Assembly (NCBI GenBank): GCA_963841995.1
Contig: CAWJEX010000003.1
Coordinates: forward strand, 154,081-218,080
DNA: 64,000 nucleotides
Direction of reading: 5' to 3'
Origin: an uncultured Alphaproteobacteria bacterium
GTDB lineage: Bacteria > Pseudomonadota > Alphaproteobacteria > DATDPM01
In this document: positions 1 to 64,000 of the stretch, piece by piece
Layout: every line of letters starts with the position of its first letter
Position numbering within the stretch: the stretch's first letter is position 1
Notes under the pieces: generated by a model
Database searches by the model: none
What the model was told of the DNA's origin: nothing
The model's input: only the letters and a program-made list of their open reading frames with translations
Translations under genes and position numbers: made by a program

Positions 1-1084
1 CGGCGACGGCGCTGCGAACGGGGCCTGGCCGAGCACCCGGAGCGACCCGACCAGAACCTCTGGCTTCCCATCGAAGCCGGTGGCGCGCAACGCGGAGACC
101 ACGAATTCATTGGGCGTCTTGACCTTCGGCAAAGGCTCCGCCCAAGTCTCTGGGGAGGAGACGAGTGCCAGCGCCAGGGCCTTCAGATTGCCGTCGGTTT
201 TCCGGAAAATATCGGTAAGCCGGGCGACCGCCGCCGGCGCCGGCTCATCGGCCATGAAGTGGCGGGCAAGCTTGGTGGCGACATGCTTGGCGGTCGCGGG
301 ATGGCGAGCAATAACCGCCAGCGCGCGCGTCCCTTCCTCTTCTCCCACTTCCCGATATTCGACGCCTAGAAGTGTCTTGTCGCCCGGTTCGTGAATCCGG
401 TCATAGAACTGGAAACTCCGATTGTCGGCTTGTTCGCCGTCTTTCAGCCTCACCACCGACCAGCCGGTCAGAATCTTGGCGAATTCACGCACGTCGGTTT
501 GGCTATAGCCGCCATCGACGCCGACCGTGTGCAGTTCGAGAATTCTCGCGCGCCAGATTTTCATTGAGCCCTTTGTTTTGGCGCCTCCCCGCAATCGAAT
601 CGGGACCGATCGACTGGGCGTTGTCGAGATAGAGCAGCATCGCCGGATGGCGGGTCGAAGCCGCGAGCATGTCGAGGAAACGGCCGGTCACATGGGGCCG
701 AATCGCCTCGCGTTCGAAGGCGCCGGAAAGTCCCAGGATCTTCGGGCGCTGCACGGAAACGGTGAAGTGATTCGACCAGAAGGCAACGAACCGTTCGAGG
801 ACCGGCTGCTTGGTCTCGATTTGATTCTGGGTTCGCGCCGCGGCCTCGGCCATATAAGCATCGCGCAAATTGCCGCGGATCATTTTTTGAAAATCGGGAT
901 TTTTCTTGTCTTGGGAAAAACGCTCGATTTCGGCCAGGCGCTGGCGGCCCGGCGCCAGATCGGCGAGGCGCGGCGGCAAGCCTGCTGGAAGTTCTAGCTG
1001 CTGGATGATCCAGCCGCGCGGAATCCGAAGCGGCCGCGGCCAACTCGCCGGGCTTGGCACCAAGCCCGAATCGGTTGACTGCAA
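1..1084 (-). CDS. DUF1800-family protein, runs off the window edge at its 3' end, with an apparent 1-nt frameshift near 541-547
   Basis: The ORF 503..1084 carries the DUF1800 signatures 'FWSNHFTV' and 'LYLDN...GLNENLARE'. Reading the minus strand below 540 in another frame continues the family pattern with no stop down to position 1: 'LELHTVGVDGGYSQTDVREFAKILTGW...FQFYDRIHEPGDKTLLGV...'. Confidence 0.6.
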
Positions 1085-1102
1085 TGGCGGCTTCCGGCGC
1101 GA

Positions 1103-1588
1103 TCACCGGTTGGGCGCTCCCCTATCCTTGTCCCATTCGGCGAGAGTTTTGCGCGCATCCGGCGAGAGATGGGAAATGGCGTCGGCCAGGGCGCTATGCA
1201 TTACTTTCTGCATGTCCTGCATCCGGCCGCGAACCTCCCCGAACGCCGCTTCCAGCGCGGTGCGATCGAAAGGATCGGCGGCGACGGCATCGCGTACCTT
1301 TTGCCGCGCATCGCGGACTTGCTTTTCCGCTGTCGCCATTTCCGCCCGGTATTCCACAATCACCGACAGGAATTGATCGCGGTCGGCGGCCGGCAGGCTG
1401 CTCGCCATGCGGTCGATGAAGGCGTGCATCCCGGGCCGTTCATTGGGCGAGCGCTGATCGGCGAATTCATGGGGCGGACGATGAAACCGGTGCGCGACCA
1501 CGAATCCGCCGATGAACAAATTGAGGCCGAGCGAAAGGAAGAGCGCCAGGAGCACCCATTTCGCGGCACGGGGATCGAGCGTCACCAT
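1103..1588 (-). CDS. Spy/CpxP-like periplasmic protein (LTxxQ-type periplasmic stress/heavy-metal sensor family)
   Basis: It has an N-terminal signal/TM segment, then helical LTxxQ-like repeats ('ADRDQFLSVI', 'LSPDARKTLAEW'). It is the last gene of the sigma/anti-sigma operon. Confidence 0.55.
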   Translation of the reverse strand: MVTLDPRAAKWVLLALFLSLGLNLFIGGFVVAHRFHRPPHEFADQRSPNERPGMHAFIDRMASSLPAADRDQFLSVIVEYRAEMATAEKQVRDARQKVRDAVAADPFDRTALEAAFGEVRGRMQDMQKVMHSALADAISHLSPDARKTLAEWDKDRGAPNR

Positions 1589-2016
1589 GGCGCGACGTCC
1601 GTGACCGTGAAGCCTGAAACTTGATCGGCGGCTTCGGCCTGAGTGCCCAAACTATAATCCGCGGCCAAGCCCATCCAGCCGACGATGCATCCGGCGGCAG
1701 CGGCAGCGGCAAGACCGGCGAAGCCCGGCCAAGCTCCGGTCAATGGAAATTTCCGGCGCGACGATTGGGGCAAGCGGTGAACGTTGCCCGTCGCGTCCCT
1801 GATCGCGGCAACAACGCCCTTCGCGTCCAGGCGCAGCTCGATCGCCTGGCCCGCTTCGTTCAGCAGCGAATCGAGCCGGCGCGCTTCGTCACGAAGGCGC
1901 TGCGCCTCCCGCGAATTGGCCAATAGCGCCAGTGCTCCATCCCGTTCGGTTTCCGGCCACCGCGCCGGATCCGCGCCAAAGGCGTCAAGAATTTGCCGCA
2001 AGCGTTCAATTGTCAT
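1582..2016 (-). CDS. anti-sigma factor (single-pass membrane protein)
   Basis: It starts at the ATG at 2016 ('MTIERLRQILDAFGADPARWPETER...'), which matches the 'AYGADPxRWP' N-terminus of alphaproteobacterial ECF anti-sigma factors. It has one TM helix ('WPGFAGLAAAAAAGCIVGWMGLAA'). Its start overlaps the sigma ORF stop by 4 bp (ATGA). Confidence 0.55.
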   Translation of the reverse strand: MTIERLRQILDAFGADPARWPETERDGALALLANSREAQRLRDEARRLDSLLNEAGQAIELRLDAKGVVAAIRDATGNVHRLPQSSRRKFPLTGAWPGFAGLAAAAAAGCIVGWMGLAADYSLGTQAEAADQVSGFTVTDVAPW

Positions 2017-2624
2017 CGTCGTTCCTCCTGCTCCCCTTCCCCTACTTGTCCACTGGCGCCTATTTGTCCATCGGTGCCATGAGATCGGCCAAATTTTCCC
2101 GCAACGTTCGCCGGGCCCGGACCAGCAGCGATTTCGATCGCCCCCACGCTGATCTCGAGAATCTCCGCCGCCTCGATATTGCTCACGCCTTCGAAATGGC
2201 AGAGCGTCAAGGCTGTGCGTTGACGGTCCGGCAATTGGGCAATCGCCGTTTGAACCCGGCGCGAGGTTTCGTTCGCCGCCAATATCTCGAGACCGTCCGG
2301 CTTCGAGTCCGCGATTTCGCCCGCCGCTTCGATCGGCGCCGGCGTCGGCTTCCGGGTGCGGTCGATGCAGAGATTCATGAGCACCCGGTAAAACCAGGTC
2401 GAAAACCGGGCACCGCCCTCGGCTTCGGGCTGCCACTCGGGAGCCTTGAGCCAAACCCGCAAAAACGCCTCCTGCACCACATCTTCCCCTTCGGCCTTGT
2501 TGCCAACGACCCGGGCGGCGAGCTTGCCCGCGTTAACCAGATGCCGTTCGACCAGTTTGGCAAAAGCCGCGTGATCGCCGGTACCCGAAAGCCGCATGAG
2601 CTCGTCGTCGGAACGTTCGTCCAT
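2013..2624 (-). CDS. ECF (sigma-70 family) RNA polymerase sigma factor with an aberrant C-terminus from an apparent +1 frameshift at ~2131-2135
   Basis: Regions 2 and 4 of sigma-70 are recognisable ('VQEAFLRVW...', 'LPDRQRTALTLCHFEGVSNIEAAEILEISVGAIE'). The canonical end of region 4.2, 'SKSLLVRARRTLRENLADLMAPMDK*', is encoded in the adjacent frame and stops at 2060. The annotated frame instead gives a Gly-rich 39-aa tail. Confidence 0.75.
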   Translation of the reverse strand: MDERSDDELMRLSGTGDHAAFAKLVERHLVNAGKLAARVVGNKAEGEDVVQEAFLRVWLKAPEWQPEAEGGARFSTWFYRVLMNLCIDRTRKPTPAPIEAAGEIADSKPDGLEILAANETSRRVQTAIAQLPDRQRTALTLCHFEGVSNIEAAEILEISVGAIEIAAGPGPANVAGKFGRSHGTDGQIGASGQVGEGEQEERR

Positions 2625-2750
2625 GGGCGATTCGGACCTAATGATTTATTCACGGAAGCGTGAGCGATTCCCTGCGCCGGCAATTACGCCGGGCGGGCGC
2701 CCCAGACTAAGGTTAATCGGGGATTAAGAAAATCCCGGGTTTGGAGGGGG

Positions 2751-3398
2751 CTAATTAGGCTGGGCGTCGGGCAATTTGCCGCCACCGGGCTGGCTGGGGG
2801 CAGGCTTGGCAGCGGGCGCCACAGGTGCCGTGGTGCTGACTGGCCGAACGCCAGGGGCGGCCACCGGGACGGCCGCCGGGGGTGCTACCCTGGGCGCTGT
2901 CTCGGCCTCAGTTTCGATCTTGGCCCAATTGGCGTCGGCAGTTTCGATAAATCCCTCGATTTCGGCCAACCACTGCTTTCTTACCGCCTCGGACGTATTG
3001 AGATAGAGCTTGCCGTCGAGGATCGTCCAAATCGTGGGATCGGCTACGGCCGGGGCGCCTTCGGCGACCGCATAGGCCGAATAGCCGCCGTATTGCGGCG
3101 CGTATTTCTCGGGCTTGGCCTTAAAGGAATCGCGGTGAGTGGGATCCGAGAACAGCCACGTTGCCCCCGCCCATTGATAAGCAAATTCTTTCGATCCCGC
3201 CTCGGCGTGGCCGTCGGCGAAATAGGCGACCGGGTCGTAGCCCTTTATCGCGACATTGTCGGCTCCCGACACGCTGATGTTGGATATGCCGTTCGGGGAG
3301 CCAGCAGCGGCTTGGCCAACCGCCATCAGCACTACGATCGCAGCGATGGCCGCGAGCTCGTGATCCCGCCGCAAATTAATCATGATCGGAAACTCCAC
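2751..3398 (-). CDS. secreted YHS-domain protein (putative metal-binding)
   Basis: It has a signal peptide and a YHS motif ('AIKGYDPVAYFADGHAEAGSKEFAYQWAGATWLF'). The C-terminal tail is Pro/Ala-rich. Confidence 0.6.
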   Translation of the reverse strand: MEFPIMINLRRDHELAAIAAIVVLMAVGQAAAGSPNGISNISVSGADNVAIKGYDPVAYFADGHAEAGSKEFAYQWAGATWLFSDPTHRDSFKAKPEKYAPQYGGYSAYAVAEGAPAVADPTIWTILDGKLYLNTSEAVRKQWLAEIEGFIETADANWAKIETEAETAPRVAPPAAVPVAAPGVRPVSTTAPVAPAAKPAPSQPGGGKLPDAQPN

Positions 3399-3579
3399 TT
3401 ATTGCACCGGCCTATGACCGCCGCTTTCACCTTGTATAGGAATGGGCCTCCGCCCGAAGACAATCAACACCTCCGGGTCTTTGCGGAATAGCCGATCCAT
3501 CAATAGGCGGCCTGGAAATATAACACGGGCCTGAAAAACCGGCCGCGACGGTCCACGCTTATCGCCGCGTCGAGCGGAA

Positions 3580-4116
3580 TTATTCGGCTTCGAGACGAAG
3601 CTGGCCGCGGCGCGGACCGCACGGGCGGCAATAGCAATCATGAATTTTCCGCCGAGGCGGGCGGACGAAATAATAGCGCTCGCCGCAATTGCCGCAGGCC
3701 CAGGTGACGACCGCATGAGCCCTGGCGGAAATATAGTCGATTTGATGCCGGACCACCGGATCTTCGCCGAGCAGTTCCATCGTCTGTTCCCAGCGCCAAT
3801 CATGCCCGCAATTCCGGCCCCAGTTGAGGTCGGCCAAGATATGGGCGCACTCGTGGAGAAAGGTGGTGTTGCGATCGCGCTCACGCCCGGCGCGCATCAG
3901 CGCGCCGTTCAAAACGATCCGCCGCTCCCGGGTATAGGCGGCGCCCGCTTGGATTTTGGCCCGCCGGCTCGCTTCGACGATCGTCCGCAAGCACTCGGTA
4001 TAGGCGTAGCCGAGCAACGCCGCCTTGAGCAGCCGCCCTTTAACTCTCCAGGCTGTGGCGAGTTCCGCCACCGTGCCCAAAACGTCCGTCGTCGATCCGT
4101 TTTTCATGATCCGCAA
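3580..4116 (-). CDS. SprT-like zinc metalloprotease-domain protein
   Basis: It carries an HExxH motif ('LHECAHILA') and a C-terminal Cys-rich zinc ribbon ('CGNCGERYYF...CYCRPCG'). Confidence 0.55.
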   Translation of the reverse strand: MRIMKNGSTTDVLGTVAELATAWRVKGRLLKAALLGYAYTECLRTIVEASRRAKIQAGAAYTRERRIVLNGALMRAGRERDRNTTFLHECAHILADLNWGRNCGHDWRWEQTMELLGEDPVVRHQIDYISARAHAVVTWACGNCGERYYFVRPPRRKIHDCYCRPCGPRRGQLRLEAE

Positions 4117-4402
4117 ATCTTAGCCGAGCCGAGGCCCTCGCGAAAAGAGACCGCCGCAGGATTCGTCCCTTGACTTTTGTCCTCGATTCGCTCCCCGGCC
4201 GGACCGCGGATTTTGGCCGAAAATCCAGTTCCGATTGCGCCCTTTCCAGCCGCACTTTAGTGTAATCCTTAAAGCCGAGCCAAGGGAGCTGCGCCTTTCC
4301 GGCCGGCGCGCAGCGCCCTTGGTTGGGGATTAACGGTCAAATCGGGGAGACCGGACATCCGTCCTATTTTCACGCAACTCAATTCCGACGCGGGGTAGAG
4401 CC

Positions 4403-5788
4403 ATGGATTTGTGGCGCACCAAAGCGCTGAACGCCGACGTTGTTCACGAGGGGCAGCTTCGGCGGGTGTTGGGCCCGGTCGATCTCACCGTGCTCGGCAT
4501 CGGGTGCATCATCGGCGCCGGCATTTTCGTTCTCACCGGACACGCGGCGGCGACGTCCGCCGGCCCGGGCATCGTTCTGTCCTATGTGATGTCGGGCTTG
4601 GCCTGCGCCTTCAGCGCGCTGGCCTATGCCGAGCTTGCCTCGGCGATCGGCGGCTGCGGCAGCGCCTATGGCTATGCCTATGCCGGCCTCGGCGAAATCA
4701 TGGCCTGGATCATCGGCTGGGATTTGCTTTTGGAATACGGCGTATCGGTGCCCACCGTGGCCTTGGGTTGGGCGAGCTATATGAACGACGCACTGACCAC
4801 GATGGGGCTGCCGATTCCCGACTCTCTCCTCCACAGCCCTTACGACCACGCCCAGGCCGGCATGGTGAATTTGCCCGCGGCGCTCATCATTCTGGCGCTG
4901 AGCGTCTTGCTCTGCATCGGAGTCAAGGTAAGCGCGCATTTCAACGCGCTGATGGTGACGGTGAAGCTCTGCGTGCTCGCCCTGTTCATCGCGATTGCGG
5001 TATTCGACGTCAATCCGGCGAATTGGCACCCTTTCATGCCCTTCGGCTGGGGCGGGGTGATGCAGGGTGCGGCCCTGATTTTCTTCGCCTATATCGGATT
5101 CGACGCGGTGTCGACCGCCGCCGAAGAAGCGCGCAATCCCCAGCGCGATCTGCCGATCGGAATTCTGGCCTCGCTCGCGATATGCACGGTGCTTTACATC
5201 GTCGTCTCGGGATTGCTGACCGGCATCGTTCCCTATTCGACGCTCAATGTGGCAAGCCCGGTGGCTGATGCGCTGATCCGCGCCGGGCACCGGATCGCGG
5301 GGGCTGCGATCGCGGTCGGAGCGATCGCGGGGCTCACGACCGTCATGCTCGTTCTCTATTACGGATTGACGCGAATCTTTTTGGCGATCGCCCGCGACGG
5401 ATTGCTGCCGCCGGTTTTTTCCGCGGTCAACAAAACAACGAAAACACCGATCCGCGTCATTCTGGTGAGCGGCGTGATCATGGCGTTGATCGCCGGCTTC
5501 ACCCCCATCGAGGGCGTGGCGCAGCTGGTGAATATCGGAACGCTCGCCGCCTTTGCATTGGTTTGCGCCGGCGTCATCGTGCTGCGCGCGACCGAGCCCG
5601 ACCTGCCTCGGCCGTTCAAGACCCCGTGGTCGCCGCTGATCCCGGTTCTCGGGATCGTCTTTTGTCTCTATCTGATCTACAGCCTGCCGGTCGTAACCTG
5701 GCTGCGCTTCGTGATCTGGATGGCGGTCGGCTTTGTCGTCTATTTCGGCTATTCGCATCGGAACAGCCTGCTCGCTCGGCAGTCCTAG
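4403..5788 (+). CDS. APC-family amino acid permease
   Basis: The 461-aa product has ~12 TM helices and the usual N-terminal 'LGPVDLTVLGIGCIIGAGIFVLTG' motif of amino-acid/polyamine transporters. Its TAG stop lies inside the MITE inverted repeat. Confidence 0.85.
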   Translation: MDLWRTKALNADVVHEGQLRRVLGPVDLTVLGIGCIIGAGIFVLTGHAAATSAGPGIVLSYVMSGLACAFSALAYAELASAIGGCGSAYGYAYAGLGEIMAWIIGWDLLLEYGVSVPTVALGWASYMNDALTTMGLPIPDSLLHSPYDHAQAGMVNLPAALIILALSVLLCIGVKVSAHFNALMVTVKLCVLALFIAIAVFDVNPANWHPFMPFGWGGVMQGAALIFFAYIGFDAVSTAAEEARNPQRDLPIGILASLAICTVLYIVVSGLLTGIVPYSTLNVASPVADALIRAGHRIAGAAIAVGAIAGLTTVMLVLYYGLTRIFLAIARDGLLPPVFSAVNKTTKTPIRVILVSGVIMALIAGFTPIEGVAQLVNIGTLAAFALVCAGVIVLRATEPDLPRPFKTPWSPLIPVLGIVFCLYLIYSLPVVTWLRFVIWMAVGFVVYFGYSHRNSLLARQS

Positions 5789-6013
5789 AGCATGATCTTG
5801 TCAGTTTGAATTGGCTGCGTTGCGCTTTTGGTGCGGCGATCCGCCAGGCGCGCCAAGCCCGCCAAGGCACAACCCCAAGGGCCCGGGTCTTTTGCCGCCG
5901 CGGGTTCGTCGAAGCGCTCGCCCGTAGTCCCTGCTACGCGCTTCGCGCTTCTCCTGCCCGGGGCGCAAAATACCTCCGGTGCAGCCGGTTCCAACTGACA
6001 AGATCATGCTCTA
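5786..6013 (+). mobile_element. MITE copy 1 (228 bp), with perfect 21-bp TIRs TAGAGCATGATCTTGTCAGTT and a GC-rich palindromic core
   Basis: The left end is tagagcatgatcttgtcagtt and the right end aactgacaagatcatgctcta. It is 228 bp, like copy 4 at 62045-62272. A TA dinucleotide sits at both element boundaries. Confidence 0.75.
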
Positions 6014-6055
6014 AGCCGCTATACGACGTCCGTCGGTCGCTTCATTGTCCGACCG

Positions 6056-6732
6056 TTAGATTTATCGAATACCGCCGTTCCGCCGCCTGCGGGAGAACAC
6101 GAGCCAGACGCCGCCAACTCCCAAAAAGAGCAGCCCCAACAGCGCGACCGGCCCAAGATTTCGTCTCCGGCGCGATGCGTTCGGCCACCGCGCTCGCAAC
6201 GGCGCCGGAAAACAGGATCGTGGGGGCCCAGAGGAAGGCCCACGCAACATTCGCCAGCCAAAAGCGCCCGCTGCATCCGCCTGATGCCGGCAGCCAGCGG
6301 GATCACCGCCCGCACCGGTCCGAAGAACCGTCCGATGAAGACGCTTTTCTGGCCATGCCGTTTGAAAAATGCGATCCCGCGCGGGATCAGCTCCGAATAT
6401 TTTGTGAACGGCCAAACGCGGTGCACCTCGTGACCGAATTGCCAGCCAATCCAGTAAGAAATGCCGTCGCCGAGGATGGCCCCGACGACGACGGCGATCA
6501 GAACTGGCCACACGGGCAGTATGCCCCGCGGCAACAGCGCTCCCGCCGCCAGCAGGATCACCGTGCCGGGGATCTGCAGACTGAGGAAGGCAAGCGATTT
6601 GCCAAACGCCGCCGCCAAGATGATCAGCGCCGCCCAAGCCGAGTACGTCGCGATGAAATCGGCCACGACATGAGTGGTGTGCTCCACGATTTGCCAGAAT
6701 AAACCAAGCGAATGGCGGCGACACCATCGCAT
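6056..6732 (-). CDS. DedA/SNARE-associated family membrane protein, with an apparent 1-nt frameshift at ~6266-6270
   Basis: The N-terminal ~150 aa are typical DedA ('GDGISYWIGWQFG', 'FGPVRAVIPLAAGI'). After 'RRMQR' the family continuation 'RFWLANVAWAFLWAPTILFSGAVAS...' is read in the adjacent frame and ends at 6056. The shift sits in a GGG run. Confidence 0.7.
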
Positions 6733-6872
6733 TTCGAGATTGCGTGTCGAATTTACAGGCGGCTTTGTCGTCTATTTAGGCTATTCGCATCGGAACAGCC
6801 TGCTCGCTCGGGCGGGCCAGCGCGGCCGATTTTCGAGTTGACGCGCGGCCCGCCCGGATAGCACCGCGGAAC

Positions 6873-7067
6873 TTAGACAGCCTCGCGCAGCGGGCTTTCC
6901 AGCCATGACGCCGGAATATTCGGCAGAATGAATTTGTGCCCGTTGAGATCGACCGCGACGTCGACTTGCGGCGTCCGTTCGATCGTCTTGCCGACAACTC
7001 TTCCGGTCAGTTGTATGTCCAATCGTACCGTATCATTGATGTCCATTGTCCACGCTCCATCCCCCAC
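6873..7067 (-). CDS. hypothetical small protein (possibly PRC-barrel-like)
   Basis: The 64-aa ORF reads 'VVGKTIERTPQVDVAVDLNGHKFILPN'. Support is weak. Confidence 0.3.
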   Translation of the reverse strand: MGDGAWTMDINDTVRLDIQLTGRVVGKTIERTPQVDVAVDLNGHKFILPNIPASWLESPLREAV

Positions 7068-7352
7068 TTCTGTTTCGTTGACGATCCGCCCTTTATCCGC
7101 CGCGTCAACCGCGCGGCGTGTTGTTAGACGTCTTATTGTGAGGCTTCTTTCGCCGCGTCATCCGCGCAGCGCTGACCTTCAATGTGGCCGATGAAAGGAT
7201 TAATTACACGCGCTTTTAAATAAAATTTTACCGATTAGTAACCTTAACGGCGCGCGCGTTATGGTTAATGGAGCCGGTGCTTAAAGACGGCGTAATCGGC
7301 ATCGCCGCGCCGCCGTGATGGCGGTGCGGTATTTTGACGGAACTTTGTCTTC

Positions 7353-8914
7353 CTAAACCTCCCCACGGATAAATCCGGGGGGTTCTGAAGAGCTGGCGGG
7401 CGATTTTCTCCCGCCTTTATCGGTTCTCCGCGGCCCTCCCGGATGAGCAATGCCCACCGGTACGCCGTCCGCAGCCTCGCCGATAACTATACCCTTCTTC
7501 GACGGGCGACCCGCTCCGACGGTCTTGCGGCCGTGGGGTGCCGGAAAACCGGACCCGCTTGCAGGTTGGTGTTCGCTTGACGCCGCCCGTCGCAGCAGCG
7601 GTTTCGCAGCCGGAAAGGCCAGTGTGGCCTGCCGGGCGTCAAGCGTGTTCAAGCTCACATGGCGAGCCAGAAAAGCGGAATAGAGATCGCGCTGTATTGC
7701 GCCGGAACCGTCGCCCAGGACATGCAGGCGCTGGCTCAACGGCTTTTTCGCGAAATCGCCGGTGGTGTGGTCGAACTGGCTAAGACAGGTCGTGCTGGTT
7801 TTGAACTCGATCAGCTGTCCGCCCGCGCGTTTGGTCTTGTATCGAAGAATGGCGAGAAAAGAACCGCAGCCGCGGACCTTAGTGCTGCGCCCGAAAGATT
7901 TCTGGAAGCCTGAATAAGACAGCTTCTCGGTCTTGATGGTCTTGCCTTGAGCTAGAATGCGGTTGGCAAGCTCGCCATGCGCCCTTTTGCGCTCAGCCGC
8001 CAGCCGGCGTTCGCGCTCGCGTCTTTTTGCGGCAAGGCGCTGATAGCGCTTCGAGCGGTTCCAGAGTTTACGTCCCTTCTTTGCTGTGCCGTTATCATTG
8101 AAGTTGTCTGGATTGGTCGCCCGCCTGGATCGGTCCATCGCGCGCTCGATGCGCCGCATTTGCTTCCAAGGCTGCTCGACGGTCGGGCAGAAAGATTCCA
8201 GCGTCGCATCGCGTCCGGATACCGCGGCAATCGTGCTGGGCCCGATATCCAGACCGACCACGCCATCACTTGCCGGATATTTGACGGTGCATCGCCTTCC
8301 TGGATCAGCTGCACCGACCAGCGGAGACTCCCGCGTATCTCGCGCCGGATCAGGCGGCAATACTTGGTATTGGTTTGCAACGCCTCGCCCTGCCATCGAT
8401 CGCCGGGTGCCAGCATTGCCGTTAGACGCAGTCCTGACCACTCCACAGCGCCGTCCCTGAACCGTATACCGGCCTTATTGGTCTTGCCTTCGACCGAATG
8501 AAGTTCACCAAAGTGCTTGAATCGCGGCCGCCCGCGTTTGCCAAAGGCGTAGTGCCGAACCGCCCGGAAGGCCCGTAGCGCCGCCTTCTGGGTTTCGTTG
8601 GACGACAGATGGCAGCCGACCCAGCAGTTGTTCTTGCAGGCGATCGCATAGCGGTCCGCCATCGAGGATTTGAAATCGAAGCGTTGGATAACCGATTTGA
8701 ACAGATCGGATCTGTCCTGGCCTTTGGGCATTGCCCGCGCCCGCCGCCAGTCGCGGCTTTCCCGCATCAAGGCTAGAACTCGCAAACATTCGCCCAGCAC
8801 CGCGTTGTAAATCTGACGGGCGGCGTCCAGGCGCACCGAGAGGTCGCGACCATCCCCCGCCGTCGTGTTTAACGGCAATTCCAGGACAAAGCTGGAAACG
8901 GAGGTGCTGGCCAT
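7353..8914 (-). pseudogene. tnpB: tnpB (IS605 OrfB, RuvC-like RNA-guided nuclease family), frameshifted near 8265-8290
   Basis: The N-terminal part ('FVLELPLNTTAGDGRDLSVRLDAARQIYNAVLGE') is in one frame. The RuvC-I motif 'VVGLDIGPSTIAAVSG', the zinc-finger region and 'RDLYSAFLARHV' are in another frame. Confidence 0.7.
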
Positions 8915-9308
8915 TCAGACCTTCTTCTGGTTGGCGACATACTGCTTGATGATTTCCAGCGGCGCGCCACCTACCGTGGCTACGAAATAACTGTTGGTCC
9001 ACAATGTGGGCAGCCTGGTCCGCAGACTTCTGAAATTCCTGACGCAAAAGCCTGGACGACCATCCCTTCATCGCCTTCACCAAGCGATGAATGCCAAACT
9101 GCGGATCGGCGTCGACCAGCACATGCACATGATCCGGCATGATCTCCATCTCGATCAGCTGGCATTTATGGGCTGCCACGACATCGATGAGGATCTGCTT
9201 CAAGCGGATCTCCACATCGCCGACAAGCACATTGCGGCGGTACTTCGGGCACCACACCACATGATATTTGCAGGAAAACACCACATTGTGGTTCGAGCGG
9301 TAATCCAT
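8915..9308 (-). pseudogene. tnpA: tnpA (IS200/IS605 Y1 transposase), frameshifted near 9030-9035
   Basis: 'MDYRSNHNVVFSCKYHVVWCPKYRR...HVHVLV...' is the HUH/Y1 transposase. The conserved C-terminus 'RSLRTRLPTLWTNSYFVATVGGAPLEIIKQYVANQKKV*' is read in the adjacent frame. Its TGA is immediately followed by the tnpB ATG. Confidence 0.7.
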
Positions 9309-9389
9309 GCGGCATTATATATCATGCCGCAGCATATGGTACAATACAGGAACGCTATATCACGCGCTTTCCTCCCCATGGCTGAAGCG

Positions 9390-9711
9390 AGGGGCTTCTC
9401 GCGCAGATTCGGTGATTCATTGCCTGGGCCCGGTTTACGGCCGCGACAATCCTTCGGCCGAATTGCTCGCGTCCTGCTATCGCAATGCGCTAAAGCTCGC
9501 GGAGGAACACGGCATCGCTTCCATCGCCTTCCCCGCGATCTCGACCGGCGTGTTCGGTTATCCGAAGGACGAGGCCGCCGCGGTCGCGCTTAAAACCGTG
9601 ATCGCCGAATTGCCGCGGCTCGCATCGGTCAAGCAGATCCGATTCGTGCTGTACGGGGCGGATGATCTGGAAATCTACGAGCGGGCGATGGAGGAATGGG
9701 CGCAGCAGTAG
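9390..9711 (+). pseudogene. macro-domain (O-acetyl-ADP-ribose deacetylase-like) gene, 3' fragment only. The 5' ~75 codons are missing where the IS abuts.
   Basis: 'VIHCLGPVYG...LLASCYRNALKLAEEHGIASIAFPAISTGVFGYPKDEAA...VKQIRFVLYGADDLEIYERAMEE' matches the C-terminal two-thirds of YmdB-type macro domains. There is no GDIT/DAIVNAAN N-terminal region upstream. Confidence 0.6.
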
Positions 9712-9717
9712 CAACCG

Positions 9718-11538
9718 CTACGCCGCGCTCTTCTTCGCTTCTCGGCGCCGCAACCCTTTCTCGAGCAGGCGCTTGCGGAGCCGCACCGATTTCGGCGTGA
9801 CTTCGACCAGCTCGTCGTCGGCGATATAGGCGATCGATTTTTCCAAAGTCATTTGAATCGGCGGAGTCAGGATCACCGCGTCGTCCTTGCCGGAGGCGCG
9901 GACATTGGTGAGCTGCTTGCCCTTGGTCGGGTTGACGTCGAGATCGCCGCCCCGCGCATGCTCGCCGATGATCATGCCGGGATAGACCTTCGTCCCCGGC
10001 TCGATAAACAGCGCGCCGCGCTCCTGGATGTACCAAAGCGCGTAAGCGACCGCCGAACCGGTTTCGGTCGAAACCAAAGTCCCCGTGCGGCGCGCCGGGA
10101 TCTGGCCTTTCAACGGCGCGTAACCGTGGAATAGCCGGTTCATGACGCCGGTGCCCCGCGTATCGCCGAGGAATTCGCCGTGATAGCCGATCAGGCCGCG
10201 CGAGGGCGCGAGGAAAACCAAGCGCAGCTTGCCGCCGCCGGTCGGGCGCATGTCGCGAAGCTCCGCCTTGCGCTGGGACAGCTTGTCCACCACCGTGCCG
10301 GAGAATTCCTCGTCCACGTCGATGGTGGCTTCCTCGATCGGCTCCATCTGCTGGCCGGTTTCGGGATCGTTGCGGTAAAGAACGCGCGGGCGCGAGATCG
10401 CCAGCTCGAAGCCTTCGCGGCGCATGGTCTCGATCAAAACTGCAAGCTGAAGTTCGCCGCGGCCGGAAACCTCGAACGCGCCGCGCTCGTCGCTCGGCGT
10501 CACCTTGATCGCCACATTGCCTTCGGCTTCCTGCATCAACCGGTCGCCCAGTAGGCGCGAGGTGACCTTATCGCCCTCTTGTCCCGCCAGCGGCGAATCG
10601 TTGATCGAAAACGTCATGGCGAGAGTCGAGGGATCGATCGGCTGGGCAGGAAGCGCTGTTTCAACGGACGGCTCGCAAATCGTATCGGCCACCGTCGCTT
10701 TGGAAAGCCCGGCGATGGCGACGATATCGCCCGCCTCGGCTTCTTCCACCGGCACGCGCTCCAATCCGCGGAAAGCCAGCAATTTGGTGATGCGGTTCTG
10801 TTCGAGAACGGTACCATCGCGCGACAGCGCCTTGATCGTCATGTTGGGCCGAGCAATTCCGGTTTCGATGCGGCCGGTGAGCACGCGGCCGAGATAAGGA
10901 TCGGCTTCGAGCGTGGTCGCCAGCATGGTGAAGGCGCCTTCGGCTTTCACTTTGGGGGCGGGAACGTGGGCAACGATGAGATCGAACAGCGCCGCCATAT
11001 CCTTGCGCTCGCCATCGAGGGTGCGTGAAGCCCAGCCCTGCTTGGCCGAAGCGAACATGGTCGGGAAATCGAGTTGTGCTTCGTTGGCGTCAAGGGCGGC
11101 GAAAAGATCGAACATCGCGCTTTCGACGTCGCTCGCGCGCTGATCGGGGCGATCGACCTTGTTGACGACGACGATGGGTGCCAAGCCCATGCGCAGCGCC
11201 TTGCCGAGCACGAATTTGGTTTGCGGCATCGGTCCTTCGGCGGCGTCCACCAGGATCAGCGCGCCATCAACCATGCCGAGAATGCGCTCCACCTCGCCAC
11301 CGAAATCGGCGTGGCCCGGGGTGTCGACGATATTGATCCGCGTACCGTGCCAAACCACCGAGGTGCATTTGGCGAGAATGGTGATCCCGCGCTCGCGCTC
11401 GATGTCGTTCGAATCCATGGCGCGCTCGGCCACCTTCTCGTTTTCGCGGAAGGTGCCGCTTTGGCGCAGCAGGCAATCGACCAAGGTCGTCTTGCCATGG
11501 TCGACGTGGGCGATGATCGCGATATTACGAAGCTTCAT
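9718..11538 (-). CDS. typA: translational GTPase TypA/BipA
   Basis: The 606-aa product starts '[17 protein letters not shown]' and continues '[14 protein letters not shown]', with the full G-domain and EF-G-like domains. Confidence 0.95.
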
Positions 11539-11774
11539 GTCGGTCCTCTTTGGGACGCCGGCTTTGGGATCCCCAATTCAAGCAAATCGCGGCCGGGAGG
11601 CCGGCCGCGTGCGTCGTTCTTATATAGGGTCGAACCGGGCGGGGGCAAGGCCGTAAGCCTTCGAAAAACCGCCATTTTCGGGCGGTATCGCCGGAATGGT
11701 TTCAGTCCGGCTTTGGATGATGTAAAAGTTATGTTTGGGCGGCCCCTTTGACTGGCCGGCCTTTAGGGGGATGA

Positions 11775-12317
11775 ATGGGGAAAATCCGCCTCAATGCGCG
11801 CGCCGCGGTCGGCTTGGCCGCCCTGCTCTCGATGCTGTCGGCCCAAGCCCGGGCGGCGAATAGTTGCGCCTTGCCGGACGAGCAGGCCGCGCTCGATACC
11901 CGGGTTCTTCAAACCGAATTGATCGTCGCCGCTCTGTCCTGCGGCACGAGCAGCCAATACAACGGCTTCGTGCAGAAATTCGAATCGGAGCTAGTCGCTC
12001 TCGGCGGCGTCTTCCGCAATTATTTTACCCGGATCTACGGACTGAACGGCGAGGATCGGATGGATCGGACCGTCACGCGACTGGCCAATATTGCGGAAGT
12101 CCGGAGCATGGGGCTGGGGCCGCAATATTGCGATTACGAAGCCCAGGTGTTCGCAACGCTCCAGGGAGTCGAGCCGGCGCAATTGGCGGCATTCGCCGCC
12201 GAGAATCCTTATGTAGGCGATCACGATATCCGGCCGTGCCCGGTAGCGGTTCGGGCGCAGAGCCCGAACGCGCCGGTCGCCGCAGCGCCCGACGCCGCGT
12301 CAGCCGATAAACCGTAG
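11775..12317 (+). CDS. hypothetical secreted protein
   Basis: It has a signal peptide ('AALLSMLSAQARA') and Cys pairs. No family was recognised. Confidence 0.45.
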   Translation: MGKIRLNARAAVGLAALLSMLSAQARAANSCALPDEQAALDTRVLQTELIVAALSCGTSSQYNGFVQKFESELVALGGVFRNYFTRIYGLNGEDRMDRTVTRLANIAEVRSMGLGPQYCDYEAQVFATLQGVEPAQLAAFAAENPYVGDHDIRPCPVAVRAQSPNAPVAAAPDAASADKP

Positions 12318-12341
12318 CGCCCGATCGTTCTTGAACGGAGT

Positions 12342-13095
12342 CTAGAGCCCCGTATTGGGATGGGATTCGAAGAGGCGAAAGGTCAGACGCTTCTTGCGCG
12401 GGCCATCGCCCTTTTGCCGGCGAACGAAGCGCCAAACGGCTGCCGGCGGAACATTCGAGCCAAATTCGTTCCGCGAGCTTTGCCGAAAGCCCGAGACGTG
12501 CGAGCAGGCGCTCCGGCACCGGCGAAACCGGGCCATAGGTGAACTGAATGAAAATTCCGTCGGCGTCCATAAGGTCGAAACATTGACGCAACAAAACGGT
12601 CTGCATGCGAGGCTTCATATTCAGCAACGGCAGGCCGGAAACGACCGCCGCGACTTTCTTGATCCCCGCCGCGCGAATCAAATGCTTTGCCCGCGTCGCG
12701 TCGCCGTGAATGATGTGGGACCCGGGAAAACGCTGGGCCAGCAAGCGGTAAAGGCCTTCGTCCCGCTCGACGACCACGAGATCGCGCGGGGCTATTCCTG
12801 AATTCAAAAGCGCCCGGGTAATGGATTCCGTCCCGCCGCCCAATTCGACGACAACGCCTTGCGGTTTGAATCGCAGGATTTCGGGGCGCAGGATTTCGGG
12901 ACCAAGCGCCGTCGCCATGGCCTTTGCCAGCGCCGCCCCGCTCGGAACGACGGCGCCGATACGCAACGGATTGCGCAACCACTTTCCGAACAGCATTTTT
13001 TCGTCTTCGACGTCCATCGCTTTCCTCGGCACCGCCAATGCAGTGTTCGCGAATTCAGGAGTGCTTTTTACCACCGCCGAGGCTTGGTGCGCCAC
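12342..13095 (-). CDS. class I SAM-dependent methyltransferase, phospholipid N-methyltransferase (PmtA)-like, with an apparent frameshift at ~12450-12458
   Basis: It has a GTG start. 'VVPSGAALAKAMA...VVELGGGTESITRALL...VVSGLPLLNMKP...FIQFTYGPVSPV' resembles Rhodobacter-type PmtA. The conserved C-terminus 'NVPPAAVWRFVRR' is in the adjacent frame and ends at 12342. The long ORF down to 12073 is read-through. Confidence 0.6.
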
Positions 13096-13105
13096 CTCAA
13101 TGCAT

Positions 13106-13419
13106 TAGAGCATGATCTTGTCAGTTGGAACCGGCTGCACCGGCGGTATTTTGCGCCGCGGGCAGGAGAAGCGCGAAGCGCGTAGCAGGGACTACGGGCG
13201 AGCGCTTCGACGAACCCGCGGCGGCAAAAGACCCGGGCCCTTGGGGTTGCGCCTTGGCGGGCGCCCGCGGCGTTGCGCCGTTCGGCCGATGCCCCACATC
13301 GCCCCCCGCGCTTTGCGCGCAAACGTTTGCCGGCAAGGCCGGCGGGCTTGGCGCGTCTGGCGGATCGCCGCACCAAAGGCGCAACGCAGCCGATTTCGAA
13401 CCGACAAGATCGTGCTCTA
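13106..13419 (-). mobile_element. MITE copy 2 (314 bp, inverted orientation, ~90-bp internal insertion, degenerate right TIR)
   Basis: It begins tagagcatgatcttgtcagtt and ends ccgacaagatcgtgctcta. The core is the reverse complement of the core in copies 1 and 4. Confidence 0.7.
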
Positions 13420-13561
13420 GGTAACGGATTGGGGCGCCAAGCTGAGAACGGGTCTGATCGCCGCCAAACCCACACCCCCTCGACGCCGATAAGTTGACCG
13501 CAAAATTGCCGCGGAATTGCGGGCAAGGTCCGCAAAGGTGTACTGTTCCGGCCAGCCCGAT

Positions 13562-14047
13562 ATGCCATCATTCGACATCGTATCCAAGACCGACGTCCAC
13601 GAAGTGGACAACGCCCTCGCCGGGGTTACCCGCGAGATCGGCCAGCGCTTCGATTTCAAAGGTTCGAAATGCACGCTGACCCGTGCCGATAACACGATCA
13701 CGATCCTGGCCGATGACGATATGAAGCTCCGCCAGATCCAGGAGCTTGTGAAAGGCTATATGACGCGGCGCAAGCTTTCGGCGGGAGCGCTCGATTTCCA
13801 GGAGCCGGAGCGAGCCGCCGGGAACGCTTTGCGCCAGACGGTGGTTATCAAGCAAGGCGTTGCCGCTGACCTGGCGAAAAGCATCGTCAAAGAAATCAAG
13901 GACAGCAAGCTGAAGGTCCAAGCCGCCATTCAAGGCGACGAGCTTCGGATTTCCGGCAAGAAAATCGACGATTTGCAGGCGGCGATCGCCCTCGTGCGCG
14001 GGCTCAAGATCGAGCAGCCGTTGCAATTCGTGAATATGCGGAGCTAA
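13562..14047 (+). CDS. yajQ: YajQ-family (UPF0234) nucleotide/c-di-GMP-binding protein
   Basis: 'MPSFDIVSKTDVHEVDNAL...FDFKGSK' is colinear with YajQ over its full length. Confidence 0.85.
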   Translation: MPSFDIVSKTDVHEVDNALAGVTREIGQRFDFKGSKCTLTRADNTITILADDDMKLRQIQELVKGYMTRRKLSAGALDFQEPERAAGNALRQTVVIKQGVAADLAKSIVKEIKDSKLKVQAAIQGDELRISGKKIDDLQAAIALVRGLKIEQPLQFVNMRS

Positions 14048-14120
14048 GGCATCGGGGCATGCTATATTGCTACTGAAGTACCGGCGCGCTCGTGACGTCC
14101 CGAAAAAACCAGGTCAGAAA

Positions 14121-14318
14121 ATGGCTCAAAAATACACCGTAGGAATGAGCGTCAACGGAAAATCGGATCACGTGGCGATCGATGCCGAGGATGCGCTTAT
14201 TGCAGCGCTCCGCGTCAAAAGTGAAAACCCGACAGCCACGATCACCTATGTGCGCAAGCGTAACGCCCGGGGCGATCGGCGGCACCCGCATCAGCGGGTC
14301 GGATCCGCGGCCCCTTGA
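14121..14318 (+). CDS. hypothetical small protein
   Basis: A 65-aa ORF ('MAQKYTVGMSVNGKSDHVAIDAEDALIAALRV') with a plausible RBS. Confidence 0.3.
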   Translation: MAQKYTVGMSVNGKSDHVAIDAEDALIAALRVKSENPTATITYVRKRNARGDRRHPHQRVGSAAP

Positions 14319-14926
14319 GCGCAATGCGCCGGCTTCCGCGACACTTATTGGCCGTGCTGTTTTGCGTGGGGCTGCTCGGCGCACACGGCGCCCTCGCCGC
14401 CGATGCGGCACCCGATCCCAATACCAAGCCGGCGACGCCGGCAGCGCAGGCTTTCGAGCAATTCTTGATCGCCAGTTCGCCGGTTTGTCTGAACGAGCCG
14501 TCGGCCCATTGCATCGATATCGGCTGGCGGTTTGCCGATACCGATCATGACGGCACGCTGTCGTTTGCCGAAATCCAGGCGGTGCGGACGGCCTTGCAGG
14601 ATTGGCTGTCGTGGAAATGGCCGGAGCTTTCGGCCAAAGACCGGACCAATATCACGCTCGGGCTGATGGTCGTCGATATCATCGGCCTGGATAAGCTGTT
14701 TGCCGGGCTGAATACCGCGGGCAACGGCAAGCTGTCGCGGGCCGAATTGCTGACCGACGTCACGCTTGACGACCGGCCGTTGGGGCCGGTTTTGCAGGAT
14801 CCCGATGCGGTCGATCGAAAAGCCCTGGCACAAAGATTGGGCCGCGTCGCGCCGATCGTGCAGAGCATGCTGGGCCAGCCGCGGGACCATGAGAGCAAGC
14901 GGGCCGCGCCCGCATCCTCGCAGTAA
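14315..14926 (+). CDS. secreted protein with an EF-hand-like calcium-binding loop
   Basis: It has a signal peptide and a 'DTDHDGTLSFAEI' loop (DxDxDG). Confidence 0.45.
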   Translation: MSAMRRLPRHLLAVLFCVGLLGAHGALAADAAPDPNTKPATPAAQAFEQFLIASSPVCLNEPSAHCIDIGWRFADTDHDGTLSFAEIQAVRTALQDWLSWKWPELSAKDRTNITLGLMVVDIIGLDKLFAGLNTAGNGKLSRAELLTDVTLDDRPLGPVLQDPDAVDRKALAQRLGRVAPIVQSMLGQPRDHESKRAAPASSQ

Positions 14927-14932
14927 TCCCGC

Positions 14933-15838
14933 CTACACGTTCCGGCAAATTTCAACGAGAAGCGAGCGGATCCATTCGTGAGCGGGATGACGGCTCAATT
15001 CCTTGTGCCAGAGCAAAGTCAAATCGATCGGATCCGGTTCGAGGGGAACCGGAACGATATGCAGATTGTTGACCTCGGCAAATCGCTCGGCGGTGCGCAA
15101 GGCGAGTGTCATGATCATGTCGGAATTCTGGATGATGAGCGGGGCGACGAGAAATTGATTGGCGGTCATCGCGATCCGTCGCGTCAATCCGCGCTTGCGC
15201 AGCAGCCGGTCCACGAATCCCGTCGCCTCGCCGGTCAAGGTGATAAGCAGATGGCGCGCCGACGCGAATTCTTCGAGCGTGATTCGCTCGCGCGCCAGCG
15301 GATGGCCGCTGCGCATCACGCAGACATAAGTCTCCCGGAACAGCACTAGGCCGTCGAAGCGCTCCGGCCATTCGGAGTGATAGCCGATGGCAAAGTCGAT
15401 CTCGTTGCGGTCGAGGAGCCCTAAGGCACTCACATTGTCGTTGATTCGCACCCGGATATCGACGGCGGGTGCTTCACGCTCCAGCCGGTGGGCCAAGGGC
15501 GGAAGGATCAGCGACGCCGCATAATCGGCCATCGCCAGCCGAAAGCTGTTGGTGGCGGCAGCGGGAGTAAAAGCGACCGGCTCCAGCGCCCGTTCCACCT
15601 GGGCCAGGGCTTCCCGTACCGGCCCCGCCAATTCCAGCGCCCGGGGCGTAGGCCGCATCCCCTTCGGACCCCGGAGGAAGAGGTCGTCCTTCACCAGTTG
15701 CCGAAGACGGCTGAGTGCCTGGCCGACGGCCGGCTGGGTGAGCCCTACGCGGCGCCCCGCACGGGTCACGCTGCGCTCCTGCATCAGGGCATCGAACACG
15801 ACGAGAAGATTGAGATCGATGCTTGCTAGGTTGAGCAT
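14933..15838 (-). CDS. LysR-family transcriptional regulator
   Basis: It has an N-terminal HTH ('LNLLVVFDALMQERSVTRAGRRVGLTQPAVGQALSRLR') and a substrate-binding domain. The start is taken at MLNLASIDL. Confidence 0.85.
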   Translation of the reverse strand: MLNLASIDLNLLVVFDALMQERSVTRAGRRVGLTQPAVGQALSRLRQLVKDDLFLRGPKGMRPTPRALELAGPVREALAQVERALEPVAFTPAAATNSFRLAMADYAASLILPPLAHRLEREAPAVDIRVRINDNVSALGLLDRNEIDFAIGYHSEWPERFDGLVLFRETYVCVMRSGHPLARERITLEEFASARHLLITLTGEATGFVDRLLRKRGLTRRIAMTANQFLVAPLIIQNSDMIMTLALRTAERFAEVNNLHIVPVPLEPDPIDLTLLWHKELSRHPAHEWIRSLLVEICRNV

Positions 15839-15985
15839 ATGCCCATGACTTATTAAGACGATAATAACTATCAATTTGAATTATTTTATATGGAATGTAA
15901 ATACCAAAGCCAAGACGCCACTCCTATGGGCGGCAGAATTCAACCCCGGGCCAAGGCCTGGGCAGCACGAATGGAGGTTAAAGCG

Positions 15986-16255
15986 ATGACAAAATTGAAG
16001 ACTTTGCTGGCAGCCGCCGCAACCGTGCTCGTTTCTTTCGCGGCTTCGGCCGAGGAATTGGCGGCACGGACCGATCGGCCGGTCACGCCTGTTTCGAAAA
16101 TCCTGAGATCAATCGAGGCGCGCCCGGATTACGAGAGCCAGGCATCGCTTCACTACAACCCGCAGGATCACGTTTATCTGGTCCTCTACAACACCAAGGA
16201 CGGCGATTCGAAACTCTTGATCATCGACGCCTACACCGGCCGGGAGACCGAGTAA
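15986..16255 (+). CDS. small secreted PepSY-domain protein
   Basis: A signal peptide is followed by a 'HYNPQDHVYLVLYNTKDGDSKLLIIDAYTGRE' PepSY-like beta-hairpin. A GGAGG sits 8 nt upstream of the ATG. Confidence 0.5.
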   Translation: MTKLKTLLAAAATVLVSFAASAEELAARTDRPVTPVSKILRSIEARPDYESQASLHYNPQDHVYLVLYNTKDGDSKLLIIDAYTGRETE

Positions 16256-16303
16256 CTCCCGCCGAACCGAATTAATTTTTTCTCCCCTTCCTCCCAACTT
16301 GGA

Positions 16304-16340
16304 CGCCCCGCAGGTCAAACCTGCGGGGCTTCTTCTTCGT
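16304..16340 (+). terminator. Rho-independent terminator
   Basis: The hairpin gccccgcagg-tcaaa-cctgcggggc is followed by cttcttcttcgtt. Confidence 0.6.
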
Positions 16341-16481
16341 TCAATGGCGCCCTTCTGACGGGTCCGGCGGATGCAGCGTTTTGACGCACTTTCGCGTAGG
16401 GCACCCTATGCTAAATATCCATTGAAAAATTAAGGATATTTGGCGCAGCCTGAATTGTCCCGAAAACTGGGGAGCAAGCCG

Positions 16482-17150
16482 ATGAACAAGCCGGTTTCCG
16501 CGGTCGGCGCGGCGATCTTTGCTGCCGTCGCCGCCAGCGCGGCGCCCGCCTATGCCCTCGACGGAGGCGACTGGCTAGTCCGCCTGCGCGGCATCGTCGT
16601 CGATCCGCAGGACAGCAGCAGCGGCATCAGCCCGGACCTGCCGACCGCCAAGATCGGCGTCGATAGCGCGCCCACCGCCGAAGTCGACTTCAGCTACATG
16701 TTCACCCAAAACATCGGCGCTGAGCTCATTCTCGCCAGCCCCATCCACGATTTGAACGGCCGCGGTGCTATCGCTGCACTCGGCCATATCGGCGACGCCG
16801 AATTGCTGCCGCCGGTCTTGACTCTGCAATACCACTTCATGCCGAAGAGCTGGATCCGCCCCTATCTCGGGGTCGGGGTCAACTACACGATCTTCTTCAA
16901 TGAAGACGCCAGCAACAGCCTCAATACCGCGTTGGGCGGTCCGACCAAGATTCGCATCGACAACAGCGTCGGACCCGCAGGCCAAGCCGGTGTCGATATC
17001 GACGTCACGGAAAATGTGTTCCTCAACTTCGATATCAAATTCGTTGACATGCAACCCGGTGTGCGCCTCATCACCGGCAACACCGTGCGTCACGCCAGTG
17101 TCGACATCAATCCGCTTATTATCGGCATCGGCGTCGGAACGCATTTCTAA
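16482..17150 (+). CDS. ompW: OmpW-family outer membrane protein
   Basis: It has a signal peptide, the motifs 'GDWLVRLRG' and 'NYTIFF', and a C-terminal 'GIGVGTHF' beta-barrel signature. Confidence 0.85.
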   Translation: MNKPVSAVGAAIFAAVAASAAPAYALDGGDWLVRLRGIVVDPQDSSSGISPDLPTAKIGVDSAPTAEVDFSYMFTQNIGAELILASPIHDLNGRGAIAALGHIGDAELLPPVLTLQYHFMPKSWIRPYLGVGVNYTIFFNEDASNSLNTALGGPTKIRIDNSVGPAGQAGVDIDVTENVFLNFDIKFVDMQPGVRLITGNTVRHASVDINPLIIGIGVGTHF

Positions 17151-17200
17151 GAATTGCCGAAGACGCCGGTCTTCCGGACCGGCGAGGCTAACACCCATTT

Positions 17201-17237
17201 TGCGGCCCGCAGATTTTGCGGGCCGCTTTTTTGCGCT
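17201..17237 (+). terminator. Rho-independent terminator
   Basis: The hairpin gcggcccgca-gatttt-tgcgggccgc is followed by ttttttgcg. Confidence 0.7.
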
Positions 17238-17310
17238 AATCGGCGCAGGGTTGCCGTTGCCGCGGCGTGTAAAGAGATAGCAGACCTCATGACCGGCGCG
17301 GATTCCTCGA

Positions 17311-17652
17311 ATGAAATCGAAAGACCTTCGAAGGCTAGCTGTGACTCATCGTTTTGCATTCATCGCCGCATCCCCGATCGGTCTTGCTTGCGCGCTACCG
17401 TCGATGGCGCTTGCGGAAGGCTGCGGCGATCCCTGGCGGGATGGCCACGACGTTTACGCGGACCGGCGGGACATCGTCCAGGATGAAGCGCGGCTGCGTT
17501 ATGACGAGTGGACCGGCAACTGGATTGCCGTCCGCCGCGATATTGAAGATCTCCGCGCCGATCACCGCGACGTCGCCCATGACGCCCGCGATTTGCATCG
17601 GGATTTCGCCGACCGCCGGGATTTTAGCCGCGGCGGATACGACGAACGCTGA
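17311..17652 (+). CDS. hypothetical secreted protein with RD-rich ~11-aa repeats
   Basis: It has a signal peptide and repeats of the form 'RRDIVQDEARLRYD / RRDIEDLRADHRD / ARDLHRDFADRRD'. Confidence 0.4.
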   Translation: MKSKDLRRLAVTHRFAFIAASPIGLACALPSMALAEGCGDPWRDGHDVYADRRDIVQDEARLRYDEWTGNWIAVRRDIEDLRADHRDVAHDARDLHRDFADRRDFSRGGYDER

Positions 17653-17685
17653 ACCCTTTGCGGTCAACCCTCCCTGACCGCACCT

Positions 17686-17745
17686 TCGGCCGGCTTCGAT
17701 CCGCCCCCCAATTCGAAGCCGGCCGAATTTATTTTCACTCGGTTT
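17686..17745 (+). terminator. Rho-independent terminator
   Basis: A 12-bp perfect stem ggccggcttcga...tcgaagccggcc is followed by gaatttattttc. Confidence 0.55.
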
Positions 17746-17755
17746 CGGCGCCCTC

Positions 17756-18028
17756 TAGAGCCTGATCTTGTCAGTTGGAACCGGCCGCGCCGGCGATATT
17801 TTGCGCCGCGGGCAGGAGAAGCCCGTAGCAGGGACTACGGGCGAGCGCTTCGACGAATCCCCGGCCGGCAAAAGACCGCCGCCCCTTGGGTTGCGCCTTA
17901 ATGGGCACCCGCGGCGTTGCGCCAAGCCCGCCAGCAAAGCCGGCGGGCTTGGCGCACTTGGCGCGCTTGGCGGATCGCCGCGCCAAAAGCGCAACGCAGC
18001 CGATTCGAACTGACAAAATCAGGCTCTA
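17756..18028 (-). mobile_element. MITE copy 3 (273 bp, inverted orientation, TIR variant TAGAGCCTGATCTTGTCAGTT)
   Basis: The ends are tagagcctgatcttgtcagtt and aactgacaaaatcaggctcta. The core is homologous to copy 2. Confidence 0.7.
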
Positions 18029-18424
18029 ATGGGACAAGGGTGACTCGCTCAAACTCTGGCTCGTACTCGAACCGCCGCCAAACCCCGATCCGCTGCCGCT
18101 TCCCGAAAGCGGCGCGGCGCTTAGACTTTGGCTAGTGCTCGAATTCCCACTGAATCCCGCCGACGGAGTCGAGCCGGGCTCGCCGGCGCCGCGCAGCGAA
18201 TCGCTCGTGCCGCCGTTGTCGAGTTCGCTGGGCGGACCGCTATCAAGGCTGGGATTGGACAAGGGTGCATCGCCGGGATTCGTCGGCGCAAAAGTGTCGC
18301 CGGTGTTCGATGTGCCGTCTTGCGCCAGAACCATCGGCGAAGCCGTGTCCGCTATCGCAGGCATTTGCGACAATAGCCCGGCGAGCACCAGGGGCAGCGC
18401 CGCCGCTGTGAATATCGATTTCAT
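18026..18424 (-). CDS. secreted Ser/Gly-rich low-complexity repeat protein
   Basis: It has a signal peptide and tandem units 'SGFGGGSSTSQSLSESPLS / AGFSGNSSTSQSLSAAPLS'. Its 3' end touches the MITE. Confidence 0.4.
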   Translation of the reverse strand: MKSIFTAAALPLVLAGLLSQMPAIADTASPMVLAQDGTSNTGDTFAPTNPGDAPLSNPSLDSGPPSELDNGGTSDSLRGAGEPGSTPSAGFSGNSSTSQSLSAAPLSGSGSGSGFGGGSSTSQSLSESPLSH

Positions 18425-18618
18425 GAAAGCCTCCCTGTCGCGTTAGGCGCGACTCTAGATCACGATTAAGCGTTAGATAGACGCCTTTTGGCCGCCTGCA
18501 ATTCCAGGGGCCGGCGGCAAATTGGCGGGGCTTTTTTTGGTCGAACGGCCATCAGCTTTTTGCGGCCAAGAGCCGTGGCGGCTGGTAGTCTGGAACCGCG
18601 ACCCCTTCAGGTGCCATC

Positions 18619-19071
18619 ATGATTCCAGCGCGTTTCTTTGGATTGGCCGTTCTGCCGCCGGCGGCTGCCGTGCTTATGGCGCGGCCGGCATCCGCCGCGC
18701 CTTTCATCCGTCCTGCCAGCATTACCGTTTCCGAATCGGCGCCGGCCGTGCCGGGCTTCGTTGTTTCATCCCCCCCTCTTGTCCATCACTTCAAGGGCAT
18801 TGCCGTCGTCAATTCAGAGACCGGCAATGAGGAAGCAGCGCTTCATCCGGACGAGGAACATCAGAAAGGAAGGCACCTCACCCAGTTCTGGCGGCTCTCC
18901 GATTACCGGGACCGGCCGCTCCATATCCTTTGCCAATACCTTCATACCAATGTGACGTTGTCCGCGGATTTGCCGGCCGAGCTTACGACTTGCGAAGCCA
19001 CTTATGTCTTCGACGAGAAAATCGGCACGATCGACGATCCGGACGATCCGGCCCGAATGATCTGCAACTAG
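18619..19071 (+). CDS. hypothetical secreted protein
   Basis: It has a signal peptide ('LPPAAAVLMARPASA'). No family was recognised. Confidence 0.4.
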   Translation: MIPARFFGLAVLPPAAAVLMARPASAAPFIRPASITVSESAPAVPGFVVSSPPLVHHFKGIAVVNSETGNEEAALHPDEEHQKGRHLTQFWRLSDYRDRPLHILCQYLHTNVTLSADLPAELTTCEATYVFDEKIGTIDDPDDPARMICN

Positions 19072-19083
19072 GGGCAAACGAAG

Positions 19084-19671
19084 GTGGCGAAAGACCGCGT
19101 TCTTTATCGCCGGGAAGGCGGAACCCATCTCATCGAGATGCGGCTCAATAGCGTCAATCAGCTCTTCGATTCGCTCGATCCGGCGCCGTTTCCGGAACGC
19201 AGTCTCGACAACGAGGCCGAGGCCTACATCATCGGCTCGGCCCAGGATTTACCGCTCTCGGACCCGATCAAGCTGATTTTCTATTTGCCGCGCGAGGAAA
19301 TGGCGGCGACGCGGGCGATCAGCCTCGGCGACGCGATCCACAACTATTTCGACTACCGGCTGATGATGGCCCAGCGGCAGATCCGGCATTATCGGCGCGA
19401 TGCGCGGATCACGCTGGCGATCGGGCTCGCATTCCTCTTTGCTTGCACCGCACTTCGCCAGCTCGTCTTCGCGTTCGGCCGGGAAACGCTCCAGCAAATT
19501 GTCGCGGAAGGCCTGTTGATCGCGGGCTGGGTTGCGATGTGGCGGCCGCTCCAGGCGCTTTTATACGACTGGTGGCCGCTCCATCGCACCCGCGCGGTAT
19601 TCGAGAAACTCAAGGAAGTGCCGGTCGAAGTGCGCCCGATCGAAGAAGCGCCGGCTGGACTGATGCGCTAG
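19084..19671 (+). CDS. hypothetical membrane protein
   Basis: The 195-aa product has two predicted TM helices in its C-terminal half. Confidence 0.4.
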   Translation: MAKDRVLYRREGGTHLIEMRLNSVNQLFDSLDPAPFPERSLDNEAEAYIIGSAQDLPLSDPIKLIFYLPREEMAATRAISLGDAIHNYFDYRLMMAQRQIRHYRRDARITLAIGLAFLFACTALRQLVFAFGRETLQQIVAEGLLIAGWVAMWRPLQALLYDWWPLHRTRAVFEKLKEVPVEVRPIEEAPAGLMR

Positions 19672-19678
19672 GCAGCGC

Positions 19679-20149
19679 TCAGATGTGGCAAACCGCGAGC
19701 CCGCGTTTTTCGAGATAGCGCTGATGATATTCTTCCGCCGGCCAGAACTGCGCCGCGGGAACGATCTGGGTCACGATCGGACGCTTGAAGCGGCCTGACG
19801 CGTCGAGCCGCGCCTTCGATTCGCGTGCGGCGCGCTCCTGTTCCGGGCTGTGAAAGAAGATCGCGGACCGGTACTGCTCGCCGACATCGGGTCCTTGGCG
19901 GTTGGGCGTCGTCGGATCGTGAATGCCCCAAAAAATATCCAGCAACTCTTCGTAGCGCACGCGCATCGGATCGAAGGTGACTTGCACTGCCTCGGCATGA
20001 CCGGTCGTTCCCGAACAGACGTCCTGATAAGTGGGACTGTCCAGCTTTCCGGCGGTATAGCCGACGGATGTTTCGACGACTCCCTCGACCTCGCGAAAGC
20101 GAGCCTCGATACCCCAGAAGCAGCCGGCGGCGAATGTGGCTTTGTCCAT
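19679..20149 (-). CDS. msrA: peptide methionine sulfoxide reductase MsrA
   Basis: It carries the catalytic motif '[10 protein letters not shown]', plus 'GYTAG' and '[19 protein letters not shown]'. Confidence 0.9.
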
Positions 20150-20275
20150 GAAACGCCTCACCACCGATCATTGAGAAGACAGGAAAGAAATGGGCCCTGC
20201 GTTGTGCCGCGCCAAGCCGCGCCGTGCACACGGGCCTTCACATTTGGGTGAACAAAGCGGGCGAGTGAAAGACGC

Positions 20276-20707
20276 CTAATGTCCCGCGTTCATCTTGCCG
20301 ACTTCCGGCTCCGGTGCGAGCGGTTCGTCGGGCGGAAGGCCAAGCGCCTGGCGATAGACTTTCTCCTGGAGATAACCTTGGCGCACCGCGCAACCGCCCT
20401 TGAACAGCACCAGCCAGGCATTGTGCGGATCCTCCGTGTGATGGAAAACCAACGCCTGATCCGCGTCGACGAGATGGGCGCCGGGGTAAGCGGCGGTGAA
20501 GGCCTTGTTCAAGTCCTTGACCTGGCTCTCGGTGAGCTTGTCCATGCTGCTGGCATCGGTCTGAAGTTGTTCGATCGCTTGGTTAAAGCTTACGCATTGC
20601 CCCTTTGCCGGCGCCCCTTCTGGTGCTGCGCTATCCGCCCGCGCTGCGCCTGCGGCGGCAACAAGGCCGAGCAATAGAACACTCGCTTTAACGATCGCGT
20701 TACGCAT
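20276..20707 (-). CDS. hypothetical secreted protein
   Basis: It has a signal peptide ('MRNAIVKASVLLLGLVAAAGAARA'). Confidence 0.4.
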   Translation of the reverse strand: MRNAIVKASVLLLGLVAAAGAARADSAAPEGAPAKGQCVSFNQAIEQLQTDASSMDKLTESQVKDLNKAFTAAYPGAHLVDADQALVFHHTEDPHNAWLVLFKGGCAVRQGYLQEKVYRQALGLPPDEPLAPEPEVGKMNAGH

Positions 20708-20918
20708 GGAACCCCACCCTTCTGACACCCTGAATCTAATACGAATACTCGGCCGTCAATGCGCCGGACGCGCGATGTTGTGGCAGGACCCGCGAGCGCT
20801 GACAAGCCCCCTCCCCGGGAAATCGATGACGATGATACGGCAAAAAAAGGGCGTGCATCGCGGCACGCCCCTCTCCTTGGTCACGGCAGCCAATGCTGGA
20901 TGCAATAGCCGACCGATA

Positions 20919-21245
20919 TTAATGCGGCCGTTCGGCCTCCTGCATCATCATGACCGACGGCGGCGCCGTTGCGCCAGCCGGGGTCACGCCGATGACGGCA
21001 AGCGCCCGTTTCAGATCCATTTGAGCCGTGGTTTCGTCGCCGGCGAGACACAGCTTTCGACCCTCGCCGGCAATCGCCTGGGCCTCGCCCACCCGCGCAT
21101 CGCCAGCATGAAAGGGAAGCTCGCCTTCGAATTGAGCAAGATAGGTGAGACAGCTTATCGGCTTCGTGGACTGCTGATCCGCCCGTGCGACAGTCGTCGC
21201 GCCCAGGATCAACATAGCCGTTGCCGTCACTATTGCGGTTCTCAT
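20919..21245 (-). CDS. hypothetical secreted protein
   Basis: It has a signal peptide ('MRTAIVTATAMLILGATTVARA'), similar to the neighbouring gene. Confidence 0.4.
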   Translation of the reverse strand: MRTAIVTATAMLILGATTVARADQQSTKPISCLTYLAQFEGELPFHAGDARVGEAQAIAGEGRKLCLAGDETTAQMDLKRALAVIGVTPAGATAPPSVMMMQEAERPH

Positions 21246-21716
21246 GATACCTCCAGTCGCCTGATCCAAACGACCAAGCGGTTAATCAATCCCCCAATTT
21301 GCGTATGCGAGTCATGTGGGATTGGGAAACGCGCAATACGACCCCAAAGTTCCGACTAAGGCGAAACTGGGGCAACGCAATGTTGTGAAGGACCGCCACG
21401 AACGCGGCCCATATTGTGAATTAGCGTCCGAGGTGAAGGGCTAAGGAAAGAATCACCAGCACGAAGAGAAGACCTGATGCGGCGAATGCAATCTTCACGG
21501 TCTTGCCGGGCGGCAAGGAATCATCGTTGGCGAGCGAGATCCGGGCGGATCGTTCGGCGCACAAAGGCGTCAAATTGCTGGCTTCGTGAGTCATCGTTTT
21601 CGTTGCGGCCAAGGAGCGCATGATTTCTTGCCTTCAAAATGCCTTGATTCCGGCAGGGCGAGCGGCGCGTCGATGCGCGTTATAGCGTGGAATTCCTTAA
21701 CCGTCGGTGAACGGAA

Positions 21717-22334
21717 CTACACTTTCGTTGCGTCGGTGTCGCTGTCTTGAGAAACACCCGTGATGACCGTGGCCGCCGCGAAATACGCACCGCCGGCAAA
21801 GCAGAAAAGGCTGGCGAATGCCGAAGCGATGGCGGCGATGCGCAACAAACGGCCCAGCCCGAGGCGGGGATGTCCACCGTCCTTAAATCGACCGGGGACA
21901 ATTGCGGGTTCGCCGCCGACGGGTTCGGCAATGTCGATTTCCCCGTCGTGAACTTCCGCGGCAAGCGCTCGCAATTTCAACAGAGCCATCCGGCTGCGCT
22001 GAATTTCGGCGAAATATCCGGAAGCCGTCGCGACTGCGGCGAGCAAGATGCCCGCGACGAACAAGGAGCCTGAATAGACGAATGACCCGAATGCGGCATC
22101 GAGATCGACATCGAGAAGGACGAGATAGATCGGGAAAATGAGAAGCGCCCCGCCGTTCAAGATAAACAGCGCGCGCAAGCCCAGTTGGCCGAGTGCCAGC
22201 GCGTTGCGATTGGACTCGGTGAACTTTTGTTCATAGCGATGGGCGGCGGCACGGGCCACGGTGACCCGGTCGGTGCGGACCGGGTCGGGTTGGCCGGGTA
22301 CCTCAAAGCGAAGAGGATTGGTCATTCGCCGCAT
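21717..22334 (-). CDS. hypothetical polytopic membrane protein
   Basis: It has 4-5 predicted TM helices. No family was recognised. Confidence 0.4.
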   Translation of the reverse strand: MRRMTNPLRFEVPGQPDPVRTDRVTVARAAAHRYEQKFTESNRNALALGQLGLRALFILNGGALLIFPIYLVLLDVDLDAAFGSFVYSGSLFVAGILLAAVATASGYFAEIQRSRMALLKLRALAAEVHDGEIDIAEPVGGEPAIVPGRFKDGGHPRLGLGRLLRIAAIASAFASLFCFAGGAYFAAATVITGVSQDSDTDATKV

Positions 22335-22514
22335 AGTCGCGCAAATAGACCATCAAGTCGAGCACCGGACTTTCCCGTCCGAACCCGGTCAAAATCCCGT
22401 GGATTTGGCTGCGGTCATGGGTCTGGTGGTCGAAGACATGGGAAAGGATAATGAGAAGGCCGTGCAATCCGTGGCGCCGAGGCGCGGCGGATCGCATCGC
22501 CGATCAATCACCGC

Positions 22515-22667
22515 TCACCACCGGCCGCAATGCCAGCAATCGTCGCGGTCTTGGAATTGATCGTCGTGAGGGTACGGGCGATAGGGATACGGCTCGTCGT
22601 AAACGACGCATCCCGCCAACGATCCCGCCACCACCAGGGATAAGACCATTGTTCGCAAGGCTTGCAT
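22515..22667 (-). CDS. putative small lipoprotein
   Basis: A 'VVAGSLAGC' lipobox is followed by a short mature peptide. Confidence 0.3.
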   Translation of the reverse strand: MQALRTMVLSLVVAGSLAGCVVYDEPYPYRPYPHDDQFQDRDDCWHCGRW

Positions 22668-22898
22668 GGCACGACTCCGTGTTTTGTCTTTAACAACAAC
22701 ACGGGGGAGACGCTTGTTCCCAGCGGATTGCAACGCACCGTTTTTTCATATCGCCGTGACAAGATTACAATTTCGTCATTAAGGAAGCCAACCCTGTCGC
22801 TGTGGGCGTATCGCACCCGTCGCCTCACGATGGAGAGAATTCGATAGGAAATATACGGACGAAGTTCGGCGGCGCCGGATGCCCGCCTACATCATGCT

Positions 22899-24639
22899 CT
22901 AATGCATCGGCGGCATCGGCATCGCGACGTCGACGCTATTCTTTCCGAACGCGACGACGCGGCTTGCCGGAAACGTCACCGTGACCACGGTCCCCTGGCC
23001 GACGGTGCTTTGCAACGCGATGGTCCCGCCATGAAGCGTGACAAGGCCGCGGGTAATGGAAAGCCCAAGTCCCACGCCCTCGAACTGGCCCGAGGTTTCG
23101 CGGCGGGCGCGCTCGAAGGGCTTGAAGACATGCTCGATCGAATCGGCCGGAATGCCGACGCCGGTATCGGAAACGCGGATCACCAAATCGCCGTTGTCGC
23201 CCCAGAGCGCGGTCATGTCGACCGCGCCGCCCTCGGGCGTGAATTTGATGGCGTTGGCCAGGAGATTGAGGAGAATTTGCCGCAAGGCTTTCGGGTCGGC
23301 CTCGATCGTGACGTTGCCGCAGGCGACGTCGGCGCGAAGCGCGATCGATTTCGCGCGGGCCTGAAGGCCGACGAATTTGATCGCCTGCTCGACCGCTTCG
23401 GCGAGCACCACATGCTCAATATTCAATGTGACGCGTCCCGCTTCGATCTTGGACATTTCCAAGAGATCGTTGATGAGCGCCAGCAGATGCTCGCCGCTCG
23501 AATGGATGAGCGCCGCATATTCCGTATATTCCTTGCTCGCGATCGGGCCGACGATTTCGCTTTTGATCATCGACGAGAAACCGATGATCGCGTTCAAGGG
23601 TGTTCGCAATTCGTGGCTCATATTGGCGAGAAACATCGATTTGGCGTTGCTGGCGCTCTGCGCTTCCTGCCGCTCGCTGACCAGGGCGACGATGGTCAGC
23701 ACATTGGTGGCCAGCACCACCACGAGCGTGCCGACCAACAGCAGGGGATTGGCCAAGGTTTGGTGCTGAAAGGGTCCAAATCCGGCGACCGTGCCGGCGG
23801 TGGCAAGCACGGCGACCAGCGAGACCAGGGTGTAGGCGGAACGGAGCGACATCCGCAACGCGATCCACGACAGCGGCACCACCAGCAGGAAGGGAAATGC
23901 CGGCCTGATGTCGTAGCCGCGCAGCGACGGCGTCAGGAACAGCATGAGGCTGATCAAAGCGACAAAGCCCCAAACCGCCATGTTCCGGCGATTGATCGCC
24001 CGGTCGGCCATGCGGACAGGCGTTTCAGGCTCCCGTTCGAGTCCCAGCCAAAGGATCACGGCCGGCGCCAGATAGAGCGTGCCGCCGCTGTCGGTGAGCC
24101 ACCACGTCACCCAGGTCGCGTAGAACTTGCCGGGATCGAACGGATGCCCGATCGCCAAAGCCGTGGCGCCGCCGGCGGCGCTGATCGCCGGGGCCAAAAA
24201 GGTGGTGCAGATGACGAAGGCCATCAGCCCGGCGATCGAGGTGAACAATCCGTTTTGCGGCCGCAAGCGCTTGAGGACCAGGATGCTGAGCACGGGACCG
24301 AGCGCGTTGGTCGCCGAAATGAGGGTGGTGATGTGCAAGGGCGGCGCGAACAAGATCGCATTGGCCAGAAACGAGCCCAGAAATATTCCCGGCAGCATCC
24401 GCAAATCGCCGACCATCGCAGCCACGATGGCAACGCTCGCCGGCAGCCAGATCGGCGCCGGGAACAGGCCATAGGAAGCGAAGAACGAATTGACCACCGA
24501 GCCGAGGGCGAAATAGAACGCCACGACCGCGGCATTGGCGCCGATCCAGGGCAAGGCACCGGCATCGGCAAGGAAGGGGGGCGTCCACGGCCGCGAGGGG
24601 CGTGGGATTGCGCCCGCGACCACTAATTCAACCGGCACT
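22899..24639 (-). CDS. sensor histidine kinase with a MASE1-type polytopic membrane sensor domain (orphan, no cognate response regulator nearby). The start is uncertain.
   Basis: The C-terminus has HisKA ('HELRTPLNAIIGF') and HATPase ('LLNLLANAIKF...GVGLGLSI') regions. The N-terminal ~330 aa form 8-9 TM helices. The ORF is open to 24824. A GTG at 24639 gives a plausible start. Confidence 0.8.
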
Positions 24640-24840
24640 GCAGATCCCCTGGCCCGGACACGGCGATGCCCCCCGACACGCGATACCCCCGTATTCTTAA
24701 CACGGGTATTCCGGATCAAAGGTTTTAAAGATTCCTGAAACCGGAAGATATTGGAATCGCGGGCCCGGGCGCCGGACAAAAATCCCAGGAAAATCCGAAG
24801 ATTTAGCCTGAGCCGCAACCGCAACTTGCCGACCGGCGGG

Positions 24841-25323
24841 TCAGGTTTGGGTATGCGCCTCGAGGAACCACAGCGCCTTGTCGAGGGCGCGGGAATAGGT
24901 TGTCAAAATATCCGCCGTGTCGGCGTCCCCGGCCGCGCTGGTCTCGTCGATACCGGCACGGACGGACTTGGCGACCTTGGCATAACGGTCGATCAGTGCC
25001 GCCAAATGATCTTTTTCCTTAAAGATGTCGGTCGGGTAGGGCGACAGGGCCGTGGATTTTGCAACTACTTGCGTGGTCCCGAGGGCGGTTCCGCCCAATT
25101 GCACGACGCGCTCGGCGATCGTGTCGACATGGGTGTCGAGTTCGGTTCGAAAGCCGTCGATCATTTCATGGAGGGCGATGAATTGCGGCCCCTTGATGTT
25201 CCAATGCGCCTGCTTGGTCAGCAGCGCCAGGTCGATCGAATCGGCCAGCCGCGCGTTGAGAATTTCGACGACGACTTTCTTTGTATTTGATTTCAGATCG
25301 TTATGGGCTTCGTACGATTTCAT
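24841..25323 (-). CDS. dps: Dps (DNA protection during starvation, ferritin-like)
   Basis: 'LNARLADSIDLALLTKQAHWNIKGPQFIALHEMIDGF' is the ferroxidase-centre region of Dps. Confidence 0.9.
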   Translation of the reverse strand: MKSYEAHNDLKSNTKKVVVEILNARLADSIDLALLTKQAHWNIKGPQFIALHEMIDGFRTELDTHVDTIAERVVQLGGTALGTTQVVAKSTALSPYPTDIFKEKDHLAALIDRYAKVAKSVRAGIDETSAAGDADTADILTTYSRALDKALWFLEAHTQT

Positions 25324-25427
25324 GCCTGCCCCCGTGATGGTTTAGAACTATGCCCGATACCGGATTTAATTAGGCGCGGAACCAGCCGGAAACAAGCCGG
25401 CACGCTGATTTGAATGGTGATCTGCCG

Positions 25428-26228
25428 TCACGCATGCCGGAATGCCTCGGCTGCTATCAACTCCTGATAGGCCTGCGCCAGCAAGCGCGCGAGCAGCGGA
25501 GCCCACGCTCGCTGCCCCTCGTCGCCGGCGATCAGGTCCTGGCGAATTTCGATTGCAACGTGATGGAGGCCTCGTCGCTCGCCGTGTACTGGGATGGTGT
25601 AATCCGTCGCGTCGGTCACGCTGTAGGGCTCGTTGTCGCCGACGATGAGCCCCTCTTCGCGTTTCAGCGCCGCCATGAGGAAATGGGCGAAACGCGGATC
25701 GCGATTGTAGAGCACGCCAACGTGCCAGGGCCGCGCCGCGCCCTTGAAGACAGGCGCAAAGCTATGCATCGCCACCAGCACCGCCGGTCGGCCGGCTTGC
25801 CGCCGCCGGTCAAGTTCGGCTTCGATCCGATCATGGTAGGGCCGGAAAATCTCGCCGACGCGCGCGGCCTTCCGGCCTTCGCTCAAGCCCGTATTTCCCG
25901 GAATAGGGGTCAGCTCGCTGATTTCCGGGATCGATGTCTCCGAGCCCGGCATGCGGTTGCAGTCGATGACCAGGCGCGAATAGCTCTGCTGCACCAGGGT
26001 GGCGTCGAGAGCGTCCGCGATGAGGCGGGAGACCGCGGCGACGCCGACGTCCCAGGCGATGTGGCGATCGCATTCGGCTTCCGGAACGCCCAGCCGGCCG
26101 AGCGCGCGCGGAATGGCATTGCCCGCGTGATCGGCGACGATCAGGAATGGCGACGAGCCGTTTTCGTTGCGCACCGTGACCGGCGCCGGCTCGTCGGCCG
26201 CCAACAGGCTATCGGACATCTCGGTCAT
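25428..26228 (-). CDS. N-formylglutamate amidohydrolase (HutG-like, FGase) family protein
   Basis: 'FLIVADHAGNAIP...' matches the FGase/zinc-hydrolase fold family over its full length. Confidence 0.7.
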   Translation of the reverse strand: MTEMSDSLLAADEPAPVTVRNENGSSPFLIVADHAGNAIPRALGRLGVPEAECDRHIAWDVGVAAVSRLIADALDATLVQQSYSRLVIDCNRMPGSETSIPEISELTPIPGNTGLSEGRKAARVGEIFRPYHDRIEAELDRRRQAGRPAVLVAMHSFAPVFKGAARPWHVGVLYNRDPRFAHFLMAALKREEGLIVGDNEPYSVTDATDYTIPVHGERRGLHHVAIEIRQDLIAGDEGQRAWAPLLARLLAQAYQELIAAEAFRHA

Positions 26229-26362
26229 TGGCGCTCACGCTCGTGGCTGAAACGCCGGTATGGTAGCGACATGCGCTGTTCTTGGCCCGAAAAATGCCTG
26301 TCTAGTAAAAATGCGTGTTTAGTAATGCATGTTAGTGGGGCTTGTCCCATTGGGGAACTGCA

Positions 26363-27257
26363 ATGCCGATAATCGCCATCAGGCACGTCACGACCTATCG
26401 CTATAAGCAACCGGTCTCGTTCGGCGAACACCGGATGATGTTGCGGCCGCGCGACGACGACGACCAGGAGCTGCTCGAATCCGAGCTCGAAATCACGCCC
26501 GAGCCGAGCCAACTTACCTGGATACAGGATATCTTCGGCAATCATGTCGCGATCGCCCGTTTCGCGGAGCCGGCCGCAGAGCTTCGCTTCGTCAGCACCA
26601 CTTGTGTCAACCACGCGCCGTCGGGGCTTCCACGCAGCCGATAGCGATAATTTTGCCCGAAGATATCCGTTTGGCTACGCCGCGGAAGATAGACCGGGGC
26701 TCGCGAGTTTTATCGCGCCGCTGGCATCGCAGCCCGCGCTCGATCGCTGGGTCGCCAGGTTTCTCCGCGAGGACGGATCGGCCGACACCCACGAACTTCT
26801 CGTCGACATGACGCAGACCATCAAGCGGACCTTCAAGCACACGGCGCGGCACGAGAAGGGCACCCAGGATCCGATCAGGACGCTGAAGCTCGCGAGCGGG
26901 AGTTGTCGCGACCTTGCGGTGCTCATGATCGCGGCGCTGCGCTCGCTTGGAATCGCCGCACGGTTCGTGTCCGGATATCTGCATCTTGCCGATGACGGCG
27001 ACCGTGTCGCCGGCGGTAACACCCATGCCTGGGTCCAGGTCCACGTTCCCGGCCCGGGCTGGGTCGACTTCGATCCGTCGAGCGGCATGGTCGGGAATCA
27101 GAACCTGGTGCGCGTCGCGGTCGTGCTCGAGCCGCGCGAGGCGATTCCGTTGCAAGGCACGTGGATCGGGACCGCGTCGGACCATCTCGCCATGAAGGTC
27201 GCGGTCAAGGTCACCGCGGCAGCGGATGCCGGCGCGACGTGGTCCCGCGCGGGATGA
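26363..27257 (+). CDS. transglutaminase-family protein (Bact_transglu_N + transglutaminase-like Cys-protease core), with an apparent frameshift at ~26595-26635
   Basis: 'MPIIAIRHVTTYRYKQPV...LRPRDD...DIFGNHVA' is the N-terminal domain (ORF 26342..26644). 'YPFGYAAEDRP...GSCRDLAVLMIAALRSLGIAARFVSGY...HAWVQVHVPGPGWVDFDPS' is the core with the catalytic Cys (ORF 26544..27257). The two overlap in different frames. Confidence 0.65.
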
Positions 27258-27353
27258 TGACCCGGCCTCGACGTGCGGCCATTCGTCGCGCGCGCGAAGA
27301 CCGGAATTTTCGGTCTCTCTTGGCACGCCGGCGCCGGCGCCGAGAGGTTTTCG

Positions 27354-28182
27354 ATGAAAATTCGTGCAGGCTACGAGATTTCCTATGACTGCCCGCAGCC
27401 GACGCCCATGATCCTGACGCTGAGCGTCCATCCGTCACGCGTTCCCGATCTGCTGACCCGGGATCGCATGCCGTCTCGATCCGCCCATCCCCGCCAACAC
27501 CTATCACGACAGTTTCGGCAATTTCTGCCACGTGATCCGCGCCCCCGCGGGCCGGCTGACCATGTCCACGGACTTCCTGGTGCAGGACAAGGGCGAGCCG
27601 GACGCGATCGCCCCGCAGGCGGAGCAGCATGCGCTCGAAGACCTTCCGGTGGAGGTCCTGATCTATCTGCTCGGCAGCCGCTACTGCGAGACCGATCGTC
27701 TATCGAATACGGCGTGGTCCCTGTTCGGGCAGGTTCCGAAGGGTTGGCCGCTGGTGAAGGCGATCTGCGACTACGTCCACGATCGCATCACCTTCGGTTA
27801 CGAGCACGCGAGCCCGACCAAGACGGCATGGGATGCCCATACCGAGCGACGCGGCGTGTGCCGGGACTTCGCCCACCTCGCGGTCACGCTGTGCCGCTGC
27901 ATGAACATTCCGGCGCGCTACTGCACCGGCTATCTCGGCGACATCGGCGTGCCGCTCGACGATCCGCCGATGGATTTCAGCGCCTGGTTCGAAGCCTATC
28001 TCGGCGGCCGCTGGTACACCTTCGATGCCCGCCACAACAAGCCGCGCATCGGCCGCATCCTGATGGCACGCGGGCGCGACGCCACCGACGTCGCGATCGT
28101 GACCTCATTCGGCCCGTGTACGCTCGCGAGCTTCAAGGTGATCACCGACGAGGTCACGTCGACCGCTCCCGCGAGTCCGTGA
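27354..28182 (+). CDS. transglutaminase-family protein, paralogue of the previous gene, with an apparent frameshift at ~27466-27480
   Basis: 'MKIRAGYEISYDCPQPTPMILTLSVHPSR' is in frame 1. 'DPPIPANTYHDSFGNFCHVIRAPAGRL...RGVCRDFAHLAVTLCRCMNIPARYCTGY...FSAWFEAYLGGRWYTFD' is in the adjacent frame. Confidence 0.65.
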
Positions 28183-29083
28183 CGGTTTCAAGCCCCGCGG
28201 CGCCGAAATTGTCGCTTCACTTGCCCTCGCGGCTGGCGATGGCGTCCCCTATGTCACCGTCTCGGCTGTCCTGGTGGATTTCTAAACGGTGCCGCCTTCA
28301 CCATCGGCAGCGTGAACAAAACCTCACCATCACCACCCAACAACTCACCAGCCCGAACCGGCAAGCGCGAGCGCGAACCCAGGAGGATAACTGGCGGAGG
28401 AAGGGAGGTGTTTGGTGGGGTTATTTTTGCTGACGCGCGCAGGTTACCCTATTCCGGGAAAATCCTTTCCTTGCCGTCGTCGGTTCTCAACAGACCACCA
28501 TAATATGGAGGCCCCGATGCAGCGTAATCCCGTATTTCCTGCGGTCTTAAAAGTCGTTCATGTACCATCAGAGCTTGCTTTGAGATTTCCCCGACATCGT
28601 CGAAGGCAGTTATGTTCAGTTCCGCTCCTACGACGAACCCCAGCGGAATCTCCTTGGGTGCTCCTGCACCGTCTTTCGTGATCGTTCGGGCCGAAGCAAC
28701 TGACGCACCAAGTCCTCAAACCGGTGCGGGTCTAAATCTTCAAAGTGAAGAGGATTTATGGTTTTCGTCGCCGACGACATACGTTAGCAAAGAGTTTGAT
28801 CAAGAGTGTCTAATTCCCTCTATTGGCCGGAATGGCTGCCGTATGAAGCATTTCGTTTATTGCTCGCCCAATCCTTTTCCACACCACCGCGCCGTCCAGA
28901 ACGCCAGCCGCCAGAAAATTGGCCGCCCTCATCGCCGCGTAAATACGGGCGTGTGTGCGCCGTGCTGCTTGATGCGGATGCGTGCGGAGCGGAACGCCAG
29001 AAGTCTTAGTCACCTGCATCCCTTCCGTTGTTTTTCGCACCTCTCTGCAGCATTATAGCTCGGCGCAAAGGACGGGGGATGGC

Positions 29084-29263
29084 ATGAAACCGACATTTTT
29101 CCTCATAACTGCGCTTTTCATCTTGACGGTGGCACCAACTATTGCTGCAGCCTTTGGCTGCGGCTTGCCACCGCTGCCACCGTTGGGTTGCGAGGCCTCA
29201 AGCGGACAATGCATTTGCGACGCGAACGGAAATTGCCAATGGATATTTACCCACTGCCACTAA
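29084..29263 (+). CDS. small secreted Cys-rich peptide (59 aa; six Cys in the ~35-aa mature part)
   Basis: 'MKPTFFLITALFILTVAPTIAAA|FGCGLPPLPPLGCEASSGQCICDANGNCQWIFTHCH'. The ORF has a signal peptide and a purine-rich stretch ahead of the ATG. It lies in locally low-GC DNA. Confidence 0.4.
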   Translation: MKPTFFLITALFILTVAPTIAAAFGCGLPPLPPLGCEASSGQCICDANGNCQWIFTHCH

Positions 29264-29856
29264 TCAATCGCGGGCTTTTCGAACCGACTGCCGACCCAGT
29301 GCTCATTATTTTGCGGCAGGGACGAAAGGTTATTCCGCTAGCCGCTCTTATCTTAGTAGCGGTTGTTTGGCTGCGTTCGCAGATCGACGGATTTCTACAC
29401 GGTCCAGATGGATGCGGGCCAGTAAGTGGGCGACTGACGCTACGCCAACTCCACCTTGCATTCAGAGCTCCATTTTCGAACAGGAATACTCGACGCGCCC
29501 CGCAATGCAATCGGGCGGCATCGGGGCTGCTCCCGACCGCAGGTAATGTGGCATTACATCCGGAGACGGCGACTGGGTTCCGTTCCGCGTGAACCGCGGC
29601 GTCGTCGCCGTACTGCTTGATGAGAATGTGCACGGAGCGCCAGATGCCGACGTCGCCTGTTGCCATTCGATGACGCGCTTTACGATTTCCCGACAAACAG
29701 TCGTGTTTTTTTACACTCAAGAATTGATGACAACGCTTAACCGCATGAATTCCCAGAAATCTCGGATATTGGCCCAAATCTTGCGTTAACTATTTTGGAC
29801 TACCGGAGATCTGGCTGGGTGGCACTTAATCTCCGGAGCAACTGGTGGAGTCACGA

Positions 29857-30462
29857 ATGCGGAAGCTTGGTTTATGGATGGCGTCGGCTGCCTTCATTGC
29901 TTTCCAGGTGCCGTACGCGAACGCAGATACTTTCGATTGGAGCTATACCGACGTACCGTTTGGAGGCTCCGACGTGGGGGGCGGCACGCTCACAGCAACC
30001 GATGATGGTTTAGGTCAATACACCCTTGATACAATTTCGGGCACGGCCGATGGGCAGACCGTTTTAGGGCCCAGCTCTTATGATGGTCCCGATCAGTTTT
30101 TGTATTATTTCCCTCCTCCTGATGTTCAATGCAGTGGCGCGAGTGCGCCTTGTCCGCCGGGAGGTACTTATGTCGCCCTTGATACGGGGGGGTTCTCATT
30201 CAGTGTGGGGGCGGGGACGGATTCGTACAATCTCTACGAAGATGATGGTGTCTTTAGTCCCGGCCCTCCCTATGGCTGCGGAGGAGTCTATTGCCTGTTG
30301 GGGCCGGGAACAGTTGGCGCTGGTGATCCATTTACTACCGTAGAGTTTTCGCTAACGCCCGTTCCCGAGCCAGCATCTCTCGGCATCTTCGGCATCGGTC
30401 TAGCGGGCCTCGGCTGGATGCGCCGCCGTCGCTTGGCCTCACGGGCTCTCAAGGCCGCGTAA
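29857..30462 (+). CDS. PEP-CTERM (exosortase-sorted) secreted protein
   Basis: It has a signal peptide and ends 'VPEPASLGIFGIGLAGLGWMRRRRLASR' (VPEP motif + TM + Arg cluster). The body is Gly/Thr/Asp-rich. Confidence 0.65.
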   Translation: MRKLGLWMASAAFIAFQVPYANADTFDWSYTDVPFGGSDVGGGTLTATDDGLGQYTLDTISGTADGQTVLGPSSYDGPDQFLYYFPPPDVQCSGASAPCPPGGTYVALDTGGFSFSVGAGTDSYNLYEDDGVFSPGPPYGCGGVYCLLGPGTVGAGDPFTTVEFSLTPVPEPASLGIFGIGLAGLGWMRRRRLASRALKAA

Positions 30463-30581
30463 ACCGGATCATCAAAGAGTTTTCCAGCGGCGGTTCCCTC
30501 GTGGAGCCGCCGTTTTTGTTTGCGCGTGAACCGCCACGCTTGCGCCGTCCTTGACGCAAGCGTGGCGGTCAAACGTATGCC

Positions 30582-30743
30582 CTACGAACCGGCGCGATCT
30601 TCCTGCATGGCGGCGAGATATTCATAAATCGTCGCCTTCCCAAGAACCAATCGGTGGGCGACGGCTGCTGCTTTCGGTGAAAGCGGCCGTTGTGCCCGTT
30701 CGATTATGTCCCGGAGAATTGGCGGAATCGGCATTTCTGACAT
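30582..30743 (-). CDS. orphan 53-aa HTH protein resembling the C-terminal HTH_7 domain of serine recombinases/resolvases
   Basis: 'MSEMPIPPILRDIIERAQRPLSPKAAAVAHRLVLGKATIYEYLAAMQEDRAGS*' was found by manual translation and is below the ORF-track length cutoff. The pattern 'VAHRLVLGKATIYEYL' is like 'VARRLGVSRSTLYRYL'. No catalytic domain lies upstream. Confidence 0.35.
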   Translation of the reverse strand: MSEMPIPPILRDIIERAQRPLSPKAAAVAHRLVLGKATIYEYLAAMQEDRAGS

Positions 30744-30942
30744 CACTTAAATCACCGCCTTTCGTGGGCGGGGAACTCAAGCGATCGGGTCGCGAATTCT
30801 ACCCGCCCGACACATAACGCTGCCGGCCGCGTGGGTGCAAGGTCCAGCTTCGGCTGGGGCTTTCGGGTGGCCTGGCTAATGGCGTATATTTTACAAATGC
30901 TTTACAGACGCCGGAGGCTGTTGCTTAAGCTATTGAAATGAT

Positions 30943-31018
30943 TGGCGTCCCCTAGGGGAGTCGAACCCCTGTTCCCGCCGTGAGAGGGCGGTGTCCTGGG
31001 CCACTAGACGAAGGGGAC
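30943..31018 (-). tRNA. tRNA-Glu (anticodon CUC)
   Basis: The reverse complement is a 76-nt cloverleaf with a 3' CCA: GTCCCCTTCGTCTAGTGGCCCAGGACACCGCCCTCTCACGGCGGGAACAGGGGTTCGACTCCCCTAGGGGACGCCA. The anticodon stem is CCGCC/GGCGG and the loop CTCTCAC. Confidence 0.9.
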
Positions 31019-31178
31019 TTGGCGGCCAATTGGAAGGATGGCCAGTCTTAGCGGATGGCCCGGGCCGGTTCAAGGCTAGCGCCTAAGTCCCTGTGCGCAT
31101 TGATCCCAGAGTGAAGATCCCTGAGAGAATTGATCCTGGGGCCTTGGCTCCCTGGGTGAATTGACCTTCGCACCTTGA

Positions 31179-31523
31179 TTAGGGACCGAAATCGAATTCG
31201 CCCAAGGCGGCGCCGGAATCGAGATCGACCACGATGAGGCGCGGGCTGCCATCGGCCAGGCGCAGTCTCAGGATCATGCGATTGCCGGATGTGATTACAT
31301 CGTCAAGATGCGCGCCTTCGGGGAGAGCGATGTGCTGGGTTCCGAAGCCGCGCTTTTCGGCCCCCGCGGTTTTCCCCACCTCGGTAGTTTTCTCGGCGGC
31401 CGGCGTTTCGTCTTTCGCCTCGAGATGCGCGGTCGTGCGCTTGTAGAGCGTCACCGCCACCAGACCGGCGCCGGCCGCGATCAATATCGCCATCAGGATG
31501 ACGAGGGCCTTGAGCGCTCGCAT
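31179..31523 (-). CDS. hypothetical small membrane-anchored protein
   Basis: It has an N-terminal TM helix ('ALVILMAILIAAGAGLVAV') and an ~85-aa soluble domain. The rest of the long ORF 31179..32540 is antisense to rluD. Confidence 0.4.
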   Translation of the reverse strand: MRALKALVILMAILIAAGAGLVAVTLYKRTTAHLEAKDETPAAEKTTEVGKTAGAEKRGFGTQHIALPEGAHLDDVITSGNRMILRLRLADGSPRLIVVDLDSGAALGEFDFGP

Positions 31524-31604
31524 GGTTCCGGTCCACCCTCTCCGCCGATAGAGTCCCGCCAATGCACTACGCCCCAACGAACGGGGCCGATAAGCAATTC
31601 GCCG

Positions 31605-32594
31605 ATGGCCGATTTGAACGAGCAGCGCCCCAACGAACAGCGCCATTATGTTGCGGCAACCGCCAAGCATAAGGGCGAGCGCCTGGACAAATTGCTCGCC
31701 GCGGCCTTGCCCGCGCTGTCGCGCACGCGCCTCAAGAATTTGATCGAAGCGGGCCGCGTTGCCTGCGCGGGTGCGACGATAACCGACGCCTCGCGCCGGG
31801 TCAAACCGGGGGAAATCTTCGAGATCGTGGTGCCGCCGCCGGTTCCCGCGGAACCGCGCGCGCAAAATATTCCGCTCGCGATCGTCTATGAGGACGAGGA
31901 TTTGATCGTGATCGACAAGCCGGCGGGGCTCGTCGTTCACCCGGCCCCCGGCAACCGCGACAACACGCTGGTCAACGCTCTCCTCGCCCATTGCGGAAAG
32001 AGTTTTTCGGGAATCGGCGGGGTGATGCGCCCCGGCATCGTTCATCGTCTCGACAAGGATACGAGCGGGCTGATGGTGGTGGCGAAAAACGACGCGGCCC
32101 ATGCGTCGCTGGCCCGGCAATTTGCCGAGCGGACGATGAGCCGCGCCTATTATGCGGTGGTCTGGGGCGTCCCGCGAAAAGCGGAGGGCGAGATTTCCGG
32201 GAATATCGGGCGCAATCCGCACTTTCGGAAAAAAATGGCGGTGGTGAAGAGCGGCGGCAAACCGGCGCTGACCCGCTACAAGGTTTTGCGCAGCTTCGGC
32301 AAGATGGCCAGTCTGATCGAATGCCGGCTGATGAGCGGCCGCACCCATCAGATCCGCGTCCACATGGCGGCCATCGGCCATCCGGTCATCGGCGATACGG
32401 TTTACGGCGGCAAATCGCCACCGGGAATCAAATTGGACCCCGCTCTCGCAACTGCAGCAAAGCACCTCGGCCGGCAGGCGCTTCACGCCTATTTGATTGG
32501 CTTCGATCACCCGAGAACCGGCGAGAGGCTCGAATTTCAATCAAATATAACTTCTGATATCAATATGTTGATAGAACTCTTGGAAAAATCATGA
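31605..32594 (+). CDS. rluD: 23S rRNA pseudouridine synthase RluD (RluA family)
   Basis: It has an S4 domain ('ERLDKLLAAAL...') and the catalytic 'HRLDKDTSGLMVVAKN' motif. Confidence 0.9.
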   Translation: MADLNEQRPNEQRHYVAATAKHKGERLDKLLAAALPALSRTRLKNLIEAGRVACAGATITDASRRVKPGEIFEIVVPPPVPAEPRAQNIPLAIVYEDEDLIVIDKPAGLVVHPAPGNRDNTLVNALLAHCGKSFSGIGGVMRPGIVHRLDKDTSGLMVVAKNDAAHASLARQFAERTMSRAYYAVVWGVPRKAEGEISGNIGRNPHFRKKMAVVKSGGKPALTRYKVLRSFGKMASLIECRLMSGRTHQIRVHMAAIGHPVIGDTVYGGKSPPGIKLDPALATAAKHLGRQALHAYLIGFDHPRTGERLEFQSNITSDINMLIELLEKS

Positions 32595-32766
32595 TCTAGC
32601 TTATATACCTGAGTAGGTTACTCAGATATTGTTGACGCACCGCCCGCAAAAGAGCTAAGTTAACGACAACGGGCGAGCGACCCCCAAAACCTTCGGGCCG
32701 GGGGGCTCGCCCGTTTCGCCCTAAGGGCCAGGGTACCAAACAGAAAAAATGGCCTAGGAGATTGGA

Positions 32767-33657
32767 ATGGCAACGAGCACCTCATACCGCCTGCCCAGCC
32801 TTGGATCGGAACGCGGCCTCTCGCGCTATCTCGGGGAGATTCGCAAGTTTCCGATGCTGACGCCGGAAGAGGAATTCATGCTCGCCAAGCGTTGGCGCGA
32901 GCATAGCGATTCCGAAGCCGCGCATCGTTTGGTCACGAGCCATCTCCGGCTCGTCGCCAAGATTGCGATGGGGTATCGCGGTTACGGACTGCCGCTCAAC
33001 GAACTTATTTCGGAAGGCAATGTCGGCATGATGCAAGCGGTCAAGCGCTTCGATCCCGACCGTGGCTTCCGGCTCGCGACCTATGCGATGTGGTGGATCC
33101 GCGCGGCAATCCAGGAATACATCCTGCATTCCTGGTCGCTGGTGAAACTCGGCACGACTGCGGCGCAGAAGAAGCTGTTCTTCAATCTGCGCAAGCTCAA
33201 GGGCCAGATCAAAGCGGTCGAAGAAGGCGATTTGACCCCCGAACACGTCAAGAAGATCGCCGAAGAGCTGAACGTGACCGAAGAAGACGTGATCTCGATA
33301 AATCGCCGGTTGATCGGCGCCGATCATTCGCTGAATGCGCCCTTGCGCGCCGACAGCGAGGGCGAGTGGCAGGATTGGCTGGTCGACGAAACGGCGAATC
33401 AAGAAGAGACGCTCGCCGAGAAAGAAGAAATGACCAATCGCCACGATCTGCTCGGACAGGCGCTGAAAACGCTGAGCGAACGCGAGCGGCATATCTTGAA
33501 CGAACGGCGCTTGCGCGACGAGCCGTTGACGCTCGAGGATTTGTCGCAGGAATACGGCATTTCCCGCGAACGGGTGCGGCAGATCGAGGTTCGCGCCTTC
33601 GAGAAGCTGCAAAAGGCGATGAAAAATCTGGTGATCGAGCAGCGCCTGGCAAAATAA
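32767..33657 (+). CDS. rpoH: RNA polymerase sigma-32 (heat-shock sigma factor RpoH)
   Basis: It carries the RpoH box 'QKKLFFNLRKLK' and sigma regions 2-4. Confidence 0.95.
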   Translation: MATSTSYRLPSLGSERGLSRYLGEIRKFPMLTPEEEFMLAKRWREHSDSEAAHRLVTSHLRLVAKIAMGYRGYGLPLNELISEGNVGMMQAVKRFDPDRGFRLATYAMWWIRAAIQEYILHSWSLVKLGTTAAQKKLFFNLRKLKGQIKAVEEGDLTPEHVKKIAEELNVTEEDVISINRRLIGADHSLNAPLRADSEGEWQDWLVDETANQEETLAEKEEMTNRHDLLGQALKTLSERERHILNERRLRDEPLTLEDLSQEYGISRERVRQIEVRAFEKLQKAMKNLVIEQRLAK

Positions 33658-33702
33658 TCTGGCGAAGTAATCAAGTCCCTTGGATCCCAAAAGCGAACGG
33701 GC

Positions 33703-33740
33703 TCTTAACAGAGCCCGTTTTCGTTTGTCCGTTTTCGGTC
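33703..33740. terminator. bidirectional Rho-independent terminator between rpoH and the convergent membrane-protein gene
   Basis: The hairpin aacgggctct-taac-agagcccgtt is flanked by a T-run on the plus strand. Confidence 0.55.
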
Positions 33741-33767
33741 TCGCCTGTTTTCGGATTCGGAGGCGCT

Positions 33768-34391
33768 TTATTGCGGCTTGGCCGGTGCTTTCGGCTCGGC
33801 GGCGATGCCCCATTCGTCGCGGAGCTTTGCTTGTTGCGCGCGCAGCGCCCCGATCTGCTGGGCCGCGTGGATCCTGAGAAAGCTGGCGACCAAGGGCGGG
33901 AGCCCCATGGACAAAAGCCAGCCCAGCGCCGCGGCACCATACATGACGAACCAGACATAGACGTCGCCCAGCATCGAGAGACTTTGGGTCAGCGTATTCG
34001 AGCCCTTCCACAGAATCGCGATGAAGGGTGCGACGCCGGCAAAATTGAGACCGAGCACGCAAATCGCGGCACTCTTGCCGGGGCTGCGATCCACGAAAAA
34101 CGCGACGGCGGTCGGAATCAAGCCGACGATCAGCAGCGGAACCGTCGGCAGAGCCAATACGAAGCCGAGCATCAGCAGGAATAAGCCGGCGACCCATGCG
34201 GCGGTGGCACTCGATTGCACCGGCCGCATGCTCGTTTTCACGGTGGCGGCCGGCTTGCCGGCCGGTTTTTTCGCCGATCGAGCCGATTGAACCGGCTTGG
34301 CCGGCGGCGTTGCCGGGGCCGGAGGCGCCGGCGGACGCTTGGCCGCTACTGGCAATTTGCGCCTAGGCGGCGGGGTTCTTAAGGTTGCCAT
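33768..34391 (-). CDS. hypothetical membrane protein (Pro/Ala/Lys-rich cytoplasmic N-terminus + 4 TM), translationally coupled to the upstream kinase-like gene
   Basis: Its ATG at 34391 lies 2 nt after the TAG of the upstream reading frame. The N-terminus reads 'PPAPPAPATPPAKP'. Confidence 0.45.
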   Translation of the reverse strand: MATLRTPPPRRKLPVAAKRPPAPPAPATPPAKPVQSARSAKKPAGKPAATVKTSMRPVQSSATAAWVAGLFLLMLGFVLALPTVPLLIVGLIPTAVAFFVDRSPGKSAAICVLGLNFAGVAPFIAILWKGSNTLTQSLSMLGDVYVWFVMYGAAALGWLLSMGLPPLVASFLRIHAAQQIGALRAQQAKLRDEWGIAAEPKAPAKPQ

Positions 34392-36457
34392 GGCGCTAAC
34401 CGTGTTGACGCATCAGCATGAGGATGCCGATGGTTGCGGTGATAACGACGGCGGAAATGATCCCGGCAACGCGCCCCGCCAGCGCCTGCGCCCGCCGGTT
34501 CATCCCTTGATCTTGGGAAAGAAAGACGATCGATTTCGGCTTCGGCGGCGGCGAAATTCGCAAGCGCGCCGCGGTAGCCGATTTCGTCGCGGGCACGGGC
34601 GCTGTCGTCGTCCACGAAATTCAAAAGCTCGATCAGACTTCCCTTCTTGATGACCCGTTCCAACTGCGCCTTCATCTCGATGCGAAGCGCGGTCTGGTGG
34701 TAGCCGTCGACAATCGATTCCGCGAGCTTGCCCATCCAGGCGGTAAGCCGCGGCACTTGCGACGGGCCGAGCCGCCACTGCATGATGGAAAGCGCGCGCA
34801 ATACCGCCAGAACGGCCGTTCGCGGATCGCTGCGGTCCGCGGTTTTTTCGACGTGATCTTCCGCTTCCGAACCAAATCGCGCGGCGATAAAGGCGGCAAC
34901 ATGGCGATCGATTGGAAACGAGGGCCGTGCGTTCGACGCGGCAACAACTTCAAGGACGGGAAGCAGGGATTCGGCATCCACGACGTAATAAGGTTCGAGC
35001 ATCGGGCTGAGGCACGGCAAGGCGGGATTGAGTTCGTAAAGGCAACGCTCGACGCCATAGCCCGGTAAGGGACGCTTCATGAAATAGCGCAGCCGGTCGA
35101 TGATCTTGACCAGCGTGCGCGCTTCAGGGCCGTCGCCATATCGCTTGTCGATCCACGCGAGCGGCAGATCGGAAGATATGAGTTGGGCGAAAGGTTGAAC
35201 GCCGTTGGGCTCGCGGGCCAAGCCGCACAACAGCGGTCCGATGCCATCGAGGGTCGCGGAAATATTCTTGAAACGAAGCGGGCCTTTGGGATCGAGGGCA
35301 ATGCACAGCCGGGCAGCCACTTGACCTTCTGCGGCACGGGCGGGATCGCCGCCGCTGGCCAGAACCTGACCGACCAAGTCGCCGGCCTTGTTGTCGCCCA
35401 CCGAGCGTCTGACCCAGGCTTCGAGATCGATTTCGCGCACCGCTTGGTTGGCTGCCGCCCAATTGCGGGCGATGGCATGAGCGAGCCCACGGCAGGAATA
35501 ATATTCGCCGCCGCAAAACGGGTAAGCGCGCCCGGCATGGGGCGGAACGGCCGGTTGAATCGGACTGAGCCGGCGGCCGTCGAGCCAGAACGACAACTCC
35601 TTCAGGCTCCATCGTTCCTTGGGATCGTCGGCGAGCAGGCCGCGAATTGCCTCGCGCAAAACCGAAGATATGCGATGGGAACCGGCGAGCGCGGTGTAAG
35701 AGCCCTTGGCGATTTTGGCACCGATCAAATCGTCAGGAGCGACGCCGGCAACCGGATTGAAGCCGAGGCTTAACAACAACAGCGTGGCGCCCAAGGAATA
35801 AAGATCGTCCCCGATCGAACCCGGGCCGCGCCCCAGCGGATCGGCCATGCCGTTCTCGATCGTCTCGAACAGCGGCGAGTTCGTCGAACCGGCGGGTGCG
35901 ATGGCGCCGTCGCCCAGAACGACCTGCCGGTGAGCGGCATCCTTGAAATAGATGTTGTCCGGGCGGATCGCGCGATGCGCAATGCCCCGCGACGAAAGCT
36001 CCGTGAGCGCGGTGGCGAGAGGCCGGGCGACATGTTCGATGAGCGCATCGTCGGTCATTGGTGTCACCGAGGCGAGAGACGGCATGACCGCCGTGCCGCC
36101 AGGCTGGCTGTAAAGGATCGCAAACCGCCGGCCGGCACCGTCCGGCCATTCGATCGCCGCCCAGCGATAGGCTTTGATGACAAACGGACAGTCCGTCGAG
36201 CGTAGCGACGGCAACACATCCATCCGCGGTGGATTCCGGTTGCGCGCCACCAGAGCCATCAGGTTTTCCCGAGCACCCTTGGTGTCGGTGACGGCGTAAC
36301 AGGTCGCGGCGGGCGTATCGTAAGCAGGGAGCGGACGGCCGGGATGAATTTCGTAGCGGTCGAGCGTCACCGCCGCCGCTGACGCGTCGTTATCCGCCGC
36401 GCGCCGGTTTCGGGCGGGCGGCGCCTCGTCTGCGGTCAAAGGTTCGACTTGCGCCAT
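34379..36457 (-). CDS. eukaryotic-like protein-kinase-fold protein, probable pseudokinase, with a ~350-aa C-terminal domain of unknown function
   Basis: The kinase catalytic-loop and APE/DxWS-like regions are recognisable, but 'GIAHRAIRPDNIYF' has HRA instead of HRD. The DFG position reads 'LGDGAIA', then 'DLYSLGATLLLLSLG'. There is no beta-3 Lys. The last ~25 aa look like frame garbage. The adjacent frame reads '...FLSQDQGMNRRAQALAGRVAGIISAVVITATIGILMLMRQHG*' (a TM helix), ending at 34396. Confidence 0.5.
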   Translation of the reverse strand: MAQVEPLTADEAPPARNRRAADNDASAAAVTLDRYEIHPGRPLPAYDTPAATCYAVTDTKGARENLMALVARNRNPPRMDVLPSLRSTDCPFVIKAYRWAAIEWPDGAGRRFAILYSQPGGTAVMPSLASVTPMTDDALIEHVARPLATALTELSSRGIAHRAIRPDNIYFKDAAHRQVVLGDGAIAPAGSTNSPLFETIENGMADPLGRGPGSIGDDLYSLGATLLLLSLGFNPVAGVAPDDLIGAKIAKGSYTALAGSHRISSVLREAIRGLLADDPKERWSLKELSFWLDGRRLSPIQPAVPPHAGRAYPFCGGEYYSCRGLAHAIARNWAAANQAVREIDLEAWVRRSVGDNKAGDLVGQVLASGGDPARAAEGQVAARLCIALDPKGPLRFKNISATLDGIGPLLCGLAREPNGVQPFAQLISSDLPLAWIDKRYGDGPEARTLVKIIDRLRYFMKRPLPGYGVERCLYELNPALPCLSPMLEPYYVVDAESLLPVLEVVAASNARPSFPIDRHVAAFIAARFGSEAEDHVEKTADRSDPRTAVLAVLRALSIMQWRLGPSQVPRLTAWMGKLAESIVDGYHQTALRIEMKAQLERVIKKGSLIELLNFVDDDSARARDEIGYRGALANFAAAEAEIDRLSFPRSRDEPAGAGAGGARCRDHFRRRYHRNHRHPHADASTRLAPWQP

Positions 36458-36616
36458 ACGCACCTTGGGCCATGGGCACCTTTCCCCGGCACTCTCGATC
36501 TTTAACCGCAAATGGTTGTTAAATGATTGATTTTGCCTGACCTGGCGCTGCTATTTTTTAAGCACTTATAATGGCTTACGCAGCAATCATCGGTTGCGAA
36601 ACCACATCCCTTGGGG

Positions 36617-37909
36617 TCAATCGGCGAAGGGATCGCGGACCAGGATGGTGTCTTCGCGTTTGGGGCTGGTGGAGAGAAGAGCCAGGGGCGCTTCAATCAG
36701 CTCTTCAATACGCCGGACATATTTGATGGCCGGGGCCGGCAGATCGGCAAAGCTGCGCGCCCCCTTGGTGCTTTCGAACCAGCCAGGAAGCGTCTCGTAA
36801 ACTGGTTCGACCGCCGCCTGAGCGCCAATACCCGCCGGAAGAAAGTCGAGTTTCGTGCCCTTATGGTTGTAGGCGATGCAGATTTTGAGCTCGTCCATGC
36901 CGTCGAGCACGTCGAGCTTGGTCAGGGCGATGCCATCGATGCCGCCCTGTTTCACCGCCTGACGGACCAGCACCGCATCGAACCAGCCGCAGCGGCGCTT
37001 TCTTCCCGTCACCGTCCCGAATTCATGTCCGCGTTCGCCAAGCCCTTGTCCCACGGCGTCCAAGAGCTCCGTCGGGAAAGGCCCGCGGCCGACCCGGGTC
37101 GTATAGGCCTTGGTGATGCCGAGAACGTAATCGAGCGCGCGGGGACCAAGCCCCGATCCCGCGGCCGCCTGTCCGGCCACGGTGTTGGATGACGTGACGT
37201 AAGGGTAAGTGCCATGGTCGACGTCGAGCATGGCGCCTTGCGCACCTTCGAACAGAATTCTTTTCCCGCGCTTTCGCGCCTCATCGAGACGTTCCCAAAC
37301 CCGATCGGCGTAGGGAAGAATTTTTCCCGCGATGTCCATCAGCAATTTGATGAGTTCATTGCGATCGACGGGGGCCGCATTGAGGCCGCGCAGCAGCGCA
37401 TTGTGATGCACCAAAAGCTGATCCACCCGATCGGCCAAGGTTTCCGGCTCGCGGAGATCGCACAGGCGCACCGCCCGGCGCCCGACCTTATCCTCGTAAG
37501 CGGGACCGATGCCGCGGCCGGTCGTTCCGATCTTTAAGGCTCCGCTGGCCTCTTCCCGCGCCCGGTCGATCTGGCCGTGGAGCGGCAAAATCAGCGCCGC
37601 GGTTTCCGAAACCTTCAGCGTGTCGGGCGAGACCGCGACACCGCGCGCTTTGATGGCGTCGATTTCCTTGATCAACGCCCACGGATCGACCACGACGCCG
37701 CTGCCGACAATCGACAGCTTTCCCGGCCGCAACACGCCGGAAGGCAATAAACTTAATGCGTAAGTCTGGCCGTCGACGACAAGAGTGTGCCCCGCATTGT
37801 GGCCGCCCTGAAAGCGCACCACCACATCGGCGCGCTCCGACAGCCAATCGACAATCTTTCCCTTGCCTTCGTCGCCCCATTGGGAGCCGACGACCACCAC
37901 ATTCGCCAT
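36617..37909 (-). CDS. purA: adenylosuccinate synthetase
   Basis: '[21 protein letters not shown]...GGHNAGHT' is the P-loop and signature of PurA. Confidence 0.95.
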
Positions 37910-37931
37910 GATTAGCCTCTGTTCGTTCGGG

Positions 37932-39065
37932 TTATGATAGCGCGGCGATTTTTCCGGCGAGAAAAACGTGGGTGCAACGAAGGCGCTTCGCTTCGGCCGT
38001 CGGCTCAATTTCTTCCAATCCGCAAACCGTTATCCAGCCTTCGCGACGAAGACGCTCCGCTTCATCGAGCGAAATTCCCACCGGCACAAAGACTCGCGCC
38101 CGCGCTTCGCCGCGCGGCAACGAATCGAGCACCGCATCGACAAAGAGGGTCGCCCCCGTCGCCGGTTCTCCTCCTGCGCGATAGCGCCCGCCCCGTCCCA
38201 TTTCGCCACGCGCACCATTGGCGAAAAGCGTGAAGCTCATGCCGCTGTGGTATTCGAAGCCGCGATGCTCGACCGGATCGATGGTGAGCGAGAGCGCCGG
38301 CATCGCCTTGGCAATTCGCGCCGCACCCTCGGTCAGCCGCCGGCACTCGGCAGCGGCAGACTCGGGCAAACTTAGTCGCGACAATGTTGCCAGCGCCAAC
38401 TCGGCGGGGCCCGATGCGCCGAGCAATTTCAGAAGTATCGGCGCCGCCGAGCCCCCTGCGGCGGCAACGCCGGCGGCGTCGCGGCGGTTGAGCGCAGCCT
38501 TGATTCGCGTTTCGGCATCGCTGGACAGCCCGGAGGCAGCGCAGACCGCGGGAACGAGCGTCGGCATGGTGAGATCGGCGGAAAGACCGTTCACGCCAAC
38601 CGATTCGAGGGCAGACACCGCAAGGGTCACGATTTCCACATCGGCCGCCGCCGAATCGGAACCCATCAGCTCGATCCCGGCTTCGGTGAATTGGCGCTCG
38701 GGGCGAAGCTGGGTTCCCTTCACCCGCAAAACCTGGCCGGCATAGCAAAGCCGGAGCGGACGCGGCGCATTGGCCAGCCTCGTCACGGCGATGCGGGCCA
38801 CCTGCACCGTCATGTCGGCGCGCACCCCCATCATGTGCTGGGACACCGGATCCATCAGGCGGAAGGTCTGGCTTGAGGTCGCAGCACCCGCGCCTGAAAG
38901 CAGGCTGTCCTCGAATTCGACCAAGGGCGGATCGACCTGCTCGTAGCCGTGGCTCTCGAAACAGGCCAAGAGCTTGGTCAGCGCCAGGGACGCGAACGCC
39001 GCATCGGGCGGCAGCACGTCGCGCAGGCCGGCCGGCAAAAGCGCCTTGTTCGAGACCTCGTTCAT
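37932..39065 (-). CDS. hisZ: ATP phosphoribosyltransferase regulatory subunit HisZ
   Basis: It has the class-II aaRS-like fold motifs ('[10 protein letters not shown]', '[11 protein letters not shown]') and HisZ length. Confidence 0.85.
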
Positions 39066-39184
39066 CTCATGTCCATGTAATTGGTTATGGCTAAAAAGGT
39101 TACGGCGCTGCCCGGGAAGGACAGCGCCTTGTTGCCCCCGTTGGTAGCGATTTTAGCCGCAAACGGCAACCGATACGATGGCAC

Positions 39185-40348
39185 TTAAAGTCCTGGTTCA
39201 GTGGTCTCAAACGCCCAATCCAGCCAGGCCGGAAGGGCTGAGATATCCGCCAATTCCACGGTTCCGCCGGTCCAAACCCGAAGCCCCGGCGGGGCCGTCC
39301 GGTAGGCATTGATGTCGAAGGCAACACCTTCGGTCTCCAAGAGGCTCGAAATCGCTTTGGCCCGGGCGCGCTTTTGGTCTTCGCCCAACCCCTTCAGCCT
39401 TGAGCCTTCAAGACACATGGAGACAGGTGTTGTGGGCCGGATTTCCGGACGTTGCGGCAGCTGGGCGACCCAATCGCATTGGCTGATCCATTGGTCCAGG
39501 ACCGCGCGATTGGCCTTGGCCCTTTCGATCATCCCGCGCAAACCGCCGATCGATTCGATCCAGGCGAGCGAGAACAGTGCGTCCTCGACGCAAAGCATCG
39601 ACGGCGTGTTGATGACGCCGCCTTCCCACAACATCGGATCGAGCTGGTTGTGTTTTTTCAGCCGGAACAGCTTCGGCACCGGCCAGGCCGGCGTGTAACC
39701 CAGTAATCGTTCGATGGCACGCGGACCCAAGACCAGCATCCCGTGCTGAGCTTCGCCGCCCATCGCCTTCTGCCAGGAAAATGTCGCGGCATCGAGAAGG
39801 TCCCAGGGAATATCCGCCGCGAACACCGCCGCCGTCGCATCGCAGATCGTCAGGCCCTGCCGGGTGTCCGGAATCCAATCGCCGCCGGGAACGCAAACAC
39901 CGGCGGTCGTGCCGGTCCAGGGAAAAACCAGATCCCGCGCCGGATCCCAGCGCGACAGATCGGGCATTTCGCCATAGCAGGATTTGAGCACCCGCACATC
40001 GGGAAGCCGGAGCTCGTCGATGGCGTCCCGCGCCCATTCCTGGCCGAAATAGTCGAAAGCGAGAACGTCCAGCCCGCGCGGCCCCAGCAGATTCCACATC
40101 GCGGCTTCGATGGCGCCGGTGTCGGAGCCGGGCAGAATCGCGATCCGGTGGCTTTCCGGAATCCCGAGCAGCGCGCGGGCTTTCGTCAGCAGCTCCTGCA
40201 GCCGCGCCCGTCCCGCTTCCGAGCGGTGATAGCGCCCGGTCAGCGCCGCGGAAAGCTTGGATGCCTCCCAGCCCGGCGGCTTGGCACAAGGCCCGGAAGC
40301 GAAATGCGGATTTGCCGGCCGGACGGCGGGTTTCGGAGGGTGCGTCAT
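39185..40348 (-). CDS. serC: phosphoserine aminotransferase (SerC, short archaeal/alphaproteobacterial type)
   Basis: 'NPHFASGPCAKPPGW...SHRS..G...' matches the short-form SerC N-terminus. A class-V aminotransferase fold follows. Confidence 0.8.
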   Translation of the reverse strand: MTHPPKPAVRPANPHFASGPCAKPPGWEASKLSAALTGRYHRSEAGRARLQELLTKARALLGIPESHRIAILPGSDTGAIEAAMWNLLGPRGLDVLAFDYFGQEWARDAIDELRLPDVRVLKSCYGEMPDLSRWDPARDLVFPWTGTTAGVCVPGGDWIPDTRQGLTICDATAAVFAADIPWDLLDAATFSWQKAMGGEAQHGMLVLGPRAIERLLGYTPAWPVPKLFRLKKHNQLDPMLWEGGVINTPSMLCVEDALFSLAWIESIGGLRGMIERAKANRAVLDQWISQCDWVAQLPQRPEIRPTTPVSMCLEGSRLKGLGEDQKRARAKAISSLLETEGVAFDINAYRTAPPGLRVWTGGTVELADISALPAWLDWAFETTEPGL

Positions 40349-40533
40349 GGGGGGAATAACTTCGATGCGGGCGGTCAGAATATCAATGCCCATTCGAGCG
40401 CGGTAGGCGTGAGAATCCGGATCGTGGGCCGTGGATCAGTTTCGGCGCGATTGTGCGGCAACCGGCACGGTTTCAGAGTAAAATTTACAAGACTTCTCAA
40501 TTGTATCGTATTTCCAACGATGAGCGGGTTGCC

Positions 40534-41100
40534 ATGGCGCGTCTCCCGAAATCACGCAGGCCGGTCGCAATGAAAGATCTGCCCTTGTCCAAGGTCTACC
40601 AGCTGCTCGAACCGGGCCCGGTGGTTCTGCTGACCACCGCCCGTAAGGGCCGCGCCAATGTCATGACGATGTCCTGGCATATGATGGTCGACTTCGAGCC
40701 GCCGCTGGTCGCCTGCGTGGTCAGCGGCGCCAATCACAGCTTTGCCGCGTTGCAGGCGACCGGGGAGTGTGTGATCGCGATTCCGGCGCGGAAGCTGGCG
40801 CCGATTGTGGTCAACGTCGGCAACTCATCGGGTCGCGACATCGATAAGTTCGACGCGTTCGGTCTGACCCCGGCGCCGGCCGAGCGCGTGGCGCCGCCTC
40901 TGGTGGCAGAGTGTTTCGCCAATCTCGAATGCAAGGTGACGGACCCGCGCTTCGTCAACAAATACAATCTCTTCATCCTTGAGGTGCTTAAGGCCTGGAT
41001 CGATCCGGCGCAGAAGAATCCCAAAACCATCCACCATCACGGCTACGGCACGTTCGTCGTGGATGGCGAGACGATCAAGCTGAAATCCAAGATGCCGTGA
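40534..41100 (+). CDS. flavin reductase-like (FMN-binding split-barrel) family protein
   Basis: 'VVLLTTARKGRANVMTMSWHMMVDFEPPLVACVV' is the signature of the flavin reductase-like domain. Confidence 0.7.
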   Translation: MARLPKSRRPVAMKDLPLSKVYQLLEPGPVVLLTTARKGRANVMTMSWHMMVDFEPPLVACVVSGANHSFAALQATGECVIAIPARKLAPIVVNVGNSSGRDIDKFDAFGLTPAPAERVAPPLVAECFANLECKVTDPRFVNKYNLFILEVLKAWIDPAQKNPKTIHHHGYGTFVVDGETIKLKSKMP

Positions 41101-41359
41101 TGCGCGCCGTCAAAGACTTCGGGCCTCGCAAGGCGGATGAGCCTGCGCTTCGAACAAGGCCCGGAGGCGAAATGCGGATTAGCCGGCCGGACGGCGGGTT
41201 TTGGTGGAGTGGTCATGCAGCGAAGATATCTGAGTGATAGTCAGATTATCACCGCGTTTATGATAGCTGTAGGTGTCAGAGAGATGACGGATTTGACCAA
41301 AGGTGGACCTAGCCAACTCAACGTCTTAACGCAATTGAAACGCAACCTAACAACGAAAC

Positions 41360-41997
41360 ATGACCGACCAGAGTCTAGTCGATCGAGCAAGTGAGATTCT
41401 TGAGAGCGCTAAGCTTCTCGACGCCGCCGTCGTAAATGCCCACGCTTTTTGGATGTTGTTAGGCAACCTAGTCGGACGTCCGCTGATTGCAGGGAAGACC
41501 CACACGCGAAAGCGTTGGATATGGCGCGGGCCGCAATCTTGCGAGCAGAAATTAGTGTACTGATGGCAATCCTCGATCCTGCAGATTGGCGAGGTAATCG
41601 AGCGAGTATTGGGCATATCGTAAAGGAGCTAAGAGACGAGCGGCTCTGGGCCCTCCTGCTATCGCGCCGCGAGGGTCAAACAGTGACCCGAAACGCGGCA
41701 AAACTCGCAGAGTTACAGAAGGGCTACAAATGCGTATGTGAAAACGAGTTACTTCAGCGCGTTAAACGATCACGAAACGATTCAATCGCGCATCTTCTCA
41801 GACCCGACATACCAACGCCATCCGTGGAACTCGCCGACGTTTTTTCTCTTCAAAATGAAGCAGAACGGCTCGTGATAACTTTGTTTGAAGGATTAGGAGG
41901 CGGCGAGCCTCAATTTATTGCTGCTCGGGAATCGATTCTTACAAGGGCTGAATTGTTTTGGGACACGTATTTTACTGGGATGCGACGATCGACATAG
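41360..41997 (+). CDS. hypothetical protein in a low-GC islet (frameshifted; possible HEPN-like Rx4-6H motif)
   Basis: The ORFs 41360..41563 and 41449..41997 overlap in different frames and read as one ~210-aa protein. 'RNDSIAH' fits Rx5H. Local GC is clearly lower than in the flanks. Confidence 0.35.
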
Positions 41998-42079
41998 ATT
42001 ACGCCAAATCTCAAACCGCCCCACCGCCAGACCTCGATCCCGCTTGACCCACCCTTCCTCCCGTTCCACCATGCCGGTT

Positions 42080-44085
<2,006 letters not shown>

Positions 44086-44124
44086 GATGGGGCCAAGTAA
44101 CGGCGGAGCGGAATAGCGCCGCGC

Positions 44125-44940
44125 TTATTTTTTCGCGGAAGTCTTTAGGGTGTGGCCGTGATTGATCGGCCCGAAGCCGCTGCCGAATTGCGGCGCCGAG
44201 CGAATAGCCTCAAGGACGTAATTTCTCGCCCGCACCACCGAATCGCGGATGCTCATGCCTTGGGCCAGGCTGACCGCGATCGCCGAAGCCAGCGTGCAGC
44301 CCGTTCCATGGGTATGACGGGTGTCGAGACGCGGGCTTTCGAAGACTTCGAACCCGTTTTCATCGTGCAAGATGTCGTGGACGACATTGCTGCGCTCGCT
44401 CCGCAGATCCCCGCCCTTGAGCAGAACCGCCTTCGGTCCCAGGGTGTGGATCATCTCCGCCGCGTGTTTCATGTCGTCGAGGTCGCGAATCGTCATGCCG
44501 GTCAGGGCCTCGGCTTCGGGCACATTGGGCGTTGCCACCGTGGCGTCGAGAAGCAAGACGCGCTTGAGGGTTTCGAGGGCCGAGTGCTTGAGAAGCTGCC
44601 GGCCGCCCTTGGCGATCATCAACGGATCGACGACGATGGGAATCCGCGACACCAAGGGGGCGATAATCTGGCCCACCGCTTCGATGATGGCGGCGGAGTA
44701 GAGCATGCCGGTTTTGATGCAATCCGCGCCAATATCCGAAAGCACCACCTCCATCTGCTTCGTCACGATGTCGACGGGAATGCAATGGATGGCGTGAATG
44801 TCATGGGTGTCCTGCGCGGTGACCGCGGTGATCGCGGTCGCGGCATAGCCGCCCAGCGCCGTCACGGTCTTGATATCGGCTTGGATTCCGGCGCCGCCGC
44901 TCGAGTCGCTGCCGGCGACGATAAGAACGCGACCTTTCAT
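44125..44940 (-). CDS. thiD: hydroxymethylpyrimidine/phosphomethylpyrimidine kinase ThiD
   Basis: 'VLIVAGSDSSGGAGIQADIKT' and the ribokinase-like fold. Confidence 0.9.
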   Translation of the reverse strand: MKGRVLIVAGSDSSGGAGIQADIKTVTALGGYAATAITAVTAQDTHDIHAIHCIPVDIVTKQMEVVLSDIGADCIKTGMLYSAAIIEAVGQIIAPLVSRIPIVVDPLMIAKGGRQLLKHSALETLKRVLLLDATVATPNVPEAEALTGMTIRDLDDMKHAAEMIHTLGPKAVLLKGGDLRSERSNVVHDILHDENGFEVFESPRLDTRHTHGTGCTLASAIAVSLAQGMSIRDSVVRARNYVLEAIRSAPQFGSGFGPINHGHTLKTSAKK

Positions 44941-44950
44941 CGAGATTTCC

Positions 44951-46309
44951 TCAGCTGGCCGCGCGCTCGATCGCGCGCTCGATCGCGCGCAAGACCTCAT
45001 CGATGACCGTGCCGACCATGTCTTCGTCGTCGCCTTCCGCCATGACGCGAATGACCGGTTCGGTGCCCGATTTGCGGATCAAAAGCCGGCCCCGGGTGCC
45101 CAAGCGTGCTTCGCAATTCCGGATCGCCGTCCGCACCGCATCCGATTCGAGCGGCTGGCCGCCATTGACCCGGACGCTGCGGAGCATTTGCGGCAAGGGC
45201 GTGAAAATCCGGCAGACTTCGCTGGCCCGGCGGTTGGACCGCACGATGGCGCTCAGCACCTGAAGGGCCGCGATCAAGCCGTCGCCGGTCGTCGAATGAT
45301 CGGCGAGAATGATGTGTCCCGATTGCTCGCCGCCGATGTTGAGGCCGTGGCGGCGCATATGTTCCACCACATAGCGGTCGCCGACCTGGGTGCGCGCCAG
45401 ACCGATGCCAATCGATTCGAGATAGCGCTCGAGCCCGAGATTGGACATCACGGTCGCCGCCACCGCGCCGCCCTTCAAGCGGTCGGATTGCTGCCAGGTT
45501 TGCGCGACCAGCGCCATGATCTGATCGCCGTCGAGAGTCGCGCCGTTCTCGTCGGCGAGGATGACGCGGTCGGCATCGCCGTCCAGCGACAGGCCGAGAT
45601 CGGCGCCGTGCATCACGACTTGCTGCCGCATTAACTCGGTATCGGTGGCGCCGCACCCTTGATTGATGTTGAAGCCATCGGGATCGACGCCGACCGGAAT
45701 GACTTCGGCCCCGAGCTCCCACAACACGGTGGGCGCCACGCGGTAAGCCGCACCGTTGGCGCAGTCGATGACGATCTTCAGGCCGTCGAGACGCAGGCCC
45801 TTCGGGAAACTGTTTTTGACATATTCGATATAGCGCCCTTGGGAATCGTCGAGGCGCCGGGCGCGGCCCAATCGGCCGGGGGTGGCGAGTTTTTCGGTGA
45901 CGCCGGTGGCGACCCGCTTTTCGATTTCATTTTCGACCGCATCCGACAGCTTAAATCCATCGGGACCGAATAGCTTGATGCCGTTGTCTTGATACGGATT
46001 GTGGGATGCGGAAATGACGACGCCGAGATCGGCGCGGAGCGAACGCGTCAGCATGGCAACCGCCGGTGTCGGCAGCGGCCCGACCAGGACCACGTCCATG
46101 CCCATCGAAATGAACCCGGCGGTCAGCGCCGGCTCCAGCATATAGCCGGAGAGCCGGGTGTCCTTGCCGATGACGGCGAGATGGCGGTGGTCGCCGCGAA
46201 TGAAATGATGGCCCGCGGCCTTGGCAACGCGGAGCGCCGTCTCGGCCGTCATGGGCTCGACATTGGCGGTGCCGCGGATGCCGTCGGTGCCGAAGAGTTT
46301 TGAGCGCAT
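44951..46309 (-). CDS. glmM: phosphoglucosamine mutase GlmM
   Basis: 'LFGTDGIRG' and the active-site '[10 protein letters not shown]'. The C-terminus has a 12-bp tandem duplication giving '[10 protein letters not shown]'. Confidence 0.95.
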
Positions 46310-46430
46310 TCCCCTGCAATCCCCCACGAATCATCGCCGATAGGCCGCTAATAAATTGTTACTCGCCGCTTTTATCGGCCGCTTTTACCGGAATTTCCCG
46401 GGCATCGATAGTATTCCACAGGAAGAGGAT

Positions 46431-47579
46431 TCAGCCCAGCGGGCCATGGACGGCGTCCCAGACCGCCAGCGCCTGCCGGGTCTCGGCGACGTCGTGTACC
46501 CGCAAGATTTGGCAGCCCTCGGATACCGCGGCCAGGGCCGCCGCCAGGGATCCGGGGAGTCTTTTGCCGGCCGGTTCGCCGCCGCTAGATCCCGAGACGA
46601 ATCCCTTGCGCGAAACCCCGATCATGAGACCGCAGCCCAAGCCGTGATAGAGGCCAAGGCGGTTCAGGATCTCGGTATTGTGCTGCCTGGTCTTGCCGAA
46701 GCCGATGCCGGGATCGACGACGATCTTGCTGCGCGGAATTCCGGCTCCCTCGCATGCCTTAATCCGCGTATCGAGTGCGTCGAAAACGTCGAGTGCGGCA
46801 TCCTCATAATGAGGATTGTTCTGCATCGTCGCCGGGATGCCTTGCATGTGCATGAGCACGACAAAGGCGCCGGTCTTGGCCGCCACCGAAACACTTCGCG
46901 GATCGCCGCCGAGCGCGCTGACGTCATTGATGATTTGCGCGCCCATGCCCATGGCCGCGTTCATCACGTCCGCGTTGCGGGTGTCGACGGAGACGACGGC
47001 ACCTTGAGCGGCCAATTGGCGAATGACGGGCAGGACGCGGCGTAGCTCCTCATCGGGGGAAACGGGCGTTGCGCCGGGTCTCGTCGATTCGCCGCCGATA
47101 TCGAGAATGGCCGCACCTTCCTGGCGCAGGGCATTCGCCTTGCCAAGCGCGTCCTCCGCCGCAAAAAATTCGCCGCCATCCGAAAAGCTATCCGGCGTAA
47201 CGTTGATGATCCCCATGAGGACGGTTTGGCCGGCACTTCCGGCGACGAGCGACAGACCCGCAAAATCGGGCCGCGGGCGGGTAAGCCGTGAAAATCTTTC
47301 CCCCGCGTCGGCGGCAACGATGCCCCCGGCCCCGTCGCACCAATCGAGAAGATCTTCGACCGAAACCAGAATCGAGTGGCTGTTGCGCAAGATGATCTCG
47401 CACAGGGTGAAAGCAAGATCGCCGCCAGCGAGAGCTTTTCCGCGCCCCGCTGCAATCGCTACTCTGCCTTCCATGCCTGAGAGCAGGCCCGCGGGACGTA
47501 GATAGAGGCCTTCGCTGGCCGCCCGCGGATTGTCGAGATAGGCCGCAACCTCAGCCGGGGTCGCAGCGAATTCGATCAT
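46431..47579 (-). CDS. folP: dihydropteroate synthase FolP with a ~110-aa N-terminal extension
   Basis: The core 'LMGIINVTPDSFSDGG...DIGGESTRPG' is present. The ORF is open for ~110 codons upstream of the usual start. Confidence 0.8.
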   Translation of the reverse strand: MIEFAATPAEVAAYLDNPRAASEGLYLRPAGLLSGMEGRVAIAAGRGKALAGGDLAFTLCEIILRNSHSILVSVEDLLDWCDGAGGIVAADAGERFSRLTRPRPDFAGLSLVAGSAGQTVLMGIINVTPDSFSDGGEFFAAEDALGKANALRQEGAAILDIGGESTRPGATPVSPDEELRRVLPVIRQLAAQGAVVSVDTRNADVMNAAMGMGAQIINDVSALGGDPRSVSVAAKTGAFVVLMHMQGIPATMQNNPHYEDAALDVFDALDTRIKACEGAGIPRSKIVVDPGIGFGKTRQHNTEILNRLGLYHGLGCGLMIGVSRKGFVSGSSGGEPAGKRLPGSLAAALAAVSEGCQILRVHDVAETRQALAVWDAVHGPLG

Positions 47580-47599
47580 ACGGGTGTAGGAGGGCTCGG

Positions 47600-49537
47600 T
47601 CAGGTTCCCGGCTGCGGCTCGGGCTCGAGGCCGCCAGGCTTTTCCTGCTTGTCCTTGGCGCCGCCGCTGGTCGGCACGGAAGACCGCCGGCCTTTGCGCT
47701 TGACCGGGGGCTCATCGTCCGGGTTCGGGCGGACGATGGGCTCGCCGCGCAGTAAGGCTCTGACCTCGTCGCCGGAAAGGGTCTCGTATTCGAGCAGCGC
47801 TTTGGCGACCTTATGGAGATCGTCCAAATGATCGGTCAGGATCTTGCGCGCGCGCTTTTCCGAGGCCTCGACGAATTTGCGGATTTCCTCATCGATGATT
47901 TGGGCGGTGTGGTCCGAGATGTTCTTGCGCTGAGTGACCGAATGGCCGAGGAACAACTCCTGCTCGTTCTCGGAATAGCGCAGCGGGCCCAATTTATCGC
48001 TGAAGCCGAATTCGGTAACCATGCGGCGGGCAATCTCGGTCGCCCGGCGAATATCGTCTTGGGCGCCGGTCGTGATATTGGCTTCGCCGAACACCAGCTC
48101 TTCCGCCAAGCGGCCACCGAATAAGCTCGTCATCAGCGCTTCCAGCTCTTTTTTCGATTGGCTGAAGCGATCGCGCTCGGGAAGGAACATGGTCATGCCC
48201 AGCGCCCGGCCGCGCGGGATGATTGTCACCTTGTGCAACGGCTCGTGGCCTTCGATGAACAGCATGACCAGCGCATGCCCGCCTTCGTGATAGGCGGTCA
48301 GCTTCTTTTCTTCGTCGGTCATCACCATGGAACGCCGCTCGGCGCCCATCATCACCTTGTCCTTGGCGTCTTCGAGCTCGGCCATGGTGACGTAGCGCTT
48401 ATTGCGCCGCGCGGCCAACAACGCCGCCTCGTTCACCAGATTGGCAAGATCGGCGCCCGAAAACCCGGGGGTGCCGCGAGCAATCACCTTGGCGTCCACA
48501 TCCGGGGCCAGCGGCACGCTGCGCATATGGACCTTCAAAATCTTTTCGCGGCCGACGATATCCGGATTCGGCACCACGACCTGGCGGTCGAAGCGTCCGG
48601 GGCGCAGAAGCGCTGGATCCAGCACGTCCGGCCTATTGGTCGCGGCGATGAGGATCACCCCTTCATTGGCCTCGAAGCCGTCCATCTCGACGAGCAATTG
48701 ATTGAGCGTTTGTTCCCGCTCGTCATTGCCGCCGCCTAGCCCTGCGCCGCGATGGCGGCCCACCGCGTCGATTTCATCGATGAAGATAATGCAGGGTGCG
48801 TTCTTCTTTCCCTGCTCGAACATGTCGCGCACCCGGCTCGCGCCGACGCCGACGAACATTTCGACGAAATCGGAGCCGGAAATGGTGAAGAACGGCACAT
48901 TCGCTTCGCCGGCGATCGCCCGGGCGAGCAAGGTCTTGCCGGTCCCCGGGGGACCAACCAACAACACGCCCTTCGGGATCTTTCCGCCGAGGCGCTGGAA
49001 TTTCTGCGGGTCGCGGAGGAACTCGACGATTTCTTCGACCTCCTGCTTGGCCTCTTCGACGCCCGCCACGTCCTCGAAAGTGACGCGGCCGAGCTTTTCG
49101 GTCAGCAGCCTCGCCCGCGATTTGCCGAAGCCCATCGCCTTGCCCCCGCCGGCCTGCATCTGGCGCATGAAGAAAATCCACACGCCGATAAGCAACAGCA
49201 TCGGGAACCAAGACACCAAAACGCCGAAGAGCGACGGCACGCCCTCGTCGGCCTGGGTGGCGCTGAATTTCACGCCCTTGTCCTTGAGGCGATCAACCAA
49301 TTTGGGATCTTCCGGCGCGGTGGTGGAAAAAGTCCGGCCGTCGGTGAAGTGACCGGTGACCTGATTCCCGGCGATGTTGACGTCGGCGACTTGCGAATTT
49401 TCCACCTGGGTCAAGAAGTCCGAATAGCCAATATTCGACTGCTGCCGGTTCGCCGATCCGTTGAACAACTGAAAGAGCGCCACCAGCAGCAAGCCGATGA
49501 TCACCCACAGCGCCAGATTTTTGCTGAAATTGCTCAC
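47600..49537 (-). CDS. ftsH: ATP-dependent zinc metalloprotease FtsH
   Basis: It has the AAA Walker A 'GPPGTGKT' and the HExxH 'HEGGHA', in a 645-aa product. Confidence 0.95.
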
Positions 49538-49633
49538 AATCCCAAGCCCTTACAGGGATTAGCCCCTGCCGTTGCGGCAGCCGCTTCGGGGACAGGTTCC
49601 CTTACGCCCCTATGAAATAGTGTGCGCCACCAT

Positions 49634-50935
49634 TTAAGCAACTGAAAATCCTGCGCGGGTCAGGGAATTTGCGGGTTGCCATACGACCCGGCAAAGTCCG
49701 TCACCGCGGCGCAATTTAGCACGACGATAGCCCAGATGGGGCACCGCAACGACCCCCTTGGAGTCCCAGAGAGCGGGAAGCGAAAAACGCGCCGGCAGCG
49801 GAATGGCGCTTTCGCGGAGCGTGGGCGCCGCTTGAACGATTTCCCGCCAACCCTCGTAACCAAGTGGTCCCAACCACGTTGCTCCGCCCCGATCGGAGCG
49901 CACGATCTTAAATCGCCCATCCCAAAGGAAGGAATTCCCGGGCGGCGCTATGGCAGCGGTCGCCGCCCTGGCCTCTTCCCGGCAAATGAGAATCGACCCA
50001 CCATCCTCCACGGAGGGCTGACGGACGATCCGGCAGCCGGCAAGCGTACGGGCAAATGTTTCGGCAGCGGGGGAGGCGCGAAGATCCGCGCATAAACTCT
50101 CAAGCTTCTCCCCTCGCGGTGGGTAGCCGGCGCCCGACACACAAAGCAGGCAGCGCTGCACCGAATCCGCGGCAATGTCGGCGGGCGCCGCGTTGACCAT
50201 CGCCCCGTCGAGTTCGACAAAGCCGGACGGGTCGACGGCTGCCGCCCGCGCAAGAAACTTGGCGACAATTCTCTCGCGCGCTCGCCGCGCCAATCCGAGT
50301 TCGCCCGCGCTGCGGGCGATCCGGGACGCCAGAACGGCGATTCCGCCGAATTCCGACAAGAACTGCCTCACCTCGACCCGGGCGAAGCCGAGATTCTTAT
50401 TGCTCGGATCCTCGATCCATCCTTGCTTGCCGGCCTGTAACGTTGCGATGAGCCGCGCCTTGGGCAGGATCAGCAAGGGCCGCAGGATCCGGAGATCGGG
50501 CTCCTCCGAAATCCCGGACATCGCCGCCAGCCCGCCGACCCCGCTTCCCCGATCCAGGCGCAAAAGAAAGGTCTCTGCTTGATCGTCGCGAGTATGGGCC
50601 ACCAGCAAGTGCAAGATGCCCTTACGGCGGCACCATTCGCTCAGCAGCCGATAGCGCGCCGTCCGAGCAGCGGCTTGAATCCCCGTGCGGGGCTTCGGCC
50701 CTGTCCAGGTCAGAATGTGATGAGCGACCCCGGCATCGCGCAGCCAGCGGCCAACGGCCCTCGCCTCTCCCGCCGAATCCTTGCGCAGGCCGTGATCGAC
50801 GGTTAGTGCCACGATCCGGCCACGTCTCTTGGCGGCCCACGCCGCCGCAAGAAATGCCAGCGCCAAGCTATCCGGTCCGCCTGAGACGGCAACGGCAAGG
50901 CTAGGTCTTGGTTCGAAGGGCGCGAAAGGCGCCAT
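49634..50935 (-). CDS. tilS: tRNA(Ile)-lysidine synthetase TilS
   Basis: It has the PP-loop 'AVSGGPDSLAL'. It sits in the conserved position between cpoB and ftsH. Confidence 0.85.
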   Translation of the reverse strand: MAPFAPFEPRPSLAVAVSGGPDSLALAFLAAAWAAKRRGRIVALTVDHGLRKDSAGEARAVGRWLRDAGVAHHILTWTGPKPRTGIQAAARTARYRLLSEWCRRKGILHLLVAHTRDDQAETFLLRLDRGSGVGGLAAMSGISEEPDLRILRPLLILPKARLIATLQAGKQGWIEDPSNKNLGFARVEVRQFLSEFGGIAVLASRIARSAGELGLARRARERIVAKFLARAAAVDPSGFVELDGAMVNAAPADIAADSVQRCLLCVSGAGYPPRGEKLESLCADLRASPAAETFARTLAGCRIVRQPSVEDGGSILICREEARAATAAIAPPGNSFLWDGRFKIVRSDRGGATWLGPLGYEGWREIVQAAPTLRESAIPLPARFSLPALWDSKGVVAVPHLGYRRAKLRRGDGLCRVVWQPANSLTRAGFSVA

Positions 50936-51025
50936 CAGCGCCGCGAATTCCCGGGAGCGAATTGGGGTGCGAACCGGGTCCGCGGGAGAGCAGGCTGAGC
51001 CAGTTCGGGTCCTAGGCAGGCGGGA

Positions 51026-52063
51026 TCACCTGCAGTTGCGCTGCTTGCGTTCGGCAGCGGCGCGGTCCCGGATATCGGCCCGGGCAGTGGGGAATTTCTT
51101 GTCGATCTCGGCGAAGGCTTTGCAAGCCGGGTCGTTCTGACCGAGATTGCCGAGCGACAAACCGAGTTTCAACAAATTGTCCGGAGCTTTCGAGCCGTTT
51201 GAAAATCGCTTATAGCCGTCGGCATAGGTGACCGCGGCATTGGTGTAGTCGGACCGGACGTAATAGGTCTCGGCCAGCCAGTATTCGGCGTTTTCCGTCA
51301 GTTCGTTGTTGGGATAGGCCTTGAGAAAGGCTCTCAAGCTTTTCTCCGCGCCGGGGTAATCGGCCTTGGCGAGCTGGGCGCGCGCAAATTGATATTGTTC
51401 CATCGGGCTGCCTTGGGGCAGCGACTCCTCGGTGGAAGCGGTTGCCGGCTGCTCGGCCCCGGCTGTCGCCGCGCCGGGAGCGACCTGCGCCGTCTCGGTC
51501 TTCTCGCCGGGCTTGGCCGCCCCGGCCACGCCAGCCGCATTAAATCCGGGCGGCTTGGTCGCCGCCGCAGACGTTGGTTCGGTTGCCGCCGCGACCGCCG
51601 GATTCGACTCAGCCCCCTTGGCCTTCTGCTCGATTGCCGTCAGGCGCATATCCACGTCGGCAACGAGCTTGTCGAGGCGGGTTCGCAATTCGTCGATCGA
51701 ATGCCTCTCTTCCTCCACGCCGCCGGTCACGCTGCGCATTTGCGATTCAAGGGTGCTCATGCGCACTTCCATGTCGGCGGCGGCATTCCCGGAGATGCCC
51801 GACGGTCCACCGGGCGGCGCCCCAGGCGAAGGAGCCGGCGTATCGCCATCTTCCAACTTGCCCCGATAAACCTGCCGTTGCAGAAGATTGAGATCGCGCT
51901 CCAACCGGTCGAGGCGGTCGAGGATTGGCCGATAGTCATCGCCGCCTTGGTCTTGCTGGGCTTGCGCCTGAACGGTAGCGAAACTAAGGGCGGCAAGCAG
52001 ACCGAGCGCGACGATACCGCTCTGCCATAACGCGTCGATTCTGCTGCTTCGGCTCATCGCCAT
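51026..52063 (-). CDS. cpoB: Tol-Pal system protein CpoB/YbgF
   Basis: It has a signal peptide, a coiled coil and a C-terminal TPR ('YQFARAQLAKADYPGAEKSLRAFLKAYPN...'). It sits directly downstream of pal. Confidence 0.8.
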   Translation of the reverse strand: MAMSRSSRIDALWQSGIVALGLLAALSFATVQAQAQQDQGGDDYRPILDRLDRLERDLNLLQRQVYRGKLEDGDTPAPSPGAPPGGPSGISGNAAADMEVRMSTLESQMRSVTGGVEEERHSIDELRTRLDKLVADVDMRLTAIEQKAKGAESNPAVAAATEPTSAAATKPPGFNAAGVAGAAKPGEKTETAQVAPGAATAGAEQPATASTEESLPQGSPMEQYQFARAQLAKADYPGAEKSLRAFLKAYPNNELTENAEYWLAETYYVRSDYTNAAVTYADGYKRFSNGSKAPDNLLKLGLSLGNLGQNDPACKAFAEIDKKFPTARADIRDRAAAERKQRNCR

Positions 52064-52247
52064 GGTTGGGTATCTCAAACCCCAGGATTGCGCTTTCTCG
52101 CGGATGGAGCGCCTCACGCAAGAGTTGAGACATTCCGCGGAAACCGGCGACTATGCCCTCAAAATTAGGAAAAAATAAGGCGCTTTCCCCACCCCTGGCG
52201 CATAACGCCCGAAGCCGGAAAAGCGCCTATCTCAGGCCGAAACCGCC

Positions 52248-52763
52248 CTATTGAACGACCAGCACCGCACGACGGTTCTGGGACCAGGCGGCTTCGTTCG
52301 AACCAACGACCGCCGGCCGTTCCTTGCCGTAGGAAATCGTCTGGAGGCGCTTGGCGTCGATGCCCTTGGCGACCAGATAGCTTTTCGCCGCATTGGCGCG
52401 GCGTTCGCCGAGCGCCAAGTTGTATTCACGCGTACCCCGTTCGTCACAATGGCCTTCGATGACGGCCGTTGCCTGCGGATATTTCTTCAGCCAGTCGGAC
52501 CACCCATCGAGGCGGGTACGGGCGTCGACGCGAATATCCGATTTATCGAAATCGAAGAAGATGCGATCGCCGACATTGGCAACAAGGTCTTGCTCCGTGC
52601 CGGGCGTAACACCCGGCATGCCGCCTTGTTCGGTGGTCGGCGCCGGCGCGGTCGTGGTTGCGGCGCCGCCCGTTCCGGCCGCCTTCTTCGTCGTCTCTGG
52701 AGCCGTTTGGCAGGCAGCAAGAAGTAATGCAGCCGCGAGCACGCTAATGAACCTAAAGCTCAT
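52248..52763 (-). CDS. pal: peptidoglycan-associated lipoprotein Pal
   Basis: A 'LLAAC' lipobox is followed by an OmpA-like domain ('IEGHCDERGTREYNLALGERRA'). Confidence 0.9.
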   Translation of the reverse strand: MSFRFISVLAAALLLAACQTAPETTKKAAGTGGAATTTAPAPTTEQGGMPGVTPGTEQDLVANVGDRIFFDFDKSDIRVDARTRLDGWSDWLKKYPQATAVIEGHCDERGTREYNLALGERRANAAKSYLVAKGIDAKRLQTISYGKERPAVVGSNEAAWSQNRRAVLVVQ

Positions 52764-52912
52764 GTATATCATCCCCTTAATACGGCATGCGCCGAGTGAT
52801 GAAGGATAAAGTCCCGGCATAATGACGCCGCGAGTTTATCCATGAAACCCCCGAAAAACAACCTTAGTCCGGTGAATATCATGCAAGATTACCGTGTGGC
52901 AAGGCTTTCTCC

Positions 52913-54271
52913 TTACGGCAGTAACGGCGACCACGCCGGATCGGACCCATCGAGCGGGGTGATAATCTCGCGCTCGTTATACCCCGTGATGTCGATGGAA
53001 TAGAGGCGGACATTGCCGCCATGGCCGGTCTCGTCGGTCGGCTGTTGCCGGAAATAGGCGAGAACGCGCCCATTTGGCGCCCAAGTCGGGCCTTCCACCA
53101 GGAAACCCTGGGCCAAACTGCGCTCCCCGGAGCCGTCCGGATGCATCACCCCGATATAGAATTCGCCGCCCGCTTGTTTGGTGAAAGCGATCAGATCGCC
53201 GCGCGGCGACCACACCGGCGTCGTGTACTTGCCGCTGCCGAAACTGATGCGGTGCTGATTGGCGCCGTTCGCATCCATCACATAGAGCTGCGGCGATCCG
53301 CCGCGGTCCGAATTGAAAGCGATCTGCTTGCCGTCGGGCGAGGCGCTGGGGGAGGTGTCAATCGCCGCCGTATCGGTCAAGCGCACGACGGACCGCGTGC
53401 GCAAATCCATCGTGTAGATATTCGAATTGCCCTCGGTGGACATGCTCATCAGCACGCTGTTGCCATCGGGAGAGAACCGGGGCGCGAAGGTCATGCCCGG
53501 AAAATCTCCGAGAACTTCCTGCTGCCCGGTGTCGATATTGAAGATGTAGACCCGCGGCTTGTTGTTCACATAGGAAAGATAGGTGATTTCCTGGGCGGTC
53601 GGCGAAAAACGCGGGGTGAGGACGAGCTCCCGGCCATCGGTCAAAAAGGTGTGATCGGCACCGTCCTGATCCATGATCGCGAGACGCTTGATGCGCCGTT
53701 TCTGGGAGCCGGTCTCGGACACGTAGACGATCCGCGTGTCGAAGTAACCGTCCTCGCCGGTGACTCGCTTGTACACGGCGTCGGATATCTTGTGGGCGAG
53801 GCGGCGCCAATTCTGCGGTACGGTAAAGAAAGCGAAACCGATCATCTGCTGCTCGGCGAAAACATCCCACAGCCGGAATTCAACCTTGAGCCGGCCGTCT
53901 TCTTGAAATTCCGCTTTGCCGGTCAACAGCGCCTGCGCGTTGATGACGCGCCAATCGGCGAAGCGCGGCTGAACCTGAAGCGAGGACGGGGTTTGAATGA
54001 ACGCGGCGGGATCGATCGGCTTGAACAGTCCCGACCGCTCCAAATCGCCCGAAACAACCTCGGAGATTTGCTGGCCGATCTGCTTCTCCTTGTCGATATT
54101 GCCGTCGAAGGCGGTGACCGCGATCGGCAGCGGTTCGACATGGCCGCGCGTGACGTCGATGTGCAACTCGGCGCGCGCCGGCGGCGCCCCGAACAAGATC
54201 GCGGCGATCAAGAGGGCCGATACCGCAATCGCGCGCCGCCAATTTCTATCGATCGATAAATCCATCGTCAC
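52913..54271 (-). CDS. tolB: Tol-Pal system beta-propeller protein TolB
   Basis: The 452-aa product has a signal peptide, a TolB N-terminal domain and WD-like beta-propeller repeats. Confidence 0.9.
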
Positions 54272-54274
54272 GAT

Positions 54275-55129
54275 TCACGCTCCGGTCATTTGCTTCGGGT
54301 TGAAGGTGATAACCATGTCTTTCCATTCGTCGTACTGATCCGACCGGAGCCCGACGTCCTGCAGCGAGCTGCACAGCGGATTGAGAACCGCCCTCAACGC
54401 GCTTTCCGCGGCTGCACGATAGAACGGATCGGTCGCGATGCGCCCGGTATTCACGATCTCGGCGCGCTGCACCGAGGCGTCGGGCGACAGGCTGACGCGA
54501 ATGTCCACCGCAAGATCCTCGGCATCCCGCGCCCCCGCCGGAATATTCCAGCATTTTTCGAAATGCCGGCGGATCGCATCGATCTGGCTGATCGTGACCG
54601 GCGATGCCGGATTATATTCGCGCGGCGCGGGTTTTTGATTCGTCAGCGCCTCCGCCGCTTCGACCGGCGTCTGCTCGTGCTGTTGCGGTTTCAGCTTTTC
54701 GACCGATTTCAAGACCGATTCCATGTCGTCGGGCGGCGGCGGCTTGCGTTCCGGCTTGATATCCTTGACCGGCGGTTCCGGCTTTACCTTGGGTTTCGGC
54801 GGCGGCGGCGGCGCTTCGGCCACCGCTTCGGGTTTTTGTTCCGGCTTGGGCGGTTCCGGCGGTGGCGTCTGGGCTTGCGGCGGCGGCGGCGGCGCTTTTT
54901 GCTCCTCGGGCTTGGGCGGTTCCGGCTTCGGCGGCTCCGGCTTTTCCACCTTGGGCGCCGGAGGCGGCGGCGCGTTCGTGGTCTCGGCGATGGTCACCAC
55001 GTCGATCGGAACCGGAAGACTCTCCATAGGAAGATCGCGGGCAAAATGCGGCAAGCCGAAGATGGCTAGCAGCAGGATGGCCAGGTGAAACAGGCCGGAA
55101 CAGATGGCGCCGCGATACATGTCGGGCAT
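54275..55129 (-). CDS. tolA: TolA-like cell-envelope protein (Pro/Lys/Glu-rich)
   Basis: An N-terminal TM anchor is followed by a long 'PPKPEPPKPEE' region and a C-terminal TolA-like domain. It lies between tolR and tolB. Confidence 0.7.
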   Translation of the reverse strand: MPDMYRGAICSGLFHLAILLLAIFGLPHFARDLPMESLPVPIDVVTIAETTNAPPPPAPKVEKPEPPKPEPPKPEEQKAPPPPPQAQTPPPEPPKPEQKPEAVAEAPPPPPKPKVKPEPPVKDIKPERKPPPPDDMESVLKSVEKLKPQQHEQTPVEAAEALTNQKPAPREYNPASPVTISQIDAIRRHFEKCWNIPAGARDAEDLAVDIRVSLSPDASVQRAEIVNTGRIATDPFYRAAAESALRAVLNPLCSSLQDVGLRSDQYDEWKDMVITFNPKQMTGA

Positions 55130-55149
55130 GTCGGGGCGGTGGCTCCTTT

Positions 55150-55629
55150 TTAATGGGCCGCGGGTTTCGCTTGGGGCAGCGGGCGCGCGATGGGGGCCGG
55201 CGCGCCATGCGGCATCTCGGCGATCAGCGCCACCTTGGAAAACCCGGCGGAACTGATGGTTCCCATCACTTCCATGATTCTGCCGTAGGGAACCGATTTG
55301 TCGCCGCGCACGAAAATTCGCGTATCGGGCTTCGACTGGGTGATCGCCGTCAAGCGCGGCACCAGCGCGTCCATATCGGTCTCGGTTTCCTGAAGGAAAA
55401 TTTTTCCTTCGGCATTGATGGTGACGACCAGGGGCTCGATCGCCTCATTGATTTGTGCCGCCTGGGTCTTCGGCAGATCCACCGGCACGCCGACGGTGAG
55501 CAACGGCGCCGTGATCATGAAAATCACCAACAGCACGAGCATCACGTCCACCATCGGCGTGACGTTGATCTCCGACATCGGACGGTAGCGACCGCGACCG
55601 CGGGTGGCTTGTGATGCGACGCTGACGGC
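55150..55629 (-). CDS. tolR: TolR (ExbD/TolR family)
   Basis: 'INVTPMVDVMLVLLVIFMITAP' is the ExbD/TolR motif. Confidence 0.85.
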   Translation of the reverse strand, partial: AVSVASQATRGRGRYRPMSEINVTPMVDVMLVLLVIFMITAPLLTVGVPVDLPKTQAAQINEAIEPLVVTINAEGKIFLQETETDMDALVPRLTAITQSKPDTRIFVRGDKSVPYGRIMEVMGTISSAGFSKVALIAEMPHGAPAPIARPLPQAKPAAH

Positions 55630-55631
55630 CA

Positions 55632-56366
55632 TCAGCGGCCCTCTTCGAGCTGGCGCGACAGGATCGCGCTGAATTCGCCGGAAAAAGATTCGAGTTTGTT
55701 CGCGTAGCGCGAGAGATCGCTGCTGAGCTTGTTGTAGGCGATCACCGCGGGGATGGCGGCGACCAATCCGAGGGCCGTCGCGAACAAGGCTTCGGCAATG
55801 CCGGGGGCCACCACCGAGAGGCTCGTATTGTGCGTGGCGCCGATGGATTGAAAGCTGTTCATGATGCCCCACACGGTGCCGAACAACCCGACGAAGGGCG
55901 CCGTCGATCCGACCGATGCCAGAAAGATCATATAGCGTTCGAGCCGCTCCATCTCGCGCCCGACGGCCACCTGCATCACCCGCTCGATGCGCTGTTGCAG
56001 GCTTTCTTGAACGCCGCCCCCCGCGATAACCCGCCCCTTGGAAACCGAGCGCCGCCACTCGCGCATCGCCGCCGCGAACACCGCCGACATCGGATGCTGA
56101 GGCCTGGTACCGACCCGGTCATAAAGATCGTCGAGCGATCCGCCGGACCAGAAGTTATCTTCGAACTCGGTGGTTTGTTTTTCCAGACGGCGCATCCGGA
56201 TCACTTTGTCGAAGATGATCGCCCAACTCCAAAACGACGCCAGCATGAGCAGCAGAATGACCGTTTTCACGATCAAATCGGCCCGCATGAAGAGACCCCA
56301 CATCGACAAATTGTAGGCCTCCGCCGCACTTGCGACGGCGTTGGGATCCATAACCGTTGTTTCCAT
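55632..56366 (-). CDS. tolQ: TolQ (MotA/TolQ/ExbB proton channel)
   Basis: It has three TM helices and 'GLFGTVWGIMNSF'. Confidence 0.9.
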   Translation of the reverse strand: METTVMDPNAVASAAEAYNLSMWGLFMRADLIVKTVILLLMLASFWSWAIIFDKVIRMRRLEKQTTEFEDNFWSGGSLDDLYDRVGTRPQHPMSAVFAAAMREWRRSVSKGRVIAGGGVQESLQQRIERVMQVAVGREMERLERYMIFLASVGSTAPFVGLFGTVWGIMNSFQSIGATHNTSLSVVAPGIAEALFATALGLVAAIPAVIAYNKLSSDLSRYANKLESFSGEFSAILSRQLEEGR

Positions 56367-56403
56367 TTTTCGCTCGCTACCTCACTTCCGGTTTATTTTT
56401 CGT

Positions 56404-56850
56404 TTATTCCCGAATCACGTTTTCCAAAGCCGTCCGCAGCATCGGCGGCAACCGCAGCAACCTTCCGTCCGGACCGAGACAAGCCAGCCGCACCCGAAGC
56501 CGCGTAATTTCGTCGCCGCTGCGGTGAATGACTTGGTCCGCGGTCACCGACGCACCCGCAGCTTCGGTGACCGAAGTCCGCACTTCCAAGACGTCATCCA
56601 ATTTGGCGGGGGCCAGAAAATCCACTTCGACGCGCCGGACGGCAAAGGCAATGGTGTGCTGCGCTACCAAGTCCCGGTAGCCGACGTCAAGCAGATGCAT
56701 CATTTCAGTGCGCGCCCGCTCGGCGAATTTAAGATAGTTGGCGTAATAAACAATACCGGCGGCATCCGTATCCTCGTAATAGACCCGCAGGGGATAAACA
56801 TGGATGCCGTCCTGAAAGCTCCCCGGACAGGGCGAATTGTCTTCAGCCAT
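56404..56850 (-). CDS. ybgC: YbgC-type acyl-CoA thioesterase (4HBT fold)
   Basis: '[20 protein letters not shown]' is the hot-dog thioesterase motif. It sits upstream of tolQ. Confidence 0.8.
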
Positions 56851-57910
56851 CGCCGGTGGCCTGCTCTTCGTTCAAGAAATCGAGCTGCGGCGCTTGGGAT
56901 TGCGGACGCGGCGTCAAGCCGAGATGCCGGTACCCGGATTCGGCAACCATGCGGCCGCGGGGCGTGCGAAGCACCAAGCCCTGCTGAATGAGATAGGGCT
57001 CGATCACGTCTTCGATCACGTCGCGCTGCTCGGAAAGAGCGGCGGCCACGGCGTCAACGCCCACCGGACCGCCGGAATAGGTTTCGACGATGCAATTCAA
57101 ATACCGCCGATCCATCGAATCCAAGCCGCGGACGTCCACCTCGAGCCTATTCAAAGCCGCATCGGCCGCTTTCGCGTCGACGCGCTTGGCGCCGGAAACG
57201 GCGGCGAAATCGCGGACCCGGCGGAGCAGACGCCCTGCCACCCGCGGCGTGCCGCGGGAGCGCCGGGCGATCTCGGCGGCCCCGTCGGGGGCGAGGTCGA
57301 AGCCGAGAATCCGCGCGCCGCGATTGACGATCTCTTCGAGTTCGGCTGGCTCGTAGAACGAGAGCCGCACCGGAATGCCGAAGCGCTCGCGCAACGGTGT
57401 CGCGATCAATCCTGAACGAGTCGTGGCGCCGACCAGAGTGAAGGGCGGAAGATCGATCCGCACGGAACGCGCGGCCGGACCCTCGCCGATGATGAGATCG
57501 AGTTGGTAATCCTCCATCGCGGGGTAAAGAATTTCCTCGACCACCGGGTTGAGCCGATGAATTTCATCGATGAAAAGCACGTCGCGCGGCTGGAGATTGG
57601 TCAGAATGGCGGCGAGATCGCCGGCCCGCGACAGCATGGGGCCCAAACAAGTGCGGAAACCCACGCCCAATTCACGGGCGACGATCTGCGCCAGCGTGGT
57701 TTTGCCCAAGCCCGGCGGGCCGCTGAACAGCACGTGATCGAGGGCTTCGCCCCGCACCTTGGCCGCCGAAATGAAGACGCGAAGATTCGCGCGCAGCTGG
57801 GCCTGGCCGATGAACTCGTCGAGGGTTTGCGGGCGAAGCGCGTTTTCCGGCGCGTCGCGCTCGGCATCGAAATTCGGAGCCGCCACGGTCCTGCTCTCGG
57901 CCGCCGTCAT
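56843..57910 (-). CDS. ruvB: Holliday junction branch-migration helicase RuvB
   Basis: It has the Walker A '[11 protein letters not shown]' and full RuvB colinearity. Confidence 0.95.
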
Positions 57911-58512
57911 CGCCCGAGCTCCTGCAATCCAGCGCGGATCAGATCGGCGACCGGCGCATTGCCGCCGAGACGTTGCGCCGCCTGGGCGACCGCGCCGAAG
58001 GCTTCGGTCCGGCGATAGCCGAGATTGACCAGGGCGGACACCGCGGCGGTTGCGTCATCGCCCGCACCCGGCGGCCGCGCGGCCGGCGGTTGCGCCGCGG
58101 CAAGCTCGACGGTTCCGATGCGGTCCTTCAACTCGCTGACGATGCGTGTCGCCAATTTCTGTCCGACGCCATCGGCCCGGGTCAGCATTTCCTTGTCGCC
58201 TGCCGCGATCGCCCGCAGCAAATCGTCCGGGCGCAGCGTCGACAAAAGCGCCAGCGCCAGCTTCGCCCCCACGCCTTGCACCGTCGTCAGCCGGCGGAAC
58301 CATTCCCGCTCGGCCTGATCGGCAAAGCCGAAGAGTTGAATCCGGTCTTCCCGGACATGGGTATCGATGAGCAGGCTCACCGGTTCGCCCACCGCCGGCA
58401 AGCGGCTCTGGGTCGCGGACGAACAAGAGACGAGATAGCCGACACCCGCGACATCGAGAATAACGCCGTCGGCAGTCGCCGAATCCAGAATGCCCGTCAA
58501 CTTTGCGATCAT
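57907..58512 (-). CDS. ruvA: Holliday junction DNA helicase subunit RuvA
   Basis: '[10 protein letters not shown]...' with OB-fold and HhH domains. The ATGA overlaps ruvB. Confidence 0.9.
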
Positions 58513-59036
58513 TATTCGCCTCCCGCCGCTTTGGCCCAGACGCGCAGAGTCGACGCATGATGGGCGTGGCAAACCGCAACTGCGAGCGCATCGGCCGCAT
58601 CGCCGCTGGCGAGTTCGCAGCCCGGAAACAGCACGCGGATCATCATCGCCACCTGTTCTTTTTGCGCGTGCCCATTGCCCACCACCGACTGCTTGACGAG
58701 ATTGGCAGAATATTCGGCAACCGGGATGCCGGCTTGGGCGGGGGCCAGCATGACTACCCCCCGGGCGTGGCCGAGTTTCAATGTGGACACCGGATTTTTG
58801 TTCACGAAGGTCTTTTCGACCGCGGCCTCTTCCGGTTTGTATTCGGCGATGATGCGGGCAACGCCCTCGCAGAGCTGCAAGAGCCTTTCGGCCAAGGAAT
58901 CATTTTCGTCGGAGTGAATGACGCCGTTAGCAATATGGCGGAGCCGATTGCCGTCGGCTTCGATGACGCCCCATCCGGTGTGGCGCAGCCCGGGATCGAG
59001 TTCCCAACACCCTCACGCCCTATTTGCCTTTTGCAT
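58512..59036 (-). CDS. ruvC: crossover junction endodeoxyribonuclease RuvC, interrupted by two closely spaced compensating 1-nt indels (~59018-59021 and ~59001-59002) that create an in-frame TGA
   Basis: The C-terminal 127 aa are in ORF 58512..58895. Upstream in the same frame comes '[34 protein letters not shown]'. Then 'R A * G C W E' replaces the consensus 'xIRVLG'. The 5 codons between the two indels read 'VRVLG' in the adjacent frame, restoring 'M...[16 protein letters not shown]'. Confidence 0.8.
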
Positions 59037-59042
59037 TCCGTC

Positions 59043-59792
59043 TCACGCCGTCAGCTTGGCGAAGGTCTCTTCGGAAACGTCGTAATTGGCGAACACCGCC
59101 TGAATGTCGTCATTGTCTTCCAGCGCATCGATCAGCTTGAACAGCAACGCGGCGCCGTCGCCCTCGATCGGCACCCGCGTCTTCGCCCGCCATTCGAGCT
59201 TGGCGGCCGCAGGCTCGCCGAATTTCTTGGTCAGCGTATCGCGCACCGCATTGAGATCGTCGGGGGCGCAGGAAATCTCATGGCCGGCGCCGCTCGAATC
59301 GACGTCCGCCGCACCGGCCTCCAACGCGGCTTCGAAGATCGCGTCGGCGCTCGCCTTCTCCGCCGCATAGCGGATGATGCCGAGCTTGTCGAACATGAAG
59401 CCGACGCTGCCGGTTTCGCCCAGGCTGCCGCCGAATTTGGTGAAGGCGGAGCGGACGTCGCCCGCCGTGCGGTTGCGATTGTCGGTCAAGGCCTCGGCGA
59501 TGATGGCGATGCCGCCCGGGCCATAGCCCTCATAGCGGATCTCTTCGAAATTGGTGCCTTCTTCCTGCCCCGCACCCCGCCGGATCGCGCGCTCCATCGT
59601 GTCTTTCGGCATGTTGGCGTCGCGGGCGGCGATGATCGCGGCCCGCAGCCGTGGATTCAGGTTCGGATCGGCGATGCCGCTCCGCGCGGCAGTCGTCAGT
59701 TCCCGGATGATTTTGGTGAAAACCTTGGCGCGCTTGGCGTCCTGCGCGCCCTTCCGGTACATGATGTTCTTGAATTGGGAATGACCAGCCAT
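59043..59792 (-). CDS. yebC: YebC/PmpR-family transcriptional regulator
   Basis: 'MAGHSQFKNIMYRKGAQDAKRAKVFTKIIRE' is the YebC N-terminus. The product is 249 aa. Confidence 0.9.
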   Translation of the reverse strand: MAGHSQFKNIMYRKGAQDAKRAKVFTKIIRELTTAARSGIADPNLNPRLRAAIIAARDANMPKDTMERAIRRGAGQEEGTNFEEIRYEGYGPGGIAIIAEALTDNRNRTAGDVRSAFTKFGGSLGETGSVGFMFDKLGIIRYAAEKASADAIFEAALEAGAADVDSSGAGHEISCAPDDLNAVRDTLTKKFGEPAAAKLEWRAKTRVPIEGDGAALLFKLIDALEDNDDIQAVFANYDVSEETFAKLTA

Positions 59793-59991
59793 CGTAACTC
59801 GACACCGCGATCAGGCGCTCGGAATCGCAAAATTCTGAGTCATATCCGCCGCCTTATACCATATGTGGTAGCGAAAAAGTAATGCGCTTAGAGCGGCCTA
59901 GCGGCCGGAAATCCGCCTTTGCCTTGCTGAAGACCGGCAGCTATCAAACCAATATGGCAATTATTGGGCCGTAAGCCGCGCCGTGCATATC

Positions 59992-60615
59992 TCACACACC
60001 CACGAATCTCTTCGCACTTTGCTCCGTCACCACCCAATCAAGCCGCTCATCGGTCTCGTCGCAGGGGACGCGATCAACTTCCTGGGCGGCATAAGCGATG
60101 CCGACCGCGAGCGGCCGGCGACGAGCGCGCGAACGCAGCTTCGAGATCGTCCGGTCATAGAACCCCGCGCCATAGCCGAGCCGGTTGCCCTGGGCATCGA
60201 AGGCCAGAAGCGGGACAAGCAGCAGTTCCGGGATCATTTCGGCGGAGTCATCGGGCGGGACCGGGATGCCCCACCGTCCTTCGATCAACGGCCTTTCCGG
60301 GTCCCAGTGTTTGAACAGAAGCGGGGTGTGTTTCGCAACGATGACCGGCAAACCGCAAAGATGCCCGCGTTTGTGCAAGACGTGGAGGAGCGGCTTGACG
60401 TCGATCTCTTCCTTCACCGGCCAATAACCCGACACCAATTCGCTGGTGCGCAATTCGACGGCTTCGAGAAAATTGCGCATCAGGGCCTGGCCGGCATGCT
60501 CGCGCCCGGACGGACCCATTTGCTCATGGGCCTTGGCCCGACGCGCCATCGCTTCGGCGCGTGCCGCTTTCTTGGCTTCGTCGAGCGTGTTAGTAGCGGA
60601 TTGAGGGGAAGTCAT
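59992..60615 (-). CDS. ygfA: 5-formyltetrahydrofolate cyclo-ligase
   Basis: 'GYGAGFYDRT' and 'LLLVPLLAFDAQGNRLG' are the 5-FCL motifs. Confidence 0.8.
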   Translation of the reverse strand: MTSPQSATNTLDEAKKAARAEAMARRAKAHEQMGPSGREHAGQALMRNFLEAVELRTSELVSGYWPVKEEIDVKPLLHVLHKRGHLCGLPVIVAKHTPLLFKHWDPERPLIEGRWGIPVPPDDSAEMIPELLLVPLLAFDAQGNRLGYGAGFYDRTISKLRSRARRRPLAVGIAYAAQEVDRVPCDETDERLDWVVTEQSAKRFVGV

Positions 60616-60624
60616 GCCACGGCC

Positions 60625-60820
60625 TTCATGAATGGAGCGGCCGTTGTAGCATGAACGTCAGAAGCAGGTGGAGCCGCGGGGCCGTTGGCCATTGTAACCC
60701 TTGGAGCCTGCCTCAGCAGGTGGGCGCCATATGTCCAGAACCAAGGTTCCAGCAGGGACGGCTCCCTTTGTAGAAGTGTTGGCCCCGGGGAAAACTGAGG
60801 CCTGACGCACCGCGCAGCCC
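60625..60820 (-). ncRNA. ssrS: 6S RNA (SsrS), inferred. Ends are approximate.
   Basis: A non-coding gap lies between zapA and ygfA, the conserved position of ssrS (it is cotranscribed with ygfA in E. coli). The region has long-range complementary arms (cgtcag...ctgacg, gcctcag...ctgaggc, ccccggggcc...ggccccgcgg) typical of the 6S closing stems. The only ORF there (60658..60861) has an implausible composition. Confidence 0.5.
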
Positions 60821-60835
60821 CACCCGTATTTGACT

Positions 60836-61243
60836 CTAGACGCGCTCCAGCCGAGCGGCAATATCCTCGATCGTCCGCGCCGCCACTTCGAGCCGGTCGG
60901 CCATTTCCGATTCCGGAATCATATCGAGCATGATGGGCAATGGACTTTGTAGGGGCGCCGTGCTTGGCATCGGCGCTGCGCTTTGCATGGGCGCTGCTTC
61001 GGGCGCGGATTTTTCCTCGCGAACCGCGTCGAGTTCATCGTAAAGCTCCGAGAGTTCATCGGCAATCAACAGCGCCACCATCACCAGCAGCCGGGTATCG
61101 CCGACCTGGCCCACTTGCGCGACCAAATCCTTGACCCGCTTGTCCAAATAGGCGCCGAGTTCGCCAAGGTGCTTTTCCTGGCCCTCTTCACAAGCGATCT
61201 GATAGCTGCGCCCGTTCACGGTGATCGAAAGTTGGCTCATCAT
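60836..61243 (-). CDS. zapA: cell division protein ZapA
   Basis: 'LSITVNGRSYQIACEEGQEKHL...DTRLLVMVALLIADEL' is the ZapA signature. Confidence 0.8.
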   Translation of the reverse strand: MMSQLSITVNGRSYQIACEEGQEKHLGELGAYLDKRVKDLVAQVGQVGDTRLLVMVALLIADELSELYDELDAVREEKSAPEAAPMQSAAPMPSTAPLQSPLPIMLDMIPESEMADRLEVAARTIEDIAARLERV

Positions 61244-61485
61244 TACGCCTCCAAAACCGTACGCAGCCGGTGGATCGTATCGTCGAGACGATGCGACACC
61301 GTCCGTGTGACTTCGCGGAGTGCCGCGTATTCGCTTTGGGTTGCCTGAAGCGCCTCGGTCAGGCCTTCGGTGAGCTTCTCATGCAGCCGGGCGTCGCCGG
61401 ACTGCGCCGCGAACGCCCGCGCCGCCGCATCGAGCCGCGCCAGAGCTTTTTCGAAGCGTTCGGTGGCCTTTTCTATTTTTGTCAT
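61243..61485 (-). CDS. DUF4164-family small coiled-coil protein (conserved zapA neighbour)
   Basis: The 80-aa helical protein has an ATGA overlap with zapA, the usual alphaproteobacterial arrangement. Confidence 0.55.
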   Translation of the reverse strand: MTKIEKATERFEKALARLDAAARAFAAQSGDARLHEKLTEGLTEALQATQSEYAALREVTRTVSHRLDDTIHRLRTVLEA

Positions 61486-61630
61486 CGCGTGCCGCTGGCG
61501 CCAATGCTTGAATGCCAGGATAGGCCCCGCCGCTTCGAAGCGTCAACCGCTGCATCTTGTATTTACGACGTCATGATTCGGCATGAAATTTGATTTTACC
61601 GTCTGAAGCGATGCAAAATTTGTCGCCCCC

Positions 61631-62047
61631 ATGGCCCGCGCAATTGTCATTCATTCCTTGGAACACGCCCGCGCTGCGCTCGCCGCTGCCGTGCACCTCC
61701 GCGTCGCGGTCACGCTATGGAGCGCGGAGGGAGCGGCCGGCAATGCCGGGCCGTTGTGGTTCGTCGAGTTGATCAAAGCGGCGGAAGAAGAATTTCCGTC
61801 AGCGACGTTCGCGGCGGTTCTCGATTGCGGCGATGCGCCGGGATACGCGCTCGCGGCTTTGCGCGCCGGGTGCCGTGCGATTCGTTTTAACGGCAAGCCT
61901 GCCGTCGCCGCCAAGATCAAGGCGATCGCCCGTCAATATGGCGCTGTGCTGCATACGGGAAAGCCGGCGAATTCCGGCAAGGCCCTCGATCTGGCCGGCA
62001 AATCCGATCCCCTCACCGCTTGCCGCCAATGGCTGAGCAAGCGCTAG
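61631..62047 (+). CDS. hypothetical protein; its TAG stop is supplied by the MITE TIR
   Basis: The 138-aa ORF ends '...SKR' + tag, where tag is the first 3 nt of the MITE. Confidence 0.4.
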   Translation: MARAIVIHSLEHARAALAAAVHLRVAVTLWSAEGAAGNAGPLWFVELIKAAEEEFPSATFAAVLDCGDAPGYALAALRAGCRAIRFNGKPAVAAKIKAIARQYGAVLHTGKPANSGKALDLAGKSDPLTACRQWLSKR

Positions 62048-62272
62048 AGCATGATCTTGTCACTTCGAATCGACTGCGTTGCGCCTTTGGTGCGGCGATC
62101 CGCTAGGCGCGCCAAGCCCGCCACGGCGCAACCCAAAGGGCCCGGGTCTTTTGCCGCCGCGGGTTCGTCGGAGCGCTCGCCCGTAGTCCCTGCTACGCGC
62201 TTCGCGCTTCTCCTGCCCGCGGCGCAAAATACCGCCGGTGCAGCCGGTTCCAACTGACAAGATCATGCTCTA
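62045..62272 (+). mobile_element. MITE copy 4 (228 bp, same orientation as copy 1 and ~95% identical to it)
   Basis: tagagcatgatcttgtcac...gttccaactgacaagatcatgctcta. Confidence 0.75.
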
Positions 62273-62319
62273 ATGGAGGCCCTCGTTTTGCCATCGCCCT
62301 GGTCGCAATCGCCTCGGAA

Positions 62320-62964
62320 TTGATTTTGTCCCGTCTTTATCTCATCACTCCCGAAAGACTCGATCTGGCGGATTTTGCCGATCCGCTTTCCGCGGCCCTC
62401 GATGCCGGCGAGGTGGCCGCCGTGCAGCTTCGCCTCAAGAACTACGATGACAAGTTTATCCGCCATGCCGTCTCGATTCTCCGTCCCATCGTCCAGAAAC
62501 AAAATGCCGCGTTCATCTTGAACGACCGCGCCGATCTTGCCGCCGAGACCGGATGCGACGGCGTTCATATCGGCCAGCAGGATGGCTCCTATGCCGAGGC
62601 GCGCGACGCGGTCGGGCCGGATTCGATCGTCGGCGTCACTTGTCACGACTCGCGCCATCTGGCGATCGAGGCCGCCGAACAGGGAGCCGATTACGTCGCT
62701 TTCGGCGCCTTTTTCCCGACCCAGACCAAGATCGCCAGCGGCCATCCGACACCGGATATCCTGGAATGGTGGACAGACGTGATGGTGGTGCCTTGCGTGG
62801 CCATCGGCGGCATCACGCCGGAAAATGTGGCGCAGGTGATCGCCGCCGATTTCATCGCCGTCTGCTCGGGCATCTGGAATCATCCCCAAGGTCCCGCTGC
62901 GGCGGTGAAAGCTTACCTTTCGGCCATCGAGCGCGCCGTCCACGATCAAGGCATCACCGGCTAG
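62320..62964 (+). CDS. thiE: thiamine-phosphate synthase ThiE
   Basis: 'LYLITPE...AVQLRLKN...VGVTCHDS...GGITPENV' follows the ThiE fold. Confidence 0.85.
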   Translation: MILSRLYLITPERLDLADFADPLSAALDAGEVAAVQLRLKNYDDKFIRHAVSILRPIVQKQNAAFILNDRADLAAETGCDGVHIGQQDGSYAEARDAVGPDSIVGVTCHDSRHLAIEAAEQGADYVAFGAFFPTQTKIASGHPTPDILEWWTDVMVVPCVAIGGITPENVAQVIAADFIAVCSGIWNHPQGPAAAVKAYLSAIERAVHDQGITG

Positions 62965-64000
62965 GACCGGCCACCGGCGCCCACAGCACGTCTTCGATCG
63001 AATTCGCACCGGTTGCCAGCATCACCAAGCGATCGAAGCCCAGTGCCACACCGGCACAGTCCGCCAATCCGCGATCCAGCGCCGCCAGGAAATCCGCATC
63101 CGCGGGATATTGGACGCCGTAAAGGCGCTGCTTGATCTCCATGTCACGCGCAAAGCGCCGGCGATGCTCGGCGGCATCGGTCAGTTCGGCGCAGCCATTG
63201 GCCAGCTCGACGCCGCAAACATAAATCTCGAACCGGTCGGCCAGGCGCGGATCGCGTGCCTTCGCTTTCGCCAGCGCGGAAAGGCAGAGCGGATAGCCGT
63301 AAAGCACGGTCGGGCGGGCTTTTCCCAAATTGGGTTCGATGCGCGCGAGCAAAACTCTAAAGAATACGTCTTCGAACCGGTCGCGATCCTCGCATTTGAT
63401 CCCGATGCGCCGCGCCTCGGCCCTGATCGGCGCCGGATCGGGATCGTCGCCCCCATCGCCCGGGGGGCCGAGCGTGGAGAGGAGATTGATCCCGGCATCC
63501 CGCGTAAACGCGTCGACGACGCTGAGGCGCTCCCATTCGGCAAAGGGATCGCAAGTCGCGCCTTTGCGCTGAAACAATTTCGCGCCGGCTGCGGTTGCCG
63601 CGGCGCGGACGACACCCGCGCAATCTTCGACGATCCCCGCAATGCCGGCGCCCGCGCGATACCATTCAAGCATGGTGAATTCGGGATGATGGAGATCGGA
63701 GCGCTCGCCGTCCCGGAATGCGTGGGCGAGTTGAAACAGGCGGGGCATTCCGGCAACGATGAGTTTTTTCATCGCGAATTCCGGCGAGGTATGAAGATAG
63801 AGCGCGCTTTGCCCGTTTAGGGGCCCGCCGAAGGGTTCGTGAAGCGCCGTCGCAAGCGCCTTCAAATGCGGCTCCAGGCCCGGCGAAACCTGAAGCGCCG
63901 GGGTTTCAACTTCGACGAAGGCTTGGCTGTCGAAATAGCTCCGCGCCGCGCGCGCAATCCGGGCGCGGGCCTCCAATCGAAGGCGCTTTTCGGCAAAGCG
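62954..64000 (-). CDS. epmA: EF-P beta-lysine ligase EpmA/GenX (lysyl-tRNA synthetase class-II paralogue), with the 5' end beyond the window
   Basis: 'VEVETPAL...LHTSPEFAMKKLIVAG...FRDGERSDLHHPEFTMLEWY' are class II motifs 1-2 of the GenX type. The N-terminal ~40 aa expected for the family are missing, so the gene continues past 64000. Confidence 0.75.
   Translation of the reverse strand, partial: RFAEKRLRLEARARIARAARSYFDSQAFVEVETPALQVSPGLEPHLKALATALHEPFGGPLNGQSALYLHTSPEFAMKKLIVAGMPRLFQLAHAFRDGERSDLHHPEFTMLEWYRAGAGIAGIVEDCAGVVRAAATAAGAKLFQRKGATCDPFAEWERLSVVDAFTRDAGINLLSTLGPPGDGGDDPDPAPIRAEARRIGIKCEDRDRFEDVFFRVLLARIEPNLGKARPTVLYGYPLCLSALAKAKARDPRLADRFEIYVCGVELANGCAELTDAAEHRRRFARDMEIKQRLYGVQYPADADFLAALDRGLADCAGVALGFDRLVMLATGANSIEDVLWAPVAGPSR

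What the first reader, a model, noticed from the sequence alone, without database searches (positions are those of the whole stretch)
29084..29263. Small secreted six-cysteine peptide, candidate bacteriocin-like or signalling peptide
The precursor is 'MKPTFFLITALFILTVAPTIAAA' + 'FGCGLPPLPPLGCEASSGQCICDANGNCQWIFTHCH'. It has a clean Sec signal, a purine-rich stretch ahead of the ATG, and a 36-aa mature part with six Cys (potentially three disulfides) and a PPLPPL turn. It sits upstream of the PEP-CTERM gene in the islet. No maturation or immunity genes are evident nearby, so the function is open.
Basis: seen in the sequence. Interest (0 to 1): 0.5.

Follow-up and report, generated by a model that had tools for sequence, protein, structure and literature searches.

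The report
Phage-borne secreted six-cysteine mini-protein
This is a real 59-codon gene for an exported mini-protein with six conserved cysteines; it belongs to a large, unnamed family carried mostly by bacteriophages and sits here in a small decayed insertion next to a tRNA gene, with its function still unknown.

Summary
The ORF at 29084-29263 (+) is exactly as described. It is not a chance ORF. A full HMMER scan of 1.84 billion proteins found 151 relatives (E<=1e-3). Of the 151 sequences counted (150 listed hits plus the query), 138 share the spacing C-G-Φ-x-P-Φ-x-P-Φ-G-C…C-x-C-D…C-x-W…C at the extreme C-terminus, behind a signal-peptide-like N-terminus. A family HMM built without the window peptide scores it at 74.8 bits.

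No Pfam or NCBIfam model and no PDB or BFVD structure matches. The gene is not called in the source assemblies.

Six of the seven relatives looked up on longer contigs lie among phage hallmark genes; the seventh context is merely phage-like. A strict DNA motif also found 23 IMG/VR viral contigs. The gene has no conserved neighbour, maturase, exporter or immunity gene. It is often a lone reverse-strand gene beside tail-fibre, terminase or integrase genes, like a moron.

In the window it lies in a 2.7-kb lower-GC islet. The islet is bounded by an exact 12-nt repeat of the tRNA-Glu 3' end, holds what look like gene fragments, and is absent in a syntenic relative.

Best reading: cargo of a decayed integrative element that encodes a disulfide-stabilised envelope binder. 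Superinfection exclusion is the leading inferred function. The bacteriocin or signalling reading is not supported but not excluded.

The parts
29084..29263 (+). Gene for the 59-aa precursor (stop codon included).
   Evidence: ORF read. Family membership: (74.8 bits against a leave-one-out HMM).
29070..29079 (+). Purine-rich Shine-Dalgarno-like stretch, GGACGGGGGA, 4 nt upstream of the ATG.
   Evidence: Read directly from the sequence. Function is inferred.
29084..29152 (+). Signal-peptide-like N-terminus (residues 1-23: MKP, hydrophobic core TFFLITALFILTV, then APTIAAA).
   Evidence: Sequence. AlphaFold helix at residues 4-14. A comparable N-terminus is present in 153 of 160 family members. 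The cleavage site is inferred from the -3/-1 rule and was not predicted with a dedicated tool.
29159..29257 (+). Six-cysteine domain (C26 to C58): C-G-L-P-P-L-P-P-L-G-C-x6-C-I-C-D-x4-C-Q-W-x4-C.
   Evidence: Invariant or >=90% conserved columns in the 84-sequence alignment are C26, G27, P30, P33, G35, C36, C43, C45, C51, W53 and C58. Spacing statistics. pLDDT is above 90 with a beta-hairpin at 41-45/51-55.
28240..28251 (+). Left copy of the exact 12-nt direct repeat TGGCGTCCCCTA (att-like), 58 nt after the stop of the transglutaminase-like gene.
   Evidence: These are the only two matches in 64 kb on both strands, even allowing one mismatch.
30943..31018 (-). tRNA-Glu (CUC). Its 3' end including CCA (30943-30954) is the right copy of the 12-nt repeat.
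   Evidence: ARAGORN; Rfam tRNA at 57.2 bits; repeat.
28252..30942 (.). 2.7-kb lower-GC islet between the two repeat copies. It holds the peptide gene, the PEP-CTERM gene and what look like gene fragments. It is absent in the syntenic relative L002, and different DNA occupies the site in L004.
   Evidence: GC 0.51-0.58 from 28250 to 30349, rising to 0.57-0.62 towards the tRNA, against 0.63-0.70 in the flanks. Synteny comparison. Fragments.
29845..30462 (+). Neighbouring PEP-CTERM protein gene. It shares the islet but is not a conserved partner of the peptide.
   Evidence: PF07589 and TIGR02595 hits. A 100%-identical protein is annotated in an NCBI Alphaproteobacteria MAG. Homologues elsewhere lie next to IS110 transposases with no peptide gene.
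30486..30514 (+). Strong intrinsic-terminator-like hairpin (12 pairs followed by a T-run) after the PEP-CTERM gene. No such site lies between the peptide gene and the PEP-CTERM gene.
30582..30746 (-). 54-aa ORF with a helix-turn-helix-like C-terminus (…GKATIYEYL…), possibly a remnant of a mobile-element regulator or recombinase. It is called as a gene in a near-identical assembly.
   Evidence: The Pfam HTH hits are below threshold (E 0.022-0.043). Called gene in L124.
28958..28991 (.). One copy of a 34-nt repeat (82% identical to 29606-29639). Both copies lie in minus-strand fragments of a small ORF type ('IKQHG…').
   Evidence: The weak DUF6961 hit has E 0.071.

Best explanation
The ORF is a genuine gene. 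It encodes a Sec-type exported precursor whose ~36-aa mature part is a mini-protein with six conserved cysteines. It consists of a proline-rich loop (G-Φ-x-P-Φ-x-P-Φ-G) between the first two cysteines, followed by a C-x-C-D…C-x-W…C beta-hairpin. It belongs to a large, unnamed and unannotated family that travels mainly in bacteriophage genomes as a stand-alone accessory gene. The gene is often a lone reverse-strand insertion beside tail-fibre, terminase or integrase genes, like a moron. The window copy is cargo of a small, decayed integrative element inserted at the 3' end of tRNA-Glu. Shown: the gene, the family, the conserved cysteine scaffold, the phage contexts and the islet anatomy. Inferred: export to the periplasm; oxidation of the six cysteines to three disulfides by the host Dsb system; action as a very stable binder of an envelope or periplasmic component with no further enzymatic maturation. 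The most likely use is in phage-host or phage-phage conflict, with superinfection exclusion or receptor or injection blocking as the leading candidate. I put roughly 0.3 on that specific function.
For: - **Family.** There are 151 relatives at E<=1e-3 among 1.84e9 proteins. Of 151 sequences counted (150 listed hits plus the query), 138 keep the six-Cys spacing; the domain ends within 2 residues of the C-terminus in 109 of those 138. The leave-one-out HMM gives 74.8 bits.
- **Export.** A hydrophobic N-terminal segment is present in 153 of 160 members and K/R in the first 12 residues in 148 of 160. A few members are lipoprotein-tethered or carry 30-70-aa linkers ahead of the same C-terminal domain, which fits a binding module.
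- **Structure.** AlphaFold gives the mature domain pLDDT above 90 with a beta-hairpin.
- **Phage carriage.** Six of seven longer contigs carry phage hallmarks: Terminase_2, Phage_integrase, D5_N/DUF5906 primase, Phage_stabilise, DUF2793 tail fibre, LPD23/LPD38, Apyc1 and Acb5. The seventh is only phage-like. Twenty-three IMG/VR viral contigs carry bona fide members. PHROG hits to TerS, TerL, portal, tail fibre and integrase lie next to the gene.
- **Stand-alone gene.** No neighbour family recurs in more than 3 of 30 loci, and the gene is frequently antisense to both flanking genes.
- **Islet.** It lies next to tRNA-Glu, is bounded by an exact 12-nt repeat of the tRNA 3' end, shows a GC dip, is absent or different in syntenic relatives, and contains ORF fragments.
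- **Background.** Morons are independent, horizontally moved units with deviating GC (PMC3594210). Exported phage proteins such as Cor, Imm and Sp mediate superinfection exclusion (PMC11436027).
Against: - No experiment or expression data exist for any member.
- No target, fold relative or functional homologue was found.
- No member was detected in 50,697 GenBank phage records by tblastn, so no cultured phage-host pair is known.
- The phage enrichment rests on about 30 contexts. Seven were picked for contig length, and 23 came from a virus-only collection.
- The window islet has no integrase or phage structural gene, and the att-like repeat is only 12 nt.
- No sigma-70-like promoter or terminator flanks the window gene, and it was not called as a gene in the collection. 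This copy may be silent.
- A Gram-negative host, and hence periplasmic location, is inferred only from the alphaproteobacterial window and one weak Rz-like spanin hit.
- Disulfide connectivity could not be read from the model.
Confidence: 0.55

Rival explanations
1. Bacteriocin-like antimicrobial peptide: the exported disulfide-rich peptide is released and kills competing bacteria, giving the lysogen or host an advantage.
For: It is a small, exported peptide with six conserved cysteines. Accessory genes on phages can benefit lysogens (PMC3594210).
Against: No immunity gene, dedicated ABC exporter or double-glycine leader occurs in any of about 30 contexts. Sec export in a Gram-negative host reaches only the periplasm. 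The mean net charge of the domain is about 0 (-2 in the window copy), not cationic. No bacteriocin family matched in Pfam or NCBIfam. Some members are lipoprotein-tethered, which does not suit a diffusible toxin.
Confidence: 0.12
2. Periplasmic inhibitor or regulator of a host or phage enzyme, such as a lysozyme or transglycosylase, a protease, or a lysis-timing component. It would act like T4 Spackle or a proteinaceous lysozyme inhibitor rather than as a receptor blocker.
For: It is exported, compact, rich in conserved cysteines and stand-alone. In several viral contigs it lies at the junction before the terminase genes, where lysis cassettes often sit, and next to a membrane and coiled-coil protein with a weak Rz-like spanin hit. 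Sp is listed among exclusion proteins acting through lysozyme modulation (PMC11436027).
Against: There is no sequence or fold similarity to any known inhibitor. No endolysin or holin neighbour was identified. Positions in phage genomes are heterogeneous.
Confidence: 0.15
3. Diffusible signalling peptide (phage-phage or cell-cell communication), analogous in logic to arbitrium.
For: It has a Sec-type N-terminus and is a phage-borne small gene. A few members gave sub-threshold hits to AimP, Phr and NprX N-terminal models, which is explained by signal-peptide similarity.
Against: There is no adjacent receptor or regulator gene and no conserved neighbour at all. The conserved part is a 33-aa six-cysteine domain, not a short linear processed peptide. 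The hits have E values of 0.009-0.08 and involve single members.
Confidence: 0.06
4. Relic in this genome: the family is real, but the window copy is a silent leftover of a decayed element that survives intact only because it is short.
For: The islet appears to be full of fragments. It has no integrase. No promoter-like or terminator-like site flanks the gene. The gene is not called in the collection.
Against: All 11 conserved family positions are intact, and the sequence scores close to the family consensus (74.8 bits). A Shine-Dalgarno-like element is present. The same islet DNA is 99.8% identical in a second assembly from 29723 onward. This rival concerns expression only and does not contradict the family assignment.
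Confidence: 0.25
5. Cys-rich RiPP precursor (bufferin-like, MNIO-modified) or metal-binding peptide.
For: It combines a Sec signal with conserved cysteines, as in bufferins (own knowledge of that family).
Against: There is no hit to any Cys-rich RiPP model in Pfam or NCBIfam for the window peptide or for 84 members. No DUF692/MNIO, radical-SAM or other maturase was seen beside any member.
Confidence: 0.03
6. Chance ORF in lower-GC DNA.
For: It is short, unannotated, and lies in a region with many spurious ORFs.
Against: Searches show a large family with an invariant cysteine scaffold, and the window ORF matches it at E 3e-21.
Confidence: 0.01

Closest known systems
Phage superinfection-exclusion envelope proteins (phi80/N15 Cor and T5 Llp lipoproteins that inactivate FhuA; T4 Imm and Sp)
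   Same: All are small, exported, phage-encoded, stand-alone accessory genes with no partner enzymes. Some members of this family lie directly beside tail-fibre or receptor-binding genes and on the opposite strand (L091, L102, L105), as llp does beside the T5 receptor-binding gene (own knowledge). Cor, Imm and Sp are listed as exclusion factors in PMC11436027.
   Different: There is no sequence or fold similarity. Most members, including the window peptide, have no lipobox. This family has a six-cysteine scaffold with a proline-rich loop. No exclusion phenotype has been tested.
Lambda Bor and other classical morons
   Same: The gene is an independent unit inserted between phage modules, often antisense to its neighbours, with deviating GC, and it is spread horizontally among unrelated phages (definition in PMC3594210).
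   Different: Bor is a lipoprotein of a different family. For the window copy no dedicated promoter or terminator was detected.
Disulfide-rich mini-proteins (EGF-like modules, knottins, defensins)
   Same: They share a size of about 35 aa, six cysteines, a central beta-hairpin and a C-x-C…G-x-C motif reminiscent of EGF. The window peptide has a sub-threshold EGF_Tenascin hit (E 0.69), and one member has a Ragweed_pollen hit (E 0.008).
Bufferins and other Sec-exported Cys-rich RiPPs
   Same: They share a Sec signal followed by a short Cys-rich core.
   Different: There is no model match and no MNIO/DUF692 or partner gene in any context.
Gram-negative microcins and class II bacteriocins
   Same: They are small, gene-encoded, sometimes disulfide-bonded exported peptides.
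   Different: Those use double-glycine leaders with dedicated ABC exporters and have adjacent immunity genes. None is present here.

Membership tests
Unnamed six-cysteine family defined here (signal peptide + C-G-Φ-x-P-Φ-x-P-Φ-G-C-x3-6-C-x-C-D-x3-5-C-x-W-x3-4-C) | Six cysteines at the family spacing, plus the conserved G, P, D and W positions. | tested here: met
   The window spacing 9/6/1/5/6 is shared with 17 other members. All invariant or >=90% conserved columns are present. The leave-one-out HMM gives 74.8 bits, E 3e-21.
Unnamed six-cysteine family defined here (signal peptide + C-G-Φ-x-P-Φ-x-P-Φ-G-C-x3-6-C-x-C-D-x3-5-C-x-W-x3-4-C) | Signal-peptide-like N-terminus with the domain at the extreme C-terminus. 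| tested here: met
   The window N-terminus has K2 and a hydrophobic core with KD 2.99, and one residue follows the last Cys. In the family, 153 of 160 members have a hydrophobic N-terminus, and the tail is 0-2 aa in 109 of 138. No dedicated signal-peptide predictor was available.
Unnamed six-cysteine family defined here (signal peptide + C-G-Φ-x-P-Φ-x-P-Φ-G-C-x3-6-C-x-C-D-x3-5-C-x-W-x3-4-C) | Location in a phage or prophage. | tested here: inconclusive
   Relatives lie in phage contexts. The window copy is in a tRNA-adjacent, repeat-bounded, lower-GC islet but has no phage hallmark gene.
Phage moron | An extra gene inserted between modules, independent of its neighbours in orientation, with deviating GC. 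| tested here: met
   It is a lone reverse-strand gene in L091, L100, L102, L112, L115, L119 and L120. GC dips in the window islet.
Phage moron | Own promoter and terminator. | tested here: inconclusive
   No sigma-70-like promoter or terminator flanks the window gene. The consensus scan may not fit this organism, and this was not tested in the phage loci.
Class II bacteriocin or microcin | Double-glycine leader or dedicated exporter, and an adjacent immunity gene. | tested here: not met
   The N-terminus is Sec-type. There is no conserved neighbour and no exporter or immunity gene in the window or in relatives.
Bufferin / MNIO-modified RiPP | Match to the precursor models, and a neighbouring DUF692 (MNIO) enzyme. 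| tested here: not met
   There are no Pfam or NCBIfam hits for the peptide or for 84 members. No DUF692 appears in any neighbour list.
Llp/Cor-type exclusion lipoproteins | Lipobox with an acylated Cys. | tested here: not met
   The window sequence A-F-G-C does not fit even a permissive lipobox pattern. Only 5 of 168 members have an upstream lipobox, and 14 have the domain Cys in a lipobox-like context.
Llp/Cor-type exclusion lipoproteins | Blocks the phage receptor or DNA entry. | not testable with these tools
   This needs plating or adsorption assays with an expressing strain.
EGF-like / knottin / defensin folds | Significant structural match and matching disulfide topology. | tested here: not met
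PEP-CTERM/exosortase cargo or partner | A PEP-CTERM motif in the peptide, or conserved pairing with the PEP-CTERM gene. | tested here: not met
   The peptide has no PEP-CTERM hit. PEP-CTERM homologue loci L125 and L126 have no family peptide. Phage loci have no PEP-CTERM gene.

The most novel reading that the evidence does not exclude
A widespread, so far unrecognised class of phage-encoded, host-exported mini-proteins with six conserved cysteines. A proline-rich loop is clamped onto a Trp-bearing hairpin. The proteins act in the bacterial envelope as a new type of phage-host or phage-phage conflict effector, for example a non-lipoprotein periplasmic superinfection-exclusion factor or a blocker of a conserved envelope machine. 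Copies are domesticated or stranded in bacterial chromosomes, as in this one.
Probability: 0.3. Interest if true: 0.75.

Novelty: new variant of a known kind. Interest (0 to 1): 0.6.

Why it matters
Small phage genes are the least understood part of viral gene content. This one is a compact, confidently modelled domain that matches no existing family or solved fold. It recurs in viral contigs with GC from 38% to 67%, so it probably does something general at the cell envelope.

If it blocks a receptor, DNA entry or an envelope enzyme, it would be a new and very small tool for phage resistance, and a very stable binding scaffold. For genome annotation, the family is currently invisible: there is no Pfam or NCBIfam model, and the gene is not called in the source assemblies. 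The motif and HMM defined here would allow it to be found.

For this genome, it marks the tRNA-Glu site as an integration hotspot with variable content.

Tried and rejected
**Searches that found nothing**
- The word-indexed protein search with the single peptide found nothing.
- The exact product, as 59 aa or as 93 aa from the upstream GTG, is not on record.
- tblastn-confirmed pattern scans with the window peptide found nothing in GTDB species genomes or in IMG/VR. The patterns were too specific to the query.
- tblastn of three members against 50,697 GenBank phages found nothing.
- The plasmid collection gave only a chance 14-aa hit at E 7, and the islet DNA had no plasmid match.
- Pfam and NCBIfam on the peptide and on 84 members gave only scattered sub-threshold hits.
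- The AFDB50 library was unavailable.

**Ideas considered and dropped**
- Metagenome loci L084-L086 matched only 17 aa and carry no family motif.
- The literature on 'cysteine-rich repeats' linked to phage attP (PMC7379824; bioRxiv 10.64898/2026.06.07.730663) concerns repeated modules of eukaryotic proteins, not this family.
- o-spanin: there is no lipobox, and the gene is on the opposite strand from the putative spanin-like gene.
- Functional pairing with the PEP-CTERM gene is rejected.
- A conserved partner gene is rejected at BLASTP sensitivity.
- Rfam found only the tRNA in 28000-31300.

Full report
**1. The observation**

ATG at 29084 and TAA ending at 29263 on the + strand give 59 codons and the stated product. 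A purine-rich GGACGGGGGA lies 4 nt upstream. The N-terminus (MKP, a 13-residue hydrophobic core, then APTIAAA) looks like a Sec/SPase I signal. That leaves a 36-aa mature peptide with six cysteines.

In fact the GC is 51-58% between about 28250 and 30350, against 63-70% in the flanking genes. The PEP-CTERM gene 582 nt downstream is real (PF07589 E 5.7e-8; TIGR02595). It is followed by a strong terminator-like hairpin at 30486-30514.

**2. A real gene in a large family**

Quick searches failed. There was no Pfam or NCBIfam hit, no word-indexed homologue and no match in GTDB species genomes.

A pattern and tblastn scan of metagenome contigs then found three ORFs with the same design (ORFs read). 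An exhaustive phmmer scan of 1.84 billion representative proteins found 151 relatives at E<=1e-3, the best at 5.8e-11.

Of the 151 sequences counted (150 listed hits plus the query), 138 fit one cysteine pattern: C-x9(-14)-C-x2-8-C-x-C-x3-12-C-x-[WYF]-x2-5-C. In 109 of those 138 the domain ends within two residues of the C-terminus.

In an 84-sequence alignment (A1), C26, P30, C43, C51 and C58 are invariant. G27, P33, G35, C36, C45 and W53 are at least 90% conserved. The residue after the fourth Cys is Asp in 137 of 168 sequences with the full motif. That set includes further relatives fetched later.

N-termini are not conserved in sequence but are conserved in kind. A hydrophobic segment is present in 153 of 160 and K/R in the first 12 residues in 148 of 160. 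This is what an export signal should look like.

An HMM built without the window peptide scores the window ORF at 74.8 bits (E 3e-21). The next-best of 24,441 ORF segments from the window plus 1.4 Mb of alphaproteobacterial control loci scores 16 bits. The chance-ORF reading is excluded.

**3. Anatomy of the domain**

The first inter-cysteine loop is G-Φ-x-P-Φ-x-P-Φ-G. The three hydrophobic positions are identical in 69 of 130 nine-residue loops (LLL 43, III 14, FFF 7). A variant has one extra x-P-Φ unit (spacing 12). This fits a short tandem 9-nt repeat in the DNA.

AlphaFold2 with A1 gives mean pLDDT 82.8. The mature domain is above 90 and has a beta-hairpin at residues 41-45 and 51-55. Disulfide connectivity could not be read.

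Nothing in the PDB or BFVD resembles it:
- Foldseek against the PDB gave a best E of 1.9.
- The A1 profile against PDB sequences gave a best E of 0.64.
- Foldseek against BFVD gave a best E of 0.9.

None of the 84 aligned members hits a Pfam or NCBIfam family above noise.

Most members look SPase I-cleaved. Only 5 of 168 have an upstream lipobox. About a fifth carry a 30-70-aa linker before the same C-terminal domain. The mean net charge of the domain is near zero.

**4. Where relatives live**

I looked up seven family members, choosing those with the longest contigs and ignoring content. Six lie among phage hallmark genes:
- L087: DUF1367, AAA_24, DUF932 and beta-helix tail spikes.
- L088: Terminase_2, resolvase, HNH and anti-Pycsar Apyc1.
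- L091-093: a DUF2793 tail fibre, LPD23, Phage_stabilise and a P22-type protein.
- L094/095: the peptide gene lies immediately after a phage integrase and next to a D5_N/DUF5906 primase.
- L096: LPD38 and peptidase S8.
- L097: DnaG-type primase, DUF5131 and anti-CBASS Acb5.

The seventh, L123, is a dense array of small ORFs with an HTH_3 gene.

The contigs of one member are IMG/VR viral genomes. A strict degenerate DNA pattern for the motif found 23 IMG/VR contigs of 10-61 kb with GC 0.38-0.67. Every hit is a bona fide family ORF. L081 has an integrase nearby, and L082 has an IS-type transposase.

All-against-all BLASTP of neighbours within 4 kb in 30 non-redundant loci found no family shared by more than three loci. 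The gene therefore has no dedicated partner, maturase, exporter, immunity gene or receptor.

It is often a single reverse-strand gene wedged between co-oriented genes. PHROG hits confirm the neighbouring functions:
- Just before TerS, TerL and portal in L112, L115, L119 and L120.
- Beside tail-fibre genes in L091 and L102, and beside an 862-aa ORF that I take for a tail fibre in L105. That ORF has no PHROG or Pfam hit.
- Near replication genes in L097, L110 and L122.

This is the anatomy of a moron as defined in PMC3594210.

No member was detected in 50,697 GenBank phage records or in plasmids. The family is so far known only from uncultured material.

**5. The window locus**

A tRNA-Glu (CUC) lies at 30943-31018 on the minus strand (Rfam 57.2 bits). 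Its 3' end including CCA reads TGGCGTCCCCTA on the plus strand. That 12-mer recurs exactly once more in the 64-kb window, at 28240-28251. This is 58 nt after the stop of the conserved transglutaminase-like gene, exactly where GC drops and where similarity to relatives ends.

With one mismatch allowed on both strands, 0.2 matches are expected in the whole window. By my own estimate, an exact copy on the same strand within 3 kb would be expected about 1e-4 times.

The 2.7 kb between the repeats holds the following:
- the peptide gene and the PEP-CTERM gene;
- a 54-aa ORF with an HTH-like end;
- an N-terminal fragment of a larger protein on the minus strand (28628-28780);
- two fragments of a small 'IKQHG…WKRIGRAINEML' ORF type that share a 34-nt repeat. 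One appears frameshifted. Only a sub-threshold DUF6961 hit supports the identification.

In the closest syntenic relative, L002, about 366 bp of unrelated spacer separates the transglutaminase gene from the tRNA-like sequence. In L004 the same site holds 3 kb with two ORFs that look like Crp/Fnr-type regulators by eye; no family search was run on them.

The site is therefore a variable integration hotspot. The islet looks like the decayed remnant of an integrative element. No integrase or phage structural gene remains.

A second assembly that is 99.8% identical breaks its contig at 29723, between the peptide gene and the PEP-CTERM gene. The peptide gene is not called in the collection.

The PEP-CTERM protein is annotated in an NCBI Alphaproteobacteria MAG. 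Its homologues elsewhere sit next to IS110 transposases and have no family peptide. The two islet genes are neighbours, not partners.

**6. How it most likely works**

Shown: a conserved, exported-looking mini-protein with six conserved cysteines; phage carriage; no partner genes; insertion at a tRNA.

Inferred: Sec export; signal cleavage near AAA|FG; oxidation of the six cysteines to three disulfides by the host Dsb system; no other maturation.

A very stable 33-36-aa fold that sometimes sits at the end of a lipoprotein tether or long linker points to a binding module. The target would be an envelope or periplasmic component.

Exported stand-alone phage accessory proteins with known roles mostly serve superinfection exclusion. 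Cor inactivates FhuA, and Imm and Sp block DNA entry (PMC11436027). T5 Llp is another example from my own knowledge. Others give lysogens a benefit, as Bor does (PMC3594210). The repeated adjacency to tail-fibre genes fits the exclusion model best. I give that specific function about 0.3.

The rivals are:
- a periplasmic enzyme or lysis inhibitor (0.15);
- a bacteriocin-like toxin (0.12), weakened by the lack of immunity and exporter genes and by the neutral charge;
- a signalling peptide (0.06);
- a RiPP or metal-binding peptide (0.03).

Independently of function, this particular copy may be a silent relic (0.25).

**7. Comparison with known families, and novelty**

In logic it works like moron-encoded exported envelope proteins. 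It is not a member of any of those families. There is no lipobox, no sequence or fold match and no model hit. It fails the defining features of class II bacteriocins and microcins and of bufferin-type RiPPs.

I rate it a new variant of a known kind: a new family of small exported phage accessory proteins. It is not categorically new, because no new mechanism has been shown.

**8. Verdict**

The phage origin and the tRNA islet are new findings. Interest is 0.6. This is a clean, widespread, unannotated family with a confident model and a testable hypothesis, but no functional evidence yet.

Noticed in passing
window 28240-28251 and 30943-31018; loci L002 10652-11080 and L004 10658-13810: The site between the transglutaminase-like gene and tRNA-Glu(CUC) is variable. 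The window has a 2.7-kb islet bounded by a 12-nt repeat of the tRNA 3' end. L002 has about 366 bp of unrelated spacer. L004 has a different 3-kb insert with two ORFs that look like Crp/Fnr-type regulators by eye (no family search was run).
   Followed up: partly
window 28958-28991 and 29606-29639 (also 28810-29040 and about 29600-29700, minus strand): A 34-nt repeat (82% identical) lies inside two minus-strand fragments of a small ORF type ('…IRIKQHG…' and '…AAGVLDGAVVWKRIGRAINEML'). One copy seems frameshifted. The only family hint is a sub-threshold DUF6961 hit (E 0.071).
   Followed up: partly
window 28628-28780 (-): A 50-aa ORF, 'MSSATKTINPLHFEDLDPHRFEDLVRQLL…', looks like the N-terminal stub of a larger protein. 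It has no Pfam or NCBIfam hit and is probably gene debris in the islet.
   Followed up: partly
window 29723 (contig end of L124, GCA_049280315.1): A second assembly that is 99.8% identical over window 29723-33191 ends its contig between the peptide gene and the PEP-CTERM gene. The break is about 85 nt from one copy of the 34-nt repeat, which suggests assembly ambiguity or strain heterogeneity inside the islet.
   Followed up: partly
window 29845-30462; loci L125 5001-5573 and L126 5001-5558: The PEP-CTERM protein has 48-58% identical homologues that sit directly beside IS110-family transposases in two long contigs. This PEP-CTERM gene type also seems to live in variable regions.
   Followed up: partly
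L119 1439-2356, L120 2816-3724, L112 4323-5369, L115 62-949, L103 938-1882: In several viral contigs the gene just behind the reverse-oriented peptide gene encodes a 300-350-aa protein with N-terminal TM segments, a coiled coil carrying two Cys, and a C-terminal TM. It has no family assignment except a weak Rz-like spanin hit for L115. In L112, L115, L119 and L120, TerS, TerL and portal genes follow. Its relation to the peptide is unknown.
   Followed up: partly
proteins P0010, P0075, P0140 (family relatives): Some relatives carry two or three tandem copies of a reduced version of the domain, C-G-Φ-K-P-Φ-P-P-Φ-G-[YH/M]…C…W/E. They keep the proline loop but only two cysteines per copy.
   Followed up: no
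window 26342-28182 (+), 25428-26228 (-), 24841-25323 (-), 22899-24824 (-): Upstream of the islet lie two consecutive transglutaminase-core genes (PF01841, E about 1e-20 each), an N-formylglutamate amidohydrolase (PF05013) and, read by eye from the translations, a Dps-like ORF and a membrane histidine kinase. Downstream lie a pseudouridine synthase and a sigma-70-family factor (Pfam hits), probably RluD and RpoH. This is ordinary chromosomal context of a Hyphomicrobiales-like alphaproteobacterium. The closest flanks are in Microflora Danica MAGs, Methylocystis and Xanthobacter.
   Followed up: partly
alignment A1 against PDB chains 8e9g_A and 5xtc_j: The start of the domain (…C-G-Φ-x-P-Φ-x-P) weakly resembles the conserved 'ECG[IF]DP[LM]xP' loop of complex I subunit NuoA/ND3 (E 0.64-3.7). 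This is not significant and is taken as chance.
   Followed up: no

Follow-up and report, generated by a model that had tools for sequence, protein, structure and literature searches.

The cataloguing of bacterial pseudokinases is only beginning. A 2025 atlas of bacterial Ser/Thr kinases names seven pseudokinase families, almost none of which has a known function (10.1101/2025.01.12.632604; PMC12599244). GLW pseudokinases carry GLW in place of HRD and LLLL/W at beta3, with 100% loss of the DFG Asp (10.1101/2025.01.12.632604; PMC12599244). DLHK proteins keep HRD and have helicase or DNA2 domains, CP1 proteins have a COG3899 ATPase domain and no transmembrane (TM) region, and DYD proteins are recognized by a DYD motif (PMC12599244). 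In type VIIb secretion, the membrane protein EssB/YukC (PDB 6Z0F) has at its N-terminus a cytoplasmic pseudokinase domain devoid of every catalytic motif, and its role, together with other small membrane proteins, is that of a structural hub (PMC12599244). ActPs3 from Mycobacterium (MviN/MurJ-linked, PDB 3UQC) acts through protein-protein contacts and shows no ATP binding (PMC12599244). PknB-type receptor Ser/Thr kinases, in turn, are active and place extracellular PASTA sensor domains after their membrane helix.

Here we describe a pseudokinase gene and a co-conserved membrane protein gene found in a 64,000-nucleotide stretch of DNA (the window). Comparison with the published motifs of the seven named families supports the view that this pseudokinase belongs to none of them. 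Like the GLW pseudokinases, the family is mainly proteobacterial, consists of pseudokinases only, and has a Hanks-type domain followed by a C-terminal transmembrane region, with a hydrophobic residue at the place of the beta3 Lys. Unlike them, it has HRA(I)RPDN, (F/M)ALV(C), D or E at the DFG position, and an extra domain of 340 aa; it shows neither GLW for HRD nor LLLL/W with DFG-Asp loss, a comparison made with the published description of the GLW family, whose representative is MBH9021688.1. DLHK, CP1, and DYD proteins are likewise distinct, as the HRD Asp is absent here, Pfam and NCBIfam gave no helicase or ATPase domain, and a TM anchor is present. The protein also lacks the beta3 Lys and any SelO-family match in Pfam or NCBIfam.

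Two membrane-associated systems offer parallels in arrangement. EssB likewise places a pseudokinase at the membrane, but it is a Firmicutes protein with an extracellular domain after its TM helix, where only four residues (RQHG) follow here; no type VII secretion genes lie nearby, the neighbors being purA, hisZ, rpoH, and rluD. In ActPs3, a dead kinase domain is physically coupled to a polytopic envelope membrane protein. ActPs3, however, is actinobacterial and fused to a lipid II flippase, and nothing remains in it of the HRD...N loop or the DFG motif (PMC12599244), whereas here a separate tail-anchored protein is encoded beside a 4-TM protein. In contrast to PknB, this protein is inactive by motif, its extra domain is cytoplasmic and precedes the helix, and nothing lies outside the membrane. 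We also considered the anti-phage defense kinases PglW, MAD6, PD-T4-6, and MkoA; these gave partial, generic kinase-domain matches of 12–48 bits against cut-offs of 460–990, and the gene context is one of housekeeping, so membership in a defense system was rejected.

A two-gene unit between purA and rpoH

The two genes lie on the minus strand between purA and rpoH, where the initial annotation had placed them, and encode a protein of ~686 aa and a 207-aa polytopic membrane protein (Table 1). The two open reading frames (ORFs) reported earlier, of 710 aa from a TTG and of 207 aa, were recovered at the same coordinates. The gap between the genes had been given as 2 nt, but the pseudokinase stop is separated from the partner ATG at 34391 by 4 nt. 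A promoter scan of positions 33500–36900 returned no sigma-70-like promoter, and Rfam gave no matches in the region. The GC-rich hairpin beyond the partner gene has an A-tract in front of it and a T-tract behind, and is therefore likely to be a bidirectional intrinsic terminator.

Table 1. Coordinates of the genes, domains, and sequence elements at the locus (window positions)
Feature	Position	Strand	Remarks
purA	36617..38008	-	Flanking gene
Shine-Dalgarno-like AAGGTG	36461..36466	-	3 nt upstream of ATG 36457; direct sequence reading
Mechanical ORF, 710 aa, TTG start	34379..36511	-	ORF list
Repaired pseudokinase gene, 686 aa once one T is removed	34396..36457	-	Split over two frames in the window
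Degenerate Hanks-type kinase domain, aa ~30-295	35573..36370	-	HRAIRPDN (161-168), LGD (181-183), D218, R282-W283
C-terminal all-alpha domain, aa 310-646	34520..35530	-	Predicted structure
Frameshift site	34518..34520	-	T-run of three vs two T in closest relative L001; CGTCTTTCTTTCCCAAG vs CGTCTCTCTTCCCAAG
True pseudokinase 3′ end, shifted frame	34396..34518	-	SQDQGMNRRAQALAGR, TM helix, RQHG, TAG 34398..34396
C-terminal transmembrane anchor, aa 663-682 of repaired protein	34411..34470	-	VAGIISAVVITATIGILMLM; 4 residues (RQHG) after it
Spacer CGCC, 4 nt, pseudokinase stop to partner ATG	34392..34395	-	Same in L001
Partner gene, 207-aa polytopic membrane protein	33768..34391	-	
Pro/Ala/Lys-rich N-terminal extension of partner, aa 1-62	34206..34391	-	Lineage-specific
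Conserved membrane core of partner, aa 63-172	33876..34205	-	Hydropathy and conservation
Predicted cytoplasmic C-terminal helix of partner	33804..33875	-	Invariant W194-G195 at end; family consensus Q..LVEEWG
GC-rich hairpin	33695..33720		Between convergent partner gene and rpoH
rpoH	32767..33657	+	Flanking gene; convergent with partner gene

The two genes form a real unit that is conserved across hundreds of alphaproteobacteria of the Rhodospirillales type. Among 80 related loci, 74 carry a partner homolog directly downstream of the pseudokinase gene on the same strand, or 74 of 78 informative loci once two of the six exceptions, cut off by contig ends, are excluded. The four intact loci in which the pseudokinase has no adjacent partner are three Phaeospirillum-like loci and one from Roseospira. 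The spacing is operon-like, mostly between −4 and +20 nt and no more than 20 nt in 62 of 73 loci, as counted from the start nearest the pseudokinase stop. All partner homologs found came from Rhodospirillales/alphaproteobacterial sources; of two such places looked up, one lies beside a pseudokinase, and the other is an IS-disrupted locus with no pseudokinase adjacent. When the search is begun instead with the weakest of the partner homologs, it arrives at the same gene pair again. The surrounding block is itself conserved across the order (serC/serA-hisZ-purA ... rpoH-rluD), with purA upstream in 57 of the 80 loci and rpoH downstream on the opposite strand in 44, two of which have it ~5 kb further away. 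As a whole, the pseudokinase family spans more than 1,600 sequence clusters, and at least ~600 species representatives have it. These counts bear out the conserved pair that the initial annotation had suggested, and its description of the pair as uncharacterized also holds: neither protein has a curated family, and the names given are only "hypothetical" or "serine/threonine protein kinase."

The pseudokinase and its membrane partner

The N-terminal part of the larger protein belongs to the Hanks-type (eukaryotic-like) kinase fold, with two lobes recognizable by both sequence profile and structure; its closest structural matches are canonical active kinases, not EssB. The residues needed for catalysis are missing. 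V70 aligns with K93 of MAPKAPK2, the beta3 (VAIK) Lys, within a strand that reads L-(F/M)-A-L-V-C in the family, and no Lys occupies this position in any of 246 family members. The catalytic Asp of HRD aligns with A163 (H161-R162-A163); across the 246 members this position is A in 171, G in 27, N in 19, S in 18, E in 3, and Q in 2, and never D, while H and R precede it in 236 and 201, respectively. Residues 30–60 contain no GxGxxG Gly-rich loop, and the region is Pro-rich in homologs. Since the HRD Asp and beta3 Lys are absent from all 246 members, the alignment supports reading the family as pseudokinases throughout, inactive by motif, rather than as a local artifact; the gene is under purifying selection (dN/dS of 0.20 against L001).

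Other parts of the fold are kept. LGDGA stands at the place of DFG, and its Asp (position 183) aligns with the DFG Asp, this position being D in 111 and E in 125 of the 246 members and hence acidic in 236 (96%). The metal-binding pair is completed by the catalytic-loop Asn, N168, found in 241 members; its neighbor D167 is variable (D in 143, T in 43, N in 17, and S in 15). The structural core is represented by D218 (245/246) and R282 (243/246), the alphaC Glu position (D80) is D or E in 175, and three arginines are specific to the family: R78 (231/246), R165 (224/246), and R210 (240/246). The alignment agrees with the initial annotation on HRA in place of HRD and on the missing VAIK lysine. 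Its reading of GDG in place of DFG holds for the letters, while the metal-binding position is retained.

The kinase-fold domain is followed by a C-terminal domain that AF2 models confidently as all-alpha (pLDDT 94.6); structure prediction covered the whole cytoplasmic part as well as this domain by itself. This domain had been noted as ~350 aa of unknown function; it does fall outside known families, while its size is ~340 aa. It matched no family in Pfam or NCBIfam, and no solved structure proved related to it. Its profile matched PDB sequences only over 25 residues of designed armadillo repeats, which we judged spurious. Predicted secondary structure gives two units, each of a beta-hairpin plus four helices; an internal duplication was considered and found no sequence support (hhalign probability 4%). 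The domain occurs in more than 1,600 clusters at 50% identity, showing conservation far beyond chance, and the architecture is the same in all of the best 150 of 1,619 clusters. Invariant or near-invariant residues are W348, D389, P393, E470, R471, Y474, E475, N477, C482, D517-R518-H519, G606, and D624. A hydrophobic segment closes the protein in 24 of 24 aligned homologs.

The partner protein has no relative in Pfam or the PDB. Hydropathy and conservation divide its core into three hydrophobic blocks, the first of which is long enough for a helical hairpin, giving four predicted TM helices. The core carries the motifs LPT...G.LPT.VA, VGG.NFAG..P...LW, and YGAA.GW, with P93, A97, N116, G157, and P165 invariant. 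The earlier label of a Pro-rich 4-TM protein agrees with the four predicted helices, but the Pro-rich part belongs to this lineage only: in an alignment of 71 partner proteins, residues 1–62 have less than 30% occupancy over most of their length, and the conserved core is ~150 aa. Selection on the partner is also purifying (dN/dS of 0.35 against L001).

The frame break near the 3′ end

As found in the window, the pseudokinase gene does not read through in one frame. The true start is likely to be the ATG at 36457, as the initial annotation had assumed, because homologs begin with MAQVE or MSQVE and AAGGTG lies 3 nt upstream. The first 18 and last 46 aa of the 710-aa ORF show no conservation; the N-terminal extension is missing or different in homologs, and no homolog shares the reading frame of the tail (FPRSRDEP...APWQP), so that both segments are probably not real protein. 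With one T removed, the 686-aa translation matches P0001/L001 at 93% from end to end, and ~120 homologs matching it are 660–710 aa long. The repair alters only the last 40 residues, and no intact HRD or DFG emerges from it. The adjacent frame (34396..34596) does encode a TM helix and ends at the TAG at 34398..34396, just as had been noted from the sequence. The break falls 40 codons ahead of this stop, and as written, the protein loses its membrane anchor. Each of the 80 related loci, one of them 90% identical in DNA, reads in one frame here; the frameshift is unique to the window, and programmed frameshifting at the T-run was rejected.

The extra T stems either from an error in assembly or from a lesion that arose very recently. 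That it is real, leaving a genuine pseudogene or an unanchored variant in this organism, is possible though somewhat unlikely. Such a protein would have exchanged its TM helix for a 46-aa Arg/His-rich tail, encoded out of frame and overlapping the partner start by 13 nt. The T is present in the window sequence as given, and three T make a shorter run than is typical of homopolymer errors. It is also the sole indel of a length other than a multiple of three in both coding regions over ~6 kb aligned to L001, so the assembly here is not riddled with indel errors. Set against this are the intact frame of all 80 related loci and the remainder of the gene, which is free of stops and constrained at the dN/dS given above; the shifted codons, moreover, still encode the conserved anchor, with 38 of 40 residues identical to P0001. 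With the frame kept elsewhere and the anchor conserved, the frameshift, if real, would be very recent, and the pseudokinase-partner system in this organism would perhaps be non-functional.

Possible modes of action

On balance, we lean toward reading the locus as a two-gene operon that belongs to the core genome of alphaproteobacteria of the Rhodospirillales type and whose products are a scaffold or switch at the membrane, without catalytic activity, and its 4-TM partner. The first product would be a tail-anchored inner-membrane protein whose cytoplasmic kinase-fold part has no means of phosphotransfer and is predicted to pack rigidly against the helical domain, with the single TM helix at its extreme C-terminus acting as the tether. 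The second gene, translated from a start 4 nt past the first stop, would supply a small membrane protein of four helices that carry invariant Asn, Pro, Gly, and Trp residues, together with a conserved C-terminal helix on the cytoplasmic side. We propose that the two form an inner-membrane complex, in which the dead kinase and helical domain may act non-catalytically, as a scaffold or a conformational switch that binds a cytoplasmic partner or ligand, and the 4-TM protein may provide the membrane-embedded part. Such a pair may also have a link to the envelope, as the initial annotation had suggested. The family lies in the core genome of an order whose models include Magnetospirillum, Rhodospirillum-like phototrophs, and Azospirillum relatives. 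This breadth, together with the fixed architecture, a dedicated membrane partner, and a confidently predicted 340-aa domain that matches nothing solved, makes the pair a clean and genetically tractable case for the role of a dead kinase at the bacterial membrane, though no long-standing question depends on its answer.

Block synteny across the order means that adjacency alone could reflect inherited gene order, and mirror-tree analysis with purA and rpoH as controls gave no pair-specific signal: the partial correlation of 0.55 between pseudokinase and partner is close to those of the pseudokinase with purA (0.49) and rpoH (0.46), probably because the pseudokinase is the fastest-evolving of these. 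Even so, it is very improbable that the two are mere neighbors in a housekeeping block with unrelated functions, as the pair is still found side by side where purA or rpoH has moved away, the genes share a strand at short spacing, and partner homologs come only from the sources described above. The pseudokinase could instead be an atypical enzyme akin to SelO (AMPylation) or SidJ (glutamylation), modifying a membrane substrate after non-canonical nucleotide binding through Asn168, Asp/Glu183, and the family-specific arginines, a reading that we consider doubtful. SelO is an active enzyme despite its pseudokinase label. With its non-HRD catalytic loop HGVMNTDN, it is listed among the kinase-fold proteins classed as pseudokinases (PMC12599244). 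The retention of N168, of the three arginines, and of acidic residues at the DFG and alphaC Glu positions would suit such an enzyme; however, SelO and SidJ keep the beta3 lysine (PMC12599244) that this family never has (0/246), the Gly-rich loop is gone, Pfam and NCBIfam show no match to SelO-type families, and D167 is too variable to be an alternative catalytic base.

Some conserved residues leave room for something other than a pure scaffold. The retained Asn, the acidic DFG position, and R78/R165/R210 would be compatible with an unusual site for ligand binding or catalysis as well, and the C-terminal domain has a cluster of invariant polar residues of its own (E470, R471, Y474, C482, D517, R518, and H519). 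At its most speculative, and in our judgment rather improbably, the protein would represent an eighth, unnamed pseudokinase family in which the C-terminal E/R/Y/C/D-R-H cluster, along with the Asn and Asp/Glu, forms a ligand-binding or catalytic center, and which with its 4-TM partner acts as a Rhodospirillales-wide inner-membrane sensor or regulator. One option for such a sensor is that it might inform the heat-shock sigma factor RpoH of the state of the membrane or envelope. In about half the loci, the rpoH gene itself follows directly downstream in convergent orientation.

Gene boundaries and a frameshift

Two minus-strand ORFs fill 33768..36511, lying between purA and a convergent rpoH as the initial annotation had proposed. 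For the longer ORF, the true start is most likely the ATG at 36457, as also first proposed, because homologs begin MAQVE or MSQVE there and AAGGTG lies 3 nt upstream. The 18 codons upstream of this ATG show no conservation, even against the closest relative, L001 (an alphaproteobacterium assembled from a metagenome; its protein is 93% and its DNA ~90% identical to the window's). The partner gene follows after 4 nt (CGCC, from stop TAG 34398..34396 to ATG 34391) rather than the 2 nt originally given. Judged by its sequence, a terminator-like hairpin probably ends both convergent transcripts. The short repeat just past it is 28 nt longer in L001, and copy number therefore differs among close relatives. 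Across the pseudokinase/partner region, an Rfam search returned zero elements, and a scan for sigma-70-like promoters found none.

Features located in the window
Feature	Position	Strand	Remark
Extra DNA	25413..30928		~5.5 kb vs ~0.8 kb in L001; adjoins tRNA-Glu
tRNA-Glu	30943..31018	-	
rpoH	32767..33657	+	flank, convergent with ORF pair
Terminator-like hairpin	33695..33720		A and T tracts on its flanks
GTTTGTCCGTTTTC-like repeat	33721..33745		between rpoH and partner gene
Partner gene	33768..34391	-	
Long ORF	34379..36511	-	710 aa, TTG start
purA	36617..38008	-	flank of ORF pair
TPP riboswitch	42076..42209	+	61.8 bits
6S RNA (SsrS)	60667..60823	-	79 bits

The last 46 codons of the long ORF (FPRSRDEP...APWQP) had no match, and the neighboring frame, 34396..34596, ends in SQDQGMNRRAQALAGRVAGIISAVVITATIGILMLMRQHG and a stop, the C-terminus shared by all homologs; the adjacent frame ending at 34396 had thus been correctly recognized. 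With the T-run at 34518-34520 shortened by one base, the gene encodes a 686-aa protein collinear with homologs of 660-710 aa. At this site, the window reads CGTCTTTCTTTCCCAAG vs CGTCTCTCTTCCCAAG in L001. Across 6 kb aligned to L001, no other indel within the pseudokinase and partner coding sequences departs from a multiple of three, and the gene is in a single frame at 80/80 related loci; the frameshift is therefore private to the window, arising either from an error in assembly or from a very recent mutation. Programmed frameshifting was ruled out, as the frameshift lacks conservation. That the gene is truly broken in this organism, a question separate from mechanism, we regard as possible but doubtful.

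The kinase-like fold and its accessory domain

A single-sequence Pfam search gave only a sub-threshold C-lobe match (22.3 bits vs a cut-off of 31.7), and a profile of 115 relatives matched solved kinases over residues ~54-291 (E 1e-10). Given this match and a confident AlphaFold model of residues 1-646 (pLDDT 91.8, pTM 0.89), the domain is a complete two-lobed Hanks-type fold. Profile alignments placed the beta3 Lys (K93 of MAPKAPK2) at V70, the alphaC Glu at D80, the HRD Asp at A163, and the DFG Asp at D183. Over 246 family members, position 163 was never Asp (A171, G27, N19, S18, E3, Q2) and position 70 was V, I, L, or A, never Lys, so that the “HRA” motif and the missing VAIK lysine, first noted in the window, are family-wide. 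The beta1-beta2 loop is rich in Pro, not Gly. The proposed replacement of DFG by GDG holds for the literal sequence, but an acidic metal-binding residue is still present (D in 111, E in 125). N168 was retained in 241 of the 246 members, and the structural-core residues D218 and R282 in 245 and 243, respectively; R78, R165, R210-G-x-G, and W283 are family-specific and near-invariant.

Residues 310-646 are modeled as a domain that is all-alpha apart from two short beta-hairpins (pLDDT 94.6 when modeled alone). This large domain had been described as being of unknown function; it found no family in Pfam or NCBIfam and no meaningful match among PDB sequences; the only PDB matches, 25 residues of designed armadillo repeats, were regarded as spurious. 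Its profile alone matched 1,619 clusters (representatives at 50% identity) with E ≤ 1e-3, and 1,033 of these reached ≤ 1e-30. Among the best 150 of the 1,619, it spans residues ~300-640 of a ~680-aa protein in every full-length protein, and so always accompanies the kinase-like domain. Its invariant polar residues (D389, E470, R471, Y474, E475, N477, C482, D517, R518, H519, and D624) suggest a specific binding or active site, not a mere spacer. After a long last helix come a hydrophobic segment of ~20 residues and four final residues; from this ending and the lack of a signal peptide, we infer a tail-anchored layout with the bulk of the protein cytoplasmic.

Seven bacterial pseudokinase families have been named: ActPs1-3, GLW, CP1, DYD, and DLHK (bioRxiv 10.1101/2025.01.12.632604; PMC12599244). 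GLW comes nearest by description: it is a proteobacterial family made up wholly of pseudokinases with a TM region at the C-terminus, and it is defined by GLW for HRD, LLLL/W at beta3, and absence of the DFG Asp (bioRxiv 10.1101/2025.01.12.632604; PMC12599244). The window's family has none of these defining motifs, and DLHK, CP1, and DYD differ from it in motifs and associated domains. EssB/YukC and the MviN pseudokinase offer a functional analogy, as dead kinase domains at the membrane with polytopic partners, but are unrelated in architecture, context, and taxon. The family may already be among the ~100,000 sequences left unclassified and unnamed by the atlas (bioRxiv 10.1101/2025.01.12.632604). 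Public databases name the proteins “hypothetical protein” or “serine/threonine protein kinase.”

The membrane partner and the conserved pair

The 207-aa partner has three hydrophobic blocks, the first long enough to hold a hairpin, and four TM helices are therefore predicted, as originally proposed. Its description as Pro-rich holds for the window's copy, but the Pro/Ala/Lys-rich stretch of its first ~62 residues is confined to the window's close relatives and lies outside the conserved core of ~150 aa. Motifs of this core are LPT...G.LPT.VA, VGG.NFAG..P...LW, YGAA.GW, and a C-terminal Q..LVEEWG helix; P93, A97, N116, G157, P165, W194, and G195 are invariant. Pfam gave no family and the PDB no relative, and sources giving a name call it “hypothetical protein,” save two isolated JGI labels (TraB, DUF805).

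Relatives of the pseudokinase occur in at least 596 species (scanned at one genome per species). The best 80 of these comprise Magnetospirillum, Phaeospirillum, Skermanella, Roseospira, Caenispirillum, Telmatospirillum, Oleisolibacter, Lacibacterium, and Arenibaculum, alongside Stellaceae, Elsteraceae, Kiloniellales-type, and unclassified Alphaproteobacteria. The suspected co-conservation was borne out: a same-strand partner homolog lies directly downstream in 74 of these 80 loci, and two of the other six end at contig ends. In the four real exceptions (three Phaeospirillum-like genomes and one Roseospira), other genes come next. The spacer was ≤20 nt in 62 of 73 measurable cases, a measure that used the start closest to the preceding stop and is thus biased toward short values. 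Starting from the weakest partner homolog recovered the same order, serA-hisZ-purA-pseudokinase-partner, convergent with rpoH-rluD. Both genes are under purifying selection (dN/dS vs L001 of 0.20 for the pseudokinase and 0.35 for the partner), and each evolves at ~four times the rate of purA or rpoH.

Individual loci varied. In Phaeospirillum tilakii (L062 7980..8760), an intact pseudokinase is followed by an opposite-strand 250-aa multi-TM protein, not the partner; in Roseospira visakhapatnamensis (L065 7977..8300), it is followed by an opposite-strand 90-aa ORF, also not the partner, which from reading its sequence we take to resemble glutaredoxin. One 3.96-Mb genome (L082 5001..6074) has a partner homolog in an IS-disrupted locus with many transposase/integrase fragments, and no pseudokinase was called upstream of it; the 357-aa gene call there resembles an over-extended ORF, with the partner as its last ~200 residues. 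In a Magnetospirillum MAG (L064 4349..5785), the open frame of the pseudokinase extends ~420 nt beyond the match end (to 4740), across the partner frame; the latter, in turn, extends to 5785, overlapping rpoH on the opposite strand. These overlaps are probably an assembly or high-GC ORF artifact.

Collectively, these results describe an uncharacterized, order-wide family of pseudokinases that carry a new accessory domain and are paired with a dedicated membrane partner, their function inferred; the initial interpretation was essentially right, small corrections aside. The protein combines a kinase fold lacking phosphotransfer residues with a C-terminal anchor, and its gene is tightly coupled on the same strand to that of a 4-TM protein; the cytoplasmic part of the pseudokinase is predicted to be a rigid two-domain body. 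We lean slightly toward a stoichiometric inner-membrane complex, in which the kinase-like and helical domains would play a non-catalytic part, as scaffold or switch, with the membrane-embedded element supplied by the 4-TM protein. The main rival, an atypical enzyme, draws on the conserved arginines and on the Asn and Asp/Glu that the family has kept, but without the beta3 lysine, a Gly-rich loop, or similarity to SelO-type families, we consider it unlikely. The pair remains together where purA (upstream in 57/80 loci) or rpoH (convergent downstream in 44/80) has relocated, so that the pair, not its flanks, is the conserved unit; that the two are mere neighbors, functionally unlinked, seems very improbable.

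Other differences from L001

A single-base length difference from L001 in a C-run at 24668 is probably intergenic, as it falls between long ORFs (22902..24626 and 24751..25290). The extra DNA beside tRNA-Glu encodes N-formylglutamate amidohydrolase-like, transglutaminase-like, and PEP-CTERM proteins, with no integrase among the ORFs checked. G+C in its right half (28200-30800) is 0.55-0.56 vs 0.62-0.65.

Follow-up and report, generated by a model that had tools for sequence, protein, structure and literature searches.

Phage 21 and e14 integrate in the 3′ end of icd. Integration at the other end of a gene has been described for the dusA genomic islands, which integrate in the 5′ end of dusA, replace it, and leave a 5′ remnant (PMC4482086). 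Homology-facilitated illegitimate recombination (HFIR) has been reported for Streptococcus pneumoniae, Acinetobacter baylyi, Pseudomonas stutzeri, and conjugation in E. coli (PMC3240628 and references therein), with 3–10 bp of microhomology at the joints (PMC3240628). In the E. coli study, lacZ duplications of 109–950 bp were the commonest product (PMC3240628). T6SS effector-immunity modules of Vibrio cholerae are displaced sequentially, and Rhs loci carry orphan 3′ arrays, for which HFIR has been proposed as the mechanism (PMC5361080). Here, we describe a locus of an uncultured alphaproteobacterium in which the start of serC is present twice, and compare it with these systems.

The window (the whole 64-kb stretch of DNA that was analyzed) contains an intact serC gene for phosphoserine transaminase at 39185–40348 on the minus strand, encoding a protein of 387 aa (allele A). 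The ORF matches the NCBIfam models NF002841 (552 bits) and TIGR01365 (491 bits), both above cut-off, and represents the serC_2/PRK03080 equivalog; assembly GCA_049280315.1 carries an identical SerC protein. A repeat search identified 40279–40356 and 41147–41224 as a single 2-copy direct repeat of 78 nt, with 83% identity and a spacing of 868 (BLAST E = 1e-18 for the pair). The original prediction, in which a repeat of approximately 66 bp from the serC 5′ end brackets a flavin reductase gene, therefore holds: over the core that it delimited (40285–40350 and 41151–41217), the copies are 86% to 89% identical, and over serC codons 1–23 they are 86% identical. The longest exact stretch common to both is 20 nt, and no third copy was found in the 64-kb window.

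Copy A (40279–40414, minus strand) comprises serC codons 1–23 (40280–40348) and upstream sequence to about −66, as delimited by the repeat search and by the similarity of its upstream region to those of copy B and of relatives. Copy B (41147–41282, minus strand) is a relic of a serC start of a different type (allele B), whose codons 1–23 lie at 41148–41216 according to the repeat search and a codon table. Its ATG is intact and it reads MTTPPKPAVRPANPHFASGPCSK, compared with MTHPPKPAVRPANPHFASGPCAK in the real serC, so that it does still encode a serC start on the minus strand, as had been noted. Patchy homology extends upstream of both ATGs to about −66. It includes a conserved 12-nt box, which reads TTGATATTCTGA in copy A (about 40375–40386) and survives as GTGATAATCTGA in copy B (about 41241–41252; 10 of 12 positions identical), and a second block at about −66 to −52 with 12 of 15 positions identical. 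The repeated unit is therefore approximately 135 nt long, rather than 66. The upstream region of copy A is also homologous to that of serC in the related contig L153, to about −73 (P = 0.0005, shuffling). In copy B, the sequence that separates the conserved box from the ATG shows approximately 40% identity, and is far more diverged than between orthologues; this is not predicted by the displacement model proposed below. The relic is carried by a 57-codon ORF (41043–41216, minus strand) that continues into the antisense of the 3′ end of the flavin reductase gene, and which should be annotated as a gene fragment rather than a gene.

The window and all related contigs are metagenome assemblies, and a single sample containing two serC alleles is the source of both L161 and L154. 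One could imagine that two co-occurring strains were joined into a chimera at the conserved start of serC, an artefact that we regard as extremely improbable. Contig JBAPPV010000421.1 of GCA_049280315.1 is 99.945% identical to positions 38024–43527 of the window and contains both copies; the structure is therefore not limited to one assembly. The two assemblies differ by 3 mismatches in 5,504 nt, none of which is in the repeats. Furthermore, if strains had been joined at homologous positions, the resulting serC would be normal rather than a truncated copy fused to the 3′ flank of flr, and the exact stretch of 20 nt is too short to mislead an assembly with k = 141.

The sole family-bearing ORF between the copies encodes a flavin reductase (Flavin_Reduct, PF01613, E = 2.8e-31), in agreement with the original prediction. 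Its gene, flr, spans 40570–41100 on the plus strand and encodes 176 aa, which is also the length called in GCA_049280315.1. An alternative upstream start at 40534 (plus strand) gives 188 aa, and an exact-protein look-up of this longer form returned no match. The gene is part of a module (40461–41163, plus strand) containing its promoter region, the coding sequence, and approximately 63 nt downstream, as defined by block homology to contig L159: positions 40461–41161 correspond to 1169–1868 of that contig at 87.9% identity (blastn), 701 nt with both flanks included. In L159, flr is flanked by a CN_hydrolase gene and a putative ABC-2-type permease-like ORF (277 aa, 2073–2906). The left edge of the module coincides with the start codon of this CN_hydrolase, and the correspondence to the L159 context breaks off at both ends of the module. 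Homologues of flr with 85% to 96% identity are found in many Alphaproteobacteria. With a GC3 of 81.9%, compared with 74.5% for serC and 77% for thiC, the DNA bracketed by the repeats is host-like in composition.

A different picture emerges beyond copy B, where a low-GC stretch with a frameshifted ORF was indeed present. This stretch (41259–42041) has a GC content of 51%, against 61.5% for the window, and a GC3 of 46%; outside the repeats, it holds a frameshifted AbiU2 (HEPN) pseudogene (41360–41997, plus strand; GC3 46%). PF18734 matches the ORF at 41449–41997 (E = 4.9e-7), while an ORF at 41360–41563 aligns to the N-termini of AbiU2 homologues of 208–220 aa and the second ORF to the remainder. 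The best of these homologues is only 66% identical, and homology to the relative L001 resumes at 42042. PADLOC matched neither the AbiU2 ORF nor flr nor the low-GC ORF of L001. The AbiU2 DNA is clearly foreign, which is a separate matter from the origin of the bracketed DNA. The proposal that foreign DNA was inserted at the serC start thus stands in part: DNA was added there, and the low-GC stretch is foreign, but the bracketed flr DNA is native-like in composition. Further along is a TPP riboswitch (42076–42209, plus strand; Rfam RF00059, 61.8 bits, E = 1.6e-10), located ahead of thiC (42265–44085, plus strand; PF01964, E = 8e-188) as predicted. The riboswitch forms the right-hand border of a variable interval. 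A scan of 40200–42300 for sigma-70 and terminator consensus sequences gave no hits beyond those expected from shuffling, and none in the upstream region of either serC start.

Several explanations for a direct repeat of this kind were considered and rejected. Target-site duplications typically measure 2–14 bp. A transposon or IS target duplication does not fit a repeat of 78–135 nt that is 83% to 86% identical with third-position-biased differences, and no transposase, integrase, or terminal inverted repeats were found in 40349–41146; nor did the repeat search find inverted repeats at 40357/41146 or 40461/41163. The repeat should therefore not be taken as the mark of a mobile element. Simple tandem duplication was rejected since the AbiU2 pseudogene lies upstream of copy B and flr between the copies, with no similarity between them. 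An integron cassette was rejected on a weaker basis than the others, as no integrase gene was found.

The differences between the two copies bear most directly on their origin. In codons 1–23, they differ at 10 of the 69 coding nucleotides. Seven of these differences are at third positions and only 2 amino acids are changed (pS 0.39, pN 0.059, pN/pS 0.15); the changed residues, 3 and 22, are among the positions that vary between orthologues. The synonymous divergence of 0.39 compares with 0.32 between the window and L001, its nearest known relative, over serC. Judged by these values, the copies are as different as genes from separate lineages, and the incoming and resident sequences would represent different alleles. 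This speaks against the original prediction that the repeat is a long target duplication made at insertion. Under in-place duplication with a neutrally evolving relic, approximately 10 non-synonymous differences were expected in simulations and 3 were seen (P = 0.014), while the probability of at most 2 amino-acid changes was 0.0004 if all changes were neutral; the statistical case for allele-like divergence rests on 69 nt (P ~0.01).

The same data weigh on a possible, though rather doubtful, scenario in which a flr fragment of approximately 700 nt from the same genome was inserted by template switching into the serC start during replication or break repair, duplicating approximately 135–180 nt. 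The copies would then have been identical at birth and have diverged afterwards, perhaps helped by a later allelic replacement of the working serC through ordinary homologous recombination. Both ends of the flr module break relative to L159, as would those of a small translocated fragment, its composition is host-like, and the upstream similarity of the two copies seems to reach about −66. A lack of the ancestral upstream sequence beyond about −41 in copy B would have excluded in-place duplication, but the colinear blocks extend to about −66. Given that pS to L001 is uneven within serC (0.19–0.64), the working copy may also plausibly have undergone mosaic recombination. Without allelic replacement, however, so few non-synonymous differences are unlikely, and copy B has an intact reading frame without a single indel in 69 coding nt, despite 39% divergence at synonymous sites. 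In addition, in L153 a relic and its neighboring gene differ in the type of their upstream block (see below), which is not expected of in-place duplication. A two-step history, consisting of any duplication followed by allelic replacement of the working serC, yields the same pattern.

Comparison with relatives showed that the interval between thiC and serC is variable, holding different genes in every relative, as would result from exchange anchored in conserved flanks. The original prediction named relatives with flr in the same place and no repeat as evidence that would count against it; flr was absent from this locus in all relatives examined. A second copy of the serC 5′ end was found in 2 of 157 serC loci scanned, and a third case, L161, was found afterwards. 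In L153, the order is a relic (−59 to codon 36), a histidine kinase gene, and an intact serC. In L161, the 3′ end of a kinase gene is followed by a frameshifted relic (to approximately codon 50), a 42-nt fragment of a TPP riboswitch, a cytochrome P460 gene, and an intact serC. Both of these loci are represented by single metagenome contigs. The relic of L153 is identical to serC of L161 over its first 21 coding nt and has a CTCTTTC-type upstream block. The intact serC of L153 differs from the relic at 5 of these 21 nt and has a CTCGAAT-type block, as in copy A of the window. The L153 relic thus matches the allele type of the closest relatives of L153.

With respect to the serC sequence, the relics end at +69 (codon 23) in the window, about +108 in L153, and about +150 in L161. 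These scattered end points, together with the differences in cargo, argue against a fixed integration site. In our view, it is very unlikely that a recombinase encoded elsewhere inserts cassettes bearing a replacement serC promoter and 5′ end, with repeated captures nesting the relics. The arrangement of remnant 5′ end, cargo, and restored gene does match the architecture of dusA islands (PMC4482086), three lineages show it, each with its own cargo, L161 resembles the product of accretion, and the copies in the window have 20 consecutive nt in common. Nevertheless, the three cargos and their immediate flanks contain no integrase, the differing ends of the relics leave no common crossover core, the joint in the window lies in native flr-flank homology rather than in an att-like sequence, and a second 5′ copy is rare among the serC loci scanned. 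For the lack of an adjacent integrase in the cargo of the window, L153, and L161, and of a fixed crossover core, a dusA-type island was rejected. We give equally little credence to the serC start being a dedicated capture site, at which integrase-less one-gene cassettes with a replacement serC promoter and 5′ end accrete in an integron-like manner through a recombinase or nuclease encoded elsewhere. Under that reading, promoter-bearing relics might be retained because they drive transcription of the captured gene, either in antisense or by read-through.

On balance, we consider it somewhat probable that copy B is the leftover of a displaced serC allele, stranded by one homologous exchange and one illegitimate joint with DNA of a related lineage. 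Copy B would represent the upstream region and codons 1–23 of an earlier resident serC. The DNA that recombined in would have carried the flr module joined to a serC upstream region and 5′ end of its own, perhaps with a further part of serC. On one side, it may have entered through homologous exchange, either in serC itself or in the conserved genes lying beyond. On the other side, an illegitimate joint would connect the flank 63 nt downstream of flr to codon ~19–23 of the resident serC. The cell would thereby have kept a complete, promoter-bearing serC (allele A) and gained flr, with the dead 5′ fragment remaining beside the DNA formerly upstream of serC, namely the AbiU2 pseudogene and the thiC riboswitch.

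A candidate for the illegitimate joint is found at 41147–41163 (GCTTCGAACAAGGCCCG), where homology to the downstream flank of flr in L159 overlaps with that to serC codons 19–23. The window is identical to copy A at 15 of 17 positions over this stretch. When 18 nt are compared, it matches L159 at 12 positions, continuing the approximately 72% identity of the flr 3′ flank, and copy A at 16. This overlap of approximately 17 nt could be an imperfect microhomology joint, as judged against L159 as a proxy for the true parent. In the scan of genome contigs, SerC had only one close relative, L001 (86%), with all others at 56% or below; in metagenome contigs, nothing exceeded approximately 60% identity over more than 85 residues, and higher identities (up to 78%) were those of N-terminal fragments of 23–33 residues. 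Among these, we found no genome with an intact B-type serC beside AbiU2, nor one with flr next to serC of type A and no relic. A search via AbiU2 homologues, at most 66% identical and on tiny contigs, recovered no intact B-type serC context either. As no parental-type genome was found and the closest SerC is 86% identical, we infer the parentage. The same applies to the direction of the replacement (i.e., whether A or B was the resident allele), to the place at which homologous exchange occurred, and to the origin in a single event. A hint of homologous exchange is that pS between the window and L001 rises from 0.15 for thiD to 0.26 for thiC and 0.32 for serC, and is uneven within serC; a sliding comparison of serC with L001 and L153 located no crossover.

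Displacement of this kind would leave a clean natural footprint of how the border of a core gene gains genes without mobile-element machinery. The conserved gene serves as the anchor, for which the incoming DNA must supply a working start, while the old serC start persists as a datable fossil of the allele that preceded it. Three relics within a single small clade, including a nested one, suggest that the thiC–serC interval turns over repeatedly in this way. If so, such relics could be mined to count and date events in uncultured bacteria.

Compared with known systems, the footprint is the expected product of HFIR. As in HFIR, a conserved gene would provide the homology that resolves one end, while the other end would be joined illegitimately at a short candidate microhomology, with approximately 1 kb of new DNA inserted and no need for mobile-element genes. 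The differences are that the process is deduced here from a natural footprint rather than observed, that the joint falls within the resident serC, the anchor gene itself, leaving a 5′ relic instead of a clean deletion, that the candidate microhomology is imperfect and, at approximately 17 nt, longer than usual, and that the donor was apparently a related lineage rather than unrelated DNA. A Campbell-type single crossover with a circularized fragment gives the same product, and the two are indistinguishable here. It would likewise flank the insert with a direct duplication of the shared segment, one copy being truncated where the cloned homology stops, and the ~135-nt repeat and 868-bp spacing fit. 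However, it requires a circle of approximately 870 bp and a crossover within approximately 135 nt at only about 75% to 86% identity, which should be inefficient.

The likeness to the dusA islands lies in an insert that supplies a replacement gene end with mostly silent differences, leaving the original end as a remnant direct repeat; here, an intact serC with its own upstream region is accompanied by the truncated copy B. Unlike this locus, with its one-gene cargo and neither an integrase nor a fixed core, those islands have a tyrosine integrase beside the att site, a fixed, semi-conserved 21-bp core, and lengths of tens of kb. In the T6SS and Rhs loci, modules anchored in a conserved flank similarly displace the resident copy and push remnants aside, and repetition builds arrays of leftovers; a record of this kind is also seen in the nested relics of L153 and L161. 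There, the remnants are 3′ ends and immunity genes under selection, whereas here they are 5′ ends of a housekeeping gene with its upstream region, the cargo genes are mutually unrelated, and nothing suggests that the relics are useful. The process is ordinary genome turnover of a known kind.

The repeat bracketing the flavin-reductase gene (flr) is real, and one of its copies is most probably the relic of a displaced serC start, left by a known class of recombination. The repeat search returned 40279-40356 and 41147-41224 as the sole two-copy repeat family (78 nt, 83% identity, spacing 868 nt); the pair aligned with a BLAST E of 1e-18, and BLAST found no third copy in the 64-kb window. Copy A is the genuine start of serC (39185-40348, minus strand), which was identified by the NCBIfam equivalogs NF002841 and TIGR01365, both over cut-off, and which lies beside the hisZ ORF (37932-39065, minus strand). 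Copy B (41147-41224) retains the ATG and 21 of 23 residues, and then continues antisense into the adjacent gene. Between the copies lies flr (40570-41100, plus strand; alternative upstream start possible at 40534), which matched PF01613 with an E of 3e-31. Outside the repeats, a low-GC stretch (41259-42041; 51% GC vs 61.5% window-wide) is followed by a TPP riboswitch (42076-42209, plus strand), thiC (42265-44085, plus strand), and the thiD ORF (44125-45000, minus strand). Two overlapping ORFs in the low-GC stretch jointly align to full-length AbiU2 proteins of 208-220 aa, with a top homologue just 66% identical, and on this alignment its content is a frameshifted AbiU2 (HEPN) pseudogene. The layout is as originally predicted, including the serC repeat around a flavin-reductase-like gene, the coding capacity of copy B on the minus strand, the frameshifted ORF, and the thiC riboswitch.

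That this layout is an assembly chimera is unlikely, as two assemblies are concordant and the joint falls at non-homologous positions. A 5.5-kb contig of the MAG GCA_049280315.1 contains both copies and shows 3 mismatches to window 38024-43527, none of them in the repeats. The 3 differences lie at 41624, 38313, and 38398, one of them inside the AbiU2 pseudogene.

Within codons 1-23, 10 nucleotides distinguish the copies, 7 of them at third positions (pS 0.39, pN 0.059, ratio 0.15). The 2 amino acid differences, at residues 3 and 22, fall at positions that are also variable in orthologues. In simulations, 2 or fewer amino acid changes were obtained with a probability of 0.0004 when all changes were neutral, and of 0.014 under in-place duplication in which the relic then decayed neutrally while the working copy changed at silent sites only. 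The synonymous distance between the copies also matches in size that between the window and its nearest relative (L001) across serC (0.32). Given this codon pattern and synonymous distance, the copies resemble two alleles that accumulated their differences when each was still functional, and not a decayed target duplication. The original prediction of foreign DNA inserted at the serC start with a long duplication of the target is only partly right, the target duplication being the poorly supported part. An in-place insertion of this type, through template switching or a similar process, fits the codon pattern poorly by itself, but becomes possible given a later, ordinary allelic recombination that replaced the working serC. 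An apparent lack of ancestral upstream sequence in copy B past -41, which would exclude in-place insertion, was overturned by shared blocks reaching about -66.

The simplest account is instead that DNA of a related lineage recombined into the locus. Synonymous distance to L001 is 0.15 in thiD, 0.26 in thiC, and 0.32 in serC, where it varies along the gene; this rise weakly hints that the serC carrying copy A is the newcomer. Within serC, codons ~281-340 (window 39330-39510) have a synonymous divergence to L001 of 0.64, vs 0.19-0.43 in the rest of the gene, suggesting a mosaic patch from another lineage within the working serC.

L001 is the sole close relative in the genome collection (SerC 86%). 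It is colinear with the window through thiD, thiC, and the riboswitch down to 42042, and again in serC up to 40371; between these parts it encodes an MBL-fold hydrolase and a low-GC 231-aa ORF, while flr, AbiU2, and the serC-start repeat are all absent. This ORF (L001 5136-5831, 45-53% GC), which had no match in Pfam or PADLOC, immediately precedes the serC start, and its place there corresponds to that of the AbiU2 pseudogene at copy B. In a 68% relative (L156), thiC is followed by an 84-aa ORF, a CitMHS transporter, and then serC, and in the 77% clade sensor kinases are in place before serC. These differing genes make the thiC-serC interval a variable spot bordered by conserved genes. Among the relatives compared, flr lies beside serC in this organism alone.

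Elsewhere, flr is found beside an Oxidored_FMN gene (contigs L160 and L162) or a CN_hydrolase gene (L159). In L159, a Logan contig, flr (96% aa identity) lies between CN_hydrolase and an ABC-2-type permease-like ORF (family assignment provisional). The block shared by the window (40461-41161) and L159 (1169-1868), with 88% identity, begins approximately at the start codon of CN_hydrolase and stops 61-63 nt beyond the flr stop, indicating that the window carries a ~700-nt piece taken from an L159-type context. At its left edge (40461-40475), ~11 nt of the divergent CN_hydrolase start seem to survive with a mutated ATG, as a second tiny gene relic. The module is host-like in composition (GC3 82%). 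At its right end, homology to L159 runs ~17 nt into the first part of copy B (window 41147-41163 GCTTCGAACAAGGCCCG; L159 GGTTTGAGCAAGACCGG; copy A GCTTGGCACAAGGCCCG), an overlap of the kind that a microhomology joint would leave, with L159 standing in for the true parent. ORFs, profile search, and repeat search revealed no transposase, integrase, or terminal inverted repeats between the copies. The flavin reductase is 85-96% identical across more than 120 protein clusters from varied Alphaproteobacteria (Bradyrhizobiaceae, Xanthobacteraceae, Rhizomicrobium), unlike SerC of the same organism, which drops to ~55% outside its small clade; either unusual constraint or recent spread between lineages may underlie this conservation.

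Two related lineages have comparable relics, both on contigs of the 72-77% clade. In a tblastn survey of 157 serC loci, the window's own contig and L153 (ENA ERZ27247939 k141_638056) were the only ones with a second serC start, and L161 (ENA ERZ27248000 k141_1204580), added after the survey, is a third, nested case. In L153, an independent direct repeat (313-478 and 2939-3104; 166 nt, 77%) spanning -59 to codon 36 of serC brackets a hybrid histidine-kinase gene (PAS/HisKA/REC). The relic contains a stop codon (pN/pS 0.66). It agrees with the L161 serC allele at all of its first 21 coding nucleotides and has the CTCTTTC-type upstream block of its nearest relatives, and its allele type is that of L161 and L155 rather than of the serC next to it; this intact serC differs at 5 of those 21 nucleotides and has a CTCGAAT-type block, as in window copy A. 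By these comparisons, the two are visibly different alleles. Positions 1-114 of L153 encode the C-terminal tail of what, from its motifs (WRIDYNTKRPHTSLNGLTPTEF...), we take to be a likely IS3-family (rve) transposase; ~200 nt of AT-rich DNA separate it from the relic, directly upstream of the latter. L161 contains, in this order, the 3' portion of the kinase gene seen in L153, a frameshifted serC relic with a 1-nt deletion that reaches ~codon 50 (1073-1285), a 42-nt TPP-riboswitch fragment (1336-1377; 93-97% to L001 and to the second assembly) without thiC beside it, cytochrome P460 (1447-2007), and intact serC (2365-3537). Rfam found no complete riboswitch in L161. The relics end at +69 (window), ~+108 (L153), and ~+150 (L161), and thus share no fixed crossover point.

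Patchy similarity of the window copies extends upstream of both ATGs. A 12-nt box (TTGATATTCTGA in copy A at 40375-40386, GTGATAATCTGA in copy B at 41241-41252; 10/12 identical) lies ~27-38 nt ahead of the serC ATG, and a colinear block at about -66 to -52 has 12 of 15 matches, bringing the repeated unit closer to 135 nt. The box occurs as TTGATATTCT in all relatives of the 72-77% clade, at the same position in L153, L161, and L155. It is followed by a T/A-rich hexamer and then just ~6 nt to the serC ATG, before which no Shine-Dalgarno sequence was found; box and hexamer thus suggest a -35/-10 promoter and a leaderless serC mRNA. A consensus promoter scan did not pick up the serC box. As the box is kept in the relic, its predicted promoter might still drive antisense transcription of flr. 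The 26-nt spacer between box and ATG is ~40% identical between the copies, well under the coding part and also under copy A vs L001; selection to silence an flr-directed promoter in the relic is only a guess at the cause.

In the preferred account, the incoming DNA of a related lineage carried flr joined to that lineage's own serC 5' end and the region preceding it. It would have entered by a homologous exchange on one side, located in serC or farther out, and by an illegitimate joint within the resident serC start on the other, leaving that start as a relic next to its former upstream DNA. An equal product would be expected from a circularised fragment of ~870 bp that integrated by one crossover; such crossovers made duplications of 109-950 bp in Escherichia coli (PMC3240628). 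The architecture is also shared with dusA-like site-specific systems, but these are defined by an adjacent integrase and a fixed core (PMC4482086), and the serC loci have neither, so that this explanation fails on two defining features. The proposed event would correspond to the published behaviour of homology-facilitated illegitimate recombination, which uses microhomologies of 3-10 bp and inserts ~1 kb (PMC3240628), and which has also been put forward to explain how orphan arrays at type VI secretion loci are built up by sequential displacement (PMC5361080). On this account, the serC locus would be a fresh instance of an already known kind of process.
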